From sequence record MZ436830.1: DNA of 64,000 bases. The stretch is one strand, 5' to 3'. This DNA comes from Escherichia phage JK1. This document shows, piece by piece, positions 1 through 64,000 of the stretch. Numbering within the stretch: the stretch's first letter is position 1; each line of letters opens with the position of its first letter. The notes below the pieces were generated by a model, which was not told where the DNA came from, did not search any database, and was given only the letters and a program-made list of their open reading frames with translations. The translations under genes were made by a program, and so were the position numbers.

Positions 1-281
1 AAGCAAAATACAAATGATGTCACAGGAAAACTAATAATGTACCACAGAATCATAATTTTATCTGTGAACCAATCAGCATTTGTTAACTTAGCACGACCAT
101 TATGAATACACACGAATTTATCATCTGTTATAATAGATGGCTTAGCTGCTTGATATCCCATTCTAAACTCCCTAATCAACAAATTTTTCATATCTTCGGA
201 ACAACCATTCCAGTCAACTCTATTAACTGAAATGCCATCATCCCCATCATCTAAATCATACCAGCGAGTTTTTAAAATCAT
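1..281 (-). CDS. hypothetical protein, partial (N-terminal part; gene continues past window start)
   Basis: ATG at 281..279 overlaps the stop of the 278..640 ORF (ATGA); open minus-strand frame runs to position 1 (MILKTRWYDLDDGDDGISVNRVDW...). Absent from ORF track because no stop lies in the window. Confidence 0.4.
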   Translation of the reverse strand, partial: MILKTRWYDLDDGDDGISVNRVDWNGCSEDMKNLLIREFRMGYQAAKPSIITDDKFVCIHNGRAKLTNADWFTDKIMILWYIISFPVTSFVFC

Positions 282-640
282 TTAATTTTCCTACAATCAC
301 TCACAAACTCTTCCATTGATTCTTTTTCAATATAAGACATGTAGCTATTATATTCCTTTAATTGTATTTTGTAATCCTTTTTTCTTTGCCAATTTATTTT
401 AAAATTATCATAATGAAAATATAACATGGTACCAAAGAATGAAAATAATGAAATAATTTTAGTATAGTGAAGTTCACTCCAAACTTCTATTATATTTACT
501 GTGCCGTCAATGTTTAAAATAAGACAGTCAATTAACAATCCAAAAAGACTACCCGCAAGAGCTGCAGCCAACGCTACAGCAAAAATTAAAAATGACTCAG
601 GAAGAGAATATTTGACTTTATTTAGTTTTGGCTTTTGCAT
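278..640 (-). CDS. hypothetical small membrane protein (one hydrophobic helix)
   Basis: ORF track 120 aa; hydrophobic stretch SFLIFAVALAAALAGSLFGLLI; overlaps upstream gene by 19 nt, suggesting translational coupling. Confidence 0.5.
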   Translation of the reverse strand: MQKPKLNKVKYSLPESFLIFAVALAAALAGSLFGLLIDCLILNIDGTVNIIEVWSELHYTKIISLFSFFGTMLYFHYDNFKINWQRKKDYKIQLKEYNSYMSYIEKESMEEFVSDCRKIK

Positions 641-1014
641 CGTGATTCCTTAACAAATTTCATAATTTCATCAAATTCATGCGCAGCAAGTTTAAGCTGA
701 TGTTCCTTTTTAATCTTTTTACACTGAGCTTTCCAATCACGTACACGTTTACGATAGTGTCTTCCTTGATACCAGTATCCTATCCAATTTATAGGTACTA
801 ATAAAAGCGGAACTACCAATGGAAGAATTAGTGTTGCTCCAAATATTGCACCAGATTCAATATCAGTCATAACGTCTATAACTATTCCAGCAATCAGCAG
901 AATCACAAATGATACGGCTACCACAGGACCTATTAATACATCAGTAGGAATTAGCTGACGTTTTAGTTCATACTTCACAGGTTCACTTGGAAGGTATAGT
1001 GATGGCTTTGACAT
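622..1014 (-). CDS. hypothetical membrane protein (two predicted TM helices)
   Basis: ORF track 622..1035; start chosen at internal Met (MSKPSLYLP...) to reduce overlap with upstream gene; hydrophobic segments VVAVSFVILLIAGIVIDV and ATLILPLVVPLLLVPI. Confidence 0.45.
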   Translation of the reverse strand: MSKPSLYLPSEPVKYELKRQLIPTDVLIGPVVAVSFVILLIAGIVIDVMTDIESGAIFGATLILPLVVPLLLVPINWIGYWYQGRHYRKRVRDWKAQCKKIKKEHQLKLAAHEFDEIMKFVKESRCKSQN

Positions 1015-1588
1015 ATTCTCTACATTCCTTAACAAATTTTTCTAATAATAAATCGCTTTCAAAATTAGGATTTTCTACGAATTTATCAAAAAGATCATCA
1101 ACAATAGTTAAGATATTCTTTTTACTAAGAATACGTTTATTTTCATGCTTCGTTTCAGAATCAACTATAAGAGTAAAGAAATATTTCTTGCCCTGAAATT
1201 TTACAGTAGTATCAATATAGAATAAATTTGACTTTTGTAAATTACGTTTAAACCATGCATCACTTAAACTATAAACGCCAAGATAATCATAATCGTCGTT
1301 TAAATAACAGACCGTCCATTCAGGAGAAACAAAATCAGTAAATTCAACGTCAAAATCGCATGTTAATAAATGAATTGATTCAATACTGTTAATAAGTATT
1401 CCAGGACGTATTAAAGACTTTTTACCTTTATAAAATCCAGAAAGACTTTCATCAGTTTCATATGAAGAACCCCAATAATAATTACGTCCTTCTGCCATAC
1501 GTTTAAGAGCATTTAATAATTGGTCTGGAACATCAACCTGTCTTTGGAACTCTTCAAACATTGAATTGAAATCACTTTGCATTTTCAT
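983..1588 (-). CDS. hypothetical protein
   Basis: ORF track 201 aa, same strand and tight spacing as neighbours; no recognisable motif. Confidence 0.5.
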   Translation of the reverse strand: MKMQSDFNSMFEEFQRQVDVPDQLLNALKRMAEGRNYYWGSSYETDESLSGFYKGKKSLIRPGILINSIESIHLLTCDFDVEFTDFVSPEWTVCYLNDDYDYLGVYSLSDAWFKRNLQKSNLFYIDTTVKFQGKKYFFTLIVDSETKHENKRILSKKNILTIVDDLFDKFVENPNFESDLLLEKFVKECREYVKAITIPSK

Positions 1589-1606
1589 TCCTACTTACTT
1601 CAAGTA

Positions 1607-1626
1607 ATAGGGGCCGAAGCCCCTTA
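1607..1626 (-). terminator. GC hairpin GGGGC-CGAA-GCCCC immediately after the stop of the 1630..2223 gene
   Basis: Perfect 5-bp GC stem with tetraloop at 1610..1623; the same AGGGGCCGAAGCCCCT motif recurs at 41688 and 62402. Confidence 0.45.
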
Positions 1627-1629
1627 TCA

Positions 1630-2223
1630 TTATTTCAGAGAATTAATGTATTCCTGAACATCGGCAGAGGTAGTTTCAACCCCAGAAATATTGCCATTAA
1701 AGGTTTCAACTCGAGCAAGAGTATCTTCAATATCAACCTTAGTCAGTGCTGCAATTTCAACTACATCATCAGCAGTACTAATTCCGAGGGCATTCGCGGC
1801 GCGAGTTTCACGGATATATTCCAATTTAACTGCAAGTTCTTGGCGAGCATCATCTAACTCAACTACTTTCTTGGCGATTTCAATTCGCATTTCAGCATAA
1901 CCATCAGCTTTAGTAGTCAACTGCTCAGCTGTTCGACGATATAGTAAACCAAGTTTAGCATGCATTGTTACATCTTGACCTTCAGAAAGAAGCTTGCGAA
2001 TTTCACGCTCTTTTGATTCGGCCTGTCGATTCTTTTCGACAATAAGTTCACGAATACGTTTTTCTTCATTAATAGATTTAACAGAAGCAGTTTTTAGATC
2101 TTTAATCTTATCAAGTAGTTTTGCTGCCGCAGCAGTATACTGTTCTTCAACAGATAAATTTTTAGCCATAGCAGAACCAAGTTTAGTGCGAATAAACTCA
2201 ACAATTTTCTTCAGCATGTTCAT
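1630..2223 (-). CDS. hypothetical coiled-coil protein (weak PspA/IM30-like resemblance)
   Basis: ORF track 197 aa, charged/Ala-rich helical heptad character throughout ([27 protein letters not shown]...); canonical early promoter upstream at 2269..2298. Confidence 0.5.
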
Positions 2224-2268
2224 AGCATTTCCTTTAGTTAATTAAGGGTTTTTATAATCCGTGGGAGT

Positions 2269-2298
2269 ATTATACTCTACTCCCAAGAGTTTGTAAAC
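2269..2298 (-). promoter_or_regulatory. T4-type early promoter (GTTTAC-N18-TATAAT) for the 1630..2223 gene
   Basis: Minus strand reads GTTTAC (2298..2293), 18-nt spacer, TATAAT (2274..2269); -10 box lies in inverted repeat GGGAGTA/TACTCCC (2263..2284). Confidence 0.6.
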
Positions 2299-2631
2299 TT
2301 ATTCTTCGTCCAATTCATCAATAAATTTATCGATACTACTATTAATAGACTCATCGATGATTAACAAAGCATCATCATCCATAATATTAATATTTTCTAA
2401 AGCATCAATATAAGCTTGATTGACTATAGACCATGCCCTTTGAAAATATGGGGCTTCATCATCAGGACTGAACCAACGTACACCTTCAAAGATACGTTTG
2501 GCATAATCTAACACCCATTGTACAGGCATGTTTTGAGAACGTTCGTTAAACTCTTTAAAGTCCTTAGATTCAAAAAGCTCTTCAGGATAATAATTTCTAT
2601 TACAAAAAGCTTTACTAAAGTTACGTTTCAT
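2299..2631 (-). CDS. hypothetical protein with acidic C-terminus
   Basis: ORF track 110 aa; early-promoter-like element immediately upstream. Confidence 0.5.
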   Translation of the reverse strand: MKRNFSKAFCNRNYYPEELFESKDFKEFNERSQNMPVQWVLDYAKRIFEGVRWFSPDDEAPYFQRAWSIVNQAYIDALENINIMDDDALLIIDESINSSIDKFIDELDEE

Positions 2632-2657
2632 AATGTTCTCCTCAAAGTTATAGGCTC

Positions 2658-2687
2658 ATAATATCTCAATCATGAGCCTGTGTAAAC
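2658..2687 (-). promoter_or_regulatory. T4-type early promoter (GTTTAC-N18-TATTAT) for the 2299..2631 gene
   Basis: GTTTAC at 2687..2682 on minus, -10 TATTAT at 2663..2658; -10 flanked by 8-bp inverted repeat AGGCTCAT/ATGAGCCT (2652..2679). Confidence 0.55.
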
Positions 2688-2963
2688 TTATTTCATATTA
2701 TTGAAATATTCTTCTGCGATTTCATCGTTATCATGGTAAACTTTAGAAGACAGTTTAACATAACCTTCTGCTGTGAACATATTAATCACAACCTTTACAG
2801 TATACCACTGACCATCTTCATTACCCATTACTGCGTAAGTTTCAAACATCGGATGGTCAGGACCGATAACTTTAATATCATTCACTGTACGACCAAAATC
2901 TTCTGAAACACATTTCATAAAGAAGTTGAACAGTTCGCCGTAATTATCCATTTCATTCTCCAA
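2688..2963 (-). CDS. hypothetical protein
   Basis: ORF track 91 aa; early-promoter-like element upstream at 2995..3024. Confidence 0.5.
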   Translation of the reverse strand: MENEMDNYGELFNFFMKCVSEDFGRTVNDIKVIGPDHPMFETYAVMGNEDGQWYTVKVVINMFTAEGYVKLSSKVYHDNDEIAEEYFNNMK

Positions 2964-2994
2964 GTTGTTTTCTGTATCAGTAGTTGATAGTTGT

Positions 2995-3024
2995 ATAGTA
3001 CCATGGAAGGGTAAGGATGTAAAC
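2995..3024 (-). promoter_or_regulatory. T4-type early promoter (GTTTAC-N18-TACTAT) for the 2688..2963 gene
   Basis: GTTTAC at 3024..3019 on minus, TACTAT at 3000..2995. Confidence 0.5.
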
Positions 3025-3135
3025 TGTTTTGTGAAAAAAATTTTTAAAAAGTTTTGGGGAATTCTAGGGCAGGGAGGGGCAATTAAAAGATAGGATAATA
3101 TATTATAAAGGATAGAAACTAAATGATGTCTAGAG

Positions 3136-3186
3136 AGGCCCGGAAAGGCCTAGATACCAAAAAGCCCCAACCTTTTGGTCGGGGCT
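3136..3186 (-). terminator. tandem hairpins plus U-run after the 3194..3655 gene
   Basis: AGGCC-CGGAAA-GGCCT (3136..3151) then AGCCCCAACC-TTTT-GGTCGGGGCT (3163..3186); minus-strand RNA has the hairpin followed by UUUUU. Confidence 0.55.
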
Positions 3187-3193
3187 AAGAATG

Positions 3194-3655
3194 TTATTTG
3201 ATTTGTTTAGCAGACCAAATGCGATCTTTAATAATTTTTTGGATGTCTTCAACATACTCTAGGTCATGAGCATGTGGATTATCTTTGAAACTATGAGCTC
3301 GCGCAAGTTTCTGGCCTTCGGTCTTAATTATCAAAAGTTCTTTAAGAATTGCTTCATACCTAGAGATAATTCCTTTAGCAATATTTTTTTCTTGTGCTGC
3401 TTTAGGGTCAGCCTTAGGAGCAGGTTTACCAGAAGGTTTTTCGAAAGCCGCACCAGTAGCAACCAGGCTTTTCCAGGCGGTGGTAACATAGTTACCCACA
3501 AAGCCTTCAGCTCTCATATCGTCATAGAACTTGTACCGAGATTCGTCAGAAGCATCTTTATAAGAATATTTACCAGCTTTAATAGCAGCAGTTGCTACAG
3601 CGCGAACATCTGAAGCGGATGCTTCGGTCATTAAAAATTGAGCATAAGTTTTCAT
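3194..3655 (-). CDS. capsid-targeted internal-protein-like protein with divergent CTS (MKTYAQFLMTE)
   Basis: ORF track 153 aa; N-terminus resembles T4 internal-protein capsid targeting sequence MKTYQEFIAE with an L-x-E gp21 cleavage motif; late promoter TATAAATA 30 nt upstream; Lys/Ala-rich body. Confidence 0.55.
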   Translation of the reverse strand: MKTYAQFLMTEASASDVRAVATAAIKAGKYSYKDASDESRYKFYDDMRAEGFVGNYVTTAWKSLVATGAAFEKPSGKPAPKADPKAAQEKNIAKGIISRYEAILKELLIIKTEGQKLARAHSFKDNPHAHDLEYVEDIQKIIKDRIWSAKQIK

Positions 3656-3683
3656 TATTATTTCCTGTGTTAATTAACTCATC

Positions 3684-3691
3684 TATTTATA
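3684..3691 (-). promoter_or_regulatory. T4 late promoter TATAAATA for the 3194..3655 gene
   Basis: Plus strand tatttata is the reverse complement of TATAAATA, about 29 nt upstream of the ATG at 3655. Confidence 0.6.
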
Positions 3692-3721
3692 CCAAAAAGC
3701 CCCAACCTTTCGGCTGGGGCT
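3692..3721 (-). terminator. rho-independent terminator at the end of the tRNA/stable-RNA transcription unit
   Basis: AGCCCCAACC-TTTC-GGCTGGGGCT hairpin; minus-strand RNA has the hairpin followed by UUUUU; near-identical copy at 3157..3186. Confidence 0.6.
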
Positions 3722-3772
3722 AAGCCTTGCGGCAACCTTGTCGGGGTTCCACCTGCTAAGGCAAGTGTTTGT

Positions 3773-3864
3773 ACGAAACGCCGGGATTCGAACCCGGTTA
3801 TTAAGTAGTTGACGCTACTCAATATTTTTAAAAGGCCATATCTCGACCATATCCGAACGTTCCG
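3773..3864 (-). ncRNA. tRNA-like small stable RNA (possibly equivalent to T4 RNA C/D); 5' boundary uncertain
   Basis: Perfect T-arm CCGGG-TTCGAAT-CCCGG (3781..3797 rc) and a 7-bp acceptor-like pairing (3774..3780 with 3858..3864), but no canonical D or anticodon arm could be folded. Confidence 0.35.
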
Positions 3865-4035
3865 TCAAAAACGCTACTCGGCTTATGGCAAAGATATTTC
3901 CTCGAATCGATAATTCGGTGCGCCGTTTCTGCTGTGATGTAAGAGGGCATCAATAAACGTAAAGATTATTAACGCAATTCCTTACTCAGGGAACATCAGT
4001 CCGACGACTTGCCGGTAGCGACCCGGCTTCTTGTC

Positions 4036-4111
4036 TGGTCGAGGCAGTAGGGATCGAACCTACGACCCAGGACTTAGAAGGTCCTTGCTCTTCCTTCTGA
4101 GCTATGCCTCG
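4036..4111 (-). tRNA. tRNA-Arg (anticodon UCU)
   Basis: Cloverleaf folded by hand: acceptor CGAGGCA/TGCCTCG, T-arm GTAGG-GATCGAA-CCTAC, anticodon loop CTTCTAA, CCA encoded. Confidence 0.85.
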
Positions 4112-4115
4112 TATT

Positions 4116-4190
4116 TGGCGGACGTGATAGGATTCGAACCTATAACCAATCGCTTAACAGGCGATCGCTCTGCCATTGAGCTACACATCC
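4116..4190 (-). tRNA. tRNA-Asn (anticodon GUU)
   Basis: 5' GGATGTG-TA-GCTCAATGGCAGAGC D-arm, anticodon loop CTGTTAA, T-arm with TTCGAAT loop, CCA encoded. Confidence 0.8.
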
Positions 4191-4194
4191 AAAT

Positions 4195-4281
4195 TGGTGG
4201 GGAGTGGTGGAGTCGAACCACCCGAGTCGCAATGACAATGGATTTACAGTCCACACCGCTACCTCTACGGGATAACTCCCC
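4195..4281 (-). tRNA. tRNA-Tyr (anticodon GUA), type II with long variable arm
   Basis: 87 nt; acceptor GGGGAGT/ACTCCCC, anticodon loop CTGTAAA, variable-arm hairpin, T-arm GGTGG-TTCGACT-CCACC, CCA encoded. Confidence 0.7.
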
Positions 4282-4290
4282 AAATTAATT

Positions 4291-4365
4291 TGGTGGCCCT
4301 GGGTGGAATTGAACCACCATCTGGCGATTATGAGTCGCTTGCTTGAACCTTCCAGCTACAGGGCC
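4291..4365 (-). tRNA. tRNA-Ile (gene anticodon CAU; AUA-decoding type as in T4) or tRNA-Met
   Basis: Acceptor CAGGGCC/GGCCCTG, anticodon loop CTCATAA, T-arm GGTGG-TTCAATT-CCACC, CCA encoded; Ile assignment by analogy with T4. Confidence 0.7.
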
Positions 4366-4366
4366 T

Positions 4367-4442
4367 TGGTGCTGATTGACGGAATCGAACCGCCGACCTT
4401 CTCATTACAAGTGAGTTGCTCTACCTACTGAGCTAAATCAGC
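4367..4442 (-). tRNA. tRNA-Thr (anticodon UGU)
   Basis: Acceptor GCTGATT/AATCAGC, anticodon loop CTTGTAA, CCA encoded. Confidence 0.85.
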
Positions 4443-4447
4443 AAAAC

Positions 4448-4537
4448 TGGCGGAGGCGATAGGATTTGAACCTATGAGTCGCCGGAGCGACTGCCGGTTT
4501 TCAAGACCGGTGCATTAAACCACTCTGCCACGCCTCC
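4448..4537 (-). tRNA. tRNA-Ser (anticodon UGA), type II
   Basis: 90 nt; GGAGGCG-TG-GCAGAGTGGTTTAATGC D-arm, anticodon loop CTTGAAA, long variable arm, T-arm ATAGG-TTCAAAT-CCTAT, CCA encoded. Confidence 0.85.
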
Positions 4538-4539
4538 AG

Positions 4540-4613
4540 TCTCCATACAAGGATTTGAACCTTGGACCTCCTGATCCCAAATCAGGCGCTCTACCAAACT
4601 GAGCTACACGGAG
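4540..4613 (-). tRNA. tRNA-Pro (anticodon UGG)
   Basis: 5' CTCCGTG-TA-GCTCAGTTTGGTAGAGC, anticodon loop TTTGGGA, T-arm CAAGG-TTCAAAT-CCTTG; no encoded CCA. Confidence 0.85.
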
Positions 4614-4623
4614 TAAATTAAAT

Positions 4624-4697
<74 letters not shown>

Positions 4698-4702
4698 AAA
4701 TT

Positions 4703-4789
4703 TGGTGCGAGAAGTGGGACTCGAACCCACAAGGAAATCATTCCGCAGCATTTTAAGTGCTGTGCCTTTACCAATTTGACCATTCTCGC
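4703..4789 (-). tRNA. tRNA-Leu (anticodon UAA), type II
   Basis: 87 nt; acceptor GCGAGAA/TTCTCGC, anticodon loop CTTAAAA, T-arm GTGGG-TTCGAGT-CCCAC, CCA encoded; 1 nt from tRNA-Gln. Confidence 0.85.
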
Positions 4790-4790
4790 G

Positions 4791-4863
4791 CTGGGAATAA
4801 AGGACTCGAACCTTTGCATCCTGGAATCAAAATCCAGTGCCTTACCAACTTGGCTAATTCCCA
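4791..4863 (-). tRNA. tRNA-Gln (anticodon UUG)
   Basis: 5' TGGGAAT-TA-GCCAAGTTGGTAAGGC, anticodon loop TTTTGAT, T-arm AAAGG-TTCGAGT-CCTTT; no encoded CCA. Confidence 0.85.
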
Positions 4864-4949
4864 ATTATTAACAAAGGCTCTCAAACAAGAACCCTTGATG
4901 ATAGAGGGTATTAATCAGTGCGGTATGAGTTAATAATAACAAATAATTC

Positions 4950-5465
4950 TTAAAGCAAATTAAACATTTTAACGGTCGGCAAAACAATTTCTTTTTCTAT
5001 ATAAGAGTATTTAACACTCTCAACTACACGCAAAAAATCATAATCATAATACTCAGAAGCACTGCCTAAAATATTAATAAGTCCTTCAAGCACTTTATTA
5101 CCATTCACAAAGAATAAGTCAAATACGCGTTCTTCGTCTTCTTCGGATTTATTACCAAGGTCAACTTCTATATCAAAGACCTTTTTAATGAATTCTGGAT
5201 AAAGTTGTTCTGAGAACAGTCCTTCAACCAAGTATTCATAAATAAAAAGCGATTGCTCGCTGAACAAGCCATTACCACAATAACGTTCAGCTTTAGTACT
5301 AGAATGTCTACTTTTAAACTTCTTTAAAAGATATTGAAATTGTAAGATTTCATGCTCTTCTACGCCAAACAGTGTTTTAGTTTTATAGTTGTCACCATCA
5401 TTTTCCCAGGTAGTGACATCAATTACGTAACCCTGCGGAATTGTAGTACCTAAACAAATATTCAT
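4950..5465 (-). CDS. hypothetical protein
   Basis: ORF track 171 aa; in the variable block between tRNA array and gene 57B. Confidence 0.5.
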   Translation of the reverse strand: MNICLGTTIPQGYVIDVTTWENDGDNYKTKTLFGVEEHEILQFQYLLKKFKSRHSSTKAERYCGNGLFSEQSLFIYEYLVEGLFSEQLYPEFIKKVFDIEVDLGNKSEEDEERVFDLFFVNGNKVLEGLINILGSASEYYDYDFLRVVESVKYSYIEKEIVLPTVKMFNLL

Positions 5466-5755
5466 TTGCTCACCATATTAATGTAAGTATATTCAATACA
5501 TTCAAGACCCAAAGGATTCTTGAAAATATCATATTCAAGAGGACCTTTTTCCGTTTCAATAAAGAAATCAAAATTTACTGTATTAAATTTACGGTCTTCC
5601 TTCACTAATTTAACCTGAGAAGATGAACGGTCAATGTAAACCTTTTCAACTTCAAAACATGTTAAAATGCCATAATCATCAATCAAGGCTTTAGCTGCTT
5701 CTTGATCATATTTATATCCATTTTCAATGGATGATACTTTAGCATAAAGAATCAT
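5462..5755 (-). CDS. hypothetical protein
   Basis: ORF track 97 aa; 4-nt overlap with downstream gene. Confidence 0.5.
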   Translation of the reverse strand: MILYAKVSSIENGYKYDQEAAKALIDDYGILTCFEVEKVYIDRSSSQVKLVKEDRKFNTVNFDFFIETEKGPLEYDIFKNPLGLECIEYTYINMVSK

Positions 5756-5757
5756 TA

Positions 5758-6168
5758 TCAGCCTCTATCAACGATAGCATGAGTATGGGCATTTACGATT
5801 TGCCACCAGTCGAAACGATTGGAACCATAATCTGGTTTATTTTCATTTTCTTTAATGATATCACGCAGTTTATCTTCTGTTTCAGCATACGCAATTAAAT
5901 CATCATATCCGCCACAAGGATAATAATTATCACCTGCGAATAAAAGAAAATTTACCTTAGATGGATTTACGTAATAATGGTCTTTAGGATATTTAGTTCC
6001 TCTCCAATCAGTTACTTCAACATAACGGTAAGAAAATCCATTTTTACTTTCAATCCAACTCCACGCTTCAAAAGGAGTATTAAAAACTTTATCAGGTATT
6101 AAATTACCTTCAAAATGAGAAGGATTTGCATAATCCCCGGCATAAACATAATATTCGTTAATACTCAT
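5758..6168 (-). CDS. hypothetical protein
   Basis: ORF track 136 aa. Confidence 0.5.
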   Translation of the reverse strand: MSINEYYVYAGDYANPSHFEGNLIPDKVFNTPFEAWSWIESKNGFSYRYVEVTDWRGTKYPKDHYYVNPSKVNFLLFAGDNYYPCGGYDDLIAYAETEDKLRDIIKENENKPDYGSNRFDWWQIVNAHTHAIVDRG

Positions 6169-6354
6169 CTATTCACCTTTAGAAATTTTATCCATAACGA
6201 TAGCGATTAAACCAATTAAAAATGCTACTACAAGTGAAAACACATTTTCTGCTGTAGTCAATAATCCACATATAAATCCAACAAACATTGAAAAACTAAA
6301 AGCGGAAGCAGAAATTGCAATAGCAACATTTCGAATTAATTCACAACGTTTCAT
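6169..6354 (-). CDS. hypothetical small hydrophobic protein (two predicted TM segments)
   Basis: ORF track 61 aa, AIAISASAFSFSMFVGFICGLL and FSLVVAFLIGLIAIVM; early promoter upstream. Confidence 0.45.
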   Translation of the reverse strand: MKRCELIRNVAIAISASAFSFSMFVGFICGLLTTAENVFSLVVAFLIGLIAIVMDKISKGE

Positions 6355-6382
6355 TTTATTCTCCTCGGTAGTTGATAGGGTA

Positions 6383-6412
6383 ATAGTATCACTACCCTAT
6401 CTAAAAGTAAAC
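6383..6412 (-). promoter_or_regulatory. T4-type early promoter (GTTTAC-N18-TACTAT) for the 6169..6354 gene
   Basis: GTTTAC at 6412..6407 on minus; -10 lies inside perfect 9-bp inverted repeat GATAGGGTA/TACCCTATC (6374..6401). Confidence 0.55.
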
Positions 6413-6646
6413 TTATTTTTTACGAAAAATTGATTTATATTTATCAGCCCATTTCTCAATGACTTTTGCCGGGCCATAGATAACAAAGTAATCGCCAAAC
6501 TCTTCACCACCGAGTTGACCGAAATCATCTAATGCATCACGAAGAACTCCATGAGGCATTTCACCCATTTTATCTTTCTTGCCAGTGTAAATAAACTCAA
6601 CTTTTACATCAGCAGTTTCAGCAATAAATTCTTGATACGTTTTCAT
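6413..6646 (-). CDS. internal protein (IP) with canonical capsid targeting sequence MKTYQEFIAE
   Basis: ORF track 6413..6664; start set at second Met giving MKTYQEFIAE-TADVKV...; this decapeptide is the T4 IPI/II/III CTS cleaved by gp21; mature part differs from T4 IPI as recalled. Confidence 0.7.
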   Translation of the reverse strand: MKTYQEFIAETADVKVEFIYTGKKDKMGEMPHGVLRDALDDFGQLGGEEFGDYFVIYGPAKVIEKWADKYKSIFRKK

Positions 6647-6682
6647 TTTGTTCTCCAATTTCACATTTGTTTTGATAGGGTA

Positions 6683-6712
6683 ATAGTATCACTACTAAAA
6701 CCCCATGTAAAC
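6683..6712 (-). promoter_or_regulatory. T4-type early promoter (GTTTAC-N18-TACTAT) upstream of the IP gene
   Basis: Shares the 24-bp sequence TTGATAGGGTAATAGTATCACTAC with the element at 6372..6395. Confidence 0.5.
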
Positions 6713-6724
6713 AACTTTGTGAAA

Positions 6725-7421
<697 letters not shown>

Positions 7422-7422
<1 letters not shown>

Positions 7423-8147
7423 TATAGTACCTTTAGTGTATTTTTAATTTTAGAAAAAAGTTCTTCAAGAGAACCATCGTTTGTAATTACTAAATCGCCA
7501 TCACGAATTGGCAATCCAGCTTCTGTAATATGTGTATCATTGGATTTTTGACCAGGACGAACTACATGAATTACTGTAGCACCCATCGCCCTAGCCGCAT
7601 CCATTTCATGATCTTGACGAGTATCAGGAACGATATAATAATCATAACCTGAGTTAAATTTATCAAGATAATCTAAAGCAAATAATTTTACCCAATACAT
7701 GCGGTCGAAGTTATTAACAATCAAATCCGTACCTAGGGCTTGCATCAGACGACGGACTGACCATTGATCTTCAATATTATTTATAACGTCAATAATCTTG
7801 TTAAATGCTACGGAATTAACTGATTCTTGTCCTTCGTCATCAAAAACAAACACACCCTTAATTGGGCTTTTACCATTAAGATAGCAAAATGCTTGTTCCA
7901 TAATCGTGATTACTTCTGATTTAGTCAGATTTAAATTAGTCTCACGATCATAGTCAATTCCTTCAAACTCTTTACGAGTTAAGCAAGGATAGTCAGTGTT
8001 TGCTGCAAATACTCCCCATGCATAAGCCAATGCATCCTTAATAGGACCAGCAAGTTGGTATTTAACTGCAGAATAATTGCTCATGATAAAATCAGCAGTA
8101 GTATCTTTTCCACTACGCTTTACACCGCTTAAAAAGATTAGTTTCAT
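7422..8147 (-). CDS. 1: gp1 deoxynucleoside monophosphate kinase
   Basis: MKLIFLSGVKRSGKDTTADF... P-loop; ORF track 7422..8186 trimmed to ATG with GAGGAG SD; 241 aa as in T4. Confidence 0.9.
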
Positions 8148-8172
8148 GTGTTTCTCCTCAAATTTAATTAAG

Positions 8173-8196
8173 ATTATAACACACAAAACTGAAGCA
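8173..8196 (-). promoter_or_regulatory. MotA-dependent middle promoter for gene 1
   Basis: Minus strand TGCTTCA (MotA box), 11-nt spacer, TATAAT, then GAGGAG SD and ATG. Confidence 0.55.
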
Positions 8197-8727
8197 TTAA
8201 ACTTCTGCTATAATTTTTCCATCTTTTTCTACTTGAAAATATGTGTAAGGAATCGTTGCAGTACATACTAAAGCCGGGTCTGAATCTTCTGTGTAGCTAA
8301 ATTCTACTTCAGATAGGTCAGAAACCCAAGGCTTATAAAAATTTATTGACATCACGATTTCAGTTTTGCTATTATCTAAGATGTAAAGCGTAATGTACTC
8401 AGGACCTGTTTTTTGAGCAGTATTTTCACCTGTAAGATAGTTGCTAGTTCCTAGCATCCATTCATACATTCCTATCCATGATTTAAGTTCTTCATCAACT
8501 ATAAATCTCACAATGAGTGGATCATACTCGAATGTAACACCTGGACGTTGTGCTCGGCCCAGTCCAAACGGCCCAGTCACGGTATCAGTAACAGGTATTC
8601 TAATTCCTGGAATAGGAACTGACTGAGCATTTAAAGTAAAAGCAGATGTAGTATTACTATGTGGTATTGATAATACAAAGTTAGTTGTATTTGCTTGGTT
8701 AAAAATTTGTTGCAGAGCTTGCGACAT
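8197..8727 (-). CDS. 3: gp3 tail tube terminator / sheath stabiliser
   Basis: MSQALQQIFNQANTTNFVLSIP...; 176 aa after trimming ORF track 8197..8808 to the ATG with GAGGAA SD. Confidence 0.85.
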   Translation of the reverse strand: MSQALQQIFNQANTTNFVLSIPHSNTTSAFTLNAQSVPIPGIRIPVTDTVTGPFGLGRAQRPGVTFEYDPLIVRFIVDEELKSWIGMYEWMLGTSNYLTGENTAQKTGPEYITLYILDNSKTEIVMSINFYKPWVSDLSEVEFSYTEDSDPALVCTATIPYTYFQVEKDGKIIAEV

Positions 8728-8833
8728 ATATTCCTCATAATGCTTTATAACTGTTGGTGGTATAATGGGTCTAAGTCCCTTCCATTCAATTCCATTTAGA
8801 ACAAACAACAGAAAAGAATGGAAGATAATAGAA

Positions 8834-9658
8834 TTAGATATTTGACCAGACTTTGTTTGCAGAGAAACGTTTTCCTTTTGAAACGAACTGCTGAAGTGGC
8901 ATCAACACAACGTTCGCCCAGTCTTTCGGGGCGATTTCAACAAGGCTACCCATAATATTACCAGGTATATATGCCTTAATCATTTGGTCTGCACCCCTAA
9001 ATCCTTTCACTTGACTCCAATCAATTTTTAATTTCGTTTTATTAGTAATAGTAGGTGTATTTGCATATTGCTTTAAAAGCTCTTCTAGGAATTGCTGACG
9101 AGCTTTAGGTGGAATATAGTGCAAGTTTAATCCGTACATTAAATTATGCTTACCTAAACCAAGGTAAATTATCAAAGGAAATTTATCCCAGTAAGGAAGA
9201 GTTTCCTTGTGTTTAGCATCATAAGCAAAAGCATATATTCGTCCCGGCTGCGGGCGAACAACTTTATGTCCTTTTACTTGCTTAATAGTTTCAGCAAACC
9301 ACTTTCTGGTTTTATTATTAATTGCTGCACCTTCATTACGAATTTTATCGCGCAATGTTTGTCTGAATGAATTTATCATAAGCAGTTGTCTTTCTTGCTT
9401 ATTGAGCTTATTCATTGGTTTTGATTCAAGCTTTTGAATCTTTTCAGCTGTTTTAATTCCTGAAGCATATTTTGACATTGCCGAAGTAAACGTAGAGTAT
9501 TTGATTCCTCTTTCTTCAGCAAATTGCTTTCCTGTCATTCCTTTTGCTTTGGCCTTTTTATATTCAAGACCTATTTGAATCCATTTCTTTTCGTTTAATG
9601 ATTGCTTAACCTTTGGAACTTGGGGAGTGCTTTCATTAATTATTTGAAAAATAGCCAT
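8834..9658 (-). CDS. 2: gp2 DNA end protector protein
   Basis: 274 aa [16 protein letters not shown]...; T4 gp2 length and order. Confidence 0.9.
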
Positions 9659-10110
9659 TATGCCCCCTTAAAGCCAAGAGCTCGTAATCCATCTTCTGTT
9701 AGAATTCTAAATTTTATTCCACGCTTTTCAGCTAAAGCTTGCGCTGCTTTCCATTTGTCGGTATTAACGGAATATGTATAAATTTCATTCATAAATCTTT
9801 TCTTCGCTGCAGTTGTTAGATGTGCTGGTTTAACCGGTGGTTGTGTTTCTTTTTTAGGTTTTATTTCAATAAAAAATTCTTGCCCAGAAGAATCTTTCAT
9901 CCAAATATCCATGAAGTATCTACGTTTTTTCCCTTCTGCATTACAAAAATAAGGAATTACTGCTGTTTCACTACCCCATGCAATAATTTCTGGATTTTTA
10001 TCTAACCATTCAAAAAAGAATTTTTCCCAATTTGATCTATACGTAATTTTTTTAGGGTCACCTCTATACTTTGATATATTTTTAGGAACCCATTTTCCAG
10101 AATATGCCAT
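9658..10110 (-). CDS. 4: gp4 head completion protein
   Basis: 150 aa [21 protein letters not shown]...; T4 gp4. Confidence 0.9.
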
Positions 10111-10121
10111 TGGATTCTCCT

Positions 10122-10129
10122 TATAAATA
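10122..10129 (+). promoter_or_regulatory. late promoter TATAAATA for gene 53
   Basis: Exact TATAAATA 29 nt upstream of gp53 ATG. Confidence 0.6.
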
Positions 10130-10136
10130 GATAATA

Positions 10137-10144
10137 TATTTATA
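10137..10144 (-). promoter_or_regulatory. late promoter TATAAATA (minus) for gene 4
   Basis: Plus tatttata is the reverse complement of TATAAATA, 27 nt upstream of gp4 ATG; divergent with the gp53 promoter. Confidence 0.55.
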
Positions 10145-10157
10145 AACAGGAGGGCCC

Positions 10158-10748
10158 ATGCTCTTTACATTTTTTGATCCGATTGAATATGCGGCCAAAA
10201 CGGTGAATAAAAACGCGCCGACTATTCCTATGACAGATATTTTTAGAAACTATAAAGACTATTTCAAACGTGCTCTTGCGGGATACCGCTTACGTACTTA
10301 TTATATTAAAGGTTCACCACGCCCGGAAGAATTAGCAAATACTATATATGGAAATCCACAGTTGTATTGGGTTTTATTGATGTGTAATGATAATTATGAT
10401 CCATATTATGGATGGATTACTTCACAAGAAGCTGCTTATCAAGCATCTATACAAAAATACAAAAATGTGGGTGGAGATCAGATAGTATATCATGTGAATG
10501 AGAACGGTGAAAAATTTTATAATTTAATATCATACGATGATAATCCATATGTTTGGTATGATAAAGGCGATAAAGCTAGAAAATATCCTCAATATGAAGG
10601 AGCACTTGCTGCGGTCGATACGTATGAAGCTGCTGTTCTTGAAAATGAAAAACTTCGTCAAATAAAAATAATAGCAAAATCAGACATCAATTCATTTATG
10701 AACGACCTTATACGTATAATGGAGAAATCTTATGGAAATGATAAGTAA
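10158..10748 (+). CDS. 53: gp53 baseplate wedge subunit
   Basis: 196 aa; AGGAGGG SD; T4 order. Confidence 0.9.
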   Translation: MLFTFFDPIEYAAKTVNKNAPTIPMTDIFRNYKDYFKRALAGYRLRTYYIKGSPRPEELANTIYGNPQLYWVLLMCNDNYDPYYGWITSQEAAYQASIQKYKNVGGDQIVYHVNENGEKFYNLISYDDNPYVWYDKGDKARKYPQYEGALAAVDTYEAAVLENEKLRQIKIIAKSDINSFMNDLIRIMEKSYGNDK

Positions 10749-12459
10749 TAACCTTAATTGGTTTGTTGGTGTTGTTGAAGATAGAATGGACCCATTAAAA
10801 TTAGGTCGTGTTCGTGTTCGTGTGGTTGGTCTGCATCCACCACAAAGAGCGCAAGGTGATGTAATGGGTATTCCAACTGAAAAATTACCATGGATGTCAG
10901 TTATTCAACCTATAACTTCTGCAGCAATGTCTGGAATTGGAGGTTCTGTTACTGGACCGGTAGAAGGAACTAGAGTTTATGGTCATTTTTTAGACAAATG
11001 GAAAACTAACGGAATTGTCCTTGGCACGTATGGTGGAATAGTTCGCGAAAAACCGAATAGACTTGAAGGATTTTCTGACCCAACTGGGCAATATCCTAGA
11101 CGTTTAGGAAATGATACTAACGTACTAAACCAAGGCGGTGATGTAGGATATGATTCCTCTTCTAATGTTATTCAAGATAGTAACTTAGACACTGCAATAA
11201 ATCCTGATGATAGACCACTATCAGAGATTCCAACTGATGATAATCCAAACATGTCAATGGCTGAAATGCTTCGCCGTGATGAAGGATTAAGACTAAAAGT
11301 TTATTGGGATACTGAAGGATATCCGACAATTGGTATTGGTCATCTTATCATGAAGCAGCCAGTTCGTGATATGGCTCAAATTAATAAAGTTTTATCAAAA
11401 CAAGTTGGTCGTGAAATTACAGGAAATCCAGGTTCTATTACAATGGAAGAAGCGACGACTTTATTTGAGCGTGATTTGGCTGATATGCAACGTGACATTA
11501 AATCACATTCTAAAGTAGGACCAGTCTGGCAAGCTGTCAACCGTTCTCGCCAAATGGCATTAGAAAATATGGCATTTCAGATGGGTGTTGGCGGTGTAGC
11601 TAAATTTAACACAATGTTAACTGCTATGTTAGCAGGAGATTGGGAAAAAGCATATAAAGCCGGTCGTGATTCATTGTGGTATCAACAAACAAAAGGCCGT
11701 GCATCCCGTGTTACCATGATTATTCTTACGGGGAATTTGGAATCATATGGTGTTGAAGTGAAAACTCCAGCTAGGTCTTTATCGGCAATGGCTGCGACTG
11801 TAGCTAAATCTTCTGACCCTGCTGACCCTCCTATTCCAAATGACTCGAGAATTTTATTCAAAGAACCAGTTTCTTCATATAAAGGCGAATATCCTTATGT
11901 GCATACAATGGAAACTGAAAGCGGACATATTCAGGAATTTGATGATACCCCTGGGCAAGAACGATACAGATTAGTTCATCCAACTGGAACTTATGAAGAA
12001 GTATCACCGTCAGGAAGAAGAACAAGAAAAACTGTTGATAATTTGTATGATATAACCAACGCTGATGGTAATTTTTTGGTAGCCGGTGATAAAAAGACTA
12101 ACGTCGGTGGTTCAGAAATTTATTACAACATGGATAATCGTCTTCACCAAATAGATGGAAGCAATACAATATTTGTACGTGGCGATGAAACTAAGACGGT
12201 TGAAGGTAATGGAACTATCCTAGTTAAAGGTAATGTTACTATTGTAGTTGAAGGTAATGCTGACATTACAGTTAAAGGAGATGCTACCACTTTAGTTGAA
12301 GGAAATCAGACTAATACAGTAAATGGAAATCTTTCTTGGAAAGTTGCTGGGACAGTTGATTGGGACGTTGGTGGTGATTGGACAGAAAAAATGGCATCTA
12401 TGAGTTCTATTTCATCTGGTCAATACACAATTGATGGATCGAGGATTGACATTGGCTAA
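10732..12459 (+). CDS. 5: gp5 baseplate hub subunit and tail lysozyme
   Basis: 575 aa; lysozyme domain (GYPTIGIGHL...), C-terminal VxGxxxxx beta-helix repeats. Confidence 0.95.
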   Translation: MEMISNNLNWFVGVVEDRMDPLKLGRVRVRVVGLHPPQRAQGDVMGIPTEKLPWMSVIQPITSAAMSGIGGSVTGPVEGTRVYGHFLDKWKTNGIVLGTYGGIVREKPNRLEGFSDPTGQYPRRLGNDTNVLNQGGDVGYDSSSNVIQDSNLDTAINPDDRPLSEIPTDDNPNMSMAEMLRRDEGLRLKVYWDTEGYPTIGIGHLIMKQPVRDMAQINKVLSKQVGREITGNPGSITMEEATTLFERDLADMQRDIKSHSKVGPVWQAVNRSRQMALENMAFQMGVGGVAKFNTMLTAMLAGDWEKAYKAGRDSLWYQQTKGRASRVTMIILTGNLESYGVEVKTPARSLSAMAATVAKSSDPADPPIPNDSRILFKEPVSSYKGEYPYVHTMETESGHIQEFDDTPGQERYRLVHPTGTYEEVSPSGRRTRKTVDNLYDITNADGNFLVAGDKKTNVGGSEIYYNMDNRLHQIDGSNTIFVRGDETKTVEGNGTILVKGNVTIVVEGNADITVKGDATTLVEGNQTNTVNGNLSWKVAGTVDWDVGGDWTEKMASMSSISSGQYTIDGSRIDIG

Positions 12460-12493
12460 TATACTTCCAATGAGCGCTGATTTAGGAGAATCC

Positions 12494-12988
12494 ATGGAAG
12501 GTTCTTCTATCGACGTCACCTTTACCGCTCAATTAGAAACAGGTGAAACGTTAGTATCTATAAATATAACTAGTTACGAAGAAACTCCTGGGGTTTTAGT
12601 AGAAGAAAATCGCTTATATGGAACATATGAATCTGTATTTGGTTTCGGAAATGACGCGTTGAAATATCGTTTAGGCGATGAATTTAAAACTGCTGCTTCA
12701 TGGGAAGAACTTCCTACTGATTCTGATACTCAGTTGTATTTGTGGAAAGCTCCTCAGAATCTCCAGAAGACATTCACTTACGAAGTAACATTAATATATG
12801 ACTACCAAGAACAAAGTGAATCTGGAGGTTCTGGCAGTAATTCTAGGTCATCTTCTGATACTACTGAACCGACAGATCCTCCTGCTCCAGTAAGAAAAAC
12901 TCTCGTTAAAAATTATACTAAAACTATAGTTGGAAATTGGAGTCGTTGGGCTAATAAATTGAGAAGCTATGTGTATGAGAGGCCATAA
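12494..12988 (+). CDS. 5.1: gp5.1 conserved hypothetical protein (start uncertain)
   Basis: ORF track 12431..12988 begins at TTG inside gene 5; ATG at 12494 preceded by AGGAGA is preferred; acidic/Ser-rich C-terminus. Confidence 0.6.
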
Positions 12989-13282
12989 ATGTCAGGATTA
13001 AGTTATGATAAGTGTGTTACTGCTGGCCATGAAGCGTGGCCTCCAACAGTTGTGAATGCTACACAAAGTAAAGTATTCACTGGAGGAATTGCTGTTCTCG
13101 TAGCAGGTGATCCAATTACAGAACATACAGAAATTAAAAAGCCATATGAAACACATGGCGGAGTGACACAACCCAGAACTTCTAAGGTATATGTCACTGG
13201 AAAGAAAGCTGTTCAAATGGCTGATCCAATATCATGCGGTGATACTGTGGCTCAGGCATCATCTAAAGTATTCATTAAATAG
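12989..13282 (+). CDS. 5.4: gp5.4 PAAR-repeat spike tip protein
   Basis: 97 aa [24 protein letters not shown]...; matches T4 gp5.4. Confidence 0.85.
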
Positions 13283-13290
13283 GATTTAAA

Positions 13291-15273
13291 ATGGCAAATA
13301 CCCCTGTAAATTATCAATTAACAAGAACAGCAAATGCTATTCCCGAGATATTCGTCGGGGGTACGTTTGCTGAAATAAAACAAAACCTCATTGAATGGCT
13401 TAATGGCCAAAATGAATTTTTGGATTATGATTTTGAAGGCTCAAGATTAAACGTTCTGTGTGACCTTTTGGCTTATAATACATTGTACATTCAACAATTT
13501 GGTAATGCTGCTGTGTATGAAAGCTTTATGCGTACTGCTAACTTACGAAGCTCAGTTGTTCAAGCTGCGCAAGATAACGGATATTTACCTACTTCAAAAT
13601 CCGCTGCGCAGACCGAAATTATGTTAACATGCACCGACGCATTGAATAGGAATTACATTACAATTCCTCGCGGAACTCGCTTTTTAGCATATGCAAAAGA
13701 TACTTCTGTTAATCCATATAACTTCGTTTCTACCGAAGACGTTATTGCTATTCGTGATAAAAATAACCAATATTTTCCGCGTTTAAAATTGGCCCAGGGA
13801 CGTATAGTAAGAACTGAAATCATTTATGATAAATTAACACCTATTATCATTTATGATAAAAATATTGATAGAAACCAGGTTAAATTATATGTTGATGGAG
13901 CGGAATGGATTAACTGGACAAGAAAGTCAATGGTTCATGCTGGTTCAACATCAACGATTTATTATATGCGTGAAACTATTGATGGAAACACTGAATTCTA
14001 TTTTGGTGAAGGTGAAATTTCTGTTAATGCTTCTGAAGGAGCTTTGACCGCTAATTATATCGGAGGTCTTAAACCTACTCAGAACTCTACGATTGTTATT
14101 GAGTACATCAGTACTAATGGCGCTGACGCGAACGGAGCAGTCGGATTTTCATACGCAGATACATTAACAAATATAACTGTCATCAATATTAATGAAAATC
14201 CAAACGATGACCCAGATTTTGTTGGGGCAGATGGCGGCGGCGATCCAGAAGATATTGAACGTATTCGCGAATTGGGTACTATTAAACGCGAAACCCAGCA
14301 ACGCTGCGTAACTGCAACTGACTATGATACATTCGTTTCAGAGAGATTTGGTTCTATTATTCAAGCAGTTCAGACTTTCACTGATTCTACTAAACCTGGG
14401 TATGCATTTATTGCTGCTAAACCTAAATCAGGACTGTATTTAACTACTGTACAGCGCGAAGATATTAAAAATTATCTCAAAGACTATAATTTAGCTCCTA
14501 TTACGCCATCAATTATTTCTCCTAATTATCTTTTTATTAAGACTAATTTAAAAGTCACATATGCTTTAAATAAACTGCAAGAATCCGAACAGTGGCTTGA
14601 AGGTCAAATAATTGATAAAATTGATCGCTATTATACCGAAGATGTAGAAATTTTTAACTCGTCTTTCGCTAAATCTAAGATGTTGACATATGTAGATGAT
14701 GCAGATCATTCTGTCATTGGTTCATCAGCGACTATTCAAATGGTTCGTGAAGTACAAAACTTCTATAAAACGCCTGAAGCAGGTATTAAATACAATAATC
14801 AAATAAAAGATCGTTCTATGGAATCTAATACGTTTTCATTTAATTCTGGACGAAAGGTTATAAATCCTGATACTGGTTTAGAAGAAGATGTATTATATGA
14901 CGTTCGCATAGTATCAACAGACCGAGATTCTAAAGGAATTGGTAAAGTTATTATTGGTCCATTTGCTTCTGGCGATGTTACAGAAAATGAAAACATTCAG
15001 CCGTATACAGGCAACGATTTTAACAAATTAGCAAATTCTGATGGACGCGACAAATACTATGTTATCGGTGAAATAAATTATCCAGCTGACATGATTTATT
15101 GGAATATCGCTAAAATTAATTTAACATCTGAAAAATTTGAAGTTCAGACTATTGAATTATATTCTGACCCAACTGATGATGTTATCTTTACTCGCGATGG
15201 TTCACTGATTGTATTTGAAAATGACTTACGTCCACAATACTTAACTATCGATTTGGAGCCTATATCACAATGA
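13291..15273 (+). CDS. 6: gp6 baseplate wedge subunit
   Basis: 660 aa, T4 length and order. Confidence 0.9.
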   Translation: MANTPVNYQLTRTANAIPEIFVGGTFAEIKQNLIEWLNGQNEFLDYDFEGSRLNVLCDLLAYNTLYIQQFGNAAVYESFMRTANLRSSVVQAAQDNGYLPTSKSAAQTEIMLTCTDALNRNYITIPRGTRFLAYAKDTSVNPYNFVSTEDVIAIRDKNNQYFPRLKLAQGRIVRTEIIYDKLTPIIIYDKNIDRNQVKLYVDGAEWINWTRKSMVHAGSTSTIYYMRETIDGNTEFYFGEGEISVNASEGALTANYIGGLKPTQNSTIVIEYISTNGADANGAVGFSYADTLTNITVININENPNDDPDFVGADGGGDPEDIERIRELGTIKRETQQRCVTATDYDTFVSERFGSIIQAVQTFTDSTKPGYAFIAAKPKSGLYLTTVQREDIKNYLKDYNLAPITPSIISPNYLFIKTNLKVTYALNKLQESEQWLEGQIIDKIDRYYTEDVEIFNSSFAKSKMLTYVDDADHSVIGSSATIQMVREVQNFYKTPEAGIKYNNQIKDRSMESNTFSFNSGRKVINPDTGLEEDVLYDVRIVSTDRDSKGIGKVIIGPFASGDVTENENIQPYTGNDFNKLANSDGRDKYYVIGEINYPADMIYWNIAKINLTSEKFEVQTIELYSDPTDDVIFTRDGSLIVFENDLRPQYLTIDLEPISQ

Positions 15274-18200
15274 CAGTAAAAGCACCTTCAGTCACTAGTC
15301 TCAGAATTTCCAAGTTATCCGCAAATCAGGTGCAAGTACGCTGGGATGACGTTGGTGCTAATTTCTACTATTTTGTAGAAATCGCTGAGACAAAAACAAA
15401 CTCGGGGGAAAATCTCCCGAGTAATCAATACAGATGGATTAACTTAGGATATACTGCAAATAACAGCTTCTTTTTTGATGATGCTGATCCATTGACATCA
15501 TACATTATCAGAGTAGCTACAGCTGCGCAAGATTTTGAGCAGTCTGATTGGATTTATACCGAAGAGTTTGAAACTTTTGCTACAAATGCTTATACATTTC
15601 AAAACATGATTGAAATGCAATTAGCCAATAAATTCATTCAGGAAAAATTTACTCTTAATAATTCTGATTATGTTAATTTTAATAATGACACTATAATGGC
15701 TGCATTGATGAATGAATCATTTCAATTCAGCCCATCGTATGTTGATGTTTCATCAATAAGTAATTTTATTATTGGTGAAAATGAGTATCATGAAATACAA
15801 GGTTCTATTCAGCAAGTATGTAAGGATATTAACCGAGTTTATTTGATGGAATCAGAAGGAATTCTATATCTTTTTGAGCGCTATCAACCTGTAGTTAAAG
15901 TATCCAATGATAAAGGACAAACTTGGAAAGCTGTAAAGCTCTTCAATGACCGTGTAGGATATCCTTTATCTAAGACAGTATATTACCAATCTGCGAACAC
16001 AACATACGTTCTAGGATACGACAAGATTTTCTATGGCCGCAAATCTACTGATGTTAGATGGTCAGCCGATGATGTCAGATTTAGTTCTCAGGATATAACA
16101 TTTGCTAAACTTGGCGACCAACTTCATTTAGGATTTGATGTAGAAATTTTTGCCACTTACGCGACTTTGCCAGCGAATGTATACCGCATTGCAGAAGCTA
16201 TTACTTGCACCGATGATTACATTTACGTTGTCGCCAGAGACAAAGTTAGATACATAAAAACGAGTAATGCACCTATAGATTCTGATCCATTATCTCCAAC
16301 ATATTCGGAAAGACTTTTTGAACCTGATACTATGACTATAACCGGAAATCCTAAAGCGGTATGCTATAAAATGGATTCTATCGGTGATAAAGTTTTTGCT
16401 CTTATTATTGGTGAAGTTGAAACATTAAATGCTAATCCTAGAACATCAAAAATAATTGATTCCGCTGATAAAGGAATATATGTTTTAAATCATGACGAAA
16501 AAACATGGAAAAGAGTTTTTGGTAATACCGAAGAAGAAAGAAGACGTATTCAACCCGGATATGCGAATATGTCAACTGACGGTAAATTAGTTTCTCTGTC
16601 TTCGAGTAATTTTAAATTTTTAAGTGATAATGTTGTTAATGACCCTGAAACTGCAGCAAAATATCAGTTAATTGGTGCTGTCAAATATGAATTTCCTCGT
16701 GAATGGCTAGCTGATAAGCATTATCATATGATGGCATTTATAGCGGATGAAAAATCTGATTGGGAAACTTTTACTCCTCAACCAATGAAATACTACGCAG
16801 AACCGTTCTTTAACTGGTCTAAAAAATCTAACACACGCTGTTGGATAAACAACTCCGATAGGGTTGTAGTAGTTTATGCTGATTTAAAATACACTAAAGT
16901 TATAGAAAATATTCCGGAAACATCACCAGATAGATTAGTTCATGAATACTGGGATGATGGCGATTGTACTATAGTAATGCCAAATGTTAAATTCACTGGA
17001 TTTAAAAAATATGCATCTGGGATGCTTTTCTATAAAGCCTCTGGTGAAATAATTTCTTACTATGATTTTAACTATCGCGTGAGAGATACAGTAGAAATTA
17101 TTTGGAAGCCAACTGAAGTATTTTTAAAAGCATTTTTACAAAACCAAGAGCATGAAACTCCTTGGTCGCCTGAAGAAGAGCGTGGATTGGCTGACCCTGA
17201 TTTAAGACCATTGATTGGCACAATGATGCCTGATTCTTATTTGTTGCAGGATTCGAATTTTGAGGCATTTTGCGAAGCATATATTCAGTATCTTTCTGAT
17301 GGATATGGAACTCAGTATAACAATTTACGAAATTTAATTCGTAACAAATATCCACGAGAAGAGCATGCATGGGAATATTTGTGGTCAGAGATATATAAAA
17401 GAAACATTTATTTAAATGCTGACAAACGTGATGCTGTTGCAAGATTTTTCGAATCACGTAGCTATGATTTTTATTCTACTAAAGGAATTGAAGCATCATA
17501 CAAATTTCTTTTTAAAGTTCTTTATAATGAAGAGGTTGAAATTGAAATTGAATCTGGGGCTGGTACTGAATATGATATAATCGTTCAATCTGATTCTTTG
17601 ACTGAAGACTTAGTAGGACAAACGATTTATACAGCTACAGGAAGATGTAATGTTACTTATATAGAAAGAAGCTATTCTAATGGTAAATTGCAATGGACCG
17701 TAACTATTCATAATCTTTTGGGACGATTAATTGCTGGCCAAGAAGTTAAAGCAGAAAGACTTCCTAGTTTTGAAGGCGAAATTATTCGTGGGGTTAAAGG
17801 AAAGGATTTGCTTCAAAATAATATAGACTATATTAATAGAAGTCGATCATATTATGTAATGAAAATTAAATCCAATTTACCTTCTTCTCGTTGGAAATCT
17901 GACGTTATTCGTTTTGTTCATCCAGTAGGATTTGGATTTATAGCAATTACCCTTTTAACGATGTTTATTAATGTTGGTTTAACTCTTAAACACACAGAGA
18001 CTATAATTAATAAATACAAAAACTATAAATGGGATTCTGGATTGCCTACTGAATATGCTGATAGAGTAGCTAAATTGACTCCAACTGGTGAAATTGAGCA
18101 TGATTCGGTAACAGGCGAAGCAATTTATGAGCCTGGCCCAATGGCTGGTGTAGAATATCCTCTTCCTGATGACTATAATGCTGAAAATAATAATTCAATA

Positions 18201-18368
18201 TTTCAAGGTCAATTGCCGTCTGAACGACGTAAATTAATGAGTCCTTTATTTGATGCATCTGGAACAACATTTGCGCAATTTAGAGATTTAGTTAATAAAC
18301 GTCTAAAAGATAATATAGGAAATACAAGAGACCCTGAAAATCCAACACAGGTTAAAATAGATGAATGA
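15270..18368 (+). CDS. 7: gp7 baseplate wedge initiator
   Basis: 1032 aa, T4 length and order; ATGA overlap with gene 6. Confidence 0.9.
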   Translation: MTVKAPSVTSLRISKLSANQVQVRWDDVGANFYYFVEIAETKTNSGENLPSNQYRWINLGYTANNSFFFDDADPLTSYIIRVATAAQDFEQSDWIYTEEFETFATNAYTFQNMIEMQLANKFIQEKFTLNNSDYVNFNNDTIMAALMNESFQFSPSYVDVSSISNFIIGENEYHEIQGSIQQVCKDINRVYLMESEGILYLFERYQPVVKVSNDKGQTWKAVKLFNDRVGYPLSKTVYYQSANTTYVLGYDKIFYGRKSTDVRWSADDVRFSSQDITFAKLGDQLHLGFDVEIFATYATLPANVYRIAEAITCTDDYIYVVARDKVRYIKTSNAPIDSDPLSPTYSERLFEPDTMTITGNPKAVCYKMDSIGDKVFALIIGEVETLNANPRTSKIIDSADKGIYVLNHDEKTWKRVFGNTEEERRRIQPGYANMSTDGKLVSLSSSNFKFLSDNVVNDPETAAKYQLIGAVKYEFPREWLADKHYHMMAFIADEKSDWETFTPQPMKYYAEPFFNWSKKSNTRCWINNSDRVVVVYADLKYTKVIENIPETSPDRLVHEYWDDGDCTIVMPNVKFTGFKKYASGMLFYKASGEIISYYDFNYRVRDTVEIIWKPTEVFLKAFLQNQEHETPWSPEEERGLADPDLRPLIGTMMPDSYLLQDSNFEAFCEAYIQYLSDGYGTQYNNLRNLIRNKYPREEHAWEYLWSEIYKRNIYLNADKRDAVARFFESRSYDFYSTKGIEASYKFLFKVLYNEEVEIEIESGAGTEYDIIVQSDSLTEDLVGQTIYTATGRCNVTYIERSYSNGKLQWTVTIHNLLGRLIAGQEVKAERLPSFEGEIIRGVKGKDLLQNNIDYINRSRSYYVMKIKSNLPSSRWKSDVIRFVHPVGFGFIAITLLTMFINVGLTLKHTETIINKYKNYKWDSGLPTEYADRVAKLTPTGEIEHDSVTGEAIYEPGPMAGVEYPLPDDYNAENNNSIFQGQLPSERRKLMSPLFDASGTTFAQFRDLVNKRLKDNIGNTRDPENPTQVKIDE

Positions 18369-19365
18369 TTCAAGTGTTATCTATCGTGCGATAGTTACTT
18401 CAAAATTTAGAACAGAAAAAATGTTGAATTTTTATAATTCAATTGGAAGTGGTCCGGATAAAAACACTATCTTTATCACATTTGGAAGATCAGAACCGTG
18501 GTCATCAAATGAAAATGAGGTGGGCTTTGCCCCACCTTATCCTACCGATTCTGTATTAGGTGTAACTGACATGTGGACTCATATGATGGGAACAGTAAAG
18601 GTTCTTCCATCAATGCTTGATGCTGTTATTCCTCGTAGAGATTGGGGAGATACTAGATATCCGGATCCATACACATTTAGAATTAACGATATTGTAGTGT
18701 GTAACTCAGCTCCTTACAACGCTACTGAATCAGGCGCAGGCTGGTTAGTATATCGTTGTTTAGATGTTCCTGATACCGGAATGTGTTCAATCGCATCTTT
18801 AACTGATAAGGATGAATGCCTTAAGTTAGGTGGAAAATGGACTCCTTCTGCTAGGTCAATGACTCCTCCTGAAGGTCGAGGAGATGCTGAAGGAACAATT
18901 GAACCTGGGGACGGATATGTTTGGGAATATCTATTTGAGATTCCGCCTGATGTATCTATAAATAGATGCACGAATGAATATATCGTGGTTCCTTGGCCTG
19001 AGGAATTAAAAGAAGACCCGACTAGATGGGGATATGAAGATAATCTCACTTGGCAGCAAGATGATTTTGGATTAATTTACCGTGTTAAGGCAAATACTAT
19101 CCGTTTTAAAGCATATTTAGATTCAGTTTATTTTCCTGAAGCTGCATTGCCAGGAAATAAAGGATTTAGACAAATATCAATAATCACGAATCCTCTTGAA
19201 GCTAAAGCTCATCCAAATGACCCAAACGTTAAAGCTGAAAAGGATTATTATGATCCGGAAGATTTAATGAGGCATTCGGGCGAAATGATTTATATGGAAA
19301 ATAGGCCACCTATTATTATGGCAATGGATCAGACAGAAGAAATCAATATTCTGTTTACATTTTAA
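18361..19365 (+). CDS. 8: gp8 baseplate wedge subunit
   Basis: 334 aa, T4 length and order. Confidence 0.9.
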   Translation: MNDSSVIYRAIVTSKFRTEKMLNFYNSIGSGPDKNTIFITFGRSEPWSSNENEVGFAPPYPTDSVLGVTDMWTHMMGTVKVLPSMLDAVIPRRDWGDTRYPDPYTFRINDIVVCNSAPYNATESGAGWLVYRCLDVPDTGMCSIASLTDKDECLKLGGKWTPSARSMTPPEGRGDAEGTIEPGDGYVWEYLFEIPPDVSINRCTNEYIVVPWPEELKEDPTRWGYEDNLTWQQDDFGLIYRVKANTIRFKAYLDSVYFPEAALPGNKGFRQISIITNPLEAKAHPNDPNVKAEKDYYDPEDLMRHSGEMIYMENRPPIIMAMDQTEEINILFTF

Positions 19366-19370
19366 ATTAA

Positions 19371-19396
19371 GGGAGCCCATGGGCTCCCTTTTTCTT
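19371..19396 (+). terminator. terminator after gene 8
   Basis: Perfect palindrome GGGAGCCC-AT-GGGCTCCC followed by TTTTTCTTT. Confidence 0.7.
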
Positions 19397-19404
19397 TATA
19401 AATA
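19397..19404 (+). promoter_or_regulatory. late promoter TATAAATA for gene 9
   Basis: Exact TATAAATA 25 nt upstream of gp9 ATG. Confidence 0.65.
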
Positions 19405-19428
19405 CTATAAACTCATAAGGAAACCGCT

Positions 19429-20295
19429 ATGTTCATTCAAGAACCAAAGAAATTGATTGATACCGGCGAAATTGGTAACGCTTCTACTGGTGATATCTTA
19501 TTCGACGGTGGTAATAAAATTAATAGTGATTTTAACGCAATTTATAATGCGTTTGGCGATCAACGTAAAATGGCAGTAGCAAATGGCACCGGAGCAGATG
19601 GTCAAATTATCCATGCTACTGGATATTATCAAAAACACTCTATTGCAGAGTATGCAACTCCAGTAAAAGTTGGCACTAGGCATGATATTGATACCTCTAC
19701 TGTAGGTGTTAAAGTTATCATTGAAAGAGGCGAACTCGGCGATTGTGTTGAATTCATTAATTCTAACGGATCAATATCAGTTACTAATCCTTTGACAATT
19801 CAAGCTATTGATTCAATTAAAGGTGTTTCAGGTAATTTAGTAGTAACTAGCCCATATAGTAAAGTTACTTTACGCTGTATTTCATCTGATAATTCTACGT
19901 CGGTTTGGAATTATTCTATTGAAAGTATGTTTGGACAAAAGGAATCACCAGCTGAAGGTACATGGAATATTTCTACATCTGGATCAGTTGATATTCCACT
20001 ATTTCATCGCACTGAATACAATATGGCTAAATTACTAGTTACATGCCAATCGGTAGATGGAAGAAAAATTAAAACAGCAGAAATAAATATTCTTGTGGAT
20101 ACTGTCAATTCAGAGGTAATTTCTTCTGAATATGCTGTCATGCGAGTTGGGAATGAAACCGAAGAAGACGAAATCGCTAATATTGCATTTAGTATTAAAG
20201 AAAATTACGTAACGGCGACTATAAGTTCTTCAACTGTCGGTATGAGAGCAGCAGTTAAAGTTATCGCTACGCAGAAAATCGGGGTGGCTCAATAA
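19429..20295 (+). CDS. 9: gp9 baseplate wedge tail-fibre connector
   Basis: 288 aa, T4 length and order. Confidence 0.9.
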   Translation: MFIQEPKKLIDTGEIGNASTGDILFDGGNKINSDFNAIYNAFGDQRKMAVANGTGADGQIIHATGYYQKHSIAEYATPVKVGTRHDIDTSTVGVKVIIERGELGDCVEFINSNGSISVTNPLTIQAIDSIKGVSGNLVVTSPYSKVTLRCISSDNSTSVWNYSIESMFGQKESPAEGTWNISTSGSVDIPLFHRTEYNMAKLLVTCQSVDGRKIKTAEINILVDTVNSEVISSEYAVMRVGNETEEDEIANIAFSIKENYVTATISSSTVGMRAAVKVIATQKIGVAQ

Positions 20296-22103
20296 TGAAA
20301 CAAAATATTAATATCGGTAATGTTGTAGATGATGGTACCGGTGACTACCTGCGTAAAGGTGGTATAAAAATAAATGAAAACTTTGATGAGCTTTATTATG
20401 AACTCGGTGATGGTGATGTTCCATATTCAGCCGGTGCCTGGAAAACTTATAATGCTTCATCAGGACAAACATTAACAGCAGAATGGGGAAAATCGTACGC
20501 TATTAATACATCTTCTGGAAGAGTGACTATAAATCTTCCAAAGGGCACAGTTAATGATTACAACAAGGTAATTAGAGCTAGAGACGTATTTGCTACATGG
20601 AACGTCAACCCAGTTACACTAGTAGCTGCTTCCGGAGATACGATTAAAGGGTCTGCAGTACCAGTTGAAATTAATGTTCAATTCAGCGATTTAGAACTAG
20701 TGTATTGTGCCCCAGGACGTTGGGAATATGTCAAAAATAAACAAATTGACAAAATTACCAGTTCAGACATTAGTAATGTAGCTCGTAAAGAATTTTTAGT
20801 CGAAGTCCAAGGACAAACAGACTTTTTAGATGTTTTCCGTGGAACCAGTTATAATGTAAATAACATCAGAGTAAAACATCGTGGTAACGAATTGTATTAT
20901 GGCGATGTGTTTAGCGAAAACAGTGATTTTGGCTCTCCGGGCGAAAATGAAGGAGAACTAGTTCCTCTTGATGGATTTAATATTCGATTAAGACAGCCTT
21001 GTAATATTGGTGACACTGTTCAAATTGAAACATTTATGGATGGTGTATCGCAGTGGAGAAGTTCATATACAAGACGTCAAATTAGATTGTTAGATTCAAA
21101 ATTAACGTCAAAAACTTCTTTAGAAGGAAGCATTTACGTTACTGATTTATCAACAATGAAATCAATTCCATTTTCTGCTTTTGGATTAATTCCAGGAGAA
21201 CCTATTAATCCTAACTCTCTTGAGGTTCGTTTTAACGGGATTTTGCAGGAATTGGCTGGCACAGTTGGAATGCCATTATTTCATTGTGTTGGTGCCGATT
21301 CAGACGATGAAGTAGAATGCTCTGTTTTAGGTGGAACTTGGGAACAATCTCATACCGATTATTCAGTTGAAACTGATGAAAACGGCATACCGGAAATTTT
21401 ACATTTCGATAGAGTATTTGAGCATGGTGACATTATCAATATCACCTGGTTTAATAATGATTTAGGTACATTATTAACAAAAGATGAGATTATTGATGAA
21501 ACTGATAATCTCTATGTATCGCAAGGACCAGGAGTAGATATTTCCGGTGATGTAAATTTAACAGACTTCGATAAAATTGGTTGGCCAAATGTAGAAGCAG
21601 TTCAATCTTATCAACGCGAATTTAATGCTGTTTCAAATATCTTTGATACGATTTATCCTATTGGAACTATATATGAAAACGCTGTTAATCCAAACAACCC
21701 TGTTACATATATGGGATTCGGCTCATGGAAATTATTTGGGCAAGGAAAAGTTTTAGTTGGATGGAATGAAGATATTTCGGACCCTAACTTTGCTCTAAAT
21801 AACAACGATTTAGATTCGGGTGGAAATCCTTCGCATACTGCAGGTGGAACAGGTGGTTCTACTTCTGTTACATTGGAAAATGCTAATCTTCCTGCAACTG
21901 AAACAGATGAAGAAGTTCTAATAGTTGATGAAAATGGATCAGTCATTGTTGGTGGGTGTCAATACGATCCAGATGAATCCGGTCCAATTTACACTAAATA
22001 CCGTGAAGCTAAAGCATCTACTAACTCTACTCACACTCCGCCAACATCAATAACTAACATTCAACCATATATTACAGTTTATCGTTGGATAAGGATTGCA
22101 TAA
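20295..22103 (+). CDS. 10: gp10 baseplate wedge subunit and tail pin
   Basis: 602 aa, T4 length and order. Confidence 0.9.
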
Positions 22104-22762
22104 TGAGTTTACTTAATAATAAAGCGGGAGTTATTTCCCGCTTAGCCGATTTTCTTGGTTTTAGACCTAAAGCTGGTAATATAGATGTAATGAATCGTCA
22201 ATCAGTTGGGTCAGTGACAATTTCTCAATTAGCGAAAGGATTCTATGAACCAAACGTAGAATCAGCTATTAATGATGTTCATAATTTTTCTATAAAAGAC
22301 ATTGGTACAATTATTACTAATAAAACTGGTGTTTCTCCTGAGGGTGTTTCTCAAACTGATTATTGGGCATTTTCTGGAACTGTAACAGACGATTCTCTTC
22401 CTCCGGGTTCTCCTGTTACGGTATTAGTATTTGGTCTTCCAGTTTCAGCAACTACTGGAATGACGGCAATTGAGTTTGTTGCAAAAGTTCGTGTTGCCCT
22501 TCAAGAAGCTATTGCGTCATTTACTGCTATTAACTCATATAAAGACCATCCAACAGATGGTAGTAAATTAGAAGTTACTTATTTAGATAATCAAAAACAT
22601 GTATTAAGCACATATTCTACATATGGAATAACTATTTCACAGGAAATTATTTCTGAGTCTAAACCTGGCTACGGTACATGGAATTTATTAGGCGCACAAA
22701 CTGTAACTTTAGATAATCAGCAGACTCCTACAGTACTTTATCATTTTGAGAGAACAGCATGA
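22103..22762 (+). CDS. 11: gp11 baseplate wedge subunit and tail pin
   Basis: ORF track 22085 begins at TTG; ATG at 22103 (TAATG overlap with gene 10) gives [20 protein letters not shown]..., 219 aa. Confidence 0.9.
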
Positions 22763-24342
22763 GTAATAATACATATCAACACGTTTCTAATGAATCTCGT
22801 TATGTAAAATTTGATCCAACTGGTACAAATTTTCCGGAAGAGATTACTGATGTTCAGGCTGCTATAGCAGCCATTTCTCCTGCTGGCGTAAATGGAGTTC
22901 CTGATGCATCGTCAACAACAAAGGGAATTTTATTTCTTGCCACTGAACAGGAAGTTATAGATGGAACTAATAATACCAAAGCAGTTACACCGGCAACGTT
23001 GGCAACAAGATTATCATATCCAAATGCTACCGAAGAAGTTTATGGACTTACACGTTATTCAACAGACGATGAAGCTGTAGCTGGTGTTAATAATGAATCA
23101 TCTATAACTCCGGCTAAATTTACTACAGCAATTAATCACATTTTTGATACACGAATTTCTTCTGAAAGTTCACTTGGCGTTATTAAGTTATCATCTCTAC
23201 CGCAAGCATTAGCTGGTGCAGATGATACTACTGCAATGACTCCATTAAAAACGCAGCAGTTAGCTATTAAATTAATTGCGCAAATTGCTCCTTCTGAAAC
23301 CACAGCTACCGAATCGGACCAAGGTGTTGTTCAATTAGCAACAGTAGCGCAGGTTCGTCAGGGAACTTTAAGAGAAGGCTATGCAATTTCTCCTTATACG
23401 TTTATGAATTCATCTGCTACTGAAGAATATAAAGGCGTAATTAAATTAGGAACACAGTCAGAAGTTAACTCGAATAATGCTTCTGTTGCTGTTACTGGTG
23501 CAACTCTTAATGGTCGTGGTTCTACAACGTCAATGAGAGGCGTAGTTAAATTAACTACAACTGCCGGCTCACAGAGTGGAGGTGATGCTTCATCAGCACT
23601 AGCTTGGAATGCTGATGTTATCCACCAAAGAGGTGGTCAAACGATTAATGGAACACTTCGCATTAATAATACGCTTACAATAGCTTCAGGTGGAGCAAAT
23701 ATTACCGGAACAGTTAACATGACTGGCGGTTATATTCAAGGTAAGCGTGTCGTAACACAAAATGAAATTGATAGAACTATTCCTGTCGGAGCTATTATGA
23801 TGTGGGCCGCTGATAGTCTTCCTAGTGATGCTTGGCGTTTTTGCCACGGTGGAACTGTTTCAGCGTCAGATTGTCCATTATATGCTTCTAGAATTGGAAC
23901 AAGATATGGCGGAAGCTCATCAAATCCTGGATTGCCTGACATGCGTGGTCTTTTTGTTCGTGGTTCTGGTCGTGGCTCTCACTTAACAAATCCAAATGTT
24001 AATGGTAATGACCAATTTGGTAAACCTAGATTAGGTGTAGGTTGTACTGGTGGATATGTTGGTGAAGTACAGAAACAACAGATGTCTTATCATAAACATG
24101 CTGGCGGATTTGGTGAGCATGATGATTCTGGGGCATTCGGTAATACCCGTAGATCAAATTTTGTTGGTACACGTAAAGGACTTGACTGGGATAACCGTTC
24201 ATACTTCACCAATGACGGATATGAAATTGACCCGGCATCACAACGAAATTCCAAATATACATTAAATCGTCCTGAATTAATTGGAAATGAAACACGTCCA
24301 TGGAACATTTCTTTAAACTACATAATTAAGGTAAAAGAATGA
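22759..24342 (+). CDS. 12: gp12 short tail fibre
   Basis: 527 aa, T4 length and order. Confidence 0.9.
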
Positions 24343-25802
24343 CAGATATTGTACTGAATGACTTACCATTCGTTGACGGCCCTCCTGCAGAGGGCCAGAG
24401 CCGCATTTCCTGGATTAAAAACGGCGAAGAAATATTAGGAGCTGACACACAGTATGGAAGTGAAGGTTCAATGAATAGACCTACAGTTTCTGTACTAAGA
24501 AATGTTGAAGTTCTCGATAAAAACATTGGAATACTTAAAACATCTTTAGAAACCGCAAATAGTGATATTAAAACAATTCAGGGCATCTTAGATGTATCTG
24601 GTGATATTGAAGCTTTGGCCCAAATAAGTATCAATAAAAATGATATTTCTGACCTTAAAACGCTAACCAGTGAACATACAGAAATATTAAATGGGACTAA
24701 TAGTACAGTTGACAGCATTCTTGCTGATATTGGTCCATTTAACTCCGAGGCCAACTCTGTATACAGAACGATCAGAAATGATTTACTATGGATAAAGCGT
24801 GAACTTGGACAATACACAGGTCAAGATATTAATGGTCTTCCTGTTGTAGGAAATCCTAGTAGTGGAATGAAGCATCGTATTATTAATAATACTGATGTCA
24901 TTACTTCACAGGGAATACGTTTAAGCGAATTAGAAACAAAATTTATTGAATCTGATGTAGGTTCTTTGACTATTGAAGTTGGCAATCTTCGCGAAGAGCT
25001 TGGACCGAAACCACCATCATTTTCACAGAACGTTTATAGTCGTTTAAATGAAATTGACACTAAACAGACAACAGTTGAGTCTGACATTAGTGCTATTAAG
25101 ACCTCAATAGGATATCCAGGAAATAATTCGATTATCACGAGTGTTAATACAAACACTGATAATATTGCATCTATTAATTTAGAGCTAAATCAAAGTGGAG
25201 GTATTAAACAGCGTTTAACCGTTATTGAAACTTCTATTGGATCAGACGATATTCCTTCAAGTATTAAAGGCCAAATCAAAGATAATACAACTTCAATCGA
25301 ATCTCTAAATGGAATCGTCGGTGAAAACACTTCATCTGGTTTAAGAGCGAATGTTTCGTGGTTAAACCAAATTGTTGGAACTGATTCTAGCGGTGGACAA
25401 CCTTCTCCTCCTGGGTCTCTTTTAAACCGAGTTTCTACAATTGAAACTTCTGTTTCAGGCTTGAATAACGATGTTCAAAACCTACAAGTAGAGATTGGTA
25501 ATAACAGCACAGGAATTAAAGGACAAGTTGTAGCGTTAAATACTTTAGTAAATGGAACTAATCCAAACGGTTCAACTGTTGAAGAACGCGGATTAACCAA
25601 TTCAATAAAAGCTAACGAAACCAACATCGCATCAGTTACACAAGAAGTAAATACAGCCAAAGGTAGTATATCTTCTCTGCAAGGTGATGTTCAAGCTCTA
25701 CAAGAAGCAGGTTATATTCCTGAAGCTCCAAAAGATGGTCAAGCTTACGTTCGTAAAGACGGCGAGTGGGTATTACTTTCTACCTTTTTATCACCAGCAT
25801 AA
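24339..25802 (+). CDS. wac: fibritin (whisker antigen control) neck whiskers
   Basis: 487 aa, heptad-rich coiled coil, C-terminal foldon-like [27 protein letters not shown]. Confidence 0.95.
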
Positions 25803-25805
25803 CAT

Positions 25806-25832
25806 GGGGCCGCAAGGCCCCAAAGGATTTTT
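25806..25832 (+). terminator. hairpin after wac
   Basis: GGGGCC-GCAA-GGCCCC followed by AAAGGATTTTT; weak U-run. Confidence 0.5.
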
Positions 25833-25834
25833 AA

Positions 25835-27536
<1,702 letters not shown>

Positions 27537-27577
27537 TAAATATTATAAACTAATTAAAGCCCAGATTAGGAGAAATC

Positions 27578-30718
<3,141 letters not shown>

Positions 30719-30746
30719 TATTAAAGCATATTAAAGAGGATTAAAA

Positions 30747-32726
30747 ATGACTTTATTATCTCCGGGCATTGAGCTCAAAGAAACTACGGTTCAAAGCACC
30801 GTGGTTAATAACTCTACTGGTACAGCAGCTTTGGCCGGTAAATTCCAGTGGGGTCCTGCTTTTCAGATTAAACAGGTTACAAATGAAGTAGATTTAGTTA
30901 ATACTTTTGGTCAACCAACCGCTGAAACTGCTGACTATTTTATGTCTGCGATGAATTTCTTGCAGTACGGAAATGACTTACGAGTAGTTCGTGCTGTTGA
31001 TAGAGATACCGCTAAAAACTCATCTCCGATTGCTGGTAATATTGAATACACAATTTCTACCCCAGGTAGTAACTATGCAGTTGGAGATAAAATCACGGTC
31101 AAATATGTTTCAAATGATATTGAAACTGAAGGTAAAATTACTGAAGTAGACGCAGATGGAAAAATTAAGAAAATTAATATTCCTACTGCAAAAATTATCG
31201 CTAAAGCTAAAGAAGTCGGTGAATACCCAACATTAGGTTCTAACTGGACTGCAGAAATTTCTTCGTCTTCCTCTGGTTTAGCCGCAGTAATAACTCTTGG
31301 AAAAATTATTACTGATTCTGGTATTTTATTAGCTGAAATTGAAAATGCTGAAGCTGCTATGACAGCGGTTGACTTTCAAGCAAATCTCGAAAAATACGGA
31401 ATTCCAGGAGTAGTAGCTCTTTATCCAGGCGAATTAGGCGATAAAATTGAAATTGAAATCGTATCTAAAGCTGACTATGCAAAAGGAGCTTCTGTATTAC
31501 TCCCAATTTATCCAGGTGGTGGTACTCGTGCATCTACTGCTAAAGCAGTGTTTGGATATGGACCACAAACTGATTCACAGTACGCTATTATAGTTCGTCG
31601 TAATGATGCTATTGTTCAAAGTGTTGTTCTTTCAACTAAGCGTGGTGAAAAAGATATTTACGATAGTAACATCTATATCGATGACTTTTTCGCAAAAGGT
31701 GGTTCAGAATATATTTTTGCAACTGCACAAAACTGGCCAGAAGGCTTCTCTGGAATTTTAACTCTTTCTGGTGGATTATCATCAAATGCTGAAGTAACAG
31801 CAGGAGATTTGATGGAAGCTTGGGACTTCTTTGCTGACCGTGAATCTGTAGATGTTCAACTGTTTATTGCGGGTTCTTGTGCCGGTGAATCTTTAGAAAC
31901 AGCATCTACTGTCCAAAAACATGTTGTTTCAATTGGGGATGCTCGTCAAGATTGCTTAGTATTGTGCTCACCACCACGTGAAACTGTAGTTGGAATTCCT
32001 GTAACTCGTGCAGTAGATAATTTAGTTAACTGGAGAACTGCGGCAGGTTCATACACTGATAATAACTTTAATATCAGTTCAACCTATGCAGCAATCGATG
32101 GCAACTACAAATATCAGTATGACAAATATAATGATGTGAATCGTTGGGTTCCATTAGCAGCTGATATTGCTGGTTTATGCGCAAGAACTGATAACGTATC
32201 TCAGACTTGGATGTCTCCAGCTGGTTATAATCGTGGCCAGATTCTTAACGTTATTAAACTGGCTATTGAAACTCGCCAGGCTCAGCGCGACCGTTTATAC
32301 CAAGAAGCTATCAACCCGGTAACTGGTACAGGTGGTGATGGTTACGTATTGTATGGTGATAAAACAGCTACTTCTGTTCCTTCTCCATTTGATCGTATTA
32401 ACGTTCGTCGTCTGTTTAATATGTTGAAAACGAATATCGGACGTAGTTCAAAATATCGTTTGTTCGAATTAAACAACGCGTTTACTCGTTCATCATTCCG
32501 CACAGAAACTGCCCAGTACTTACAGGGAATTAAAGCTCTCGGTGGAATTTATGAATATCGTGTAGTTTGCGATACAACAAATAACACTCCGTCAGTAATT
32601 GATAGAAATGAGTTTGTTGCAACATTCTACATCCAACCGGCTAGAAGCATTAACTACATTACCTTAAACTTCGTAGCAACTGCTACTGGTGCAGATTTCG
32701 ATGAGTTAACTGGTCTTGCAGGTTAA
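30747..32726 (+). CDS. 18: gp18 tail sheath protein
   Basis: 659 aa, T4 length and order. Confidence 0.95.
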   Translation: MTLLSPGIELKETTVQSTVVNNSTGTAALAGKFQWGPAFQIKQVTNEVDLVNTFGQPTAETADYFMSAMNFLQYGNDLRVVRAVDRDTAKNSSPIAGNIEYTISTPGSNYAVGDKITVKYVSNDIETEGKITEVDADGKIKKINIPTAKIIAKAKEVGEYPTLGSNWTAEISSSSSGLAAVITLGKIITDSGILLAEIENAEAAMTAVDFQANLEKYGIPGVVALYPGELGDKIEIEIVSKADYAKGASVLLPIYPGGGTRASTAKAVFGYGPQTDSQYAIIVRRNDAIVQSVVLSTKRGEKDIYDSNIYIDDFFAKGGSEYIFATAQNWPEGFSGILTLSGGLSSNAEVTAGDLMEAWDFFADRESVDVQLFIAGSCAGESLETASTVQKHVVSIGDARQDCLVLCSPPRETVVGIPVTRAVDNLVNWRTAAGSYTDNNFNISSTYAAIDGNYKYQYDKYNDVNRWVPLAADIAGLCARTDNVSQTWMSPAGYNRGQILNVIKLAIETRQAQRDRLYQEAINPVTGTGGDGYVLYGDKTATSVPSPFDRINVRRLFNMLKTNIGRSSKYRLFELNNAFTRSSFRTETAQYLQGIKALGGIYEYRVVCDTTNNTPSVIDRNEFVATFYIQPARSINYITLNFVATATGADFDELTGLAG

Positions 32727-32761
32727 TACAGTGCATTCTAAAGGCCTGTTTCGGCAGGCCA

Positions 32762-32828
32762 TATAAATACACTATATCCTTAATTCTTTAATTCTATATG
32801 CCCTAGGTTAAACATAGGGATATAAATA
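32762..32828 (+). promoter_or_regulatory. two late promoters TATAAATA upstream of gene 19
   Basis: Exact TATAAATA at 32762..32769 and 32821..32828; hairpin GGCCTG-TTTCGG-CAGGCC at 32743..32760 just before. Confidence 0.6.
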
Positions 32829-32842
32829 CTACAGAGGCTAAT

Positions 32843-33334
32843 ATGTTTGTAGATGATGTAACACGAGCGTTTGAATCTGGTGATTTTGCTCGACCTAACT
32901 TATTCCAAGTAGAAATTTCTTATCTTGGACAAAATTTTACGTTCCAATGTAAAGCCACTGCTTTACCAGCTGGTATTGTAGAAAAAATTCCAGTCGGATT
33001 TATGAACCGTAAAATTAACGTAGCAGGTGATCGTACATTCGATGACTGGACTGTTACAGTAATGAACGATGAAGCTCATGATGCTCGCCAGAAGTTTGTT
33101 GATTGGCAAAGCATTGCTGCAGGACAAGGAAACGAAATTACTGGTGGAAAACCTGCAGAGTATAAAAAGAGCGCTATCGTTCGTCAATATGCTCGTGACG
33201 CTAAAACAGTAACAAAAGAAATTGAAATTAAAGGTCTGTGGCCTACTAACGTGGGTGAACTTCAATTAGATTGGGATTCAAATAATGAAATCCAAACCTT
33301 TGAAGTAACTCTTGCTCTCGATTATTGGGAATAA
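32843..33334 (+). CDS. 19: gp19 tail tube protein
   Basis: 163 aa, T4 length and order. Confidence 0.95.
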   Translation: MFVDDVTRAFESGDFARPNLFQVEISYLGQNFTFQCKATALPAGIVEKIPVGFMNRKINVAGDRTFDDWTVTVMNDEAHDARQKFVDWQSIAAGQGNEITGGKPAEYKKSAIVRQYARDAKTVTKEIEIKGLWPTNVGELQLDWDSNNEIQTFEVTLALDYWE

Positions 33335-33366
33335 AATGAATGGGGAGAAATCCCCATCCTGCTTAA

Positions 33367-34991
<1,625 letters not shown>

Positions 34992-34992
<1 letters not shown>

Positions 34993-35240
34993 TGGAAGGT
35001 TTAATTGAAGCTATTAAATCAAACGACCTCGTAGCCGCTCGTAAATTATTTGCTGAAGCCATGGCTGCAAGAACGACTGATTTAATTAAAGAAGAAAAAA
35101 TCGCTATCGCTCGTAATTTCTTAATCGAAGGTGAAGAACCTGATGACGAGGATGATGACGAAGACGAAGATAGTGATGATAAAGACGACAAAAAAGACAA
35201 AGACTCTGATGAAGATGACGAAGACGAGGATGATGAATAA
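34992..35240 (+). CDS. 67: gp67 prohead core protein (polyacidic C-terminus)
   Basis: 82 aa; MEGLIE N-terminus, Asp/Glu-rich tail; T4 position between 20 and 68. Confidence 0.85.
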
Positions 35241-35665
35241 TGCTTCTGATCCCTGAAACTCATGAATTAGTTCTCGAGAATGTCGAAGCACTTATTCCTG
35301 AAGCACAGGGTCGCTTTGACGAATTGTCTTCTGCTTTAAATAAAGACGATATAAATACAATTGTCGAGAATATGCTTGATGATGAAACTGATTTAGCGGT
35401 TGCATTAGCTTCTATTAATGAAAATATGCCGTTAAATGAATTTATCGTTAAACATGTTTCTGCCCGTGGTGAAATTACTCGCACTAAAGATCGCAAAACC
35501 CGCGAACGTAATGCATTTCAAACTACCGGGTTGTCTAAAGCAAAACGTAGACAAATTGCTCGTAAAGCTACCAAAACGAAGATTGCCAATCCAGCAGGTC
35601 AATCTCGTGCTCAGCGTAAGCGTAAAAAAGCTCTTAAACGCCGTAAAGCATTAGGATTAAGCTAA
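35240..35665 (+). CDS. 68: gp68 prohead core protein
   Basis: 141 aa, T4 length and order. Confidence 0.85.
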
Positions 35666-36303
35666 TGAATGAACCCCAATTACTAATTGAAACTTGGGGT
35701 CAACCTGGCGAAATTATTGATGGCGTACCAATGCTTGAATCTCATGATGGAAAAGACTTAGGTTTAAAACCTGGTTTATACATCGAAGGAATATTCATGC
35801 AAGCGGAAGTCGTCAATAGAAATAAACGTCTTTATCCAAAACGTATATTAGAAAAAGCGGTAAAAGACTATATTAATGAGCAAGTTTTAACTAAACAAGC
35901 TCTCGGAGAATTAAATCATCCTCCACGCGCTAATGTTGACCCGATGCAAGCCGCTATCATTATAGAAGATATGTGGTGGAAAGGAAATGACGTATACGGA
36001 CGAGCTCGTGTTATTGAAGGTGACCATGGTCCTGGAGATAAATTAGCAGCTAATATTCGTGCCGGATGGATTCCAGGAGTTTCTTCTCGTGGATTAGGTT
36101 CATTGACTGACACAAATAAAGGTTATCGTATCGTAAACGAAGGATTCAAATTAACTGTAGGTGTTGATGCAGTATGGGGTCCAAGTGCTCCAGATGCATG
36201 GGTAACTCCTAAGGAAATTACCGAATCACAGACGGCGGAAGCCGATACAAGTGCCGATGACGCCTATATGGCTCTCGCAGAGGCCATGAAAAAAGCGTTA
36301 TAA
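35665..36303 (+). CDS. 21: gp21 prohead core scaffold protein and protease
   Basis: 212 aa, T4 length and order. Confidence 0.9.
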   Translation: MNEPQLLIETWGQPGEIIDGVPMLESHDGKDLGLKPGLYIEGIFMQAEVVNRNKRLYPKRILEKAVKDYINEQVLTKQALGELNHPPRANVDPMQAAIIIEDMWWKGNDVYGRARVIEGDHGPGDKLAANIRAGWIPGVSSRGLGSLTDTNKGYRIVNEGFKLTVGVDAVWGPSAPDAWVTPKEITESQTAEADTSADDAYMALAEAMKKAL

Positions 36304-36333
36304 ATATTATTATCTAAACAACAGGACTACAAA

Positions 36334-37143
36334 ATGCTTAAAGAACAACTGATTGCTGAAGCGCAGAAAATTGATGCTTCCGTTGCTCTTGATAGTATTT
36401 TCGAATCAGTTAATATTTCTCCGGAAGCAAAAGAAACTTTCGGCACTGTATTCGAAGCTACCGTCAAGCAGCACGCCGTTAAATTAGCTGAATCTCATAT
36501 CGCTAAAATTGCTGAAAAAGCAGAAGAAGAAGTAGAAAAAAATAAAGAAGAAGCAGAAGAAAAAGCTGAGAAGAAAATCGCTGAGCAAGCTTCTAAATTC
36601 CTTGACCATCTTGCAAAAGAATGGCTCACTGAAAATAAATTAGCAGTAGATAAAGGCATCAAAGCCGAACTGTTTGAATCCATGCTTGGTGGATTGAAAG
36701 AGCTCTTCGTTGAACACAACGTTGTTGTTCCAGAAGAATCAGTTGATGTTGTAGCTGAAATGGAAGAAGAACTGCAAGAACATAAAGAAGAATCAGCTCG
36801 TCTGTTCGAAGAACTCAATAAGCGTGACGCATATATCAATTATGTGCAGCGTGAAGTGGCATTGAGCGAAAGTACTAAAGATCTGACTGAGTCTCAAAAA
36901 GAAAAAGTCTCTGCTCTGGTCGAAGGTATGGATTATTCAGATGCATTCTCAAGTAAATTGAGTGCAATCGTAGAAATGGTGAAGAAATCTAATAAAGATG
37001 AAAGCACTATTACTGAGAGTATAAATACTCCTGATACTGAAGCAGCCGGACTGAATTTCGTCACTGAAGCTGTAGAAGATAAATCTGCACAAGGTGCAGA
37101 AGATATTGTAAGTGTATATGCGAAAGTCGCATCTCGTTTCTAA
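36334..37143 (+). CDS. 22: gp22 prohead core scaffold protein
   Basis: 269 aa, Glu/Lys-rich helical, T4 length and order. Confidence 0.9.
   Translation: MLKEQLIAEAQKIDASVALDSIFESVNISPEAKETFGTVFEATVKQHAVKLAESHIAKIAEKAEEEVEKNKEEAEEKAEKKIAEQASKFLDHLAKEWLTENKLAVDKGIKAELFESMLGGLKELFVEHNVVVPEESVDVVAEMEEELQEHKEESARLFEELNKRDAYINYVQREVALSESTKDLTESQKEKVSALVEGMDYSDAFSSKLSAIVEMVKKSNKDESTITESINTPDTEAAGLNFVTEAVEDKSAQGAEDIVSVYAKVASRF
37020..37027 (+). promoter_or_regulatory. late promoter TATAAATA (P23) inside the 3' end of gene 22
   Basis: Exact TATAAATA about 135 nt upstream of gp23 ATG. Confidence 0.55.
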
Positions 37144-37161
37144 TTTTAAAGGTTAACACAA

Positions 37162-38727
37162 ATGACTATCAAAACTAAAGCTGAACTTTTGAACAAATGG
37201 AAGCCATTACTGGAAGGTGAAGGTTTACCGGAAATTGCTAATAGCAAACAAGCGATTATCGCTAAAATCTTTGAAAACCAGGAAAAAGATTTCCAGACAG
37301 CTCCGGAATATAAAGACGAAAAAATTGCTCAGGCATTCGGTTCTTTCTTAACAGAAGCTGAAATTGGTGGTGACCACGGTTACAATGCTACCAACATCGC
37401 TGCAGGTCAGACTTCTGGCGCAGTAACCCAGATTGGCCCGGCTGTTATGGGTATGGTACGTCGTGCTATTCCTAACCTGATTGCTTTCGATATTTGCGGT
37501 GTTCAGCCGATGAACAGCCCGACTGGTCAGGTATTCGCACTGCGCGCAGTATATGGTAAAGACCCAATCGCTTCCGGCGCTAAAGAAGCATTCCACCCAA
37601 TGTATGGTCCAGATGCAATGTTCTCTGGTCAGGGTGCTGCTAAGAAATTCCCAGCTCTGGCTGCTAGTACTGAAACTGTTGTAGGTGATATCTATACTCA
37701 CTTCTTCCAGGAAACCGGTACTGTATATCTGCAAGCTTCAGCTGTTGTGACAATTGATTCTAGTGCAAATGATGCAGCTAAATTAGATGCTGAAATTAAG
37801 AAACAAATGGAAGCAGGTGTACTGGTAGAAATCGCTGAAGGTATGGCTACTTCTATCGCTGAACTTCAGGAAGGTTTTAACGGTTCTACCGATAACCCAT
37901 GGAATGAAATGGGCTTCCGTATCGATAAACAAGTTATCGAAGCTAAATCTCGTCAGCTGAAAGCTGCTTACTCTATTGAATTAGCACAAGACCTTCGCGC
38001 TGTTCACGGTATGGATGCTGATGCTGAACTGTCCGGTATTCTGGCTACCGAAATTATGCTGGAAATCAACCGCGAAGTTGTTGATTGGATTAACTACTCC
38101 GCTCAGGCTGGTAAATCTGGTATGACCCTGACTCCGGGTTCTAAAGCTGGTGTATTTGACTTCCAGGACCCAATCGATATTCGTGGTGCTCGCTGGGCGG
38201 GTGAATCCTTTAAAGCTCTGTTGTTCCAGATTGACAAAGAAGCAGTTGAAATTGCTCGTCAGACCGGTCGTGGTGAAGGTAACTTCATTATCGCTTCCCG
38301 TAACGTAGTTAACGTTCTGGCTTCAGTTGATACTGGCATTTCTTATGCTGCACAAGGTCTGGCTACCGGCTTTAACACTGATACTACCAAGTCAGTATTT
38401 GCTGGTGTTCTGGGTGGTAAATACCGCGTATATATCGACCAGTATGCTAAACAGGATTATTTCACTGTAGGTTATAAAGGTCCGAACGAAATGGATGCTG
38501 GTATTTACTATGCTCCATATGTAGCTCTGACTCCGCTGCGTGGTTCCGATCCGAAGAACTTCCAACCGGTAATGGGGTTCAAAACTCGTTACGGTATCGG
38601 TATCAACCCATTTGCAGAATCCGCTGCTCAGGCTCCGGCTTCTCGCATCCAGAGCGGTATGCCTTCTATTCTGAATAGCCTTGGTAAAAACGCTTACTTC
38701 CGCCGTGTATATGTTAAAGGTATCTAA
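37162..38727 (+). CDS. 23: gp23 major capsid protein
   Basis: 521 aa, T4 length and order; high-expression codon usage. Confidence 0.97.
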   Translation: MTIKTKAELLNKWKPLLEGEGLPEIANSKQAIIAKIFENQEKDFQTAPEYKDEKIAQAFGSFLTEAEIGGDHGYNATNIAAGQTSGAVTQIGPAVMGMVRRAIPNLIAFDICGVQPMNSPTGQVFALRAVYGKDPIASGAKEAFHPMYGPDAMFSGQGAAKKFPALAASTETVVGDIYTHFFQETGTVYLQASAVVTIDSSANDAAKLDAEIKKQMEAGVLVEIAEGMATSIAELQEGFNGSTDNPWNEMGFRIDKQVIEAKSRQLKAAYSIELAQDLRAVHGMDADAELSGILATEIMLEINREVVDWINYSAQAGKSGMTLTPGSKAGVFDFQDPIDIRGARWAGESFKALLFQIDKEAVEIARQTGRGEGNFIIASRNVVNVLASVDTGISYAAQGLATGFNTDTTKSVFAGVLGGKYRVYIDQYAKQDYFTVGYKGPNEMDAGIYYAPYVALTPLRGSDPKNFQPVMGFKTRYGIGINPFAESAAQAPASRIQSGMPSILNSLGKNAYFRRVYVKGI

Positions 38728-38743
38728 TCTTTGACGATTTAAG

Positions 38744-38770
38744 GGACCTTCGGGTCCCTTTAGTTGTTTT
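38744..38770 (+). terminator. terminator after gene 23
   Basis: GGGACC-TTCG-GGTCCC followed by TTTAGTTGTTTTTAT. Confidence 0.7.
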
Positions 38771-38775
38771 TATGG

Positions 38776-38783
38776 TATAAATA
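38776..38783 (+). promoter_or_regulatory. late promoter TATAAATA for gene 24
   Basis: Exact TATAAATA 28 nt upstream of gp24 ATG. Confidence 0.65.
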
Positions 38784-38810
38784 AATCATATAAACCAAAA
38801 GGAAAGCGCA

Positions 38811-40094
38811 ATGGCTAAAATCAACGAACTTCTGCGCGAATCAACCACAACGAATAGCAACTCAATCGGTCGCCCAAATCTCGTTGCTTTGACTCGCGCT
38901 ACCACTAAATTAATATATTCTGACATTGTAGCAACGCAAAGAACTAATCAACCTGTTGCTGCTTTTTATGGTATCAAATACCTTAACCCAGACAACGAAT
39001 TTACATTTAAAACTGGTGCTACTTACGCTGGCGAAGCTGGATATGTAGACCGAGAACAAATCACAGAATTAACAGAAGAGTCTAAATTAACTCTCAATAA
39101 AGGCGATTTATTCAAATATAATAATATCGTTTATAAAGTATTAGAAGATACTCCATTTGCTGATATTGAAGAAAGCGACTTAGAGTTAGCTCTTCAGATT
39201 GCAATTGTTCTTTTAAAGGTTCGTCTATTTTCTGATGCTGCAGTAACAAGCAAATTTGAAAGCTCTGATAGTGAAATTGCGGATGCTAGATTCCAGATTA
39301 ATAAATGGCAAACCGCAGTTAAATCTCGTAAACTTAAAACTGGCATCACAGTTGAATTAGCACAAGATTTAGAAGCAAACGGATTCGATGCTCCTAATTT
39401 CTTGGAAGATTTGCTTGCAACTGAAATGGCGGATGAAATCAATAAAGATATTTTGCAGTCTTTGATTACAGTGTCAAAACGCTATAAAGTTACAGGAATT
39501 ACTGATACTGGATTCATTGATTTGAGTTATGCATCTGCACCTGAAGCCGGTCGTTCATTATACCGAATGGTATGCGAAATGGTTTCACATATCCAGAAAG
39601 AATCAACTTATACAGCAACGTTCTGTGTTGCTTCAGCTCGTGCCGCTGCGATTCTTGCTGCATCAGGTTGGTTAAAACATAAACCAGAAGATGACAAATA
39701 TCTTTCACAAAATGCCTACGGGTTCTTAGCTAATGGTTTACCGCTTTATTGCGATACCAACAGCCCATTAGATTATGTAATCGTTGGCGTAGTAGAAAAT
39801 ATTGGTGAAAAAGAAATTGTTGGATCAATTTTCTATGCTCCGTATACAGAAGGTCTTGACTTAGATGACCCTGAACATGTAGGTGCATTTAAAGTTGTAG
39901 TTGATCCAGAAAGTTTGCAGCCATCTATCGGTTTATTAGTTAGATATGCTTTATCTGCAAATCCTTACACTGTAGCAAAAGATGAAAAAGAAGCAAGAAT
40001 AATTGATGGTGGAGACATGGATAAAATGGCGGGTCGTTCAGATTTGTCTGTTTTATTAGGTGTTAAGCTACCAAAAATTATCATTGATGAATAA
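38811..40094 (+). CDS. 24: gp24 capsid vertex protein
   Basis: 427 aa, T4 length; follows gene 23 directly with no intervening ORF. Confidence 0.95.
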   Translation: MAKINELLRESTTTNSNSIGRPNLVALTRATTKLIYSDIVATQRTNQPVAAFYGIKYLNPDNEFTFKTGATYAGEAGYVDREQITELTEESKLTLNKGDLFKYNNIVYKVLEDTPFADIEESDLELALQIAIVLLKVRLFSDAAVTSKFESSDSEIADARFQINKWQTAVKSRKLKTGITVELAQDLEANGFDAPNFLEDLLATEMADEINKDILQSLITVSKRYKVTGITDTGFIDLSYASAPEAGRSLYRMVCEMVSHIQKESTYTATFCVASARAAAILAASGWLKHKPEDDKYLSQNAYGFLANGLPLYCDTNSPLDYVIVGVVENIGEKEIVGSIFYAPYTEGLDLDDPEHVGAFKVVVDPESLQPSIGLLVRYALSANPYTVAKDEKEARIIDGGDMDKMAGRSDLSVLLGVKLPKIIIDE

Positions 40095-40100
40095 AACAAA

Positions 40101-40125
40101 GGGACCTTTCGGTCCCTTTTTATTT
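40101..40125. terminator. bidirectional terminator between gene 24 and rnlB
   Basis: GGGACC-TTTC-GGTCCC with T-run on plus (TTTTTATTT) and on minus (TTTGTTTTAT); rnlB stop abuts it. Confidence 0.7.
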
Positions 40126-41128
40126 AACTTACCAATTCAATCCAAGCCGGACGAAGTACATCTTGTACCATTTTAACTAATTCCTTCTTAATCAAAGAAG
40201 GATTATCCGCTTGAGTTAGAGTAATACCTTCACGAGAAGTTTCTTCCAAAATATCTTGAACCGTTAGTCCCATCACCTTTCCAAAATCTTTTGGACCAAT
40301 TTCACCAATTTTAGAAATAACGTTATTTACTCGATTCAGTGTAACGTAACAAGCTAAAATTCCCAGCAATTTGTTATCAGCTTCTGACAGTTTAACTTTA
40401 GCTTTAATAGGCTTGTCAGACTTTTTCTTTTCACTAAATTTAGAATTCTTGCATTTGATGGCTACACGATTGCGATTAGGCAGCCAAGAAGGATAACAAG
40501 GTTTCAATACATATCCTTCAGCGGTAAATACTTCGCCTTTGGCTTCAGCTTTCCAAACACATTTGTTAGCGTCAATTAAACCTGCATTATCTACGGTAAA
40601 ATTATAAGACGGAACAACAGAATCCAAATCATTTGGAAGTTTAATAAGATCTTCAAATTTACCACGACCCAAAAGTGGAGCGATTTTAAACCCAAATGAA
40701 TTACAAAACGATTCCATCATGTAATCATCAACATAAGTTACATCACCACTTTCGGTAGTGACAATAATGTCAAATACATAAAAATCTTTATCGCCATAAT
40801 CAACATTCTTCTGAATGCCAGGTCCAGCGAATTCGCCAAAAACTTGATAAGTCACAACAGCTGAAGTTTCCATAATTTCTTGGACAGCTTTAATAGAATC
40901 TTCGTAATTCTTTAAAATAATTTCATAACCGAAGAAATCTTCAGCAGGAAGAATCGGTCCAGTACGTTTAGCGCAAGTTACTTTATCACGCTCAATAATC
41001 AATGAGAAATTTGTGCCGTGAATCTTTTCACGAGCTACCCATTCGCCGCCAGTCAATCCTAAGCTATAAATTTTTTCAATAAATTTAGAGTTGTAATGAT
41101 TTTCAAGACTGCTATACTTTTTAAACAT
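40124..41128 (-). CDS. rnlB: RNA ligase 2
   Basis: 334 aa; adenylylation motif KIHGTN near N-terminus; T4 Rnl2 length and position. Confidence 0.9.
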
Positions 41129-41137
41129 AATTAATCC

Positions 41138-41416
41138 TCAAAATGTAATTTCTAACCAATCACCATCACGCTGATCACTATTGACTTTAAAATTAAATCC
41201 TTCTTTTCTCAGCCAATCACCAATTTCCTCAGTAATCAATTTATCGCGAGCAGTACAATAATAACTAAAATATGTTTTACCTTGTTCAGCTGCTTTATTA
41301 GCAAGTTCCGAAAAATCTTTAATAAAACACTCTAGCTTAAACTGTTTACTTTTTAATGCTTTTTCACGTAATTGATTAGCAAAAGATTCATTTTCATAAA
41401 GATCATACTGTTCCAT
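41138..41416 (-). CDS. hypothetical protein (T4 24.2-like by position)
   Basis: ORF track 92 aa between rnlB and hoc. Confidence 0.6.
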   Translation of the reverse strand: MEQYDLYENESFANQLREKALKSKQFKLECFIKDFSELANKAAEQGKTYFSYYCTARDKLITEEIGDWLRKEGFNFKVNSDQRDGDWLEITF

Positions 41417-41618
41417 TTTTCACCTTTTTATTGATATGTCTTTTTCTATAGACAACTTTTTCTCGAGTTTCAAATTTATTCTTAGCAGTCATAGCTCGAG
41501 CCCATAATACAGCCACTTCTTTCGCCTGTAAGTTTAATTCACGAGCAATTTCAATGAATGACTTTCCAGACTCATGAAGAGTAAACACCACAACCTCAGT
41601 TCTCATAATCAATCTCAT
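41403..41618 (-). CDS. hypothetical protein (T4 24.3-like by position)
   Basis: ORF track 71 aa; overlaps downstream gene by 14 nt. Confidence 0.55.
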   Translation of the reverse strand: MRLIMRTEVVVFTLHESGKSFIEIARELNLQAKEVAVLWARAMTAKNKFETREKVVYRKRHINKKVKNGTV

Positions 41619-41687
41619 GTTATCGAGTTGGTGCCATTATATACATCATTTTCTGAGTGTGTTTTGTGTGCTTTCAAAATGAAGAAA

Positions 41688-41701
41688 GGGGCCGAAGCCC
41701 C
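41688..41701 (-). terminator. GGGGC-CGAA-GCCCC hairpin after hoc
   Basis: Second copy of the AGGGGCCGAAGCCCCT motif; sits just 3' of the hoc stop on the minus strand. Confidence 0.45.
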
Positions 41702-41707
41702 TTATGA

Positions 41708-43126
41708 TTATGGATAGGTATAGATGATACCAGTTTCTAAAGCAGTTTTATGAATGATGTATCCATTACGCGATTCTTGGACATCAACTTCTGGATAGTC
41801 TTTCATCATCTTCTGAAGAGTGTAACGATGCAGGTAGTATTTACTATCTGGATCTTCAGTTTTCCAATCTTTACCTTCTTCAGTCATTTTTTGAATTTCA
41901 TCCATAACCCACCAACCGCACCAGATGTAAGCTGAGCTACGGTGTGGAAGAGGATGAACATAAGGTAATTCACCTTCTGGTTCTGGAGCAACTTTATCAG
42001 TTACCTGAACTTGACCTTCTGCTGTAATAGTTTTGCTATCATAATCAGTAGCAGTAACAATTGCCGTAACTTCAATAGTTTGACTTCCAATAGATGAGGT
42101 ATCAACGGTATATACATTAGTTGACCCTTCTACAGGAGAAGAATCTTTCTTCCATGAATACGCAATTTGCGCTTCTTCTGGAGCATCAGTGACATTAGCA
42201 GTAAATGTAGCCGAAGCATCTTGTTGAACGTTAATAGAAGGAGGAGTCAATGTAACCTGTGGATTCATTGTCTTCTTATTAACCGTTAATGATACTTCAT
42301 TCGAAGTAACCTCCTTTTCATTGTAATTTTCTGCAGTTACTTGCGCTACACATTTAATTCTTTTTACTCCACTTGTAGTTGGAGTATAGTTAAATGTAGC
42401 AGAAGTTGCTTCACCAATTTGAGAATCATCTACATACCACTGATACGTAGCAGATGCTCCACCAGGTTGAGAAGCTAAGGCAGCAGTAAATTGAACTGGG
42501 GTTCCAATTACTCCAGCTGGAGGACTATCAGGAGTTACTGCCAAGGTAGTTGTCTGTGTCTTTTTATTAACAGTCAGTGACACTTCATTAGAAGTAACTT
42601 CCTTTGCATCATAATCTGTCGCGGTTACTTGAGCTACACACTTAATTGTTTTAACTCCGCTTGCGTCAGGAGTGTAATTGAATGTAGCAGAAGTTGCTTC
42701 GCTTACAGGAGAACCGTCAACGTGCCATTGATACGTAGCAGACGCTCCTGGTGGCTGTGAAGCCAAGGCAGCAGTAAATTCAACGGCTGTTCCGATTACT
42801 CCTTCCGGAGGACTAGCAGGAGTTACGGCTAATGTAGTTGTTTGTGTCTTATTTTGAACTGTGATAGTTGTACTAATTTCTGCTGTTTCAGGTTCAGATT
42901 CTGCAACTTGATTGGTTGCAACTACTTTAATAGTCTTTTGACCGGCAGGTCCTTTTAGTACATAACTAAAAGTTGCTGACGTTTCTTCCTGTGGAGCGTC
43001 GTCTACAGTCCAAGCATATGTAATAGGTCCATCTCCAGTTTGACCACTGGGTGTAGCAGTAAACTGCTGAGTCTGATCTATAACTCCAGTAGGTGTTTTA
43101 GGAGTTATATCAACTGTAAAAGCCAT
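41708..43126 (-). CDS. hoc: Hoc highly immunogenic outer capsid protein, extended form with duplicated Ig-like domain
   Basis: 472 aa (T4 Hoc recalled as 376 aa); Ig-like repeats; two adjacent 96-aa units almost identical (KTQTTTLAVTP...SNEVSLTVNK). Confidence 0.85.
   Translation of the reverse strand: MAFTVDITPKTPTGVIDQTQQFTATPSGQTGDGPITYAWTVDDAPQEETSATFSYVLKGPAGQKTIKVVATNQVAESEPETAEISTTITVQNKTQTTTLAVTPASPPEGVIGTAVEFTAALASQPPGASATYQWHVDGSPVSEATSATFNYTPDASGVKTIKCVAQVTATDYDAKEVTSNEVSLTVNKKTQTTTLAVTPDSPPAGVIGTPVQFTAALASQPGGASATYQWYVDDSQIGEATSATFNYTPTTSGVKRIKCVAQVTAENYNEKEVTSNEVSLTVNKKTMNPQVTLTPPSINVQQDASATFTANVTDAPEEAQIAYSWKKDSSPVEGSTNVYTVDTSSIGSQTIEVTAIVTATDYDSKTITAEGQVQVTDKVAPEPEGELPYVHPLPHRSSAYIWCGWWVMDEIQKMTEEGKDWKTEDPDSKYYLHRYTLQKMMKDYPEVDVQESRNGYIIHKTALETGIIYTYP
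42275..42850. repeat. in-frame 288-bp tandem direct repeat (2 copies) inside hoc
   Basis: Copies 42275..42562 and 42563..42850 encode near-identical Ig-like domains (aa 93-188 and 189-284); DNA similarity visible, e.g. around 42250..42300 vs 42550..42600. Confidence 0.8.
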
Positions 43127-43135
43127 AAGTTATCC

Positions 43136-43816
43136 TTATTTTAATGTTACGAAAGAAGAATTACGTGTTTCACGAATTAGAACTGATCCGTCGCGATTAA
43201 TGTAATAAATTAAGCTAAATAAAGTTTGGTGCGCCGACGCGTGTTCAAAACTAGTTGGGTGAGATTTCCAATCCGGAGTTTCAGCAATCCACTGGTAAAT
43301 CCACCAAGGAACAGTGCAGAATCCTGGATTTTTTCCAATCAGCTGAAGATTCGGACTAAAGTTTTCCGGAAGAGTAAATACAGACGGCTTTTCAGATTCA
43401 ATAATCTCAGCTACAGCCTGCTCAAATTTTTCTTCAACAAAAGGAGTATCTTCAATCAAAACATCGGTATTTTCAGGAATTTTATCCGTTTCTACTACTT
43501 CAATTTTAATGTCAGATTTAACCGGAGAATCAATCAGAAGTGCTGCCTCTGGATTGACTTCTTCATCGTCATATTTTAATCCGTCTGCAGCATCAGCAGC
43601 ATCAATTAAGTCTTTAATAGATAACCCATCAGTCTCTGGCATAGGTTCACTAGCGAGCTTCTGGAGGGCTTCTTCAATATCATTAACGATATTATCAAAA
43701 GATTTATTCTTTTTGACCTTTATACCAAACTGTTCAGCATATTCAGCTAATTTAGCTTTAGCTTCTTTATTATCATCAAGAGCCTTCAGCTCTGCAATAT
43801 AATCTTTATCTATCAT
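43136..43816 (-). CDS. inh: Inh inhibitor of prohead protease gp21 (hoc.1)
   Basis: 226 aa MIDKDYIAELKALDDNKEAKAKLAEY...; T4 Inh length and position. Confidence 0.85.
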   Translation of the reverse strand: MIDKDYIAELKALDDNKEAKAKLAEYAEQFGIKVKKNKSFDNIVNDIEEALQKLASEPMPETDGLSIKDLIDAADAADGLKYDDEEVNPEAALLIDSPVKSDIKIEVVETDKIPENTDVLIEDTPFVEEKFEQAVAEIIESEKPSVFTLPENFSPNLQLIGKNPGFCTVPWWIYQWIAETPDWKSHPTSFEHASAHQTLFSLIYYINRDGSVLIRETRNSSFVTLK

Positions 43817-43829
43817 AATATTTCCTCAG

Positions 43830-43837
43830 TATAAATA
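43830..43837 (+). promoter_or_regulatory. late promoter TATAAATA upstream of uvsW
   Basis: Exact TATAAATA 30 nt upstream of uvsW ATG. Confidence 0.55.
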
Positions 43838-43866
43838 TAGATATATTTATTACATGGTATTTAGAC

Positions 43867-45378
43867 ATGACTGACATTAAAGTACATTTTTATGATTTTA
43901 GTCACGTGAGAATTGATTGTGAAGAAAGTACATTTCATGAACTCCGTGATTTCTTTAGCTTTGAAGCTGATGGGTATCGTTTTAATCCGAAGTACAAATA
44001 TGGCCACTGGGATGGACGAATCCGTCTTTTAGATTATAATCGCCTTCTTCCATTCGGTTTAGTCGGGCAAATTAAAAAGTTCTGCGATAACTTTGGCTAT
44101 AAAGCCTGGATTGACCCACAGATTAACGAAAAAGAAGAATTATCAAGAAAAGATTTTGATGAATGGCTTTCTAAATTAGAAATCTATTCAGGAAATAAAA
44201 GAATTGAACCGCATTGGTATCAAAAAGATGCAGTGTTCGAAGGATTAGTTAATCGTCGTAGAATTCTTAATCTTCCAACATCCGCAGGTAAATCTTTAAT
44301 TCAAGCTTTGCTTGCTCGGTATTATTTGGAAAATTATGAAGGCAAAATTCTTATCATTGTTCCAACAACTGCTCTGACAACTCAGATGGCTGATGACTTT
44401 GTTGACTATCGTTTATTCAGTCATGCAATGATAAAGAAAATCGGCGGTGGAGCATCAAAAGATGATAAATATAAAAATGATGCACCAGTCGTTGTTGGTA
44501 CATGGCAAACTGTAGTAAAACAACCGAAAGAATGGTTCTCACAGTTTGGAATGATGATGAATGATGAATGCCATCTTGCTACAGGAAAAAGTATTTCATC
44601 TATCATATCAGGTTTAAATAACTGTATGTTTAAATTTGGTTTGTCTGGTTCATTACGTGATGGCAAAGCTAATATCATGCAGTATGTTGGAATGTTTGGT
44701 GAAATATTTAAGCCAGTAACGACTTCTAAATTAATGGAAGATGGACAAGTAACTGAGTTAAAAATTAATAGTATTTTTCTTCGCTATCCAGATGAGTTCA
44801 CTACTAAATTAAAGGGAAAAACTTACCAAGAAGAAATAAAAATTATTACTGGACTCAGTAAAAGAAATAAATGGATCGCTAAATTAGCTATTAAGCTTGC
44901 GCAAAAAGATGAAAACGCTTTTGTCATGTTTAAACACGTATCGCACGGTAAAGCTATTTTCGATTTAATTAAAAATGAATACGATAAAGTTTATTACGTA
45001 TCAGGGGAAGTTGATACCGAAACCCGCAATATAATGAAAACCTTAGCTGAAAATGGTAAAGGAATAATTATAGTAGCTAGTTATGGTGTATTTTCTACTG
45101 GTATTTCAGTTAAAAATCTGCATCACGTTGTTTTAGCGCACGGTGTTAAATCAAAAATCATTGTATTACAAACAATCGGTCGTGTATTACGTAAGCATGG
45201 TTCTAAGACAATAGCAACCGTCTGGGACCTCATAGATGATTGTGGCGTTAAGCCAAAATCTGCTAATACGAAAAAGAAATATGTTCATTTGAACTATCTT
45301 TTAAAACACGGCATTGATCGTATTCAGCGCTATGCAGATGAAAAATTTAATTACGTAATGAAAACAGTTAATTTATAA
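43867..45378 (+). CDS. uvsW: UvsW SF2 DNA/RNA helicase
   Basis: 503 aa; Walker A PTSAGKS, DEAH-like MMNDECH; T4 UvsW. Confidence 0.95.
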   Translation: MTDIKVHFYDFSHVRIDCEESTFHELRDFFSFEADGYRFNPKYKYGHWDGRIRLLDYNRLLPFGLVGQIKKFCDNFGYKAWIDPQINEKEELSRKDFDEWLSKLEIYSGNKRIEPHWYQKDAVFEGLVNRRRILNLPTSAGKSLIQALLARYYLENYEGKILIIVPTTALTTQMADDFVDYRLFSHAMIKKIGGGASKDDKYKNDAPVVVGTWQTVVKQPKEWFSQFGMMMNDECHLATGKSISSIISGLNNCMFKFGLSGSLRDGKANIMQYVGMFGEIFKPVTTSKLMEDGQVTELKINSIFLRYPDEFTTKLKGKTYQEEIKIITGLSKRNKWIAKLAIKLAQKDENAFVMFKHVSHGKAIFDLIKNEYDKVYYVSGEVDTETRNIMKTLAENGKGIIIVASYGVFSTGISVKNLHHVVLAHGVKSKIIVLQTIGRVLRKHGSKTIATVWDLIDDCGVKPKSANTKKKYVHLNYLLKHGIDRIQRYADEKFNYVMKTVNL

Positions 45379-45390
45379 GGGCTTCGGCCC
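45379..45390 (+). terminator. UUCG-tetraloop hairpin GGGC-TTCG-GCCC between uvsW and uvsW.1
   Basis: Immediately after the uvsW stop; followed by TTTGGAGAAAAAG and the uvsW.1 ATG, so probably an attenuating or stabilising hairpin. Confidence 0.4.
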
Positions 45391-45403
45391 TTTGGAGAAA
45401 AAG

Positions 45404-45634
45404 ATGTTACTAGAATTTAAACAATTTCTTTATGAAGCTTCTATTGATGAATTTATGGGTAAAATTGCCTCTTGTCAAACATTAGAAGGTTTAGAAGAAC
45501 TTGAAGCTTATTATAAGAAAAGAGTTAAAGAAACTGAATTAAAAGATACTGATGACATCTCAGTCAGAGATGCTTTGGCAGGAAAAAGAGCTGAATTAGA
45601 AGATTCAGACGATGAAGTAGAAGAAAGCTTTTAA
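45404..45634 (+). CDS. uvsW.1: UvsW.1 small acidic protein
   Basis: ORF track 45392 begins at TTG; ATG at 45404 with GGAG SD gives MLLEFKQFLYEAS..., 76 aa. Confidence 0.8.
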   Translation: MLLEFKQFLYEASIDEFMGKIASCQTLEGLEELEAYYKKRVKETELKDTDDISVRDALAGKRAELEDSDDEVEESF

Positions 45635-45679
45635 ATTAAAAAAGGCCCAACCAAAAAGGAAGGGCCAAAACTATAGACT

Positions 45680-45857
45680 AAAGGTCACACTATAGCAAAA
45701 GTTGTGTTTCATTTAATTGTTCTTCCGAACTTTCTGAAACTGGTAGTTCTTTAATGTAATTATAGCAAGGCCCAGGATGTACAGGACCTTTGTCTGTTTC
45801 AACAACCAATGCAGAATCGATTGGAGTTTTACAGACAACACAAATCTTATCTGACAT
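45680..45857 (-). CDS. small Cys-containing ORF below ORF-track threshold (uvsY.-2-like by position); boundaries approximate
   Basis: ATG at 45857..45855 with GGAGACAATC upstream; hand translation MSDKICVVCKTPIDSALVVETDKGPVHPGPCYNY...; my count and the labelled coordinates differ by about 10 nt so the frame needs recomputation. Confidence 0.3.
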
Positions 45858-45890
45858 GATTGTCTCCTCTGAATTATATATATATTCTAT

Positions 45891-46115
45891 TTATACAACT
45901 CTCATATGCATATCAATGCCCATATCTTTAGAATAAAAATATTCATCAAGATATCCGGCAAATTTTCCTTTAATATAAATGACATCTTCACCACACGGGT
46001 GGTCGGCCAGGATACGAATATCCTGACGCTTAAGATTATACTTTTTCATTAAGAATTGAATTTCCGTTTCAAATTCTTCTTCATAATTAAAAGCATCATC
46101 AATGCTATATCTCAT
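45891..46115 (-). CDS. hypothetical protein (uvsY.-1-like by position)
   Basis: ORF track 74 aa immediately downstream of uvsY. Confidence 0.65.
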   Translation of the reverse strand: MRYSIDDAFNYEEEFETEIQFLMKKYNLKRQDIRILADHPCGEDVIYIKGKFAGYLDEYFYSKDMGIDMHMRVV

Positions 46116-46528
46116 TATTTTCCAGCCTCAAATGCTCGCATGTCTTGAATATGCTTAATAGCAAATCCACGTGATTTGATAGCATCAAGAGCTCCGCTAC
46201 AGAAATCTAATAAAATCCCCCAATACTGTAACGAGGTATCAATCTTTAAAACATCCTTATCAGCTGATAGAACTGTCTTCATTTCTGATTTCTCGTAACG
46301 ATCCATACTAAATTCATCACCATCTCCTCGTCCCGAGTAGTAGTCTAATTTAGCTTTAAGAGCAACTTTTTTCTGTGCATCAATTCTAAGCATTTCCTTT
46401 TTAATACTTGAATGCTTATTAAGCCATTTACTATATAACATCACATTATTAGCTGCTTCATACTGTAATTTAGTCGAATCTATAAACACATCTTTCTTCA
46501 ATTCTTCTTGAAGATCTTCTAATCTCAT
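46115..46528 (-). CDS. uvsY: UvsY recombination mediator protein
   Basis: 137 aa MRLEDLQEELKKDVFIDSTKLQYEAANN...; T4 UvsY. Confidence 0.95.
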   Translation of the reverse strand: MRLEDLQEELKKDVFIDSTKLQYEAANNVMLYSKWLNKHSSIKKEMLRIDAQKKVALKAKLDYYSGRGDGDEFSMDRYEKSEMKTVLSADKDVLKIDTSLQYWGILLDFCSGALDAIKSRGFAIKHIQDMRAFEAGK

Positions 46529-46568
46529 ATTGTTCTCTATTCAATTGTTATTGGATGGACTTAGATTC

Positions 46569-46594
46569 ATTATACCACGTTTATACGTGAAGCA
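46569..46594 (-). promoter_or_regulatory. MotA-dependent middle promoter for uvsY
   Basis: Minus strand TGCTTCA (46594..46588), 13-nt spacer, TATAAT (46574..46569). Confidence 0.55.
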
Positions 46595-46993
46595 TTATAC
46601 TCTATTACTGGAAGCCAGTTGTAGTTTTATCTGCTCAATGTCATCAGGGTTATCAATGACCGAAAAGCGTATTTCTACTATCAGAGTATAATCATCATAA
46701 ACTGGTATAACATTAACTGCTAATTTATCAATACGTGGCTCATAGTTTCTTACTGCGCTTTCGATATTACGCTCAACCGTGTCAGCAGTAAGAGGAGTCA
46801 TATTCTCAAAAAGTTGGTCAGATAAATCACATCCAAATTCAGGGTCAAACGGTCTTGAACCTTTTCTTGTTGTAATAATTCCTAAAAGACTATTTTTAAT
46901 TGACCTTAATCCAAGTGATCTTGAAACGTCTTTGTTCCAATCCATTTTCATCTCTGGGTCAATATCAGAATAAAGCTTATTAATATTTGCCAT
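46595..46993 (-). CDS. 25: gp25 baseplate wedge subunit
   Basis: 132 aa [28 protein letters not shown]...; T4 gp25. Confidence 0.95.
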   Translation of the reverse strand: MANINKLYSDIDPEMKMDWNKDVSRSLGLRSIKNSLLGIITTRKGSRPFDPEFGCDLSDQLFENMTPLTADTVERNIESAVRNYEPRIDKLAVNVIPVYDDYTLIVEIRFSVIDNPDDIEQIKLQLASSNRV

Positions 46994-47619
46994 TACAATA
47001 GCTCAAAGAATTCTTTGAGTCCTCTTATTACATGAGCGTGAGTTTTTCCACACTCTGGACACTTAATTGGAACAGCCAAATAAACGGTAGGCTTTAAAAG
47101 CATATCTTTTATAGCTACAATATCTGACTCTGTGATGATAGAATATAAATCTTCCAGTTCTTTTTCATTTAAGTCTTCAACTGGAATGCTTTCACCGTTA
47201 GCATGAATCGTTTCTATGCATGATACTATCATGTGGGCTATATTTTTATCATCAAAAATTTTAGGGTAATGGAATTTAATTTTAATGTCACCCAGTGTAT
47301 ACCAGAGGTCTTCTGGTGCATCTATTTGTGTATGTAATAGATTTATATGGGTTGGTATTTCAGTTCCACAGGTGCACTTCCAGGAGTTTTCGTGATTAAC
47401 TTCTCCAAGAGAATGCGCCCATAAATGAATCAACAATAGTTCTGATTCTTGGCGGTTTAAATCTTTTGCATTTGTGCAGTCTTTGATTAGCTTTTTAACA
47501 ATTACTTCTACGGAACCATTATTTTTGGCAGTAATAAGTTCTAGATATTCTTTAAGCGTGAATGCGCGACAATTGATTATTTTAGAACCAACTCTCACAT
47601 CAAATTTGTATTCATACAT
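46993..47619 (-). CDS. 26: gp26 baseplate hub subunit
   Basis: 208 aa, T4 length and order. Confidence 0.9.
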
Positions 47620-47640
47620 ATTTAGCTCCTTTATTTATCA

Positions 47641-47652
47641 TATTTATAAATA
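47641..47652. promoter_or_regulatory. divergent overlapping late promoters (TATTTATAAATA) for genes 26 and 51
   Basis: TATAAATA on plus at 47645..47652 and on minus at 47648..47641, sharing a palindromic core. Confidence 0.6.
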
Positions 47653-47669
47653 GAATAAAAGGAGCATCT

Positions 47670-48419
47670 ATGGCAAACATTATTCGTTGTAAATTACCAG
47701 ATGGTGTTCATCGTTTTAAACCATTTACGGTAGAAGATTATCGAGATTTTTTGTTAGTTCGAAACGATATAGAACATCGGTCACCACAAGAACAAAAAGA
47801 AATAATTGCTGATTTAATTGCCGATTATTTTGGAGACTATCCGAAGACTTGGCAACCATTTATATTTTTGCAGGTATTTGTAGGGTCAATAGGTAAAACT
47901 AAAGTACCGGTCACATTTGTATGTCCAAAATGTAAAAAAGAAAAGACAGTTCCATTTGAAATATATCAAAAAGAATTAAAGGAACCTGTTTTTGATGTAG
48001 CTAATGTTAAAATTAAATTAAAGTTTCCTTCTGAGTTTTATGAAAATAAAGCAAAGATGATTACTGAAAATATTCATTCTGTTCAAGTAGATGAAATATG
48101 GTATGATTGGAAGGAAATTAGCGAGTCCAGTCAAATAGAACTAGTTGACGCCATCGAGATAGAAACATTAGAAAAAATTCTCGATGCAATGAATCCTATT
48201 AATTTAACTCTACATATGTCATGCTGTAATAAGTACATTAAAAAATACACTGATATAGTAGACGTGTTTAAGCTATTAGTTAACCCAGATGAGATATTTA
48301 CTTTTTATCAAATTAATCACACACTCGTAAAAAGTAATTATAGCTTAAATTCAATAATGAAAATGATTCCTGCCGAGCGCGGATTCGTATTAAAACTGAT
48401 TGAGAAGGATAAACAATAA
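47670..48419 (+). CDS. 51: gp51 baseplate hub assembly catalyst
   Basis: 249 aa, T4 length and order. Confidence 0.9.
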
Positions 48420-49594
48420 TGAGTATGTTGCAACGCCCCGGATATCCAAATCTCAGCGTTAAATTATTTGATAGCTACGACGCTTGGAGTAATAATAGAT
48501 TTGTTGAATTAGCTGCTACTATTACCACATTAACTATGCGGGATTCTCTTTATGGACGAAATGAAGGAATGCTGCAGTTTTATGATTCTAAAAATATCCA
48601 CACAAAAATGGATGGAAATGAAATAATTCAAATTTCTGTAGCTAATGCAAACGATATTAATAATGTTAAAACACGAATTTATGGATGCAAGCATTTTTCC
48701 GTGTCAGTAGATTCAAAAGGTGATAACATCATTGCTATTGAATTGGGAACTATTCATTCTATAGAAAATCTTAAATTTGGTAGACCATTTTTCCCTGATG
48801 CAGGTGAATCTATAAAAGAAATGCTTGGTGTCATTTATCAAGACCGCACATTATTAACTCCAGCAATAAATGCTATAAATGCTTATGTTCCTGATATTCC
48901 ATGGACTAGTACATTTGAAAATTATTTGTCCTATGTAAGAGAAGTTGCTCTAGCTGTAGGAAGTGACAAATTTGTATTTGTGTGGCAAGACATCATGGGA
49001 GTTAACATGATGGACTATGATATGATGATAAATCAAGAACCATATCCAATGATTGTCGGCGAGCCATCTTTAATAGGTCAATTCATCCAAGAATTAAAAT
49101 ATCCATTAGCATATGATTTCGTTTGGTTGACTAAATCGAATCCTCACAAACGTGACCCAATGAAAAATGCTACTATCTATGCGCATTCATTTTTAGATTC
49201 TTCATTGCCAATGATTACTACGGGAAAGGGCGAAAACTCTATTGTAGTGTCAAGGTCAGGTGCTTATTCTGAAATGACTTATAGGAATGGCTATGAAGAA
49301 GCTATTCGTCTTCAAACTATGGCGCAATACGATGGCTATGCTAAATGTTCTACTGTCGGTAATTTTAACTTGACTCCTGGCGTTAAAATTATTTTTAATG
49401 ATAGTAAAAACCAATTTAAAACAGAATTTTACGTTGATGAAGTCATCCATGAATTATCCAATAATAATTCAGTAACTCATCTATATATGTTCACTAATGC
49501 AACGAAACTGGAAACAATAGACCCAGTTAAGGTTAAAAATGAATTTAAATCTGATACTACCACTGAAGAAAGTAGTTCTTCCAATAAGCAATAA
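48419..49594 (+). CDS. 27: gp27 baseplate hub subunit
   Basis: 391 aa, T4 length and order. Confidence 0.95.
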
Positions 49595-50072
49595 AGAAGT
49601 TTCTATTCCTAAAATGGGTCTTAAACACTATAACATTTTAAAAGATGTTAAAGGTCCTGATGAAAATTTAAAACTTCTTATTGATTCTATTTGTCCGAAT
49701 TTATCACCGGCAGAAGTTGATTTCGTTTCTATTCATCTATTGGAATTTAATGGAAAGATTAAATCTCGTAAAGAAATAGATGGTTATACTTATGACATTA
49801 ATGATGTTTATGTATGCCAAAGATTGGAATTTCAATACCAAGGAAATACATTTTATTTTAGACCTCCTGGAAAATTTGAACAATTTTTAACTGTAAGCGA
49901 TATGTTATCCAAATGCTTGCTTAAGGTCAATGATGAAGTTAAAGAAATTAATTTTCTTGAGATGCCAGCATTCGTTTTAAAATGGGCAAATGATATTTTT
50001 ACAACTTTAGCAATTCCTGGCCCTAATGGTCCAATAACCGGAATTGGCAATATTATTGGATTATTTGAATGA
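49539..50072 (+). CDS. 28: gp28 baseplate hub distal subunit
   Basis: 177 aa; ATG at 49539 overlapping the 3' end of gene 27 by 56 nt. Confidence 0.85.
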
Positions 50073-51841
50073 AAAAGCCACAAGAAATGCAAACGATGCG
50101 TAGAAAAGTTATTTCAGATAATAAACCAACACAGGAAGCGGCTAAATCCGCTTCCAACACTTTATCTGGACTTAACGATATATCTATGAAATTGGATGAT
50201 GCTCAAGCTGCCTCTGAATTAATAGCTCAAACTGTCGAAGAAAAATCGAATGAAATAGTTGGAGCAATTGACAACGTAGAAAGCGCAGTGAGTGATACTA
50301 CCGCAGGTTCTGAGTTAATTGCCGAAACTGTTGAAATTGGCAATAATATCAATAAAGAAATAGGCGAATCACTCGGAAGCAAATTAGATAAATTAACGAG
50401 TTTATTAGAACAAAAAATTCAGACAGCTGGAATTCAACAGACTGGAACGAGTTTAGCAGTAGTCGAAAATGCTATTCCTGTTAAAGTTGTTGAGGATGAT
50501 ACAGCTGAATCTGTGGGTCCTTTATTACCGGCCCCTGAAGCAGTTAATAATGATCCTGACGCTGATTTTTTCCCTACCCCTCAGCCAGTTGAACCCAAAC
50601 AAGAATCGCCAGAAGAAAAACAGAAAAAAGAAGCATTTAACTTAAAATTATCTCAAGCTTTAGATAAATTAACGAAGACTGTTGATTTTGGATTTAAAAA
50701 ATCCATTTCAATTACTGATAAAATATCAAGCATGCTATTTAAGTACACCGTCAGTGCTGCTATTGAAGCTGCTAAAATGACTGCAATGATATTGGCTGTT
50801 GTTGTTGGAATAGACCTGTTGATGGTTCATTTTAAATACTGGTCAGATAAATTTTCAAAAGCCTGGGATTTATATAGTGGCAACTTTACTAAATTCTCTA
50901 GCGAAACTGGAACATGGGGTCCTTTATTACAGAGCATCTTTGATTCTATTGATAAAATTAAACAACTTTGGGAAGCGGGAGATTGGGGTGGATTGACAAC
51001 AGCTATTGTTGAAGGGCTCGGAAGTGTTCTTTTTAATTTAGGAGAGCTTATTCAATTAGGTATGGCTAAATTATCTGCAGCAATTCTTCGAGTCATTCCT
51101 GGCATGAAGGATACTGCTGATGAAGTAGAAGGAAGAGCACTGGAAAATTTCCAAAATACTACTGGAGCATCTCTCAATAAAGAAGACCAGGAAAAAGTTG
51201 CAAATTATCAAGATAAACGAATGAACGGAGACCTTGGTCCGATAGCAAAAGGATTAGATAAAATTGCTAATTGGAAAACTCGTGCATCTAATTGGATTCG
51301 TGGGGTTGATAATAAAGAAGCACTAACTACCGACGAAGAACGTGCAGCAGAAGAAGAAAAATTAAAGCAACTTTCACCTGAAGAAAGAAAAAATGCTTTA
51401 ATGAAGGCTAATGAAGCCCGTGCCGCAATGATTCGCTTTGAAAAATATGCTGATTCAGCTGATATGAGTAAAGACTCAACGGTTAAATCTGTTGAATCTG
51501 CCTATGAAGACCTTAAAAAACGGATGGATGACCCGGATTTAAATAATTCACCGGCAGTTAAAAAAGAACTTGCTGCTAGATTTTCTAAAATTGATGCTAC
51601 TTATCAAGAGCTCAAGAAAAATCAGCCTAATGCCAAACCTGAAACTTCTGCTAAATCGCCAGAAGCAAAACAAGTCCAGGTAATAGAAAAGAACAAAGCA
51701 CAGCAAGCTCCTGTTCAACAAGCATCTCCTTCAATCAACAATACTAATAATGTTATTAAGAAAAATACTGTCGTTCATAATATGACACCTGTCACAAGCA
51801 CAACTGCTCCTGGTGTATTTGATGCGACTGGGGTTAATTAA
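50069..51841 (+). CDS. 29: gp29 baseplate hub subunit / tail length determinator
   Basis: 590 aa, T4 length and order. Confidence 0.9.
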   Translation: MKKPQEMQTMRRKVISDNKPTQEAAKSASNTLSGLNDISMKLDDAQAASELIAQTVEEKSNEIVGAIDNVESAVSDTTAGSELIAETVEIGNNINKEIGESLGSKLDKLTSLLEQKIQTAGIQQTGTSLAVVENAIPVKVVEDDTAESVGPLLPAPEAVNNDPDADFFPTPQPVEPKQESPEEKQKKEAFNLKLSQALDKLTKTVDFGFKKSISITDKISSMLFKYTVSAAIEAAKMTAMILAVVVGIDLLMVHFKYWSDKFSKAWDLYSGNFTKFSSETGTWGPLLQSIFDSIDKIKQLWEAGDWGGLTTAIVEGLGSVLFNLGELIQLGMAKLSAAILRVIPGMKDTADEVEGRALENFQNTTGASLNKEDQEKVANYQDKRMNGDLGPIAKGLDKIANWKTRASNWIRGVDNKEALTTDEERAAEEEKLKQLSPEERKNALMKANEARAAMIRFEKYADSADMSKDSTVKSVESAYEDLKKRMDDPDLNNSPAVKKELAARFSKIDATYQELKKNQPNAKPETSAKSPEAKQVQVIEKNKAQQAPVQQASPSINNTNNVIKKNTVVHNMTPVTSTTAPGVFDATGVN

Positions 51842-51849
51842 GGAATAAT

Positions 51850-52944
51850 ATGGCAATTGTTAAAGAAATAACTGCTGATTTAATTAAAAAGTCCGGTGAG
51901 AAAATTTCAGCCGGACAGAGTACTAAATCAGAAGTAGGAACTAAAACATACACAGCCCAGTTTCCAACTGGGCGTGCTAGTGGTAATGACACTACAGGGG
52001 ACTTCCAGGTAACAGATCTATATAAGAATGGATTATTATTTACTGCATACAATATGTCATCTAGGGATTCTGGAAGTCTTAGATCGATGAGATCTAACTA
52101 CTCTTCTTCATCTTCGAGTATTTTACGTACAGCCAGAAACACTATCAGTAATACAGTATCAAAACTGTCAAATGGATTAATATCAGATAATAATTCAGGA
52201 ACAATAAGTAAAGCCCCTGTTGCAAATATTCTTTTACCAAGATCTAAATCCGATGTTGATACATCATCACATAGATTTAATGATGTTCAAGAAAGTCTTA
52301 TCAGCAGAGGCGGAGGTACTGCTACTGGTGTGCTAAGTAATATTGCTTCAACTGCAGTATTTGGAGCACTGGAAAGTATAACACAAGGTATAATGGCTGA
52401 TAATAATGAACAAATATACACTACGGCTCGAAGTATGTATGGTGGTGCTGAAAATAGAACTAAAGTGTTTACTTGGGATTTGACTCCACGTTCAACAGAA
52501 GATTTAATGGCTATTATTAATATCTATCAATATTTTAACTATTTTTCTTATGGTGAAACTGGTAAATCTCAATATGCTGCTGAAATAAAGGGGTATTTAG
52601 ATGATTGGTATCGTTCTACGTTAATTGAACCTTTATCTCCGGAAGACGCAGCTAAAAATAAAACACTATTTGAGAAAATGACATCGAGTTTAACTAACGT
52701 TCTAGTAGTTTCAAACCCGACAATTTGGATGGTGAAAAACTTTGGTGCAACATCTAAGTTTGATGGAAAAACGGAAATATTTGGCCCATGCCAAATACAA
52801 AGCATCAGATTTGATAAAACACCTAATGGTAACTTTAACGGATTAGCTATTGCTCCAAACCTCCCTAGTACATTTACTCTTGAGATTACTATGAGAGAAA
52901 TTATCACGTTAAACCGTGCTTCTTTATATGCGGGGACTTTTTAA
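51850..52944 (+). CDS. 48: gp48 baseplate tail tube cap
   Basis: 364 aa, T4 length and order. Confidence 0.9.
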   Translation: MAIVKEITADLIKKSGEKISAGQSTKSEVGTKTYTAQFPTGRASGNDTTGDFQVTDLYKNGLLFTAYNMSSRDSGSLRSMRSNYSSSSSSILRTARNTISNTVSKLSNGLISDNNSGTISKAPVANILLPRSKSDVDTSSHRFNDVQESLISRGGGTATGVLSNIASTAVFGALESITQGIMADNNEQIYTTARSMYGGAENRTKVFTWDLTPRSTEDLMAIINIYQYFNYFSYGETGKSQYAAEIKGYLDDWYRSTLIEPLSPEDAAKNKTLFEKMTSSLTNVLVVSNPTIWMVKNFGATSKFDGKTEIFGPCQIQSIRFDKTPNGNFNGLAIAPNLPSTFTLEITMREIITLNRASLYAGTF

Positions 52945-53909
52945 TGTATTCTTTAGAGGAATTTAATAATCAAGCAATAAACGCAGATTTCCAACGTAAT
53001 AATATGTTTAGCTGCGTTTTTGCGACAACTCCATCAACTAAAAGCTCTTCGTTGATAAGTTCAATTAGCAACTTTTCTTATAATAACTTGGGCCTAAATT
53101 CAGATTGGTTAGGATTGACTCAAGGTGATATTAATCAGGGAATTACCACGCTAATTACTGCTGGCACACAAAAACTGATAAGAAAATCAGGGGTTAGTAA
53201 ATATCTTATTGGTGCCATGAGTCAACGTACAGTTCAAAGTTTATTAGGCTCATTTACAGTTGGTACATATTTAATTGACTTCTTTAACATGGCATATAAC
53301 TCATCTGGATTGATGATATACTCTGTAAAAATGCCAGAGAATAGATTATCCTATGAAACTGACTGGAACTACAATTCTCCTAATATTCGCATAACCGGGA
53401 GAGAATTAGACCCTTTGGTTATTTCATTTAGAATGGATTCAGAAGCTTGTAACTATCGTGCAATGCAAGACTGGGTTAACTCCGTTCAAGACCCAGTAAC
53501 TGGATTACGCGCTTTGCCACAGGATGTCGAGGCAGATATTCAGGTTAATCTTCATTCTCGTAATGGATTGCCTCATACTGCGGTGATGTTCACCGGATGC
53601 ATTCCAATATCAGTGAGCGCTCCTGAGTTATCATATGATGGAGATAACCAAATAACTACATTTGATGTTACTTTTGCGTACAGAGTGATGCAGGCTGGAG
53701 CGGTTGATAGGCAAGCTGCGCTTGAATGGCTTGAATCTGCTGCTATAAATGGTATTCAAAGCGTTCTCGGAAATAGTGGAGGTGTTACTGGACTATCTAA
53801 TTCGCTTTCACGACTTAGTAGATTAGGAGGGACTGCTGGAAGCATTTCAAACATTAATACTATGACAGGAATTGTTAATTCGCAGAGTAAAATATTAGGA
53901 GCAATATAA
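52944..53909 (+). CDS. 54: gp54 baseplate tail tube initiator
   Basis: 321 aa, T4 length and order. Confidence 0.9.
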   Translation: MYSLEEFNNQAINADFQRNNMFSCVFATTPSTKSSSLISSISNFSYNNLGLNSDWLGLTQGDINQGITTLITAGTQKLIRKSGVSKYLIGAMSQRTVQSLLGSFTVGTYLIDFFNMAYNSSGLMIYSVKMPENRLSYETDWNYNSPNIRITGRELDPLVISFRMDSEACNYRAMQDWVNSVQDPVTGLRALPQDVEADIQVNLHSRNGLPHTAVMFTGCIPISVSAPELSYDGDNQITTFDVTFAYRVMQAGAVDRQAALEWLESAAINGIQSVLGNSGGVTGLSNSLSRLSRLGGTAGSISNINTMTGIVNSQSKILGAI

Positions 53910-53913
53910 CAAT

Positions 53914-53945
53914 GGGGACCTTTCGGTCCCCATATTTTTATTTAC
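53914..53945. terminator. bidirectional terminator between gene 54 and the minus-strand alt region
   Basis: GGGGACC-TTTC-GGTCCCC followed by ATATTTTTATTT on plus; on minus it lies just 3' of the 53938..54228 gene stop. Confidence 0.7.
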
Positions 53946-54228
53946 GGAATGAAATGAAAGCAGAAACTGAAGCAACTAAACTGTCTTCAATATAAACTTC
54001 AATTTTTACCGGAGCTTCTGACTCGAATTTACCTGTTACTACACCTTGGAAAATACTTTCAGTTTGTTCTGGCTTTGAAAAATTTTCAGAAGGAAAAATT
54101 CCGAACTTTTTATCTGTTCCAAAAATTTTGATAAATTCATCATAAACTGCTTCATTAAAAGCATTATCAGCAGGAATAACGCCTTCAACTACAAGTTCTT
54201 GACCCAAAAAGCGCAAAGAAGATTTCAT
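53938..54228 (-). CDS. hypothetical protein (alt.-3-like by position)
   Basis: ORF track 96 aa, downstream of the alt genes. Confidence 0.6.
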   Translation of the reverse strand: MKSSLRFLGQELVVEGVIPADNAFNEAVYDEFIKIFGTDKKFGIFPSENFSKPEQTESIFQGVVTGKFESEAPVKIEVYIEDSLVASVSAFISFRK

Positions 54229-54288
54229 TTTGTGTTCCTCATGTTATGTCAGTAAGACTACTATAACACAACACGAGGGACTTGTAAA

Positions 54289-56346
54289 CTACATCTTGAA
54301 CTTTTTAGACATTCCGTTGATGTTAACCAAAGAAGCCAAGATTTGAGAAACTTCGTTTTCCTCTTCTTTTGATTCTTCTACAAGGAATTGATTAAATCCA
54401 GCCATTGGACGAACTTCACCAGTTTCCATTAAATGGTCGCCATCATATACTGATTCTTCTAATTGTTCAGAAGGAGGAACGATTGTACCTTCTATTAGAT
54501 ACTTGTTATAAGCAGTTTCTTTCATAAAGTACGTGCTCACTTTATTAATCTTCAGTAAAATTCCACGCGGTAGAATAACTTCAGCTTCTGATGGAAATCC
54601 TGATAAATGACCTGGAACGATAACTTTGATTCGCTCAGCTCCTTTAATTACCATACCCACGCTAGTTTCAGCATCTTCATTAGCATATGTAGAATGACTA
54701 CCCATATGCATCAAATCTTCTGCATCAACGGAACCTTCTCCTTCACCAGAAAATACTGCGCCGGAATCATCTAGAGCCATATAGTTTTTACCATGCTCAC
54801 CGAAGATATTTGGTTTAAGCGATGTGGATACGAAGTTCTTGAAATAGAACATTTTATTTTCAATGTTATGACGCAAAGTTTTAAAGGTAACTTCTTGCCC
54901 ACGATAAAGAGTAGTTCCTGGAGGAAGAACAGAACCTTTAGCAAATGCAGAATCCAACGTCTCGATGTGTTTAATAGCTCGTTCCATATATTCTTCACGG
55001 GTAGAATCAGGTTTACCTAAAAGGAACGAGTTCATTTCAACATATGAATCTGCACAATAATCTTCAATTACATCAGATTCAGCTTGGGTTAATCCTTTTG
55101 GAGTTACTTCGGTGCTTGCGTATTCATATGCCTGAGCAGCAGATTCATTAATCAATTTATAAATGCCATTCATTACAAATTGAATAATAGCTGTCTTTTC
55201 ATCTGGCGTAGCTTTAGAACCTTTAACCAAATCATTGATAATTTTCTTAATAACATCAAAGCTATTAGAAATATTAATGTCAGCAAGATCGCTTAAAATT
55301 TTATCAGTTTTATAATCAAAGAATTCTTTATTCTTTAAATATTCTTGAGAACCTTGATATGTTATATCGCTCTGCAACTTGATGGATGGATCACGTAAAC
55401 GTGCATGGGCTAATGCAATATGATTTCGGAAACTTTCTAGTTCATAATCGTTAGATTTAAAACGAGAAGCACTCCTCATACCACCGATAGCTCCTTTGCT
55501 GAAGTTTGAACCAATCTGAATAACGCCAGAGTTCATTGGTCCTTCTGCTTTATATACCGGAACTTTAGATTCAAACTCTTGATATTTCTTAGCAGCGAAG
55601 CTATCACCCTGAAGTGAAGCATCAACAGTAGAATATTGAGCTTGTGCTGCTAATCGACGACTAATTTTAGTTTTCTGAATAACAGCTTGATCCGTGCGCT
55701 TATCATTTTCTAAAGCAATAGAAGCAGCGACAGCGACAGCTTTAGGAACAGCATTACCTGTTTTAACGTCTACATAAACATCACCAACCTTTGATTCAAC
55801 TTTTGTGAATAACTCAGTTGAAATAGGAGGTACACCTGGAATGTCTTCTAAATTGGCATTTTTACGGTAAACCATAATATATGCATATTTCTTATCATAG
55901 TCCCAGATTTCCTTTAAAAGAACATATCGACCTGCTCCTTTAGTACGTACTAAACGGTCAGCAATAACTTGCATTTGACGAGCTGCGCCATTTGTTTTAC
56001 TTTTTAGTACGCGGAATAGGCATGCGTCGATTTTATACTGTTTCATTGTTTGAAGAGCAGTATCAAAAACAGCATTAATGACGCCAATTGGATTTCCACC
56101 CAAGTTTCTAAGCTTGACTAACGATAATTTCTCGTTGACACCTATCATTACGATATGCATCATTTTGTCGCCTGGCTTAACGTTTTTATTCGTATCACCG
56201 CCAGAGGTGTATGTACAAAATCTAAATCCAGGAAGAACGCTTTCTTCACCGGCTTGAATAGCAAAAATTTGTGGTATTTTATGCTTAGGATTTAAGTTAA
56301 CAACCGGCGCCGAAGCGCCGTCAAATAATTCTGTAATAAGTTCCAT
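54289..56346 (-). CDS. Alt-family ADP-ribosyltransferase paralogue (685 aa)
   Basis: N-terminus MELITELFDG... like Alt; C-terminal R-S-EXE-type elements YRGQEV, FVSTSL, EAEVILPRG; central region differs from the adjacent copy. Confidence 0.8.
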   Translation of the reverse strand: MELITELFDGASAPVVNLNPKHKIPQIFAIQAGEESVLPGFRFCTYTSGGDTNKNVKPGDKMMHIVMIGVNEKLSLVKLRNLGGNPIGVINAVFDTALQTMKQYKIDACLFRVLKSKTNGAARQMQVIADRLVRTKGAGRYVLLKEIWDYDKKYAYIMVYRKNANLEDIPGVPPISTELFTKVESKVGDVYVDVKTGNAVPKAVAVAASIALENDKRTDQAVIQKTKISRRLAAQAQYSTVDASLQGDSFAAKKYQEFESKVPVYKAEGPMNSGVIQIGSNFSKGAIGGMRSASRFKSNDYELESFRNHIALAHARLRDPSIKLQSDITYQGSQEYLKNKEFFDYKTDKILSDLADINISNSFDVIKKIINDLVKGSKATPDEKTAIIQFVMNGIYKLINESAAQAYEYASTEVTPKGLTQAESDVIEDYCADSYVEMNSFLLGKPDSTREEYMERAIKHIETLDSAFAKGSVLPPGTTLYRGQEVTFKTLRHNIENKMFYFKNFVSTSLKPNIFGEHGKNYMALDDSGAVFSGEGEGSVDAEDLMHMGSHSTYANEDAETSVGMVIKGAERIKVIVPGHLSGFPSEAEVILPRGILLKINKVSTYFMKETAYNKYLIEGTIVPPSEQLEESVYDGDHLMETGEVRPMAGFNQFLVEESKEEENEVSQILASLVNINGMSKKFKM

Positions 56347-56349
56347 GAT

Positions 56350-58443
56350 TTATCCTTGAACGAACTTGTAAGGCATGTTTGTAATATCTATGCAAGACGC
56401 AATAATTCCAAGAGATGATTCTACTTTCTGTTTAACGTTTGATGAAACAAATGATGCAAAGTCAACTTTGTCTTCTATTTCAATATCACCTGTCATTGCA
56501 ACTACTTCGCCGGTTTCCATTAGATGGTCACCGTCATAAATTACCGATTCGGTGAGTTCTTCTGTGGTCATAACTTCAGCTTGAATAAGTTTTGTATTAT
56601 TAGATGTTGTTCCGTCATTATTAGAAGCATCAGTTATTTTATTAACTTTAACCATCAATCCGCGCGGTAGAATAACTTCAGCTTCTGTTGCTATTCCTAG
56701 ACTTCCTGGATATACAACATTAACTTTATGTGCGCCGTCAATTGCCCATCCTATTTGAACTTTAACGTATTCAGGATTTTCTTTATACGCTCTTATTTCG
56801 TTTGGATTAATAGTTATTCCTTCTTCATTTTTATCAACTGTTAATTCATTGCGAGCTTCTGGTTCTAAAAGACCAATACCAGCATGTGTAATTCCAAAAC
56901 GTCCAAAAATGATAGGAGTTAAAGAAGTAGATACAAAATTTCTGAAGTAGAACACTTTATTTTTAACTAACGCTTCATATATAGGAGCAGTCATACTTTG
57001 AGCACGATAAACTGTAATGCCTTCTGGTATACGGTCACCATTTTCAAAAGCTGAATCTAAGTTATTTATAGCAGATTCAATTTCTTTTTCACTCATTACA
57101 TCATATCGTTCTGGATTGTAACGACCTAAAAGAAGATTATTGATGTCAGTATATCCTGAACCGCAATATTCTCTAATGCCACGCTTTTGTGATGGAGTAT
57201 ATTTAGAACCATCGCGGGCAATAGTAATATCAATCATTGGACCAGCACCAATTCCAGAAAAACTGTAAATCATTCGTTTGAGGAATTTAGTTTTTGCTGC
57301 GTTCCAGGAATTTTTAGTTATTTCTTCCCAGACTTCATCTGGTTGTCCTTTACGATTTTTATTATGATTAGCAAGCCATTTATCTTTATAATCTTCAAAG
57401 AATTGATTTACAGCTGCTGCGTATTTCTCTAAACATTTTATTGAAGTAGTTGGTTCATTTTTAATTGCATTAAAAATTACTTCTTTAATTTTTTCTGAAA
57501 CTTCACCGACTTGACTCATTGGAAAGAATTTATAATCATAGTGAAGTTCATCTGCCGTTCCTTCAGCAATAATTTTTGCTGCCTTTGTTTTAGAAGCTAA
57601 TGAATTAATTCCAATTTTCATTTCTTCTGCTTCGGGAATTAAAGGTGCAGTAGCTGGTTTATTAAAATTAGCTGCTGTAGATTCATACTTCTGGAATAAT
57701 TCACTTTCAAATCTAGAAGATTCCAATGACTGACTTTGTGCAATTGCTCTACGGGAAATTTTAACTTTAACGATTACAGCTTGGTCAGAACGTTTATCGT
57801 TTTCTTGCGCAATAGATGCTGCAATTGCCTCATTTTTAGTTACTTGGGCTCCAGTATCTTTATTGATATAAACATCACCAACCTTCGATTCAACCTTAGT
57901 AAAGAGTTCAGTACTAATTTCTGGAACTCCTGGAATGTCTTCTAGTGATACGTTTTTACGATGTATAAGAATATATGCATACTTTTTATCGTAATCCCAG
58001 AGTTCCTTAAGAAGGACGTATCTGCCACCTGAACGACTACGGATAAGTCTATCAGCAATAACTTGAATTTGTCGAGCTTGACCAGCGGTTTTAGACTTAA
58101 GAATACGAAGCATACAAGCATCAATTTTATATTGACGCATTGTTTGCATTGCAACAGTAAAAACTGAATTGATATAATTAATTGGGCTTGGACCAAGACC
58201 TTTCAATTTAGCAATTGAACCTTTAGCAGTTAATGTAAAAGGAACAATATGCATCATTTTGTCGCCCATTTTTAAATCACGATTAGTATCACCTCCAGAT
58301 GTATAGGTACATAAACGAAAGCCTGGTTGTTCAATTGCATCATCAACATGAACTGAAAAAATTTGTGGTATTTTCTTCTTTGGATTTAAGTTTGTAATCG
58401 GAAGAGTAGTATCTTCGTCAAATAATTCTGTAATGAGTTCCAT
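56350..58443 (-). CDS. alt: Alt ADP-ribosyltransferase (packaged, injected); likely T4 alt orthologue
   Basis: ORF track 56350..58446; second ATG preferred for SD spacing; MELITELFDEDTTLPITNL...; YRAQSM, FVSTSL, EAEVILPRG motifs; 697 aa. Confidence 0.85.
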   Translation of the reverse strand: MELITELFDEDTTLPITNLNPKKKIPQIFSVHVDDAIEQPGFRLCTYTSGGDTNRDLKMGDKMMHIVPFTLTAKGSIAKLKGLGPSPINYINSVFTVAMQTMRQYKIDACMLRILKSKTAGQARQIQVIADRLIRSRSGGRYVLLKELWDYDKKYAYILIHRKNVSLEDIPGVPEISTELFTKVESKVGDVYINKDTGAQVTKNEAIAASIAQENDKRSDQAVIVKVKISRRAIAQSQSLESSRFESELFQKYESTAANFNKPATAPLIPEAEEMKIGINSLASKTKAAKIIAEGTADELHYDYKFFPMSQVGEVSEKIKEVIFNAIKNEPTTSIKCLEKYAAAVNQFFEDYKDKWLANHNKNRKGQPDEVWEEITKNSWNAAKTKFLKRMIYSFSGIGAGPMIDITIARDGSKYTPSQKRGIREYCGSGYTDINNLLLGRYNPERYDVMSEKEIESAINNLDSAFENGDRIPEGITVYRAQSMTAPIYEALVKNKVFYFRNFVSTSLTPIIFGRFGITHAGIGLLEPEARNELTVDKNEEGITINPNEIRAYKENPEYVKVQIGWAIDGAHKVNVVYPGSLGIATEAEVILPRGLMVKVNKITDASNNDGTTSNNTKLIQAEVMTTEELTESVIYDGDHLMETGEVVAMTGDIEIEDKVDFASFVSSNVKQKVESSLGIIASCIDITNMPYKFVQG

Positions 58444-58476
58444 CATATCCTCTCTAGTGTTTATTCTATTTATAAA

Positions 58477-58492
58477 ATTAAAGGCCCGAAGG
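58477..58492 (-). terminator. hairpin AGGCC-CGAA-GGCCT after the 58496..58684 gene
   Basis: On minus strand the stem-loop is followed by TTTAATTTTAT. Confidence 0.5.
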
Positions 58493-58495
58493 CCT

Positions 58496-58684
58496 TTAAT
58501 AATCTATTGGTAAGAGAGTACGATATATTTCAAACTTTGGACCTTTTTCATAGGCATCAAATGTTTCTGTGAATTTATTATAAGCATATGCATCTATAAA
58601 TTCAATCATGATTTGTGATACAGAAGTAGAAACATCTCCACCTTCTTTTTGAGCCACGACAATTGTTTCTAAGTAAGCTTTCAT
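58496..58684 (-). CDS. hypothetical small protein
   Basis: ORF track 62 aa; 4-nt overlap with the ligase gene upstream. Confidence 0.55.
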   Translation of the reverse strand: MKAYLETIVVAQKEGGDVSTSVSQIMIEFIDAYAYNKFTETFDAYEKGPKFEIYRTLLPIDY

Positions 58685-60144
58685 AGACCAGTTACCTCAT
58701 GAAAATCACCAAATACATCTTCGAATGTATTAGCTTTAGTTTTATCTTCACGCAAACGAATCGCAATTGGAAGAAATAATTTAACGTAATCAGTGCGGCC
58801 ATCGGATTTTAACCAACCGTTGCATTCGCACTCTAGAATTTTTCCAATATAATAATTTTGGTTTTCCATAATGCGAGTACGGTCAAGTTCATGTGATTTT
58901 ACGCCGGCTTTATCTTTTAAGCCTGAACCGGCATTTACCTTAATTTTTCCACACTCTGACTCAAGAATAAATCCACCTGCTTTAGTAGGGTCTTTACGGT
59001 GAGGATAAATTCCTACAATTTTTAAATCAACATCAATTACTTCTTTAAATTTATAGAGATTTTTTGAACGAGCATTTTCCCATAATCCATCGATATTTTT
59101 GAGAATAATACCTTCAAGACCTTGATCAATATACTTTTTGTAAATTACCTTAGCTTCATCTAGGTTATTTACTACTTGGTTTTCAATTAAAATTACTTTA
59201 TCATAGCCTGATGTCATTTGTTCTAGTTTAGAAAAACGTACATCATACTTTAAACGAAATGCAGGAAGACCATATATTTCTACTAATGGAACATAATCCC
59301 AGACCTGAAACTTCATGCATTGTGCTTCTTTTTCGGAAATGGTTCCCTTTAAAGATTTATTAGCGATTCCATTAGAAGTAGTACGTGATTCAGCTACTTC
59401 GGCGAATTCTTTAGCTTTACTAATTTCAGGATAAGCATCAAAAAGAAAATCTAGGCCTTCTGGCTCCTTTTTAACTTGCTCATGGTATACCAATTCGCCA
59501 TCAATTAACACACCTTCTGGATGAATCTGGCGGGCTTCAGCGGTCATTTTGATTAACTCTTCCTTAAGAAGATCTAATCCTAGATATTCATTACCAGCTC
59601 GTGATAAAAGACGGACATCATCTAATTCATCACCTCTAACTTCAGCAAAACACCGAGCTCCATCTGCTTTTAATTGTGCAAAGGCTGGAAATTTGATATT
59701 CTTACTAATGCCTTTTTCATCATAAGAACTTGCGAGCATTTGAGGTTGTTCAGGAATTAAACCTGGCCAAACTTTGTTTGCAATAGATACTGAAGCACCA
59801 CATTCAAGGTCTCGCATCATCACTCGACGCAAAACTTCAACATCATCTTTTTTACCATCGGTGATATATCCAGTTAATTCCTCAATTGCCGCATTTCCAG
59901 TCAATTTCCGAGTAGCTAACGTGAATTCAATGAAGTCAAGCATATCGGTAAGAGTCAACATTCCAAAACTCTGGGTAGCAATACCAGGTTTAGGCCATTT
60001 CTTGATATAATACTGTAACCCACGAGAATAAGTCAGACGATATACTCGTTTAAGCAATTCATTATCTTTATTCTTTTCAAGAATTGCTTGCTTCTGCTTA
60101 GTTGAACCAATAGATGCTATTTCGTTCAGAATTTTAAGAATCAT
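58681..60144 (-). CDS. 30: gp30 ATP-dependent DNA ligase
   Basis: 487 aa MILKILNEIASIGSTKQKQAILEKN...; adenylation motif KADGAR; T4 DNA ligase. Confidence 0.97.
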   Translation of the reverse strand: MILKILNEIASIGSTKQKQAILEKNKDNELLKRVYRLTYSRGLQYYIKKWPKPGIATQSFGMLTLTDMLDFIEFTLATRKLTGNAAIEELTGYITDGKKDDVEVLRRVMMRDLECGASVSIANKVWPGLIPEQPQMLASSYDEKGISKNIKFPAFAQLKADGARCFAEVRGDELDDVRLLSRAGNEYLGLDLLKEELIKMTAEARQIHPEGVLIDGELVYHEQVKKEPEGLDFLFDAYPEISKAKEFAEVAESRTTSNGIANKSLKGTISEKEAQCMKFQVWDYVPLVEIYGLPAFRLKYDVRFSKLEQMTSGYDKVILIENQVVNNLDEAKVIYKKYIDQGLEGIILKNIDGLWENARSKNLYKFKEVIDVDLKIVGIYPHRKDPTKAGGFILESECGKIKVNAGSGLKDKAGVKSHELDRTRIMENQNYYIGKILECECNGWLKSDGRTDYVKLFLPIAIRLREDKTKANTFEDVFGDFHEVTGL

Positions 60145-60410
60145 TGTTCATCCTTTAGAGTTTGGTTTACAGCTCTATTATAAATCAATTCATCATTAAG
60201 CTCAGTCAAAGACCTGTGGTACGTTGTTCTAACTTTATTTCCTTGCATCCAGTGCTTGACGTAAATGAAACCTTGCTCTACACATTTTTTAAAAATTCGT
60301 TCGTCTTTTTGAGCTCGGAATTCTGGATTGCATCTAAAAAATTGATTTACGTGACCGTAATCACGTGTAGTATTACCTTCATTTTCATAAATAGTGTGAA
60401 CGACAAACAT
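60141..60410 (-). CDS. hypothetical protein (30.1-like by position)
   Basis: ORF track 89 aa. Confidence 0.6.
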   Translation of the reverse strand: MFVVHTIYENEGNTTRDYGHVNQFFRCNPEFRAQKDERIFKKCVEQGFIYVKHWMQGNKVRTTYHRSLTELNDELIYNRAVNQTLKDEQ

Positions 60411-61249
60411 TAGAATGCTCCTTGGAAAATATTATCACCACTAGTAGGTCTATTATACAAATACTCTATGCCACCAGGTTTAATATAGTTCCATGTCTGA
60501 AACGGATGTGTCTGATATGGATGATATAGATGATTATAAGGATTAAATCCAGGAGTTCTCCAGGTAGTGTTCCAAGGAAAAGAATCGTTTTTGATCATCT
60601 TCTCAATTACATCTTTTATAAATTTTTCACTATCAAAACTTTCTTTATTTTCCTTCGATGGAAAAAGCTTATTCTCTACATCATTCCATGTATAAACTCG
60701 CTGTGCAGTTTTTGGAATACTGTCACGCTCTCCTCGAGCCATCCAATAAACTGGAACATTTAATATTTCACTCGCATGATCGCAGTGGTGAGCGAGATCG
60801 TCAATATAACAAATTACGTTATATTTCTCTTTTGCCTTTTTGAACAACTCTTCTTTTGAAGAATCATGGCCACACATCAATACTTCTGAGAAGGCACCAG
60901 GAAAAAGAGCATTCAAATTAAATTGACGATTCAGCAGAGCGTCAATAGAATCACCCAATGCTGTAACAGCTACAAAATTATAATCTTCTTTTAATTTGTT
61001 AATTACACACAGAGCATCTTTATATGGAGACAAGTAACGAATAAAATCTGAACGATTATATTTTTCAATTAACTTGACACCAAGTTCTTCATCGCAATTA
61101 AAGAGCTTACCAGGAGAAATAAATTTTTCGTCCTGAATCATTTTTAAAATATGTTCTAATGGAAGATTATATTTTTGGGCAAAATAAGGAAGACCTGATT
61201 GCCAGCTTAAACATACACCATCAATATCAGTCAAAATAGTAGGCTTCAT
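60410..61249 (-). CDS. HAD-superfamily hydrolase-like protein (30.2-like by position)
   Basis: 279 aa; N-terminal ILTDIDGV resembles HAD motif I (DxDG), later ICYIDD acidic motif. Confidence 0.6.
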   Translation of the reverse strand: MKPTILTDIDGVCLSWQSGLPYFAQKYNLPLEHILKMIQDEKFISPGKLFNCDEELGVKLIEKYNRSDFIRYLSPYKDALCVINKLKEDYNFVAVTALGDSIDALLNRQFNLNALFPGAFSEVLMCGHDSSKEELFKKAKEKYNVICYIDDLAHHCDHASEILNVPVYWMARGERDSIPKTAQRVYTWNDVENKLFPSKENKESFDSEKFIKDVIEKMIKNDSFPWNTTWRTPGFNPYNHLYHPYQTHPFQTWNYIKPGGIEYLYNRPTSGDNIFQGAF

Positions 61250-61710
61250 AGAGAGTCTCTTAGTAGGTTTAACACATCAATAAATTCAGCTTCGGTTAGT
61301 ATTGTATCATCTTTTGTTAGACCACTAGCCATGCTGTGCTTCAAAACTTTTCCTTTCGAGGCTTGTAATGCATCACGAAAGCCCTTGTTTTGGATCGCTG
61401 CTTCAAAATATGCATTTGTGTATAATTCTTTCCACGCCGGGGAGTATCTTGAAAACGGAACTCCGAGCCAGAAGAGGGTCCCACGGTCCTGAGCTCTTGC
61501 ATAAGACCTTCCAGCTTGCTGTGCGGCAAGCCCGGATAACCCAAATATACGACGTTGTTGTTCAACATTTTTCACCTTGCACCCTTGGAGGAATCCTTCA
61601 AGACCTCCAAATTGAATACCATCCATAACGAAAGGCCATTTGGCGAAATTACTTAATGCACATGATGGCCACCTAAAATTGCTTCTAATCTCTAACTCAG
61701 ACATTTTCAA
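61246..61710 (-). CDS. NADAR/YbiA-like (DUF1768) domain protein (30.3-like by position)
   Basis: 154 aa; LSNFAKWPFVMDGIQFGGLEGFLQGCKV parallels the YbiA core SNFA-WP-DG...E..Q..K as recalled. Confidence 0.55.
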   Translation of the reverse strand: MKMSELEIRSNFRWPSCALSNFAKWPFVMDGIQFGGLEGFLQGCKVKNVEQQRRIFGLSGLAAQQAGRSYARAQDRGTLFWLGVPFSRYSPAWKELYTNAYFEAAIQNKGFRDALQASKGKVLKHSMASGLTKDDTILTEAEFIDVLNLLRDSL

Positions 61711-61903
61711 TGCTTATAATTTCAACATCAGCCCAATGACCATAGCAAGGAAGACGAAATTCAACTGGCCAGTTAGGGTCCTTTTCTAATATAATAGACT
61801 TAACTTGTGGTTCTTCATGTTCATCAGTATATGGATTTTTATCTGTTACTTTATATGTGACCTTAATGTACTGAATTCCAAAAATCTTATTAATTATATT
61901 CAT
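61697..61903 (-). CDS. hypothetical small protein
   Basis: ORF track 68 aa, in 30.x string. Confidence 0.5.
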   Translation of the reverse strand: MNIINKIFGIQYIKVTYKVTDKNPYTDEHEEPQVKSIILEKDPNWPVEFRLPCYGHWADVEIISIENV

Positions 61904-62097
61904 ACTAGTTCCTTTAATCCGTAAATAGGAGATAATTCATCACCCATACGAAGGTCTTCATTTCCATCTACCCAGGAAACAATATAAGCCTCTTTTATTT
62001 GAACACCACTCCATTTAAATGGAGGTAGAACCTTAGAAATTAATCCAGGTATACCAACTCCCTTTAATTCAACAGTTTGACCTAAAAAGAATTTCAT
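61900..62097 (-). CDS. hypothetical small protein
   Basis: ORF track 65 aa; 4-nt overlaps with neighbours. Confidence 0.5.
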   Translation of the reverse strand: MKFFLGQTVELKGVGIPGLISKVLPPFKWSGVQIKEAYIVSWVDGNEDLRMGDELSPIYGLKELV

Positions 62098-62384
62098 TAG
62101 AACCTCATCTGAAAACCGTGCGATTTAACATTACCGCCGCCAATATCAGAAATGTTAATTTCACGCGCAATTGAAGGGTCAATGTCAATTTCGCGATTGA
62201 GTTTAGTGATAGCTAAAGTATCACGCCCATTTACAGTACGGAATTCTAAAGGACAAACCACATCAACGTAATTTTTAATCGATTCACTGGTAGGTTGCAA
62301 ATGAGCAGGAAGGTCTTTGGGCGCCTTTGAGAAAACCACTTCACAGAAATTTTTACGGGTATCAAAATAAGTAGTCATAAACAT
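62097..62384 (-). CDS. hypothetical protein
   Basis: ORF track 95 aa; GAGGAAAA SD upstream. Confidence 0.55.
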   Translation of the reverse strand: MFMTTYFDTRKNFCEVVFSKAPKDLPAHLQPTSESIKNYVDVVCPLEFRTVNGRDTLAITKLNREIDIDPSIAREINISDIGGGNVKSHGFQMRF

Positions 62385-62401
62385 GGTATTTTCCTCAGTA
62401 A

Positions 62402-62415
62402 GGGGCCGAAGCCCC
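62402..62415 (-). terminator. GGGGC-CGAA-GCCCC hairpin between two 30.x genes
   Basis: Third copy of AGGGGCCGAAGCCCCT; lies between the stop at 62426 and the start at 62384. Confidence 0.4.
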
Positions 62416-62425
62416 TCATTTTATT

Positions 62426-62803
62426 TTAAATATCAAATTCATTAAGAACTACATCAAAGATTGCTTCGAGATGTTCAGGTTTAGCTCTGTTACTCAGAAT
62501 ATGACGAATCCAAGTTTTAACCAAAAGCTTGCGATTAGCACCATTCCAACAAGGATGAGTCCCTAAATCGCGTTGACGGAAATCATCATCCAGAGCGATT
62601 TTAAAGTTGGAACCTTCCATTGTGATTGAAACCGTGATGCCATTTTCAAATCGCATATAAACGTAATTAGGAGTCATATACTGTTCAATTTCGCATACTG
62701 ATCCATTTTGATGTTTCCAAAGGCAGATAGTATCAATAGAACCTGCAATACCATTAGAAACATATTTACGTTCAAAGTTGATGTAGTTCATTTTATTCTC
62801 CAA
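62426..62803 (-). CDS. hypothetical protein
   Basis: ORF track 125 aa. Confidence 0.55.
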   Translation of the reverse strand: MENKMNYINFERKYVSNGIAGSIDTICLWKHQNGSVCEIEQYMTPNYVYMRFENGITVSITMEGSNFKIALDDDFRQRDLGTHPCWNGANRKLLVKTWIRHILSNRAKPEHLEAIFDVVLNEFDI

Positions 62804-62860
62804 GATGTTTAATTGCGGTACAGGTATATAATATCATATCCTGTACCAAAGTAAACTATT

Positions 62861-63229
62861 TTATGCAACTTTAATCCAATTATCTAAATTTAATTCACCT
62901 TTGGCTTTCATTTTTTCAATCAAGAGGTCAGCGGTAATACGACCATTTTGATACCACGTAACATCTTCAGAGTAACCAGTTTCTTTATCTTCATAAGTCT
63001 CACAACGAATTTTACCAATAATCAAAGTTTTCAATTCGTATGTATCTCCAGTAAAAAAGTTAGTTAACATTATTTTCCAAGAGAAATCATCAGAAGGACC
63101 TTCAGGAGTCATGCAACCTACAAATTCAAATTGTTCTTTGTATAAGTGCCACTGAAGTTCTTTAGTTTCGATAGCTTTATAGCCGTCGTGATCTTTACCT
63201 TTGATGTATGAGTTAAGATTGATTTTCAT
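62861..63229 (-). CDS. hypothetical protein
   Basis: ORF track 122 aa. Confidence 0.55.
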   Translation of the reverse strand: MKINLNSYIKGKDHDGYKAIETKELQWHLYKEQFEFVGCMTPEGPSDDFSWKIMLTNFFTGDTYELKTLIIGKIRCETYEDKETGYSEDVTWYQNGRITADLLIEKMKAKGELNLDNWIKVA

Positions 63230-63315
63230 TTTATTCTCCTTTGTTTGTGTAAGATAATACTATCACAAAGGAACTATACTGTAAACAACTTTATGCAATC
63301 TTTGGAAAATAAAAA

Positions 63316-63335
63316 AGGACTCCCGAAGGAGTCCT
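63316..63335 (-). terminator. rho-independent terminator after the 63340..63516 gene
   Basis: GGACTCC-CGAA-GGAGTCC hairpin; on minus followed by TTTTTTATTTT. Confidence 0.7.
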
Positions 63336-63339
63336 CAAC

Positions 63340-63516
63340 TTATGCTTTCTGCTTACCAAAACGAGAAGCATCATCTCGAAGAACCGCACGTGCTCGACGC
63401 ATGATCTTCTCAACAGTTTGATTAATACGAGAGTTCGACCCACGCTTGTAGCCAGCGCGTTTAGAATCACCAACTTTCTTTTCAACTGCTTTCTTTGCTT
63501 TAGCTTGTTTTGCCAT
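63340..63516 (-). CDS. small highly basic protein
   Basis: ORF track 63340..63558; start set at MAKQAKAKKAVEKK (58 aa) because the longer form has no SD; Lys/Arg-rich. Confidence 0.5.
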   Translation of the reverse strand: MAKQAKAKKAVEKKVGDSKRAGYKRGSNSRINQTVEKIMRRARAVLRDDASRFGKQKA

Positions 63517-63635
63517 TATAAATTCTCTTTTAAATGAAAATGCAGGACTTATTGGCATTGCCTGCGCAAGCCCTCAAGGGGTACTTAGGTTTTGAATATT
63601 TACCGACAGGATAACCATAAACCTCGTCAACATAA

Positions 63636-63884
63636 TTACTTCAGTGTTACCACAAAGTGACGAACTGCTTTTCGTGCAGCAGAAGCCAAAGGCTTAGCAT
63701 ATTTAAGCTCATCTTTTTCCTGGAGCTCAGCGGCTAATGCAGTTTGAGCAGGATTCAGATGTTTGAAATAACGCAGGATTTCAAGAGCTTCGGCTTCAAC
63801 ATCAATAGATGCGCCATAGTTTTCGTGACCATTATTCCATGCGTTTCGTTGCAGTTCAAGAGCGTGTTGTAATTGTTTAATCAT
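63636..63884 (-). CDS. rIII: rIII lysis inhibition accessory protein
   Basis: 82 aa MIKQLQHALELQRNAWNNGHENYGASIDVEAEALEILRYF...; T4 rIII length and position upstream of the 30.x genes. Confidence 0.85.
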   Translation of the reverse strand: MIKQLQHALELQRNAWNNGHENYGASIDVEAEALEILRYFKHLNPAQTALAAELQEKDELKYAKPLASAARKAVRHFVVTLK

Positions 63885-64000
63885 TTAAAAATTCTCGTTA
63901 GAGATTAAAACTCGGTAGTCACGTTCTTCTGAATTTCATCTTCTTTCGACAGATCTCTCAGTTGTAGACTACCACATAGAATTGTTCGGTTAACTTATTA

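What the first reader, a model, noticed from the sequence alone, without database searches (positions are those of the whole stretch)
278..2298. Early-promoter-driven accessory cassette: coiled-coil (PspA-like?) protein plus two small membrane proteins
A canonical T4 early promoter at 2269..2298 drives a 197-aa all-helical, charged coiled-coil protein, followed after a GC hairpin by three tightly overlapping genes, two of which encode small predicted membrane proteins. I do not recognise any of them as T4 core genes. Size, heptad character and a KLxxxRExRAxNAL-type segment recall the PspA/IM30 membrane-remodelling family, though the resemblance is weak. An early-expressed membrane-associated module of this kind is a typical shape for superinfection exclusion or anti-defence functions.
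Basis: partly seen in the sequence, partly recalled or inferred. Interest (0 to 1): 0.5.

Follow-up and report, generated by a model that had tools for sequence, protein, structure and literature searches.

The report
T4 e.6 PspA-like membrane gene cassette
This is the e.6–e.3 gene block of a T4-like phage: e.6 is a divergent viral relative of the bacterial membrane-repair protein PspA/Vipp1 (noted twice in print, never tested), and the genes after it share a short C-terminal motif that I found no mention of in the searches I ran.

Summary
On the minus strand, a TTTACA-N17-TATAAT early promoter (2297..2269) precedes a 197-aa all-helical protein (1630..2223). A GGGGCTTCGGCCCC hairpin follows, then three overlapping genes. 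Two of these encode N-in/C-in two-TM proteins.

These four genes are T4 e.6, e.5, e.4 and e.3; e.6 is 99% identical to T4's. So they are known conserved T4 accessory ORFs of unknown function, not a new cassette.

- A profile of 39 diverse e.6 relatives hits Vipp1 in the PDB (E=1.3e-4, colinear from residue 1).
- hhalign against PspA gives 89% probability.
- Two Ackermannviridae family members pass Pfam's PspA_IM30 cut-off.
- The AlphaFold model shows α0 plus a hairpin plus α4 and α5, and its top ten PDB Foldseek hits are all Vipp1.

This homology was already noted in a 2021 genome announcement and a 2022 paper. I found no experiments.

Possibly new: every gene directly downstream of e.6 in nine Straboviridae genera ends with a cytoplasmic [FW][IV]xx[C/Φ][RK] motif, conserved at the amino-acid level. 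I infer a phage PspA-type membrane-maintenance module with its own anchors or adaptors. The function is untested.

The parts
2269..2297 (-). Early sigma-70-type promoter of e.6 (TTTACA-N17-TATAAT). It is a PeSL-type composite element.
   Evidence: 11/12 match; consensus found 5 times against 0.4 expected, all on the minus strand; consensus taken from PMC4122927.
2263..2284 (-). Stem-loop GGGAGTA...TACTCCC embedded in the promoter and overlapping the -10 box.
   Evidence: -14.0 kcal/mol for the 46-nt context. It matches the promoter-plus-stem-loop (PeSL) architecture described for T4-type phages.
1630..2223 (-). e.6: a 197-aa PspA/IM30 (ESCRT-III superfamily)-like protein with an α0 amphipathic helix, an α1-α2/3 hairpin, and α4 and α5.
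   Evidence: T4 e.6 orthologue, 99% identity; model, Vipp1 top hits; profile evidence; α0 hydrophobic moment 0.47.
1609..1624 (-). GC hairpin with a UUCG loop just after the e.6 stop codon. It is probably a leaky terminator or an RNA-stabilising 3' structure.
   Evidence: It is identical in T4. No promoter-like site lies between it and e.5.
983..1588 (-). e.5: a soluble, acidic 201-aa protein (199 aa if the second ATG at 1582 is used). Its C-terminal helix carries FVKECR.
   Evidence: (phrog_2607).
622..1014 (-). e.4: a 130-aa N-in/C-in two-TM hairpin protein with a basic cytoplasmic tail ending in FVKESRC.
   Evidence: (phrog_2604).
278..640 (-). e.3: a 120-aa N-in/C-in two-TM hairpin protein with a cytoplasmic tail ending in FVSDCRKIK.
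   Evidence: (phrog_2330).
1..281 (-). N-terminal 93 codons of an e.2-variant gene, cut by the window edge. The full-length orthologue in AR1 is 162 aa, has a TM segment and ends in FITECRKLK.

Best explanation
The cassette is the e.6-e.5-e.4-e.3(-e.2) early transcription unit of a Tequatrovirus.

Shown: e.6 is a divergent member of the PspA/IM30/Vipp1 branch of the ESCRT-III superfamily.

Inferred: e.6 is made early and without host involvement. It binds the cytoplasmic face of the inner membrane through its basic amphipathic α0 helix. It polymerises through its α1-α2/3 hairpin and so stabilises or repairs the energised membrane of the infected cell. This would matter because T4 shuts off host transcription, which I take from general knowledge, so the host psp operon probably cannot be induced.

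Inferred: the downstream proteins all carry a cytoplasmic C-terminal [FW][IV]xx[C/Φ][RK] helix. They comprise soluble e.5 and the two-TM hairpins e.4 and e.3, plus the e.2 variant, which has one clear hydrophobic segment. They would act as phage-specific anchors, adaptors or regulators of e.6. This is analogous to PspB/PspC for PspA or LiaI for LiaH, but the proteins are not homologous to them.

The selective benefit would be keeping the proton-motive force up. Candidate stresses are injection damage, superinfection, holin accumulation during lysis inhibition, and membrane-depolarising abortive-infection effectors.
For: Orthology:
- AR1 and T4 annotations, with 83-99% protein identity.
- PHROG families hit at E of 1e-60 to 1e-108.

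PspA homology:
- A profile of 39 e.6 relatives against PDB sequences places Vipp1/PspA in 8 of the top 9 hits. The best is E=1.3e-4, aligned 1-146 to 1-147.
- hhalign against a small PspA/Vipp1 alignment gives 89.4% probability, E=2e-6, over 168 colinear columns. This includes ARVETF aligned to ARFESF.
- Five of the 39 members hit PF04012. P0066 (39.0 bits) and P0065 (35.1 bits) exceed the 33.9-bit cut-off.
- Both are full-length e.6-family members (E=1.5e-20 and 8e-22). The phage May orthologue of P0066 matches e.6 at BLASTP E=1.7e-13.
- The AF2 model (pLDDT 75; 90 or more across the hairpin) has helices 3-22, 25-80, 86-145, 165-175 and 186-196.
- The top ten Foldseek PDB hits are all Vipp1, followed by CdvB2, PspA and Snf7.
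- BFVD returns Snf7 and PspA/IM30-annotated viral proteins after the e.6 family itself.
- The α0 hydrophobic moment is 0.47, against 0.42-0.49 for E. coli PspA.
- Independent published HHpred results: 99.9% to 4WHE for an e.6 homologue (PMC7862958), and phrog_1203 called a PspA homologue (PMC9409062).

Module:
- No promoter lies between e.6 and e.5, and the genes overlap.
- All 20 examined proteins directly downstream of e.6 in 9 genera carry the loose motif, encoded with varied codons.
- The strict motif appears in 2 of 108 window ORFs (e.5 and e.3 only). It appears in 13 of 191 ORFs in nine other loci, all of them in the e.6-downstream run.
- The C-tails are cytoplasmic by the positive-inside rule.
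- Ackermannviridae PspA-like genes are also followed directly by membrane proteins.
- e.6 is the most conserved gene of the block: 99% identity to T4, against 78-94% for four of its five neighbours; e.8 is also 99%.
Against: - T4-type e.6 alone gives no Pfam or NCBIfam PspA hit.
- hhalign against a single PspA sequence gives only 27% probability.
- Coiled-coil composition can inflate such scores.
- No membrane binding, oligomerisation or phenotype has been shown for any e.6 protein; I found no experimental paper.
- The e.4 and e.3 type proteins show no homology to PspB, PspC or LiaI.
- TM partners are absent from the Pseudotevenvirus, Slopekvirus and Biquartavirus loci, so membrane anchors are not obligatory.
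- The Ackermannviridae neighbours lack the motif.
- A physical interaction between the motif and e.6 is entirely inferred.
- The e.5 model is of low confidence and has no informative structural neighbour.
Confidence: 0.55

Rival explanations
1. Dedicated counter-defence. e.6, with or without its partners, specifically neutralises abortive-infection systems that kill by depolarising the inner membrane, such as Rex-like or TM-effector systems. It would not be a general housekeeping membrane protector.
For: This was proposed for the same PHROG family (phrog_1203) by Gendre et al. 2022 (PMC9409062). The gene has its own early promoter and lies in a hyperplastic accessory region rich in PeSL elements. 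It is patchy in Kuttervirus, present in 4 of 15 genomes according to that paper.
Against: No experimental support was found. Within Tequatrovirus the gene is near-universal and highly conserved: 1,091 phage records carry a near-full-length copy, and identity to T4 is 99%. That pattern is more typical of a general function than of a strain-specific arms-race gene. The cassette proteins were not scanned against the PADLOC defence-system library, so that check is missing.
Confidence: 0.2
2. Interference with the host Psp system. e.6 would mimic PspA in order to bind host PspF, PspB/C or PspA. It would act as a decoy or dominant-negative subunit rather than working on the membrane itself.
For: The alignment with PspA covers the α1-α2/3 hairpin. 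From my own knowledge, not tested here, this is the part of E. coli PspA crystallised in 4WHE and reported to contact PspF. Distant paralogues of polymer-forming proteins often co-assemble.
Against: T4 shuts off host transcription early (general knowledge), so silencing σ54/PspF-dependent transcription would add little. e.6 retains an amphipathic basic α0 helix and α4-α5, which are features of an effector rather than only a regulator. Identity to E. coli PspA is only about 14%. The gene comes with its own conserved partners.
Confidence: 0.1
3. The membrane proteins act on their own, for example in superinfection exclusion or immunity like T4 Imm/Sp, or in lysis timing. e.6 would merely be co-transcribed, and the shared C-terminal motif would reflect serial duplication or shuffling rather than a common partner.
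For: Small early two-TM proteins are the typical form of phage exclusion factors (general knowledge). The region is a hyperplastic zone where PeSL-mediated shuffling is documented. e.4 and e.3 resemble each other only weakly (BLASTP E=0.074). Copy number varies from 0 to at least 4 between genera.
Against: The motif is conserved with different codons across nine genera and on unrelated N-terminal domains, both soluble α/β and two-TM. In the loci examined it occurs only downstream of e.6. That argues for a shared constraint tied to e.6 rather than mere common ancestry.
Confidence: 0.15

Closest known systems
PspA / IM30 (Vipp1) / LiaH family, Pfam PF04012, the bacterial branch of the ESCRT-III superfamily
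   Same: It has the same helix order: an amphipathic α0, a long α1-α2/3 hairpin, then α4 and α5. The alignment is colinear from residue 1. Motifs are shared: HAKLGLL with DLARAAL at the start of α2, ARVETF with ARFESF in α4, and an ExxxxLK-type C-terminus. Size is similar (197 against 222 aa). The gene sits directly upstream of small membrane proteins, as in pspABC and liaIH.
   Different: Identity to E. coli PspA is only about 14%. T4-type sequences fall below Pfam thresholds. The protein is about 25 residues shorter and lacks the Vipp1 α6 extension. It is phage-encoded and driven by a σ70-type early promoter rather than σ54/PspF. Its partners are unrelated to PspB, PspC, PspF or LiaI. No biochemical data exist.
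T4 e.6 / phrog_1203 (for example Klebsiella phage Metamorpho gp163 and Salmonella phage SeF3a Gp_125)
   Same: It is the same family and a direct orthologue: 99% identical to T4 e.6, with the same neighbours e.7 and e.5-e.3 and the same hairpin.
   Different: There is nothing substantive at the level of e.6. This phage carries the long e.2 variant and an extra 153-aa ORF upstream, both as in AR1/RB32 and unlike T4.
PspB/PspC and LiaI membrane partners of PspA/LiaH
   Same: These are small inner-membrane proteins encoded next to the PspA-like gene, with cytoplasmic tails available to dock the soluble effector.
   Different: No sequence similarity was detected. e.4 and e.3 are N-in/C-in two-TM hairpins with a distinct [FW][IV]xxC[RK] C-terminal motif that is also present on the soluble e.5. 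From my own knowledge, not tested here, PspB and PspC are single-pass proteins.
PeSL (promoter-early stem-loop) elements of T4-type phages (Arbiol 2010; Comeau 2014)
   Same: The e.6 and e.7 promoters match TTTACW-N17-TAYWAT and contain a stem-loop. They lie in a hyperplastic region.
   Different: The stems here (GGGAGTA/TACTCCC and GGCTCAT/ATGAGCC) are more GC-rich than the AGNA-loop-TCNT form quoted for the PST/T4 pair.

Membership tests
PspA/IM30 (PF04012) | Significant match of the protein itself to the Pfam PspA_IM30 model | tested here: not met
   The window e.6 gives no PF04012 hit at E<=1 and no NCBIfam PspA/LiaH hit.
PspA/IM30 (PF04012) | Homology to the family shown by family profiles or transitive links | tested here: met
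   The A2 profile hits PDB Vipp1 at E=1.3e-4. hhalign gives 89.4% probability and E=2e-6. Family members P0066 and P0065 exceed the Pfam cut-off and are linked to e.6 at E=1e-20. Published HHpred gives 99.9%.
PspA/IM30 (PF04012) | ESCRT-III-type fold: an α1-α2/3 helical hairpin followed by α4 and α5 | tested here: met
   The AF2 model has helices 25-80, 86-145, 165-175 and 186-196, with hairpin pLDDT of 90 or more. The Foldseek PDB top ten are all Vipp1 (E=3e-4 to 7e-2), followed by CdvB2, PspA and Snf7. This is a prediction, not a solved structure, and α4 has low pLDDT.
PspA/IM30 (PF04012) | N-terminal amphipathic helix α0 for membrane binding | tested here: met
   Residues 3-22 are helical in the model, though at low pLDDT. 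The hydrophobic moment is 0.47, comparable with PspA at 0.42-0.49. Basic residues are K5, K6, R12, K14 and K21.
PspA/IM30 (PF04012) | Self-assembly into rings, rods or carpets, and membrane stabilisation or remodelling | not testable with these tools
   This needs purified protein, EM and liposome assays. No literature data were found.
Canonical Psp or Lia operon (pspABC, liaIH) | Neighbouring genes homologous to PspB, PspC, PspF or LiaI | tested here: not met
   Pfam scans of e.5, e.4 and e.3 and of ten related downstream proteins found no PspB, PspC or LiaI-type family.
T4 e.6-e.3 gene block (phrog_1203, 2607, 2604, 2330) | Orthology and synteny with T4 e.6, e.5, e.4 and e.3 | tested here: met
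   PHROG E-values range from 1e-60 to 1e-108. The order and overlaps are the same as in T4 and AR1. Identities are 99, 94, 83 and 88%.
PeSL composite promoter/stem-loop | TTTACW-N17-TAYWAT with an associated stem-loop, located in a hyperplastic region | tested here: met
   with the consensus taken from PMC4122927.

The most novel reading that the evidence does not exclude
T4-like phages carry a self-contained viral PspA/ESCRT-III-like membrane-repair system. In this reading the e.6 polymer is recruited and regulated by a previously unrecognised class of partners: two-TM hairpins and the soluble e.5 family, all sharing a C-terminal [FW][IV]xxC[RK] docking helix. The system would keep the infected cell's membrane energised, for example during lysis inhibition, superinfection or attack by pore-forming abortive-infection effectors.
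Probability: 0.3. Interest if true: 0.75.

Novelty: already known. Interest (0 to 1): 0.45.

Why it matters
PspA takes its name from phage shock, yet the best-studied lytic phage appears to carry its own PspA-like gene, conserved at 99% identity within its genus. No function has been assigned to it in anything I found.

If e.6 really is a membrane-maintenance effector, it would show that large lytic phages bring their own ESCRT-III-type repair machinery. That would make sense because they probably prevent the host from inducing its own.

It would also give a genetically tractable minimal PspA system of about 200 aa with small dedicated partners. And it would assign a function to five 'hypothetical' T4 ORFs.

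The shared C-terminal motif offers a concrete, testable handle on how such polymers are recruited. For this genome scan the practical message is narrower. The cassette is a known T4 block and its PspA likeness has already been pointed out, so the value lies in the follow-up experiment rather than in discovery.

Tried and rejected
- Single-sequence Pfam and NCBIfam scans of e.6 gave only sub-threshold coiled-coil noise.
- The first, less diverse profile (A1) gave only E of about 1 to Vipp1. Adding distant members (A2) was needed.
- hhalign of A2 against a single E. coli PspA sequence was weak, at 27% probability.
- A database search with E. coli PspA returned only relatives of 86% identity or more among the rows listed. 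The PspA profile used is therefore shallow, and the true probability is likely higher.
- The afdb50 fold library was not available.
- Paralogy of e.4 and e.3 is not established (BLASTP E=0.074).
- No Pfam family was found for the small TM proteins.
- Several literature searches for experimental work on e.6/e.5/e.4 found nothing beyond two bioinformatic remarks. One search was wasted on 'nude' mice.
- A 2025 review of bacterial ESCRT-III does not mention phage-encoded members.
- The GenBank labels 'host specificity protein' and 'tail completion protein' on e.6 homologues have no support in any analysis here, and I reject them.
- I considered whether the C-terminal motif is just the Shine-Dalgarno sequence of the next gene. 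I rejected this because the codons vary, the AGGA falls at different motif positions, and in RB43-type proteins the motif lies 25 residues from the stop.
Full report
**Identity of the region**

The window is a Tequatrovirus (T4-like) genome segment. Bases 1-4000 match 725 phage records. The best are vB_Eco_QOTSP and RB27 at 96-97% identity over the full length. In the annotated relatives AR1 and T4, the four minus-strand ORFs of the finding are e.6 (1630..2223), e.5 (983..1588), e.4 (622..1014) and e.3 (278..640). Protein identities to T4 are 99, 94, 83 and 88%. Each matches one PHROG family of unknown function: phrog_1203, 2607, 2604 and 2330. Reading in the direction of transcription, the block is preceded by a 10-tRNA cluster (4036-4863), a 153-aa ORF, e.8 and e.7. 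It is followed by an e.2 variant that runs off the window.

**Check of the observation**

The promoter is real and better than chance. It reads TTTACA-17-TATAAT at 2297..2269 and is the best site in 1-4200. The T4/PST early consensus TTTACW-N17-TAYWAT, taken from PMC4122927, occurs five times in the window against 0.40 expected. All five are on the minus strand, and three lie in front of e.8, e.7 and e.6.

Both the e.6 and e.7 promoters contain a stem-loop (-14.0 and -16.8 kcal/mol for their contexts). They are therefore PeSL-type composite elements, as described for hyperplastic regions of T4-type genomes.

e.6 has a good ribosome-binding site. It is followed by a GGGGCUUCGGCCCC hairpin that is identical in T4. 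On the minus strand this hairpin lacks a U-tract that passes the terminator rule, and no promoter-like site lies between it and e.5. The genes e.5, e.4, e.3 and the e.2 variant overlap by 32, 19 and 4 nt. The simplest reading is one early transcript from the e.6 promoter with partial attenuation at the hairpin. That reading is an inference.

e.4 and e.3 each have two hydrophobic segments. Their K/R distribution (4 / 0 / 15 and 4 / 0 / 10 for N-tail / loop / C-tail) indicates N-in/C-in hairpins with basic cytoplasmic tails.

**Is e.6 PspA-like?**

On its own the protein gives only coiled-coil noise in Pfam and NCBIfam. The family is compact. An exhaustive HMMER search of 1.8 billion representatives finds 47 proteins; the full-length ones are about 195-210 aa and the rest are shorter fragments. 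A tblastn search finds 1,099 phage records, mainly Straboviridae.

Several independent lines then connect the family to PspA/IM30:

- A profile of 39 diverse members (A2) searched against PDB sequences returns Vipp1/PspA for eight of the nine best hits. The best is E=1.3e-4, aligned from residue 1 to about 147 of both proteins.
- Five of the 39 members hit PF04012. P0066 (39.0 bits) and P0065 (35.1 bits) pass the curated 33.9-bit cut-off. Both are full-length e.6-family members (E=1e-20 to 1e-22). P0066 comes from Ackermannviridae-type phages, and its closest match in the phage collection is Klebsiella phage May (Taipeivirus) and relatives. The May protein aligns with window e.6 at BLASTP E=1.7e-13.
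- hhalign of A2 against a shallow PspA plus Vipp1 alignment gives 89.4% probability and E=2e-6 over 168 colinear columns. These reach α4, where ARVETF of e.6 aligns with ARFESF of PspA.
- The AlphaFold2 model (mean pLDDT 75; 90 or more across the hairpin) shows helices 3-22, 25-80, 86-145, 165-175 and 186-196. This corresponds to α0, α1, α2/3, α4 and α5. Foldseek against the PDB ranks ten Vipp1 structures first, followed by archaeal CdvB2, PspA and Snf7.
- Against predicted viral structures, the e.6 family is followed by a giant-virus Snf7 protein and an Acinetobacter-phage protein annotated PspA/IM30.
- The N-terminal helix is basic and amphipathic, with a hydrophobic moment of 0.47 against 0.42-0.49 for E. 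coli PspA.

I conclude that e.6 is a divergent member of the PspA/IM30 branch of the ESCRT-III superfamily. My confidence in the homology itself is about 0.9.

**Prior knowledge**

The homology is not new. The genome announcement of Klebsiella phage Metamorpho states that gp163, a homologue of T4 e.6, aligns with E. coli PspA (4WHE_A) at 99.9% in HHpred (PMC7862958). Gendre et al. 2022 call a phrog_1203 protein of Salmonella phage SeF3a a PspA homologue and propose an anti-Abi role (PMC9409062).

A 2025 review of bacterial and archaeal ESCRT-III does not mention phage copies. I found no experimental study of e.6, e.5, e.4 or e.3. Many GenBank records label e.6 homologues 'host specificity protein' or 'tail completion protein'. 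Nothing here supports those names.

**The downstream genes**

Comparing loci from nine Straboviridae genera did reveal something. The genera are Tequatro-, Roskilde-, Jiaoda-, Winkler-, Teguna-, Pseudoteven-, Slopek- and Biquartavirus, with T4 and AR1 also examined within Tequatrovirus. Every protein encoded in the run directly after e.6 carries a [FW][IV]xx[C/Φ][RK] motif. It lies at or within about 11 residues of the C-terminus, except in the RB43 type where it is 25 residues from the end. Examples are FVKECR, FVKESR and FVSDCR in the window, and FINMCR, FIKYCR, WIRSCR, FIKECR, FISECR, FVTYCR, FIHSCK and FVDYCR elsewhere.

The motif sits on unrelated N-terminal parts. These are soluble e.5-like proteins of 93-315 aa and small two-TM hairpins. 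The codons differ (TTT/TTC, GTT/GTG/GTA/ATT/ATC/ATA, TGT/TGC, and six Arg codons), so selection acts on the peptide.

The strict form occurs in the last 35 residues of only 2 of 108 window ORFs, namely e.5 and e.3. It occurs in 13 of 191 ORFs in nine other loci, and all 13 lie in the e.6-downstream run. The full-length e.2 variant, present in AR1 and begun in this window at 281, also ends in FITECRKLK and has a TM segment. T4's own e.2 is a truncated form that lacks the motif.

In the e.5 model the motif lies in the terminal helix 180-195. In e.4 and e.3 it is cytoplasmic, the same compartment as e.6.

TM partners are absent in the Pseudoteven-, Slopek- and Biquartavirus loci. In Ackermannviridae the PspA-like gene is followed by two membrane proteins that lack the motif.

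**Mechanism**

The homology, the architecture, early-promoter control, co-transcription and the motif are shown. The rest is inferred.

I propose that e.6 acts like PspA or Vipp1. It would bind the inner membrane through α0 and polymerise through the hairpin to limit proton leak. This would replace a host response that the phage probably blocks through transcription shut-off, a point I take from general knowledge. The motif-bearing proteins would be its anchors, adaptors or regulators. They would be functionally analogous to PspB/C or LiaI but not related to them.

The rivals are:
- a dedicated anti-Abi role (Gendre et al.);
- decoy or dominant-negative interference with the host PspF/PspBC/PspA system;
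- independent exclusion or lysis functions of the TM proteins, with the motif being a relic of duplication.

The strong conservation of e.6 favours a general role over an arms-race gene, but this is weak evidence. e.6 is 99% identical to T4, against 78-94% for four of its five neighbours; e.8 is also 99%.

**Verdict**

However, the cassette is the known T4 e.6-e.3 block, and the PspA likeness has already been published. The finding is therefore not novel as such.

Two things remain open and interesting. One is the untested function of a phage-encoded ESCRT-III/PspA homologue in a model phage. The other is the shared C-terminal motif of its downstream genes, which I found no mention of in the searches I ran and which suggests a dedicated partner system.

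Noticed in passing
window 278-1588 (-); also L006-L013 downstream of the e.6 homologues: All genes directly downstream of e.6 (e.5, e.4, e.3 and the e.2 variant) end with a [FW][IV]xx[C/Φ][RK] motif. So do their counterparts in nine Straboviridae genera. The motif is encoded with varied codons and was found nowhere else among 108 window ORFs or 191 ORFs of nine other loci.
   Followed up: yes
window 1-281 (-): The gene after e.3 is the long e.2 variant, which is 162 aa in AR1 with a TM segment and the FITECRKLK tail. T4's e.2 (102 aa) is a truncated form lacking the TM and motif end. The window cuts the gene after 93 codons.
   Followed up: partly
window 2658-2686, 2995-3023, 6383-6411 and 6683-6711 (-): Four further exact matches to the T4/PST early-promoter consensus, all on the minus strand. 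The one before e.7 contains a GGCTCAT/ATGAGCC stem-loop, which makes it PeSL-like.
   Followed up: partly
window 3163-3721 (-): A 153-aa basic ORF (3194..3655, phrog_2280) is bracketed by two nearly identical terminator hairpins, AGCCCC(A/G)(G/A)CC(G/A)AAAGGTTGGGGCT-TTTTGGTAT, at 3698-3721 and 3163-3186. It is present in AR1 (where the annotation says it best matches an RB32 protein) but absent from T4. It looks like an inserted cassette with duplicated terminators.
   Followed up: no
window 4036-4863 (-): The tRNA cluster has 10 genes: Arg, Asn, Tyr, Met, Thr, Ser, Pro, Gly, Leu and Gln. T4 has 8. Here Asn, Tyr and Met are extra, Ile is missing, and no segB or segD homing-endonuclease gene interrupts the array.
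   Followed up: no
GenBank records of e.6 homologues: e.6 homologues are widely annotated 'host specificity protein' (ACLAME 1259) or 'tail completion protein'. These labels conflict with the PspA-like fold and look like propagated misannotations.
   Followed up: no
L003 6742-8124; L005 4001-5381: In Ackermannviridae (Taipeivirus, for example Klebsiella phage May) the PspA-like gene passes Pfam's PspA_IM30 cut-off. It is followed by a 185-aa N-terminally anchored membrane protein and a 60-aa membrane protein, neither of which has the Straboviridae motif.
   Followed up: partly
window 1630-2631 (-) compared with T4: Conservation is very uneven within 1 kb. e.6 is 99% identical to T4 while the adjacent e.7 is only 78% and e.4 is 83%.
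   Followed up: partly

Follow-up and report, generated by a model that had tools for sequence, protein, structure and literature searches.

A late gene between e.8 and rnaC of Escherichia phage JK1 probably encodes an unnamed T-even internal protein

Organization of the e.8-rnaC interval

The window, i.e. the whole 64,000-nucleotide stretch of phage JK1 DNA analysed here (MZ436830.1), derives from a Tequatrovirus near RB27, with which it shares 96.8% identity over the 1.5 kb surrounding a 153-aa open reading frame (ORF); the same 1.5 kb is matched by 736 phage records. The ORF lies at 3194..3655 on the minus strand and begins MKTYAQFLMTEASASD. The original prediction had described an ORF of this length starting with MKTYAQFLMTE, to which the strand, missing there, is added here. 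Read along the minus strand, the tRNA cluster (tRNA-Arg, 4036..4111) is followed by the rnaD/rnaC region, a terminator hairpin and the late promoter TATAAATA, and these in turn by an AGGA element, the ATG (3655), the 153-aa ORF, a second hairpin, and the early promoter and coding sequence of e.8. The individual features are as follows.

3689..3724, minus strand: upstream repeat copy, an intrinsic terminator (GCCCCAGCC-GAAA-GGTTGGGGC plus UUUUU) that ends the tRNA/rnaD/rnaC transcription unit
3691..3684, minus strand: T4-type late promoter TATAAATA, 28 nt before the ATG of the 153-aa ORF
3666..3663, minus strand: ribosome-binding site AGGA in ACAGGAAATAAnAATG, kept at 8 of 8 aligned Tequatrovirus loci
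3623..3655, minus strand: predicted capsid-targeting propeptide MKTYAQFLMTE, codons 1-11, with a predicted gp21 cut after Glu11
3197..3622, minus strand: predicted mature protein, 142 aa (stop codon 3194-3196)
3154..3189, minus strand: downstream repeat copy, serving the cassette as intrinsic terminator; the conserved region ahead of e.8 comes next
2995..3023, minus strand: sigma-70-type early promoter-like site for e.8 (TTTACA-17-TACTAT with TG), conserved in sequence with T4
2688..2951, minus strand: e.8 homologue, the next gene after the cassette

The two copies of the 36-nt direct repeat (3154-3189 and 3689-3724) are 92% identical and spaced 535 bp apart. The repeat core occurs twice in the 64 kb, both times flanking the 153-aa ORF, where none is expected from shuffled sequences. 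Both copies score as minus-strand intrinsic terminators, with folding energies of -21.9 and -19.7 kcal/mol (z of -3.1 and -4.3, respectively), in agreement with the earlier description of near-identical terminator motifs bracketing the gene. The upstream copy is the counterpart of the lone T4 terminator downstream of rnaC, and its final GGTAT merges into the late promoter, an element that had been predicted ~30 nt upstream of the ORF and is indeed present. TATAAATA stands right after the terminator T-tract in RB27, fPS-2, fD1, Bas37, Nami, PinkRuby, slur03 and Klebsiella phage Mineola, and the layout of terminator, late promoter and ribosome-binding site is conserved in eight Tequatroviruses and the Jiaodavirus Mineola (nine phages, two genera). 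The promoter sequence is consistent with late expression of the 153-aa ORF, i.e. during prohead assembly. At the other end, the early promoter-like site of e.8 forms the right-hand border of the variable site. An Rfam search of the locus returned tRNAs alone nearby and no match for the 153-aa ORF.

Several other differences between relatives are apparent in this region. The window carries ten tRNA genes at 4036..4863 on the minus strand (Arg, Asn, Tyr, Met, Thr, Ser, Pro, Gly, Leu and Gln) and no segB homing-endonuclease gene, whereas T4 has eight tRNAs and segB at this site. In the rnaC/rnaD region, between the cassette or terminator and tRNA-Arg, slur03, Bas37 and T2 have ~380 bp more than the window, which are annotated as a 351-bp ORF and may instead be additional small-RNA sequence. 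A 171-aa ORF (4950..5465, minus strand) separates tRNA-Gln from the trna.2 homologue; RB27 (RB27_137) and T2 have an equally sized gene here and T4 has none, a further presence/absence difference. Homologues of T4 e.6 and e.5 are found at 1630..2223 and 983..1588, respectively, both on the minus strand. Their Bas37 counterparts, bas37_0240 and bas37_0239, show strong depletion (log2FC -6.49 and -3.62) in a single clinical-isolate comparison, and the two homologues may form a host-specific counter-defence pair.

A gene under purifying selection in a widespread family

The dN/dS ratio of the 153-aa ORF was calculated over eight phages (the window phage, RB27, fPS-2, fD1, Bas37, Nami, PinkRuby and slur03) and ranges from 0.05 to 0.24 with dS of up to 1.0, the window and RB27 alleles giving 0.05. 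The 153-aa ORF is a real gene under purifying selection on the minus-strand frame. A plus-strand ORF of 115 aa (3266..3613) was set aside because the codon-level conservation fits the minus-strand frame. As the alleles of the 153-aa ORF are far more diverged than those of the adjacent e.8 (dS ≤0.33), they fit an accessory gene with old alleles that are exchanged between otherwise similar genomes.

Searches with tblastn find the protein in 511 phage records, and among the matches listed the annotation is 'hypothetical protein', 'Phage protein' or none. It belongs to phrog_2280 (E 2.9e-52), a family of unknown function that about two thirds of the sequenced Tequatroviruses carry and that T2, T4 and T6 lack. 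Among 1.84 billion representative proteins searched exhaustively, no more than nine related clusters were recovered, every one from T4-type phages. No match was obtained in Pfam, NCBIfam, PADLOC or PDB sequence searches, comparison of folds likewise gave none, and neither homology nor fold provided a clue to any inhibitor; no phrog_2280 member is among the sequences in the supplements of Silas et al. A UniRef entry names the orthologue of Klebsiella phage KPKp 'Internal head protein'. The protein had been put forward as a candidate novel one, a description that does not hold for its sequence given the 511 records and this named orthologue; the family is widespread yet unnamed.

The predicted mature protein (142 aa, 15.7 kDa) is basic, with a pI of 9.4 and 19 Lys residues. 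AlphaFold (mean pLDDT 76) models residues 1-10 as disordered and the remainder as helical, with a three-helix N-domain (14-67) connected through a Pro/Lys/Ala-rich linker (68-83) to a long antiparallel helical hairpin (84-150).

The leader and its predicted cleavage

The MKTY start and Phe7 of the 153-aa protein are identical to the leader of T4 IPII/IPIII, MKTYQEFIAE. Targeting by this capsid-targeting sequence (CTS) operates mainly via residues 4 and 7, and processing via residues 8 and 10 (Mullaney and Black, reviewed in PMC9026906); the reported targeting residues, Tyr4 and Phe7, are both retained. Across all six frames of the window, only two ORFs start with MK[TS][YF]..[FY], the other being the ipI-locus gene at 6413..6646. 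The CTS likeness noted in the original prediction is thus upheld, but the accompanying claim that the L-x-E motif is kept is not, as the cleavage region of the window allele reads L8-M9-T10-E11, with Met in place of Leu/Ile three residues ahead of the predicted cut. Substitutions at the equivalent position of the CTS influence processing (PMC9026906), which counts against cleavage of this allele.

A true L-N-E, L-T-E, L-A-E, L-V-E, L-S-E or I-N-E is found in 11 of the 13 aligned family members, and the aligned member P0004 has M-T-E as in the window allele. Leaders in the family are 9-16 residues long and differ in sequence, and the cleavage motif (L/I)-x-E precedes A/G/Q directly ahead of the conserved domain. 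Examples (slash, predicted cut) are MKSYAQFLNEVVLNE/A, MKSYAEFLTE/Q, MLKFDEVLAE/A, MITFNDILVE/G, MLNFNELLSE/G, MLEYSEFLKELFCE/A, MLNFNEFLAESQEINE/A and MLKFNEFLAE/G. Variable leaders that end in this motif at the domain edge are as predicted from selection for a removable targeting peptide. MKTYAQFLMTE itself is a minority form in phrog_2280, common to the 153-aa members of RB27, G8, JK1, a48 and ESCO10.

The components expected to act on such a leader are encoded in the window.

35665..36303, plus strand: gp21 prohead protease (Pfam Peptidase_S77, E 1.5e-111), the enzyme expected to remove the leader
36334..37143, plus strand: gp22 scaffolding core protein (Pfam T4_CASP, E 5.2e-90); internal proteins are targeted to the prohead core

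Known substrate sites of gp21 in the window include gp23 (SFLTE/AEIGG) and gp24 (ELLRE/S), and the end of the window leader corresponds to the gp23-like FLTE/A context with one inserted Met. On balance, we slightly favour cleavage of the M-T-E allele by gp21 after Glu11. The mature form would then have the N-terminus ASASDVR, whereas the uncleaved form would keep TYAQFLMTEASASDVR.

The window and RB27 have a common 5'UTR-plus-leader module (3623..3691, minus strand) that differs from the module of the remaining six phages (MKSY.QFLNE.VLNE). In its mature part, the window protein is most similar to that of Nami, although Nami bears the other leader type, a pattern suggestive of intragenic recombination where leader and mature part meet.

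Gain and loss of the cassette among relatives

In T4, the e.8-rnaC interval is a gene-free gap of 284 bp with one terminator. Alignment places a terminator, late promoter, ORF and second terminator of the window and RB27 at the position of this single T4 terminator. T6 and T2 lack the gene and carry a single terminator copy as indicated by a pattern search, and PST, which was searched for the gene only, also lacks it. The terminator pattern is found twice in seven of the eight gene-bearing loci, with the diverged second copy of RB27 visible in alignments only. Downstream of the first cassette, Bas37 (KarlGJung), Nami and PinkRuby have a second one that encodes a protein of 187 aa (MKTYAEFLTE/AAKLP) and is equipped with its own terminator. 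This second protein also belongs to phrog_2280 and is found in 165 phage records; in Bas37 it is located as follows.

Bas37 (MZ501089), locus extract L006, 629..1192, minus strand: bas37_0243, 187 aa, phrog_2280, beside the orthologue of the 153-aa protein

Terminator copy number tracks gene number, and an additional, related terminator tail is present in the phages with two cassettes. Leader-bearing cassettes at the site thus number 0, 1 or 2, with terminator repeats between them. HIDEN-SEQ, in which 1 of 48 TA sites of bas37_0243 was hit, places this gene in the essential class, an unexpected result for an accessory head protein that many relatives, including the window phage, do without.

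Klebsiella phage Mineola, a Jiaodavirus, shows the order tRNAs, terminator, TATAAATA, an ORF starting MKFKEFLAE/ASSDV, and e-region genes, and the product of this ORF shares the N-domain with the 153-aa protein at 61% identity. Because of this syntenic orthologue at the same site, a recent insertion by the tRNA operon was downgraded, and the loss of an old gene in some lineages, including T4, appears the likelier history. Of the earlier picture of a cassette dropped beside the tRNA operon terminator, the cassette behaviour is retained, as seen in the 0, 1 or 2 copies, and the dropping-in is probably incorrect. For cassette change, whether loss or gain, the obvious route is recombination of one terminator repeat with another; the cassette is bounded by the 36-nt repeats, and such exchange would account for the presence of none, one or two. 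The site presents, in a clean natural series, how terminator repeats let gene cassettes come and go.

Virion association and possible function

The orthologue of Yersinia phage fD1, g140, is 157 aa in length and 80% identical to the 153-aa protein. It is listed as virion-associated at a strict LC-MS/MS threshold, and the adjacent e.8 homologue is absent from the list (PMC8309999, Table S3). The specificity of this listing is low because the same virion preparation also yielded 113-137 of the 277 phage proteins (~40-49%), including DenV and lysozyme, together with 672 host proteins (PMC8309999). The paper on fPS-2/65/90 contains no proteomics. Taken with the leader and the late promoter, these indirect lines of support make packaging of the 153-aa protein into the head quite likely, and by analogy it would be injected with the DNA.

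For the locus as a whole, we favour the reading that the 153-aa ORF is a functional late gene whose product is an unnamed T-even internal protein, encoded at a third internal-protein cassette site. The 153-aa ORF would be transcribed from its own TATAAATA promoter right behind the terminator of the tRNA/rnaC unit, and the MKTYAQF... leader would bind the gp22 scaffolding core such that the protein is incorporated in proheads. The gp21 protease would then probably cut after Glu11, leaving a Lys-rich, all-helical protein of 15.7 kDa that would be retained with the packaged DNA and enter the next host together with it. Ip1, Ip2 and Ip3 are inhibitors of GmrSD-type type IV restriction enzymes, each with a different target (PMC12373910), and the leader-bearing Bas37_0260 inhibits McrBC (10.1101/2025.11.20.689424). 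As all four characterised leader-bearing proteins act in this manner, the likeliest task of the released protein would be to block a type IV restriction enzyme, i.e. a host nuclease directed against glucosyl-hydroxymethylcytosine DNA. A specific anti-restriction role is put forward tentatively, by analogy with these four proteins.

The main rival to such a role is that the protein is packaged but serves a general purpose, e.g. neutralisation of DNA charge or help in packaging or ejection, with no specific host defence target. The basic character of the mature protein and its Pro/Lys/Ala linker are in keeping with this, as lysines of T4 internal proteins touch DNA phosphates in the head (PMC3012670), and the low dN/dS is unlike the signature of a fast arms race. 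HIDEN-SEQ marks the Bas37 orthologue, bas37_0244, as dispensable on K-12, with insertions in 29 of its 34 TA sites, and its insertion counts are unchanged in the two clinical-isolate comparisons considered here (log2FC -0.11 and -0.30, adjusted p 1.0), so that these data reveal no host-specific phenotype. However, T2, T4, T6 and PST package their DNA normally without the gene, all four characterised proteins of the class are specific restriction inhibitors, and the divergence of the alleles relative to e.8 fits an accessory, exchanged gene; we consider a purely general role unlikely. Less probable still is a late protein that remains unpackaged in the cytoplasm and owes its leader likeness incidentally to recombination of its gene with 5' ends from other ip genes. 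The distinct 5'UTR-plus-leader module of the window and RB27 implies that 5' ends are exchanged, and the fD1 proteomics is of low specificity; yet leader ends of the (L/I)-x-E type before A/G/Q persist down to ~35% identity and in other genera, which would be difficult to account for if targeting and cleavage were not selected for, and the fD1 orthologue passed the strict mass-spectrometric threshold that its neighbour e.8 failed. A processing-defective or decaying window allele, packaged uncleaved and hence inactive or altered, could be invoked from L-M-T-E in place of L-x-E, from the minority status of this leader and from T4 IPIII with Asp at position 10, in which processing is blocked and targeting intact (PMC9026906), but is improbable given the intact ORF, the retention of the leader in RB27, G8, JK1, a48 and ESCO10, the low dN/dS against RB27, the chemical nearness of Met to Leu and the resemblance of the FL-TE/A context to FLTE/A of gp23.

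Within the favoured reading of a packaged internal protein, a more speculative extension is that the e.8-rnaC gap may be a third, hitherto undescribed internal-protein cassette array of T-even phages, holding 0-2 phrog_2280 paralogues whose products would be injected effectors against a host system other than GmrSD and McrBC. Such a target would fit the behaviour of bas37_0243 as an essential gene on restriction-less K-12, and the absence of the gene from T2, T4 and T6 alike would explain how the family escaped classical study; we regard the proposal as doubtful at present. Since the four known leader-bearing T-even head proteins each inhibit a different modification-dependent enzyme, an uncharacterised leader-bearing family is a concrete lead for a new inhibitor-target pair, and its natural absence from T2, T4 and T6 offers a simple test of function.

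Comparison with known internal proteins and cassette systems

Orthology to T4 IPII or IPIII, a possibility raised in the original prediction, was looked for and not found, the similarity being confined to the leader or absent. Homology to IPII appeared plausible in a multiple alignment and failed in pairwise and profile tests beyond the leader (BLASTP E 0.013, driven by the leader; hhalign probability 30%). IPIII (BLASTP E 1.0) and Ip4 were rejected as orthologues, as both are unrelated on direct comparison. IPI and the Ip6-type ORF of the window, compared by multiple alignment only, are 22% and 30% identical, respectively, and fall in other PHROGs. By these sequence comparisons, the 153-aa protein is not an orthologue of IPI, IPII, IPIII or Ip4, with IPI judged from the multiple alignment and PHROG assignment only. 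The names from Ip4 onward reportedly go back to Repoila et al. in 1994. The remaining named Ips were judged via records that use Ip names (RB27, T6, PST and T2); RB27 is the only one of these with the gene, which is left unnamed there although the record uses Ip names.

The 153-aa protein resembles IPII/IPIII in its N-terminal capsid-targeting leader (MKTYAQFLMTE versus MKTYQEFIAE), in being small, basic, non-essential and accessory, in its location in a variable region near the e/tRNA segment, and in the presence of gp21 and gp22 in the same phage. Unlike IPII/IPIII, it has one residue more in the cleavage region, belongs to another PHROG family, shows no similarity past the leader and has no known target; its gene lies between e.8 and rnaC, whereas those of IPII/IPIII lie between denV and e. 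With the ipI locus (T4 IPI, Bas37_0260) it shares a leader-bearing product and a hypervariable site at which cassettes replace one another between close relatives. IPI and Bas37_0260 are proven type IV inhibitors (of GmrSD and McrBC, respectively), and they have another locus and mature sequences unrelated to that of the 153-aa protein, which is also ~2-fold larger than the ipI-locus protein and, unlike it, all-helical. In the window, the ipI locus (6413..6646, minus strand) contains a 77-aa ORF, MKTYQEFIAE/TADVKVEF..., that is an orthologue of Bas37_0260 (~80% identical by eye); it is assigned to phrog_8111, 'internal virion protein', and a gene of equal size is annotated Ip6/IpVI in T6 and PST.

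The closest relatives are bas37_0243 and the Jiaodavirus orthologues (Mineola gp134 and KPKp), which have the same PHROG, tRNA-terminator site, late promoter and leader type. Nevertheless, bas37_0243 has no pairwise similarity to the 153-aa protein beyond the leader, and the C-terminal halves of the Jiaodavirus orthologues are strongly diverged; P0021 bridges both types. For the cassette itself, the closest described mechanism is that of PeSL cassettes (Arbiol 2010; Comeau 2014), in which stem-loop repeats flank sites of gene gain and loss in hyperplastic regions of T4-type phages and are proposed to mediate gene shuffling via recombination (PMC4122927). In both cases conserved regulatory repeats flank a variable segment, and at the e.8-rnaC site the number of repeats tracks the cassettes. 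However, a PeSL combines an early promoter with a stem-loop, whereas the repeat described here is a strong intrinsic terminator, with a late promoter, not itself part of the repeat, joined to its upstream copy.

Follow-up and report, generated by a model that had tools for sequence, protein, structure and literature searches.

Comparative evidence for a tRNA-shaped RNA without anticodon in the tRNA operon of a T4-like Escherichia phage

Introduction

Which genes lie between the last tRNA gene of Escherichia phage JK1 (sequence record MZ436830.1) and the terminator of the same operon, and what could their products do? We addressed this question within a stretch of 64,000 nucleotides of this record, referred to as the window; coordinates given without an accession are positions of the window. 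An earlier sequence-only reading had singled out the interval 3773-4035 and proposed that it encodes one or two tRNA-like stable RNAs, which would not serve as decoders and would be equivalent to RNA C and RNA D of phage T4. The biological roles of T4 rnaC and rnaD are stated to be unknown (PMC3014915). With respect to a published function or structure, the literature searched, which comprised neither the early papers reporting the RNA sequences nor the review of the T4 genome, contained only statements of this kind.

Identity and operon context of the two RNA genes

A BLAST comparison of positions 3640-4120 (minus strand) with 50,697 phage records yielded 936 matched records, nearly all of them from T4-like enterobacterial phages, and the annotated records among these matches call the matching DNA rnaD and rnaC. 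Annotations were transferred to the window from RB27 (KM607000), RB59 (KM607003), and T4 (AF158101), the latter labeling rnaC as "small, stable RNA; species 1 RNA" and rnaD as "species 2 RNA". Across 139 out of 139 nt, rnaC is 98.6% identical to its counterparts in T4, RB59, and RB27, with two substitutions separating it from T4, while rnaD shows 97% identity to the RB59/T4 type and 90% to RB27. The covariance model R1 scored rnaC of the window with 154 bits and found it as a single copy within the window. On these sequence grounds, the interval holds the copies of the known T4 genes rnaD and rnaC carried by this Tequatrovirus-type phage. The equivalence to RNA C and RNA D was thereby borne out by BLAST and by annotation transfer from RB27, RB59, and T4, and the interval proposed earlier agrees with the two genes almost to the base. 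Both genes have been known as T4 features since the 1970s and are ordinary content for a T4-like genome. The locus is composed as follows:

4036-4863, minus strand: tRNA cluster of 10 genes, called by ARAGORN and Rfam
4036-4111, minus strand: tRNA-Arg(UCU), the last tRNA of the cluster, called by ARAGORN and Rfam (tRNA, 65.8 bits)
3916-4034, minus strand: rnaD, orthologue of T4 species 2 RNA, placed by annotation transfer from RB27, RB59, and T4
3911-3915, minus strand: spacer AAUUA between rnaD and rnaC, 5 nt of the form AA..A like the tRNA-Trp/rnaC spacer in other genera
3772-3910, minus strand: rnaC, orthologue of T4 species 1 RNA, 139 nt, placed by annotation transfer and covariance model R1
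3722-3771, minus strand: 3' trailer from rnaC to the terminator, ~50 nt, conserved in T4, RB27, and RB59
3693-3721 (hairpin 3698-3721), minus strand: intrinsic terminator of the tRNA/rnaD/rnaC unit with a 10-bp stem including seven G-C pairs, a GAAA loop, and a U run

The order on the minus strand (tRNA-Arg, rnaD, rnaC, trailer, terminator) is identical in T4, and T4 rnaC (AF158101 70908-71046) has the same strand, order, and predicted ends as rnaC of the window. The CCA end of tRNA-Arg is encoded and lies 1 nt before rnaD. Beyond the terminator, the window carries a further ORF of 153 aa and another copy of the terminator, which distinguishes it from T4. We propose that rnaD and rnaC are co-transcribed with the tRNA cluster from the minus strand and that transcription would stop at the intrinsic terminator hairpin.

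At gathering thresholds, Rfam recognized only the 10 tRNAs, and none of its 4,227 families covers rnaC or rnaD. A permissive scan of 3600-4120 (E up to 10) returned noise only, the best match being tRNA-Sec with 17 bits compared with a gathering threshold of 47 (E = 1.3). ARAGORN likewise called 10 tRNAs at 4036-4863 and no tRNA or tmRNA in 3772-4035. The earlier statement that no standard D or anticodon arm can be folded thus agrees with both programs, which placed no tRNA in the interval; a search of the window for a covariance-model match that would make this interval a standard tRNA, valid anticodon included, was negative. As a consequence of the missing Rfam family, annotations routinely omit rnaC and rnaD, list them as "hypothetical protein", or turn them into false tRNA calls.

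Comparative structure of rnaC

In order to define the fold of rnaC, we compared 28 distinct homologues (alignment A6), which represent 10 or more genera of T4-like phages, numbering from the U at window position 3910 as position 1. Within the 28 sequences, 89.4% of the cells of the structure are standard-paired, compared with 34-48% if the 3' partners are slid. Compensatory change was found for 33 out of 51 pairs, and the observed values were reached by none of 500 shuffles. The folding energy of -50.6 kcal/mol corresponds to a z of -5.2 relative to shuffled versions. Based on this comparison, the assignment of rnaC as a tRNA-shaped RNA without anticodon, built as a four-way junction and locked by a loop-loop interaction, is well supported. 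Its elements are:

3903-3910, minus strand: 5' strand of the acceptor stem, UCGAUUCG, pairing with 3773-3780
3838-3897, minus strand: long arm of ~60 nt (positions 14-73) with three helical segments and an apical stem
3863-3868, minus strand: apical hexaloop UUGACG of the long arm (positions 43-48)
3833-3835, minus strand: CCU of the conserved GGCCUU, in a junction helix predicted by the minimum-energy fold with AGG at 3900-3902 (positions 9-11 with 76-78)
3799-3824, minus strand: hairpin 2 with a 10-bp stem (positions 87-96 with 103-112), 1 nt 5' of the T arm
3809-3814, minus strand: hexaloop CGUCAA of hairpin 2 (positions 97-102), the exact complement of 3863-3868
3781-3797, minus strand: T arm CCGGG-UUCGAAU-CCCGG (positions 114-118 with 126-130), abutting the 3' strand of the acceptor stem
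3773-3780, minus strand: 3' strand of the acceptor stem, CGUUUCGU, with A (3772) and then an encoded CAA on its 3' side

The acceptor stem (positions 1-8 with 131-138) comprises 7-8 bp; five of the pairs are 100% paired in the 28 sequences, while three positions are non-standard (U1·U138 and a tandem U·U), and standard pairs are found in only 65% of the cells. Pair 4:135 covaries, being G-C in 19 and A-U in 9 sequences. Almost every sequence has U·U at positions 1, 5, and 6, of which 5 and 6 form the conserved tandem. Yersinia phage TG1 has U-A and C-G in place of the two internal U·U, and position 1 is A-U in three out of five Marfavirus-type sequences. The acceptor-like helix of the sequence-only reading exists, with the comparative data favoring the 5'-terminal strand (3903-3910) as partner over an internal one (3858-3865).

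The T arm, which had been recognized from the letters as CCGGG-TTCGAAT-CCCGG, is present on the minus strand at 3781-3797. It is 100% paired in the 28 sequences and shows covariation in two of its five pairs. Allowing up to one mismatch, GGTTCGAATCC matches eight times in the 64-kb window, in all cases on the minus strand between 3784 and 4812, and seven of these matches belong to tRNAs and one to rnaC. By chance, 0.53 matches are expected, and eight were reached by none of 100 shuffles. Hairpin 2 is placed like the long variable arm of class II tRNAs; 8 of its 10 pairs covary and 93% of the cells are paired. The long arm stands where the D arm and the anticodon arm would be and shows compensatory changes in 20 out of 22 pairs, with its apical 5-bp stem covarying at all five pairs. 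It exists in two very different sequence types, which adopt one architecture in single-sequence folds. The predicted AGG/CCU junction helix is invariant in alignments A3 and A6 and hence shows no covariation. Neither folding nor ARAGORN nor Rfam revealed a standard D arm or anticodon arm in the rnaC stretch.

A T arm and an acceptor helix, the elements initially reported, do not describe rnaC in full: it combines a complete four-way junction with a locking loop-loop interaction.

The mode of sequence change also bears on the question of whether the stretch encodes small proteins. The region is overlapped by TTG-initiated ORFs (41 and 47 aa), and many GenBank records carry "hypothetical protein" features under the match. 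However, substitutions follow a compensatory base-pair pattern, homologues carry 1- and 2-nt indels, and the sequence of the long arm is swapped wholesale with the fold being kept. Together with the annotation of stable RNAs in the curated T4 record, this leaves protein coding with a practically negligible probability.

Relation to tRNA and tmRNA

In common with canonical tRNAs (RF00005, class II included), rnaC has an acceptor stem of 7-8 bp joining both ends and, directly adjoining it, a T stem of 5 bp whose loop, UUCGAAU, is of the UUCRANN type. The hairpin directly 5' of the T arm and the location of the gene in tRNA arrays with tRNA-like spacers are further shared features. Unlike a tRNA, rnaC has no anticodon stem-loop and no normal-size D arm, a 60-nt arm taking their place, and carries the tandem U·U. 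The tRNA-like domain of tmRNA resembles rnaC in its acceptor stem formed by the 5' and 3' ends, its T arm, and the absence of an anticodon arm. Among the tmRNA models of the permissive Rfam scan, only a 10-bit fragment match of permuted tmRNA to the T loop was obtained on rnaC.

These likenesses allow for the idea that rnaC is aminoacylated and acts as a non-ribosomal aminoacyl donor or as a tmRNA-like rescue factor. Acceptor stem, T arm, and discriminator A are present, as is a hairpin in the position of the variable arm, and LeuRS and SerRS do not require the anticodon. Yet CCA is not encoded, and the acceptor stem contains a tandem U·U. In contrast to tmRNA, the molecule measures 139 nt, has neither a tag reading frame nor pseudoknots, and carries G3-C in place of the tmRNA identity pair G3·U70; neither ARAGORN nor Rfam called a tmRNA. 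We therefore regard a charged rnaC as very improbable.

Pairing between the two hexaloops of rnaC

The apical hexaloop of the long arm and the hexaloop of hairpin 2 are able to form a helix with six out of six pairs in all 28 sequences, compared with 17-50% paired if the partner is slid. Two independent compensatory changes were found: UUGGCG/CGCCAA in five Marfavirus-type sequences (A-U to G-C) and UUGAUG/CAUCAA in TG1 (C-G to U-A). In addition, phage BMB16 carries the G·U intermediate UUGGCG/CGUCAA. A search for more divergent rnaC homologues in IMG/VR and metagenomes recovered only sequence types already known, and the covariation between the loops consequently rests on two events and one intermediate. 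This constitutes good comparative evidence that the two hexaloops pair within one molecule. The HIV TAR-TAR* complex offers a comparison, in which two fully complementary hexaloops meet and all six bases can pair; in rnaC, the loops belong to one molecule and the pairing is indicated by sequence comparison.

This loop engagement is of relevance for a possible role of rnaC and/or rnaD as base-pairing regulatory sRNAs acting on host or phage mRNAs. Both have been called "small regulatory RNAs" without evidence (PMC9697503, PMC12685909), and conserved single-stranded runs exist in rnaC (UU..AAAAU) as well as in rnaD (GACUGA/AGAAA). The most conserved loops of rnaC, however, engage each other, and a tRNA-like module would be superfluous for a base-pairing role. 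Furthermore, no trans-acting sRNA is reported as characterized in the T4 review (PMC3014915), and there is no known target. An sRNA function is thus distinctly unlikely.

The alternative acceptor helix and the question of decoding

The 3' strand CGUUUCGU has a second possible partner, the internal ACGGAACG (3858-3865; positions 46-53). Overall, this internal pairing is 85% paired and shows zero compensatory change. It breaks in relatives, with G-U turning into A-C in Karamvirus and TG1 as well as the second long-arm type each showing three mismatches, and it conflicts with the apical stem and the loop-loop helix, which are 100% paired. For these reasons, the helix 3858-3865/3773-3780 was rejected as the acceptor stem; in T4-type sequences it may still arise transiently as an alternative conformer. 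The internal helix is the one used by ARAGORN and by the tRNA-Sec alignment, and it explains two false tRNA calls (G2133, Entb_43).

These calls are at the same time what speaks for reading the 3' ~94 nt of rnaC as a genuine, unusual class II tRNA that decodes, with a long variable arm and an 8-bp acceptor. On variants, ARAGORN reported tRNA-Lys(UUU) in phage G2133 and tRNA-Phe(GAA) in Entb_43, GenBank record MK327928 annotates the 3' segment of rnaC as tRNA-Lys, and a weak tRNA-Sec match (17 bits) extends over 3773-3865; the 85% paired internal acceptor would fit as well. The two "anticodons", however, disagree and are both located within a linker variable in length and sequence, and an anticodon stem is absent. 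In the window, ARAGORN made no call and the Rfam match stayed at 17 bits versus the gathering threshold of 47. The internal acceptor, beyond its lack of compensatory change, its A-C in Karamvirus, and its mismatches in TG1 and the second type, would abolish two covarying elements with 100% pairing, namely the apical stem and the loop-loop helix. Finally, the T4 annotation and the design of a northern probe put the 5' end of rnaC at U3910 and not near 3865. A decoding tRNA is, in our assessment, next to impossible.

We also considered an anticodon within the GGCCUU-NNN-AAAAU linker (UUA, CUA, UGA, and others). This was rejected, as the length of the linker ranges between 2 and 6 nt and no stem flanks it.

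Structure of rnaD

Alignment of 13 rnaD homologues (A4) revealed that ~54 nt following the 5' end and ~25 nt preceding the 3' end are invariant. The center consists of a hypervariable hairpin with at least three unrelated sequence types, one of which is carried by the window. Two conserved elements were delimited:

4011-4027, minus strand: 5' hairpin GCCGG-GUCGCUA-CCGGC (consensus RCCGG-GUCGCUA-CCGGY)
3918-3925, minus strand: 3' strand of the closing helix, CGGCGCAC, pairing with GUCGUCG at 4002-4008

Both the invariant 5' hairpin and the closing helix are shared with T4 rnaD (AF158101 71053-71171). The closing pair 16:32 of the hairpin covaries (AU in nine, GC in three, and GU in one sequence), and its 7-nt loop is invariant and not a T loop. 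The closing helix GUCGUCG / CGGCG(C)AC, to which the 3' end belongs, has seven pairs, which are invariant except for a change from U-A to U-G in T6. At the 3' end, the window reads ...CACC-G compared with ...CACC-A in T4, where CACCA is encoded. Folding of rnaD relative to shuffled versions gave a weak z of -2.0.

Judged by these alignments, rnaD is not tRNA-shaped. It has no T arm and no acceptor/T stack, and the 3' ...CACC is its sole tRNA-like trait. The initial expectation of one or two tRNA-like, non-decoding RNAs is supported with the qualification that only rnaC is tRNA-shaped. We regard rnaD as a separate module with a conserved terminal clamp, made of the 5' hairpin and the closing helix, and a freely varying central hairpin.

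Pairing between rnaD and rnaC (GUCGCUA/UAGCGU; GAAACG/CGUUUC) was considered and set aside, the matches measuring only 5-6 nt and the two RNAs occurring independently.

Conservation and distribution

The two genes differ in their degree of conservation. In 680 out of 747 matching records (Tequatrovirus, Mosigvirus, and Gaprivervirus), rnaC is at least 95% identical, whereas rnaD reaches this level in only 119 out of 735 records and falls below 80% in 143. More distant homologues of rnaC, being 82-86% identical or matching in the 3' half only, were found in Karamvirus, Tegunavirus, Gelderlandvirus, Moonvirus, Kanagawavirus, Winklervirus, and Marfavirus. Model R1 scored 29 homologues with 118-159 bits and everything else with at most 25 bits, tRNAs included (~197 kb of compared sequence). 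The genes also occur separately: JS98 and Yersinia phage P8 have rnaD and no rnaC, and the group from Karamvirus to Marfavirus has rnaC and no rnaD. Two scans with the rnaC motif gave zero matches in 185,579 bacterial and archaeal species genomes, indicating that rnaC is phage-restricted at the stringency of these scans.

In the other genera, rnaC is embedded among tRNA genes. It lies between tRNA-Trp and tRNA-Gly in Karamvirus and Gelderlandvirus, just upstream of tRNA-Gly in Moonvirus, and just upstream of tRNA-Trp in Tegunavirus and Winklervirus. The flanking spacers measure 5-6 nt there, the same as tRNA-tRNA spacers. Upstream, the 5-nt AA..A spacer follows the CCA of the preceding tRNA or, in T4-type phages, the ...CACC(A/G) of rnaD. 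Downstream, the tail reads A-CAA(A/U), without an encoded CCA, and the next tRNA begins a few nt later.

This distribution has to be weighed with regard to the possibility that rnaC and rnaD are cis-acting by-products only, i.e., 3' structures that steer processing of the operon transcript or shield it from exonucleases and lack a role of their own after release. In T4-type phages, both occupy the last positions of the operon, shortly ahead of the terminator, and both are dispensable in some relatives. Against such a role, rnaC occupies a mid-array position in the five genera listed above, and a spacer has no need for invariant complementary hexaloops. Moreover, rnaC is 97-100% conserved across three genera while its neighbor rnaD drifts to 77%. 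Both RNAs are classed as late in T4, where RNAC is seen by northern blot and accumulates as a discrete, stable, and abundant species of about 140 nt (PMC9697503). Taken together, we consider by-products unlikely.

Processing and possible function

The stack of acceptor and T arm in tRNAs is what RNase P, 3'-trimming nucleases, and the CCA-adding enzyme recognize. With rnaC sitting among tRNAs with tRNA-like spacers in other genera and carrying an acceptor/T-arm stack, it is probably excised in the manner of a tRNA. In our proposal, tRNA-processing enzymes of the host would cut rnaC from the operon transcript via this module, and the excised RNA would be metabolically stable for the same reasons as tRNA. 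The sequence-only reading had likewise put forward maturation by RNase P and CCA addition; the encoded tail of rnaC being A-CAA, any CCA would have to be added.

As a tRNA mimic, rnaC could then occupy or divert a tRNA-binding protein of the host or the phage. Possible partners are a tRNA-targeting defense nuclease or an enzyme of tRNA maturation or charging. Such trans-acting mimicry, with rnaC as a decoy, is the function that we favor as a guess; it was reached indirectly and is meant tentatively. YrlA, a bacterial Y RNA, and other tRNA mimics possess a tRNA-like module with a T-arm-like element and are thought to engage tRNA-binding proteins. The termini of YrlA form the Ro-binding stem, those of rnaC the acceptor stem, and E. 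coli is not known to possess the Ro partner.

Taken as a whole, the account composed of the identity of rnaD and rnaC, the common operon, the fold of rnaC, its tRNA-type processing, and the guess of mimicry is very likely the best joint explanation of the locus. The broader proposition that rnaC represents an uncurated tRNA-shaped family confined to T4-like enterobacterial phages and acting in trans as a tRNA decoy, with rnaD as a second, host-specific module, is doubtful at present. Members of this family would share the acceptor/T-arm module and a body locked by hexaloop pairing within the molecule, and the decoy would bind or inhibit a host defense nuclease directed at tRNA or a different tRNA-binding enzyme. 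If the decoy reading were true, the 50-year-old question of the role of T4 species 1 and species 2 RNA would be answered in terms of anti-defense or host takeover. Any function would be accessory, considering that rnaC is absent from some relatives and that T4 phages lacking the entire tRNA region can be made in the laboratory.

As far as shown by Rfam and the literature searched, neither the comparative structure of rnaC nor its covariance model, both added here, is curated. The model would allow annotators to recognize rnaC across at least 10 T4-like genera, and the comparative fold supplies concrete, mutable elements for testing its function.

With respect to rnaD, evolution of a T4-like phage on the host ECOR34 produced a single convergent SNP in this gene in every line (PMC12685909), which hints at a host-specific role of this second RNA.

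Separate occurrence of rnaC and rnaD

Comparison with other phages revealed that the two stable RNA genes, rnaC (orthologue of T4 species 1 RNA) and rnaD (orthologue of T4 species 2 RNA), do not always occur together. Two loci carry rnaD without rnaC:

JS98, 681-815: rnaD
Yersinia phage P8, 595-730: rnaD

In JS98, the rnaD 3' end is joined to the usual rnaC trailer (..GCGCAC-AGAACACTTG), a clean loss of rnaC. The reverse arrangement, rnaC present and rnaD absent, is found in the Karamvirus-to-Marfavirus group.

Mis-annotation

Both genes are prone to mis-annotation, with "hypothetical protein" coding sequences placed over them in many other records. ARAGORN called tRNAs spanning the 3' ~94 nt of rnaC in two phages:

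G2133, 546-639: Lys-UUU, false tRNA in the rnaC 3' part
Entb_43, 546-641: Phe-GAA, false tRNA in the rnaC 3' part

The same ~94 nt are labelled tRNA-Lys in GenBank MK327928; this label, like both ARAGORN calls, represents a false tRNA.

Sequence peculiarities of rnaC

One homologue has an unusual T loop:

Serratia phage LC53, 226-368: rnaC homologue

Here, the loop is non-canonical (UGCAUCC), and GUCGCC replaces the AUGGCC conserved in other homologues. This single sequence suggests a possible connection between both deviations, of the kind that contact of the GG with the T loop would produce. Within T4-type rnaC, AGCGUUUUUGAC (apical stem and loop; window 3864-3875, minus strand) is similar to GGCGUUUCGUAC (acceptor 3' strand and tail; window 3772-3783, minus strand), so that an internal segment is able to mimic the acceptor 5' strand. 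This similarity may be the trace of an internal duplication.

Genomic surroundings

The following minus-strand features surround the RNA genes in the window:

3163-3186 (-): intrinsic terminator
3194-3655 (-): ORF, 153 aa, PHROG 2280
3698-3721 (-): intrinsic terminator
4036-4863 (-): cluster of 10 tRNA genes (Gln, Leu, Gly, Pro, Ser, Thr, Met(CAU), Tyr, Asn, Arg)

The ORF, for which a Pfam search gave no match, is flanked on both sides by the two terminators, which are near-identical. At the corresponding site it is present in RB27 and absent from T4 and RB59; it looks like an inserted gene cassette with a duplicated terminator. RB27 also shares the layout of the tRNA cluster, whereas T4 has 8 tRNAs and the homing-endonuclease gene segB, which is absent from within the window cluster.

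On the plus strand, the rnaD 5' hairpin (window 4011-4027) has a T-rich run behind it and a terminator-like score; antisense transcripts that would otherwise enter the tRNA cluster may end here, or the resemblance may be a coincidence.

Follow-up and report, generated by a model that had tools for sequence, protein, structure and literature searches.

The short gene between 57B and trna.4 in Escherichia phage JK1 (MZ436830.1) raises two linked questions: to which family of internal head proteins its product belongs, and whether the identical 24-bp segments on either side of it mark the ends of an exchangeable cassette. We examined both in a 64,000-nucleotide stretch of the JK1 sequence, referred to below as the window, starting from a first-pass annotation that had been made from the letters of this stretch. 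The gene is, very probably, the Ip6 cassette of a Tequatrovirus at the polymorphic ipI locus between 57B and trna.4, set between promoter-hairpin modules at which recombination exchanges such units.

The ip6 gene, its protein family and its surroundings

Between positions 4900 and 8300 the gene order on the minus strand is gene 1, 57A, 57B, ip6, trna.4, trna.3, and trna.2, followed by ten tRNA genes. The gene and its flanking anchors comprise the following features:

7422-8186, minus strand: gene 1
7180-7422, minus strand: 57A
6725-7180, minus strand: 57B, the conserved left-hand anchor, identified as Acb1 (anti-CBASS phosphodiesterase family; Pfam PF23474, E 2.6e-60) and annotated 57B in T4 and KIT03
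6653-6656, minus strand: Shine-Dalgarno GGAG, 6 nt 5' of the ip6 ATG, from reading of the sequence
6413-6646, minus strand: ip6 coding sequence for a 77-aa precursor, stop included, from the ORF list and its translation
6617-6646, minus strand: capsid-targeting leader MKTYQEFIAE, Ip6 residues 1-10
6416-6616, minus strand: predicted mature Ip6*, 67 aa, 7.7 kDa, pI about 6.5
6169-6354, minus strand: trna.4 homologue, the conserved right-hand anchor, encoding a hydrophobic 61-aa product (PHROG 1692, E 6e-35) and so annotated in T4, KIT03, and RB18

The interval occupied by ip6 is the one that holds ipI in T4, one of the two polymorphic IP loci. Since 57B encodes Acb1, this variable slot adjoins another counter-defence gene.

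Translation of the gene (MKTYQEFIAE/TADVKVEFIYTGKKDKMGEMPHGVLRDALDDF...) agrees with the earlier statement that the 77-aa product opens with the exact capsid-targeting decapeptide, and its first residues are identical to those of T4 IPII and IPIII in 10 of 10 positions. Among the ORFs of the window, the strict CTS pattern is matched by ip6 only. The targeting sequence of IPIII is experimentally defined, and the motif of the protease gp21 is L/I-x-E (PMC9026906); this motif is satisfied at the end of the leader (I8-A9-E10, followed by Thr11), where a cleavage site is predicted from the sequence. Beyond the leader, BLASTP revealed no similarity of Ip6 to T4 IPI, IPII, or IPIII; in the comparison with IPI, residues 1-14 alone align, with 50% identity (E 0.02). 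The first-pass annotation had described the mature region as unlike T4 IPI, a description that is upheld by this leader-limited match and by the assignment of the protein to a separate, named Ip6 family.

The family assignment rests on a full-length match (residues 1-77) to PHROG 8111 'internal virion protein' (E 3.9e-51) and on tblastn relatives in 245 phage records with 43-100% identity. The named Ip6/ipVI proteins of RB18, VR20/VR25, PST, GiZh, and T6 are 77-100% identical to the JK1 protein (82% for T6 and 87-88% for ip6 of VR20/VR25), and the homologue in RB18 is annotated as 'similar to T6 Ip6'. Ip6 is therefore an already named protein that was described before this analysis; the first catalogue of T-even internal proteins, that of Repoila et al. 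in 1994, is said to include it. The proteins of T6, PST, RB18, VR20/VR25, and GiZh share with JK1 Ip6 the 77-aa length, the leader, and the place of the last ip gene before trna.4. JK1 differs in that ip6 stands alone in its slot; in T6 and PST it is accompanied by ip5, and in KAW1E185 and teqdroes by ipI. Throughout the family the leader is constant, whereas identity in the mature part falls to 71%; the best-conserved stretch is the loop G22-P31, GKKDKMGEMP.

The family is narrow, with 11 clusters among 5.8 billion proteins, all of them near relatives and the named ones from coliphages, and with two true relatives in an exhaustive search of 1.84 billion representatives. A third match from the latter search, P0013, was spurious, being a low-complexity repeat protein. 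The Pfam search of Ip6 produced no match, and a weak local match to DyP peroxidases in the PDB sequence search (E 0.07, 27-30 residues) was treated as chance. Structure modeling predicts a generic ferredoxin-like fold for the mature protein; Foldseek against BFVD returned Ip6 itself and nothing informative, and the model of VR7 Ip6 superposes with a TM of 0.97. BLASTP and structure prediction of the mature protein, both suggested at the outset, yielded no similarity to IPI past the leader and a predicted generic fold, and the function of Ip6 could not be read from its sequence or fold in the Pfam, PDB, protein-cluster, and Foldseek/BFVD searches.

The surroundings of the locus yielded several observations of their own. 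A search with Rfam over positions 3000-7300 detected tRNAs only. The JK1 tRNA cluster consists of ten contiguous genes and, unlike those of T4, KIT03, and RB18, has no segB homing-endonuclease ORF inside it, and an extra 171-aa ORF (4950-5465, PHROG 2290) that is found in KIT03 and RB18 and is absent from T4 and T6 lies between the cluster and trna.2. Between the last tRNA gene (Arg, 4036-4111) and a 153-aa ORF, about 330 nt (3700-4035, minus strand) contain tRNA-like pieces, for instance GGTTCGAATCCCGG; this is the place of the stable RNAs rnaC and rnaD in T4, and the stretch had no Rfam match at gathering thresholds. The 153-aa ORF itself (3194-3655, minus strand) starts with the capsid-targeting-like leader MKTYAQFLMTE/ASASD (MKSYTQFLNE/A in the KIT03 homologue) and is preceded by a late-promoter box, TATAAATA (3684-3691), and by a GC-rich hairpin/T-run terminator (about 3697-3725). 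Its family, PHROG 2280 (unknown function), occurs in 511 phage records, and all 25 of those sampled across the ranking were labeled 'hypothetical protein' or left unannotated. This ORF, which lies away from both classical IP loci, may encode a head-internal protein that has gone unrecognised.

Two early promoters that share a 24-bp segment

An early promoter was located upstream of ip6 (PB) and another upstream of trna.4 (PC), together with the following elements:

6696-6727, minus strand: upstream promoter block AAATAATTTCACAAAGTTGTTTACA, overlapping the 57B stop codon, from the promoter-module table and pairwise alignments
6683-6711, minus strand: promoter PB, with -35 TTTACA (6706-6711), a 17-nt spacer, and the TG-extended -10 TACTAT (6683-6688), from a consensus scan
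6672-6695, minus strand: first copy of the 24-mer, covering the PB -10 region and initial transcribed region, exact match
6415-6431, minus strand: AT-rich hairpin AATTTTT-CGT-AAAAAAT, overlapping the last ip6 codons and stop directly before the PC -35, from the sequence and the fold of an 83-nt segment
6383-6411, minus strand: promoter PC, with -35 TTTACT (6406-6411), a 17-nt spacer, and -10 TACTAT (6383-6388)
6374-6401, minus strand: hairpin GATAGGGTAGTG-ATAC-TATTACCCTATC around the PC -10 box, RNA fold -16.4 kcal/mol, z -3.5
6372-6395, minus strand: second copy of the 24-mer, covering the PC -10 region and initial transcribed region, exact match

The 24-mer TTGATAGGGTAATAGTATCACTAC, which reads GTAGTGATACTATTACCCTATCAA on the coding strand, is present in exactly two copies in the 64-kb window, 300 bp apart, and no further copy with up to three mismatches was detected there (expected 0 in 100 shuffles). 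It starts about 6 nt before TACTAT and takes in the extended -10 element TG-n-TACTAT and the next 11 nt. Similarity between the two copies stretches to 41 nt at 80% identity, so that the -35 boxes are in register too. Both promoters fit the consensus reported for the PST/T4 PeSL promoters, TTTACW-N17-TAYWAT, and are followed by the Shine-Dalgarno sequence and ATG of the next ORF; the -35 box of PC begins two bases past the ip6 stop codon (6413-6415). Both modules have a counterpart in T4 PE1 (X03016), a putative early promoter before ORF2/trna.4: its 5' half is homologous to that of PB, and its 3' half and leader are homologous to those of PC. The initial claim that an identical 24-bp string flanks the gene inside early-promoter elements is confirmed by these two promoters, whose T4 homologues are annotated PE2 and PE1 in X03016. 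The upstream block AAATAATTTCACAAAGTTGTTTACA recurs before each ip cassette in T6 and KAW1E185 and constitutes the junction of the ipI/ip5-cassette indel. Both ribosome-binding sites, of ip6 (6653-6656, minus strand) and of trna.4 (about 6363-6368, minus strand), include GGAG, the motif at which the T4 endoribonuclease RegB cuts early mRNAs.

Compared in the same frame, the other early promoters of the window show 8-16 mismatches to the 24-mer in 24 positions, and the 24/24 identity of PB and PC therefore lies well above the promoter-family background and is not mere consensus. An exact search of IMG/VR retrieved the 24-mer from two contigs only, one of them carrying the same locus in a close relative and the other, a T4-like contig of 170,523 bp, having it in another early promoter close to gene 39. 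In the latter (IMGVR_UViG_641509422_000001, 2791-2814 of the retrieved piece, about 6 kb from the contig start), the 24-mer has TAGGGTA/TACCCTA arms and precedes a 72-aa ORF (MAKVTVNSTREEF...), and the gene 39 homologue follows about 1.2 kb further on. Present at an unrelated early locus as well, the promoter-hairpin module is dispersed, yet rare as an exact string.

Read-through RNA or single-stranded DNA would allow the hairpin around the PC -10 box to form, and the PB copy is degenerate, with a TTT(T) bulge in its 5' arm. An equivalent 13-bp stem with other arms (TGATGAGGTA/TACCTCATCA) is formed by the T4 ipI promoter (-17.4 kcal/mol, z -5.0). When 19 distinct promoter modules from several T4-like lineages were aligned for a covariation test, the stem was paired in 85.8% of cells, compared to 32-62% with the 3' partners slid; compensatory double changes occur at 6 of the 12 pairs across genera, and the observed covariation score was reached by none of 500 shuffles. 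Variants of the arms include GATAGGGTA/TACCCTATC, TGATGAGGTA/TACCTCATCA, AGGGCT/AGCCCT, and AGGGTT/AACCCT. Arbiol et al. describe the stem-loops of IP-locus elements as 'weaker, more AT-rich', and the AT-rich hairpin at the end of ip6 is of this kind.

Layouts of this kind were also observed elsewhere. Three other early promoters of the window (about 2270-2298, 2658-2687, and 62828-62856, minus strand) have the -10 box within an inverted repeat with promoter-specific arms, namely TGGGAGTA/TACTCCCA, AGGCTCAT/ATGAGCCT, and GGTACAGG/CCTGTACC; the T4 ipII promoter has the arms CCTAGAATTGTGA/TCACAATTCTAGG, and T4 ipIII shows the same arrangement. A -10 box within a hairpin looks like a general feature of T4-type early promoters, not one special to the ip locus. 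The trna.4 promoter of one group of T4-like contigs is set inside a longer inverted repeat, ATCTCCATTTG...CAAATGGAGAT, the 3' arm of which holds the Shine-Dalgarno GGAG; the ribosome-binding site would there be masked in read-through transcripts and free in transcripts from the internal promoter. The arrangement of T4 gene e and soc is alike, with a ribosome-binding site that is hidden in read-through transcripts only.

Cassette junctions in related phages

The promoter modules across the locus were listed for eight close relatives and the window, and the following orders were obtained:

KAW1E185 and teqdroes: 57B-PA-ipI-PB-ip6-PC-trna.4
T6 and one IMG/VR relative: 57B-PA-ip5-PB-ip6-PC-trna.4
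The window, KIT03, RB18, and another relative: 57B-PB-ip6-PC-trna.4
T4: 57B-PA-ipI-P*-trna.4

The single T4 module between ipI and trna.4, P*, is a hybrid: it has the 5' half of PB (CATAGGGTTTTAG...), changes over within the 24-mer, and continues as the PC leader (...CTACTGAGGAGAATAAAATG). In a global alignment, T4 and KAW1E185 differ at the locus by a single 300-bp indel, both ends of which fall inside the 24-mer, with flanks that are 95-99% identical. The length of this indel is exactly the repeat spacing in the window, where the unit that T4 lacks can be delimited:

6396-6695, minus strand: 300-bp cassette unit, absent from T4, consisting of one repeat copy, the leader, ip6, and the 5' half of PC

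The window, in turn, differs from KAW1E185 by a single 367-bp indel and from T6 by a single 330-bp indel in global alignments. Both are delimited by the other shared block, AATTTCACAAAGTTGTTTACA, one copy of which overlaps the 57B stop while another precedes the next cassette; it is through this second promoter block that the window lacks the ipI/ip5 cassette. The teqdroes locus has a copy of the ip6 leader before trna.4, and the repeat there grows to 55 bp; this tract is a gene conversion that starts in the 24-mer.

The slot varies widely beyond these relatives. At 36 IMG/VR loci anchored on 57B, the number of ORFs with a CTS ranges between zero and five, and these ORFs belong to many unrelated families; Ip6, where present, is always the last in the slot. 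Junction-specific megablast counts give no clean frequencies of the architectures, because promoter and leader-coding sequence are common to all cassettes. Based on these comparisons, we concluded that the repeats mark cassette boundaries in related phages and that natural recombinant junctions lie inside them, each event being readable as a deletion or an insertion alike. The first-pass annotation had suggested that the repeats could mediate cassette exchange, in line with hypervariable IP loci; the 300-, 330-, and 367-bp indels all end inside shared blocks, and the content of the slot bears out the hypervariability. It had also named two observations that would speak against it, high identity of the mature region to IPI and absence of the flanking repeat at the cassette boundaries of relatives, and neither was made: no such identity to IPI was found, and the repeats are present at those boundaries.

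Proposed mechanism, alternatives and known systems

In the reading that we propose, a regulatory module is repeated along the locus, and the 24-bp repeat, running from the extended -10 to about +11, is its core. Each module starts with a T4-type early promoter, the -10 box of which is in a hairpin loop; behind it come a short leader, a GGAG ribosome-binding site, and ATG. The hairpin of each module could also act on read-through transcripts of the upstream gene. Homologous recombination between modules would delete, insert, or swap promoter-plus-ORF units with their expression signals intact, and the junctions described above are direct evidence for this step; whole cassettes could recombine without loss of signals because every gene of the locus carries a near-identical module. 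Such recombination may take place within one genome, between co-infecting phages, or via excised mini-circles, and unequal crossing-over is also conceivable. No late-promoter box was found directly upstream of ip6 in the window sequence, and one, TATAAATA, is located inside gene 1 (7778-7785). Late synthesis of Ip6 might proceed by read-through, for example from this box in transcripts that would carry the hairpins, or by continued use of the early promoter.

For the protein, we infer from the leader a path through the prohead. The 77-aa precursor would be directed into the prohead scaffolding core by its 10-residue leader, and the prohead protease gp21 would cut after Glu10 (I-A-E) to leave a 67-aa protein starting TADVKVEFIYTGK (Thr11). 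The mature protein would then be packaged with the DNA and injected at infection. Each of the T4 proteins Ip1, Ip2, and Ip3 blocks a different GmrSD, and by analogy the most likely target of Ip6 is a single host defence nuclease of the GmrSD/type IV kind, which it would neutralise.

The identity of the repeats might instead reflect purifying selection on a shared early-promoter/terminator design that plays no role in cassette exchange, with the variation at the locus arising by illegitimate recombination or by homing-endonuclease co-conversion. The design is indeed common, recurring with other arms at three other early promoters of the window and at T4 ipII and ipIII; exact identity is not kept everywhere, the module copies within one genome differing by 0-2 bases in other phages; and segB is situated about 1.5 kb away in KIT03, RB18, and T4. 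However, the 8-16 mismatches in 24 positions at the other early promoters argue that function alone does not require this sequence, and three independent natural rearrangements have their junctions inside shared blocks, one of them an indel of precisely the repeat spacing. We consider this explanation unlikely. Promoter and terminator function could suffice to account for the conservation of the modules, and recombination may be a by-product that is not itself selected. A reading of the ORF as an ordinary early cytoplasmic accessory protein, unpackaged, with a relic leader and active only once it has been made in the infected cell, appears highly improbable. It would accord with the early promoter of ip6, the lack of an adjacent late-promoter box, and the near-neutral pI (6.5) of the mature protein, but the leader equals the experimentally defined IPIII targeting sequence at 10 of 10 positions with the I-x-E cleavage motif kept, and it is conserved family-wide despite the divergence of the mature part to 71% identity. 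In addition, T4 ipI has the same promoter arrangement and its protein is reported to be packaged.

A further possibility, which we regard as rather unlikely, is that the covarying -10 hairpin constitutes a structure-specific recombination site (cf. integron attC) and, separately, that Ip6 inhibits a defence system so far linked to no internal protein, via the invariant GKKDKMGEMP loop. As a cruciform, or folded in single-stranded replication intermediates, the hairpin would draw a phage nuclease or resolvase and lead to breaks at the cassette borders. Such a site would explain why the arms covary while their sequences differ between promoters, as well as the GGGC/GCCC inverted repeats that are reportedly involved at the deletion end-points of Mosig (1998). 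We retain homologous recombination between modules that flank an Ip6 cassette as the preferred reading. Internal proteins are injected to counter host defences; which ip cassettes a phage carries therefore bears on its host range and is relevant to choosing or engineering therapeutic phages.

The IPI* protein of T4 is an injected inhibitor of the GmrS/GmrD type IV restriction enzyme. IPI/IPI* (PDB 2JUB) is encoded at the same locus, 57B to trna.4, behind the same upstream promoter-hairpin module as ip6, and it is likewise a small precursor with a cleavable N-terminal leader. The protein studied here, the type of locus, and the mechanism of recombination have all been described or proposed before. 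Repoila et al. reportedly described, in 1994, some ten IP ORFs that share a conserved 11-residue leader and are flanked by conserved blocks carrying transcription and translation signals. According to PMC2839356 and PMC4122927, that study proposed that conserved promoter/stem-loop blocks mediate the shuffling of internal proteins (Repoila et al., 1994), and recombination at the IP-locus blocks is proposed in later work as well (Arbiol et al., 2010, crediting Repoila et al.; Comeau, 2014). The present analysis adds confirmation on current genomes, base-level junctions, and a quantified test of hairpin covariation, which leave that picture unchanged.

The PeSL (promoter-early stem-loop) cassettes of T4-like phages (Arbiol et al., 2010; Comeau, 2014), to which the conserved blocks of the IP loci (Repoila et al., 1994) are compared as 'PeSL-like', are likewise modules of promoter, stem-loop, and SD/ATG that flank small non-essential ORFs, and they too lie at indel boundaries between close relatives. 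The JK1 locus differs from these cassettes in that the stronger hairpin surrounds the -10 box and is not upstream of the promoter; the IP-locus elements were considered analogues, not homologues, of the RB49 PeSLs (Arbiol et al., 2010). Excised mini-circles have been demonstrated, by inverse PCR, for RB49/phi1 only.

The closest counterparts of the JK1 modules are found in the T4 record X03016 of 1985, in which PE1 and PE2 are given as putative early promoters of the 57B-ipI-ORF2 region, each with an overlapping 'potential stem-loop'; the stem-loop behind ipI carries the label 'pot. stem-loop structure pot. IpI terminator' and overlaps the -35 and -10 boxes. PE1 and PE2 are direct homologues of both window modules. 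The window provides a clean example of modular design, a repeat-bounded 300-bp promoter-plus-ORF unit that T4 lacks in precisely this extent. In T4, PE1 has the recombinant structure, an ip6-type 5' half joined to the trna.4 leader, whereas the window carries the two parental forms with ip6 between them.

Follow-up and report, generated by a model that had tools for sequence, protein, structure and literature searches.

Why does the Hoc protein of Escherichia phage JK1 carry one Ig-like domain more than its counterpart in phage T4, and how old is the additional domain? We addressed this question in a stretch of 64,000 nucleotides of the phage sequence (record MZ436830.1), hereafter called the window. 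The initial annotation, made from the nucleotide sequence alone, had attributed the extra length to a recent tandem duplication of one domain, which would have left two near-identical copies and a site of unstable copy number. Our comparisons favour a different history. By far the most probable explanation, in our judgement, is that the window carries an old Hoc allele in which a paralogue of domain 2 has been added, so that two long-diverged units, here called A and B, stand side by side, and that this A-B allele is among the three length alleles that are common in nature. The question is of practical relevance, as Hoc is the handle used by T4 display and vaccine platforms and has been proposed to mediate the adherence of phages to mucus.

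The hoc gene and its genomic context

The minus-strand open reading frame at 41708-43126 specifies a protein of 472 aa and ends in a stop codon, its frame is intact, and its translation is identical to QXN68268.1 of Escherichia phage JK1, a protein that had already been deposited. When the PDB sequences were searched by phmmer, the 472-aa protein matched T4 Hoc (376 aa; PDB 5vf3, 8t1x and 8t9r) with E = 5e-209, and no other phage protein in the PDB was matched. The Pfam family PKD scored above its cut-off, and the matches to Ig_3, Ig_2 and I-set were weaker. The gene order uvsW - inh - hoc - 24.3 - 24.2 - rnlB is that of T4. The neighbouring genes uvsW (43867-45378, plus strand), inh (43136-43816, minus strand) and rnlB (40124-41128, minus strand) were assigned by their Pfam families and by the annotated loci of GiZh, T4 and PinkRuby, and the ORFs of the window are collinear with the GiZh and PinkRuby loci at 97-100% identity over most of the locus. 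The phmmer match and the locus order confirm the first identification of the gene, with 472 aa compared to 376 aa in T4; it is an intact hoc of a Tequatrovirus.

Tequatrovirus phage teqsoen shares 98.1% identity with the window over 22 kb (30000-52000). The hoc gene is only 94.2% identical to that of teqsoen, against the 98.1% of its surroundings, and dN/dS of domain 1 in comparison with T4 is raised (0.133/0.322). Judged by these values, hoc is a local hot spot of variation.

Domain architecture and predicted structure

The alignment with T4 Hoc falls into two pieces, in which residues 1-112 correspond to T4 residues 1-112 and residues 195-472 to T4 residues 99-376, so that exactly one unit of 96 aa is in surplus in the 472-aa protein. 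Domain 1 (aa 1-92; 42851-43126, on the minus strand like all parts of the gene) aligns to T4 Hoc 1-92 and was modelled as a beta-sandwich with pLDDT of about 90. It is followed by unit A (aa 93-188; 42563-42850), the first copy of Ig-like domain 2, which was delimited by the repeat finders, the tree of units and the model, and by unit B (aa 189-284; 42275-42562), the second copy, which was delimited by the repeat finders, the type-diagnostic sites and the model. The last Ig-like domain (aa 285-376; 41999-42274) aligns to T4 residues 189-280 and is the equivalent of T4 domain 3; Ig_3 and I-set match its residues 289-373, both under the curated cut-offs. The remaining part (aa 377-472; 41711-41998) comprises the linker and the capsid-binding domain at the C-terminus, was recognized by the T4 alignment and has low pLDDT in the model. 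Only one substitution separates residues 380-472 from T4 residues 284-376.

The AlphaFold2 model, obtained with 33 homologues (mean pLDDT 82, pTM 0.52), contains four confident beta-sandwich domains, at approximately residues 1-91, 93-187, 189-283 and 286-376, and a C-terminal domain modelled at low confidence. The top Foldseek matches in the PDB are strings of four Ig domains, namely Sidekick Ig1-4, Dscam Ig1-4 and ICAM-5 D1-D4, and a Hoc structure was absent from the 50 best matches. Four Ig-like domains are thus predicted for this Hoc in comparison with three in T4, and the claim of one additional in-frame domain is borne out by the surplus unit in the alignment as well as by the model. Sequence comparison supports the assignment of the surplus domain as a tandem paralogue of domain 2.

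The phages RB69, F26 and Salmonella phage SG1 match hoc only in its C-terminal part (41708-41980, ~273 nt), at 95-96% nucleotide identity, and the part that encodes the Ig domains is not alignable to them by megablast. The anchor domain therefore shows extreme conservation, or exchange, across genera.

Divergence and age of the domain-2 units

A 288-nt tandem direct repeat in 2.0 copies was detected by TRF at 42269-42850 (score 747, 80% matches), and a second repeat finder placed the copies at 42269-42556 and 42557-42844 with 79% identity. The register 42275-42562 and 42563-42850, in which the repeat had first been described, is of equivalent phase and maximises the amino-acid identity between the units, and the repeat as such is thus corroborated by both programs. 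In this register, 61 of the 288 nucleotides (78.8% identity) and 17 of the 96 residues (82.3%) distinguish A from B. Of the codon differences, 32 are synonymous and 17 non-synonymous, and no exact run shared by the units is longer than 20 nt. The repeat is far beyond chance, yet diverged, and the units cannot be called near-identical with scattered substitutions.

The synonymous divergence between A and B is high (dS = 1.01, dN = 0.10; Nei-Gojobori), compared to dS of at most 0.36 for the orthologous N- and C-terminal parts of hoc between the window and 12 of the 13 other alleles, the thirteenth being left out of this score because its flanks differ in length. The paralogous units within every other multi-unit allele have 75-81% nucleotide identity and dS of 0.66-1.49. 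Both A and B are under purifying selection, with dN/dS of about 0.1.

A DNA-level tree of 25 units from 14 alleles (neighbour-joining with bootstrap, unrooted) separated the A-type from all other units with 100% bootstrap, whether all sites or third codon positions were used. The same split reached 98% on unit nucleotides 96-213 and 13% on the unit ends. Unit A clusters with the single GiZh unit and with the first units of all alleles that have two or three units. Unit B has 88% nucleotide identity to the unit of T4, compared to 78% for unit A, and carries the B state at 20 of the 21 diagnostic sites that separate the unit types. The proteins give a concordant grouping, in which the first units of one-, two- and three-unit proteins cluster together and the second units do likewise. 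The contrast in dS and the grouping of units by position, not by phage, indicate that the A/B split predates the sampled Tequatrovirus radiation.

The divergence is unevenly distributed along the unit. Nucleotide identity between types is 70% in the centre versus 83% and 81.5% at the ends, and the predicted strands hold only 5 of the 17 amino-acid differences; A and B have diverged mainly in the central, largely loop-encoding part. The ends do not distinguish the types, a pattern compatible with recombination or gene conversion. The 20-nt run comprises unit nucleotides 151-170 (inside the EATSATF codons) and lies at 42681-42700 in unit A and at 42393-42412 in unit B, both on the minus strand. 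At these nucleotides, where A and B of the window are identical, the B-type unit of T4 differs, and the residue pattern 'BAA' of the window recurs in a minority of other alleles. The identical stretch is probably a short gene-conversion tract.

Typing of the units by a 40-aa protein core was also tried and proved unreliable and noisy; unit B of the window fell in the A group via its A-like EATSATF patch. Therefore, the typing at DNA level was used instead. Rooting of the unit tree by domain 2 of the clade with 50% identity was rejected, as this domain looked by eye too dissimilar to A and B for a reliable alignment.

Distribution of the two-unit allele

The arrangement extends beyond this genome and its closest relatives. 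Hoc lengths of 376, 472 and 568 aa correspond to one, two and three units, and the best 120 protein clusters comprise 83 of 376 aa, 28 of 472 aa and 7 of 568 aa, in addition to one variant of 468 aa and one of 570 aa. An even-spaced sample was drawn from the 656 phage records that matched hoc and gave 52 full-length matches. The ~1131-nt form (1117-1134 nt; the T4 coding sequence has 1131 nt) was found in 32 of them and the ~1419-nt form (1416-1421 nt) in 20, so the two-unit allele makes up ~38% of the even sample. RB30 Hoc (AAM52483.1) is among the 167 members of the 90%-identity cluster to which the window's Hoc belongs, many GenBank records carry an annotation of the 472-aa allele, and A followed by B is seen in many phage genomes of independent origin and in metagenomes. 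The hoc allele with four Ig-like domains is common and has long been deposited.

Several records deserve a separate comment. The best DNA match to the window's hoc (95.7%) is located at 18685-20103 of MG010123.1, a 32-kb record named 'Staphylococcus phage SAJK-IND', which is evidently a contig of a T4-like coliphage under a wrong name. Escherichia phage mobillu (MN850622.1) is filed under Mosigvirus, and its hoc, 91% identical to that of the window, is of the A-B form, too. In Escherichia phage T2 (PV648363.1) hoc is annotated as three CDS fragments and represents a disrupted gene (1628-2617 of the extracted locus), and the match spans 1117 nt instead of 1131 nt. The occurrence of two BLAST places per record was considered as a sign of three units and turned out to be wrong, as phiD1, HP3.2 and mobillu have two units.

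Gain, loss and reshuffling of units

The single unit of T4 is B-type at 21 of 21 diagnostic sites, and that of GiZh is A-type at all of them except the last. Single-unit alleles are accordingly found with a B-type unit (T4) and with a largely A-type unit (GiZh and I2938), and all nine multi-unit alleles examined at the DNA level start with an A-type unit. Along most of the 4.4-kb locus the identity between the window and GiZh amounts to 97-100%, with a single clean gap of 288 nt. At the sites where A and B differ, the GiZh unit follows A up to nucleotide 261 and matches B at nucleotides 270, 274 and 288; nucleotide 276 is that of A, and nucleotide 279 is found in neither. A chimera with an A head and a B tail is what an unequal crossover deleting one unit of a window-like allele would be expected to produce.

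Other alleles show the units in further combinations. The two units of phiD1 are 100% identical to units 1 and 2 of the three-unit UGKSEcP1, and the array of HP3.2 is A-C. The window-type allele of domain 1 (98-100% identity) is linked to one unit in GiZh, to two in I279 and HP3.2 and to three in YOKO. The allele sequences indicate that whole units are gained and lost over evolutionary time. To this extent the suspected instability of copy number is real, as natural one-, two- and three-unit alleles exist; the expectation of frequent variants within a phage stock is not supported, since units with 79% identity and exact runs of at most 20 nt should yield length variants only rarely in one stock.

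Origin of the A-B allele

We propose that Hoc binds the centre of each hexamer of the major capsid protein via a C-terminal domain nearly identical to that of T4, and that a string of Ig-like domains, four in this case, would project outward from the capsid. Unequal homologous recombination at the conserved unit ends, either within one genome or between co-infecting phages, would remove or add whole units of 288 nt. The expected products contain one unit (A only or B only), two (A-B or A-C) or three (A-B-C), and the arrays would be reshuffled onto unchanged backgrounds of domain 1 and the C-terminal domain. Recombination or gene conversion presumably keeps mixing the ends of A and B. The DNA-level typing of units behind this scheme comprises 14 alleles.

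A more far-reaching reading regards the domain-2 region as a recombining cassette array of one to three units and at least three old types, with the conserved ends as crossover sites, on which balancing or diversifying selection acts for the length of the fibre and for the number or type of its glycan contacts. If so, fibre length and glycan-contact surfaces would tune mucosal or bacterial adherence or the evasion of anti-Hoc antibodies. We put this forward tentatively and consider it rather unlikely in this full form.

Among the competing histories, the one that survives best assumes that A and B were single domain-2 alleles of different phages, which had diverged for a long time and were joined by unequal or illegitimate crossover during co-infection. 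No duplication within a genome would ever have occurred, and the single-unit T4 (B) and A-only forms would be ancestral and not products of deletion. Hoc is highly mosaic, single-unit alleles of the B type (T4) and largely of the A type (GiZh, I2938) both exist, and the centres of A and B have diverged (70% identity) more than the flanks, as expected for old balanced alleles; on the other hand, the GiZh unit, which starts as A and ends as B in a background like that of the window, fits a deletion from two units to one better than ancestry. Moreover, a joining of alleles does not readily explain why nine of nine multi-unit alleles examined at the DNA level begin with an A-type unit, and the tandem domain repeats that arose independently in T4-like phages of Klebsiella demonstrate that Hoc does undergo true duplication within the gene. 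We regard this history as improbable.

That domain 2 was duplicated in tandem and in frame only recently and in this lineage alone, with near-identical copies and a frequently changing copy number, is far less probable still and would be surprising given the data. This view accounts for the perfect phase of the 288-nt repeat and for the one unit fewer in T4, but is contradicted by the 79% nucleotide and 82% amino-acid identity of the units with dS of ~1.0, by the longest exact run of 20 nt, by the presence of orthologous A and B units in many phages with a type split of 100% bootstrap, and by the identical protein and 167-member cluster that were already public. The initial annotation itself had held that divergent units would speak against it, and the units are divergent. 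Their dS of 1.01 versus at most 0.36 in the orthologous flanks and the A-B order common to many phages refute a recent origin of the duplication.

An assembly artefact, i.e., a second unit produced by faulty assembly of the repeat or by a mixture of phages, has a negligible probability: short-read assemblies can mis-assemble tandem repeats, but the 61 differences between A and B make the assembly unambiguous, the reading frame is intact, and the architecture recurs in many independently sequenced genomes and metagenomes. The old A-B allele thus remains the reading that we adopt below.

Relation to known Hoc proteins

T4 Hoc is encoded at the same locus, its domains 1 and 3 are orthologous to those of the window and its domain 2 is orthologous to unit B; it lacks the A-type copy of domain 2 and has three Ig-like domains instead of four. 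The 472-aa Hoc proteins of JK1, RB30, slur02/04, teqhal, IME340, PinkRuby, phiD1, ECO4 and others share the A-B architecture of the window. The other 472-aa homologues compared are 88-95% identical to it and differ by allelic substitutions and local mosaicism only. In HP3.2 Hoc, the second unit is of the C type, whereas that of the window is of the B type. The 568-aa Hoc of UGKSEcP1, UGKSEcP2 and metagenomic contigs shares the unit family and the flanking domains, its first two units are the counterparts of A and B, and it differs by a third unit (C-type or mosaic), which gives five Ig-like domains.

In other genera a different domain has been repeated or lost in independent events, and wherever the protein identity to the Hoc of the window was determined, it did not exceed 50%. 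The Hoc of Klebsiella phage Marfa (471 aa; 48% protein identity to that of the window) contains a tandem repeat of domain 3 with an offset of 94 aa and 79% amino-acid identity (1501-2916 of the extracted locus). A further Hoc of 472 aa has the same domain-3 repeat as Marfa at 48% identity, a 282-aa Hoc of a relative lacks domain 2, and the hoc spans of this T4-like clade are either long (~1360-1470 nt) or short (~1080-1130 nt). PNJ-9 Hoc lacks domain 3 (PMC11853027), and the Hoc of Serratia phage Muldoon has 10 Ig domains on a conserved capsid-binding domain (PMC10385173). In a distant relative of Hoc, the frame is open for 1045 aa (approximately 1501-3141 of the extracted locus), which possibly represents a many-domain Hoc.

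Hoc has gained and lost Ig domains in frame on repeated occasions. Fokine et al. 2023 describe 650 Hoc homologues as strings of Ig-like domains, 1 to 10 in number, on a conserved C-terminal domain (PMC10385173), and a three-domain Hoc variant has been characterised (PMC11853027). A literature search of incomplete coverage found this general variability of Ig number and did not find the polymorphism of one, two or three units of the A, B and C types within Tequatrovirus. The variable number of Ig domains in Hoc is already known, and the polymorphism within the genus is a detail of that phenomenon.

Implications for the Hoc fibre

Hoc forms an 18-nm fibre at the hexamer centres (PMC10385173). 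The near-identity of the capsid-binding domain to that of T4 suggests that the Hoc of the window would likewise be a dispensable decoration, with one monomer per gp23 hexamer centre. The extra domain plausibly makes the fibre longer by the extent of about one Ig domain, i.e., roughly 4 nm beyond the 18 nm of T4; this value is an estimate, since the model leaves the relative placement of the domains uncertain (pTM 0.52).

The Ig-like domains of Hoc adhere weakly to mucin glycans (PMC9271167; PMC11150434), and such weak binding to mucin or to fucosylated glycans has been reported for T4, PNJ-6 and PNJ-9. Residues S183/L184/T185 in domain 2 of PNJ-9 Hoc are needed for MUC2 binding (PMC11853027), and the mapped binding site differs by phage, being in domain 1 of PNJ-6 and in domain 2 of PNJ-9 (PMC11853027; PMC11150434). 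Because the S-L-T residues are present in both units of the window, as S183-L184-T185 and S279-L280-T281, the extra domain may provide a second copy of a possible glycan- or mucin-contact surface.

Among the Tequatrovirus phages in nature, hoc alleles that encode three, four or five Ig-like domains are in circulation and are interchanged by recombination. Therapeutic or "model" phages that are otherwise ~98% identical may therefore differ in the length of the fibre and in binding valency.

Sequences flanking hoc

A hairpin resembling an intrinsic terminator, AAGGGGCTTCGGCCCCTT with a T-rich tail behind it, is located at 41686-41703 on the minus strand, directly past the hoc stop codon, and phage GiZh has a terminator annotated at the equivalent position past its hoc. 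The whole window contains 22 copies of the T4 late-promoter core TATAAATA, compared to 9.1 expected. None of them lies directly upstream of inh-hoc on the minus strand, the exact core is absent from this strand within 400 nt upstream of hoc, and the promoter of inh-hoc was not located.

The gap between inh and uvsW in the window is 50 nt long (43817-43866), whereas T4 and ECO4 carry a homing-endonuclease gene at this place. On the other side of hoc, at approximately 40730-41130, in 24.2 and the 5' part of rnlB, the identity to GiZh falls to 59-75% over ~400 nt, which indicates a local mosaic replacement.
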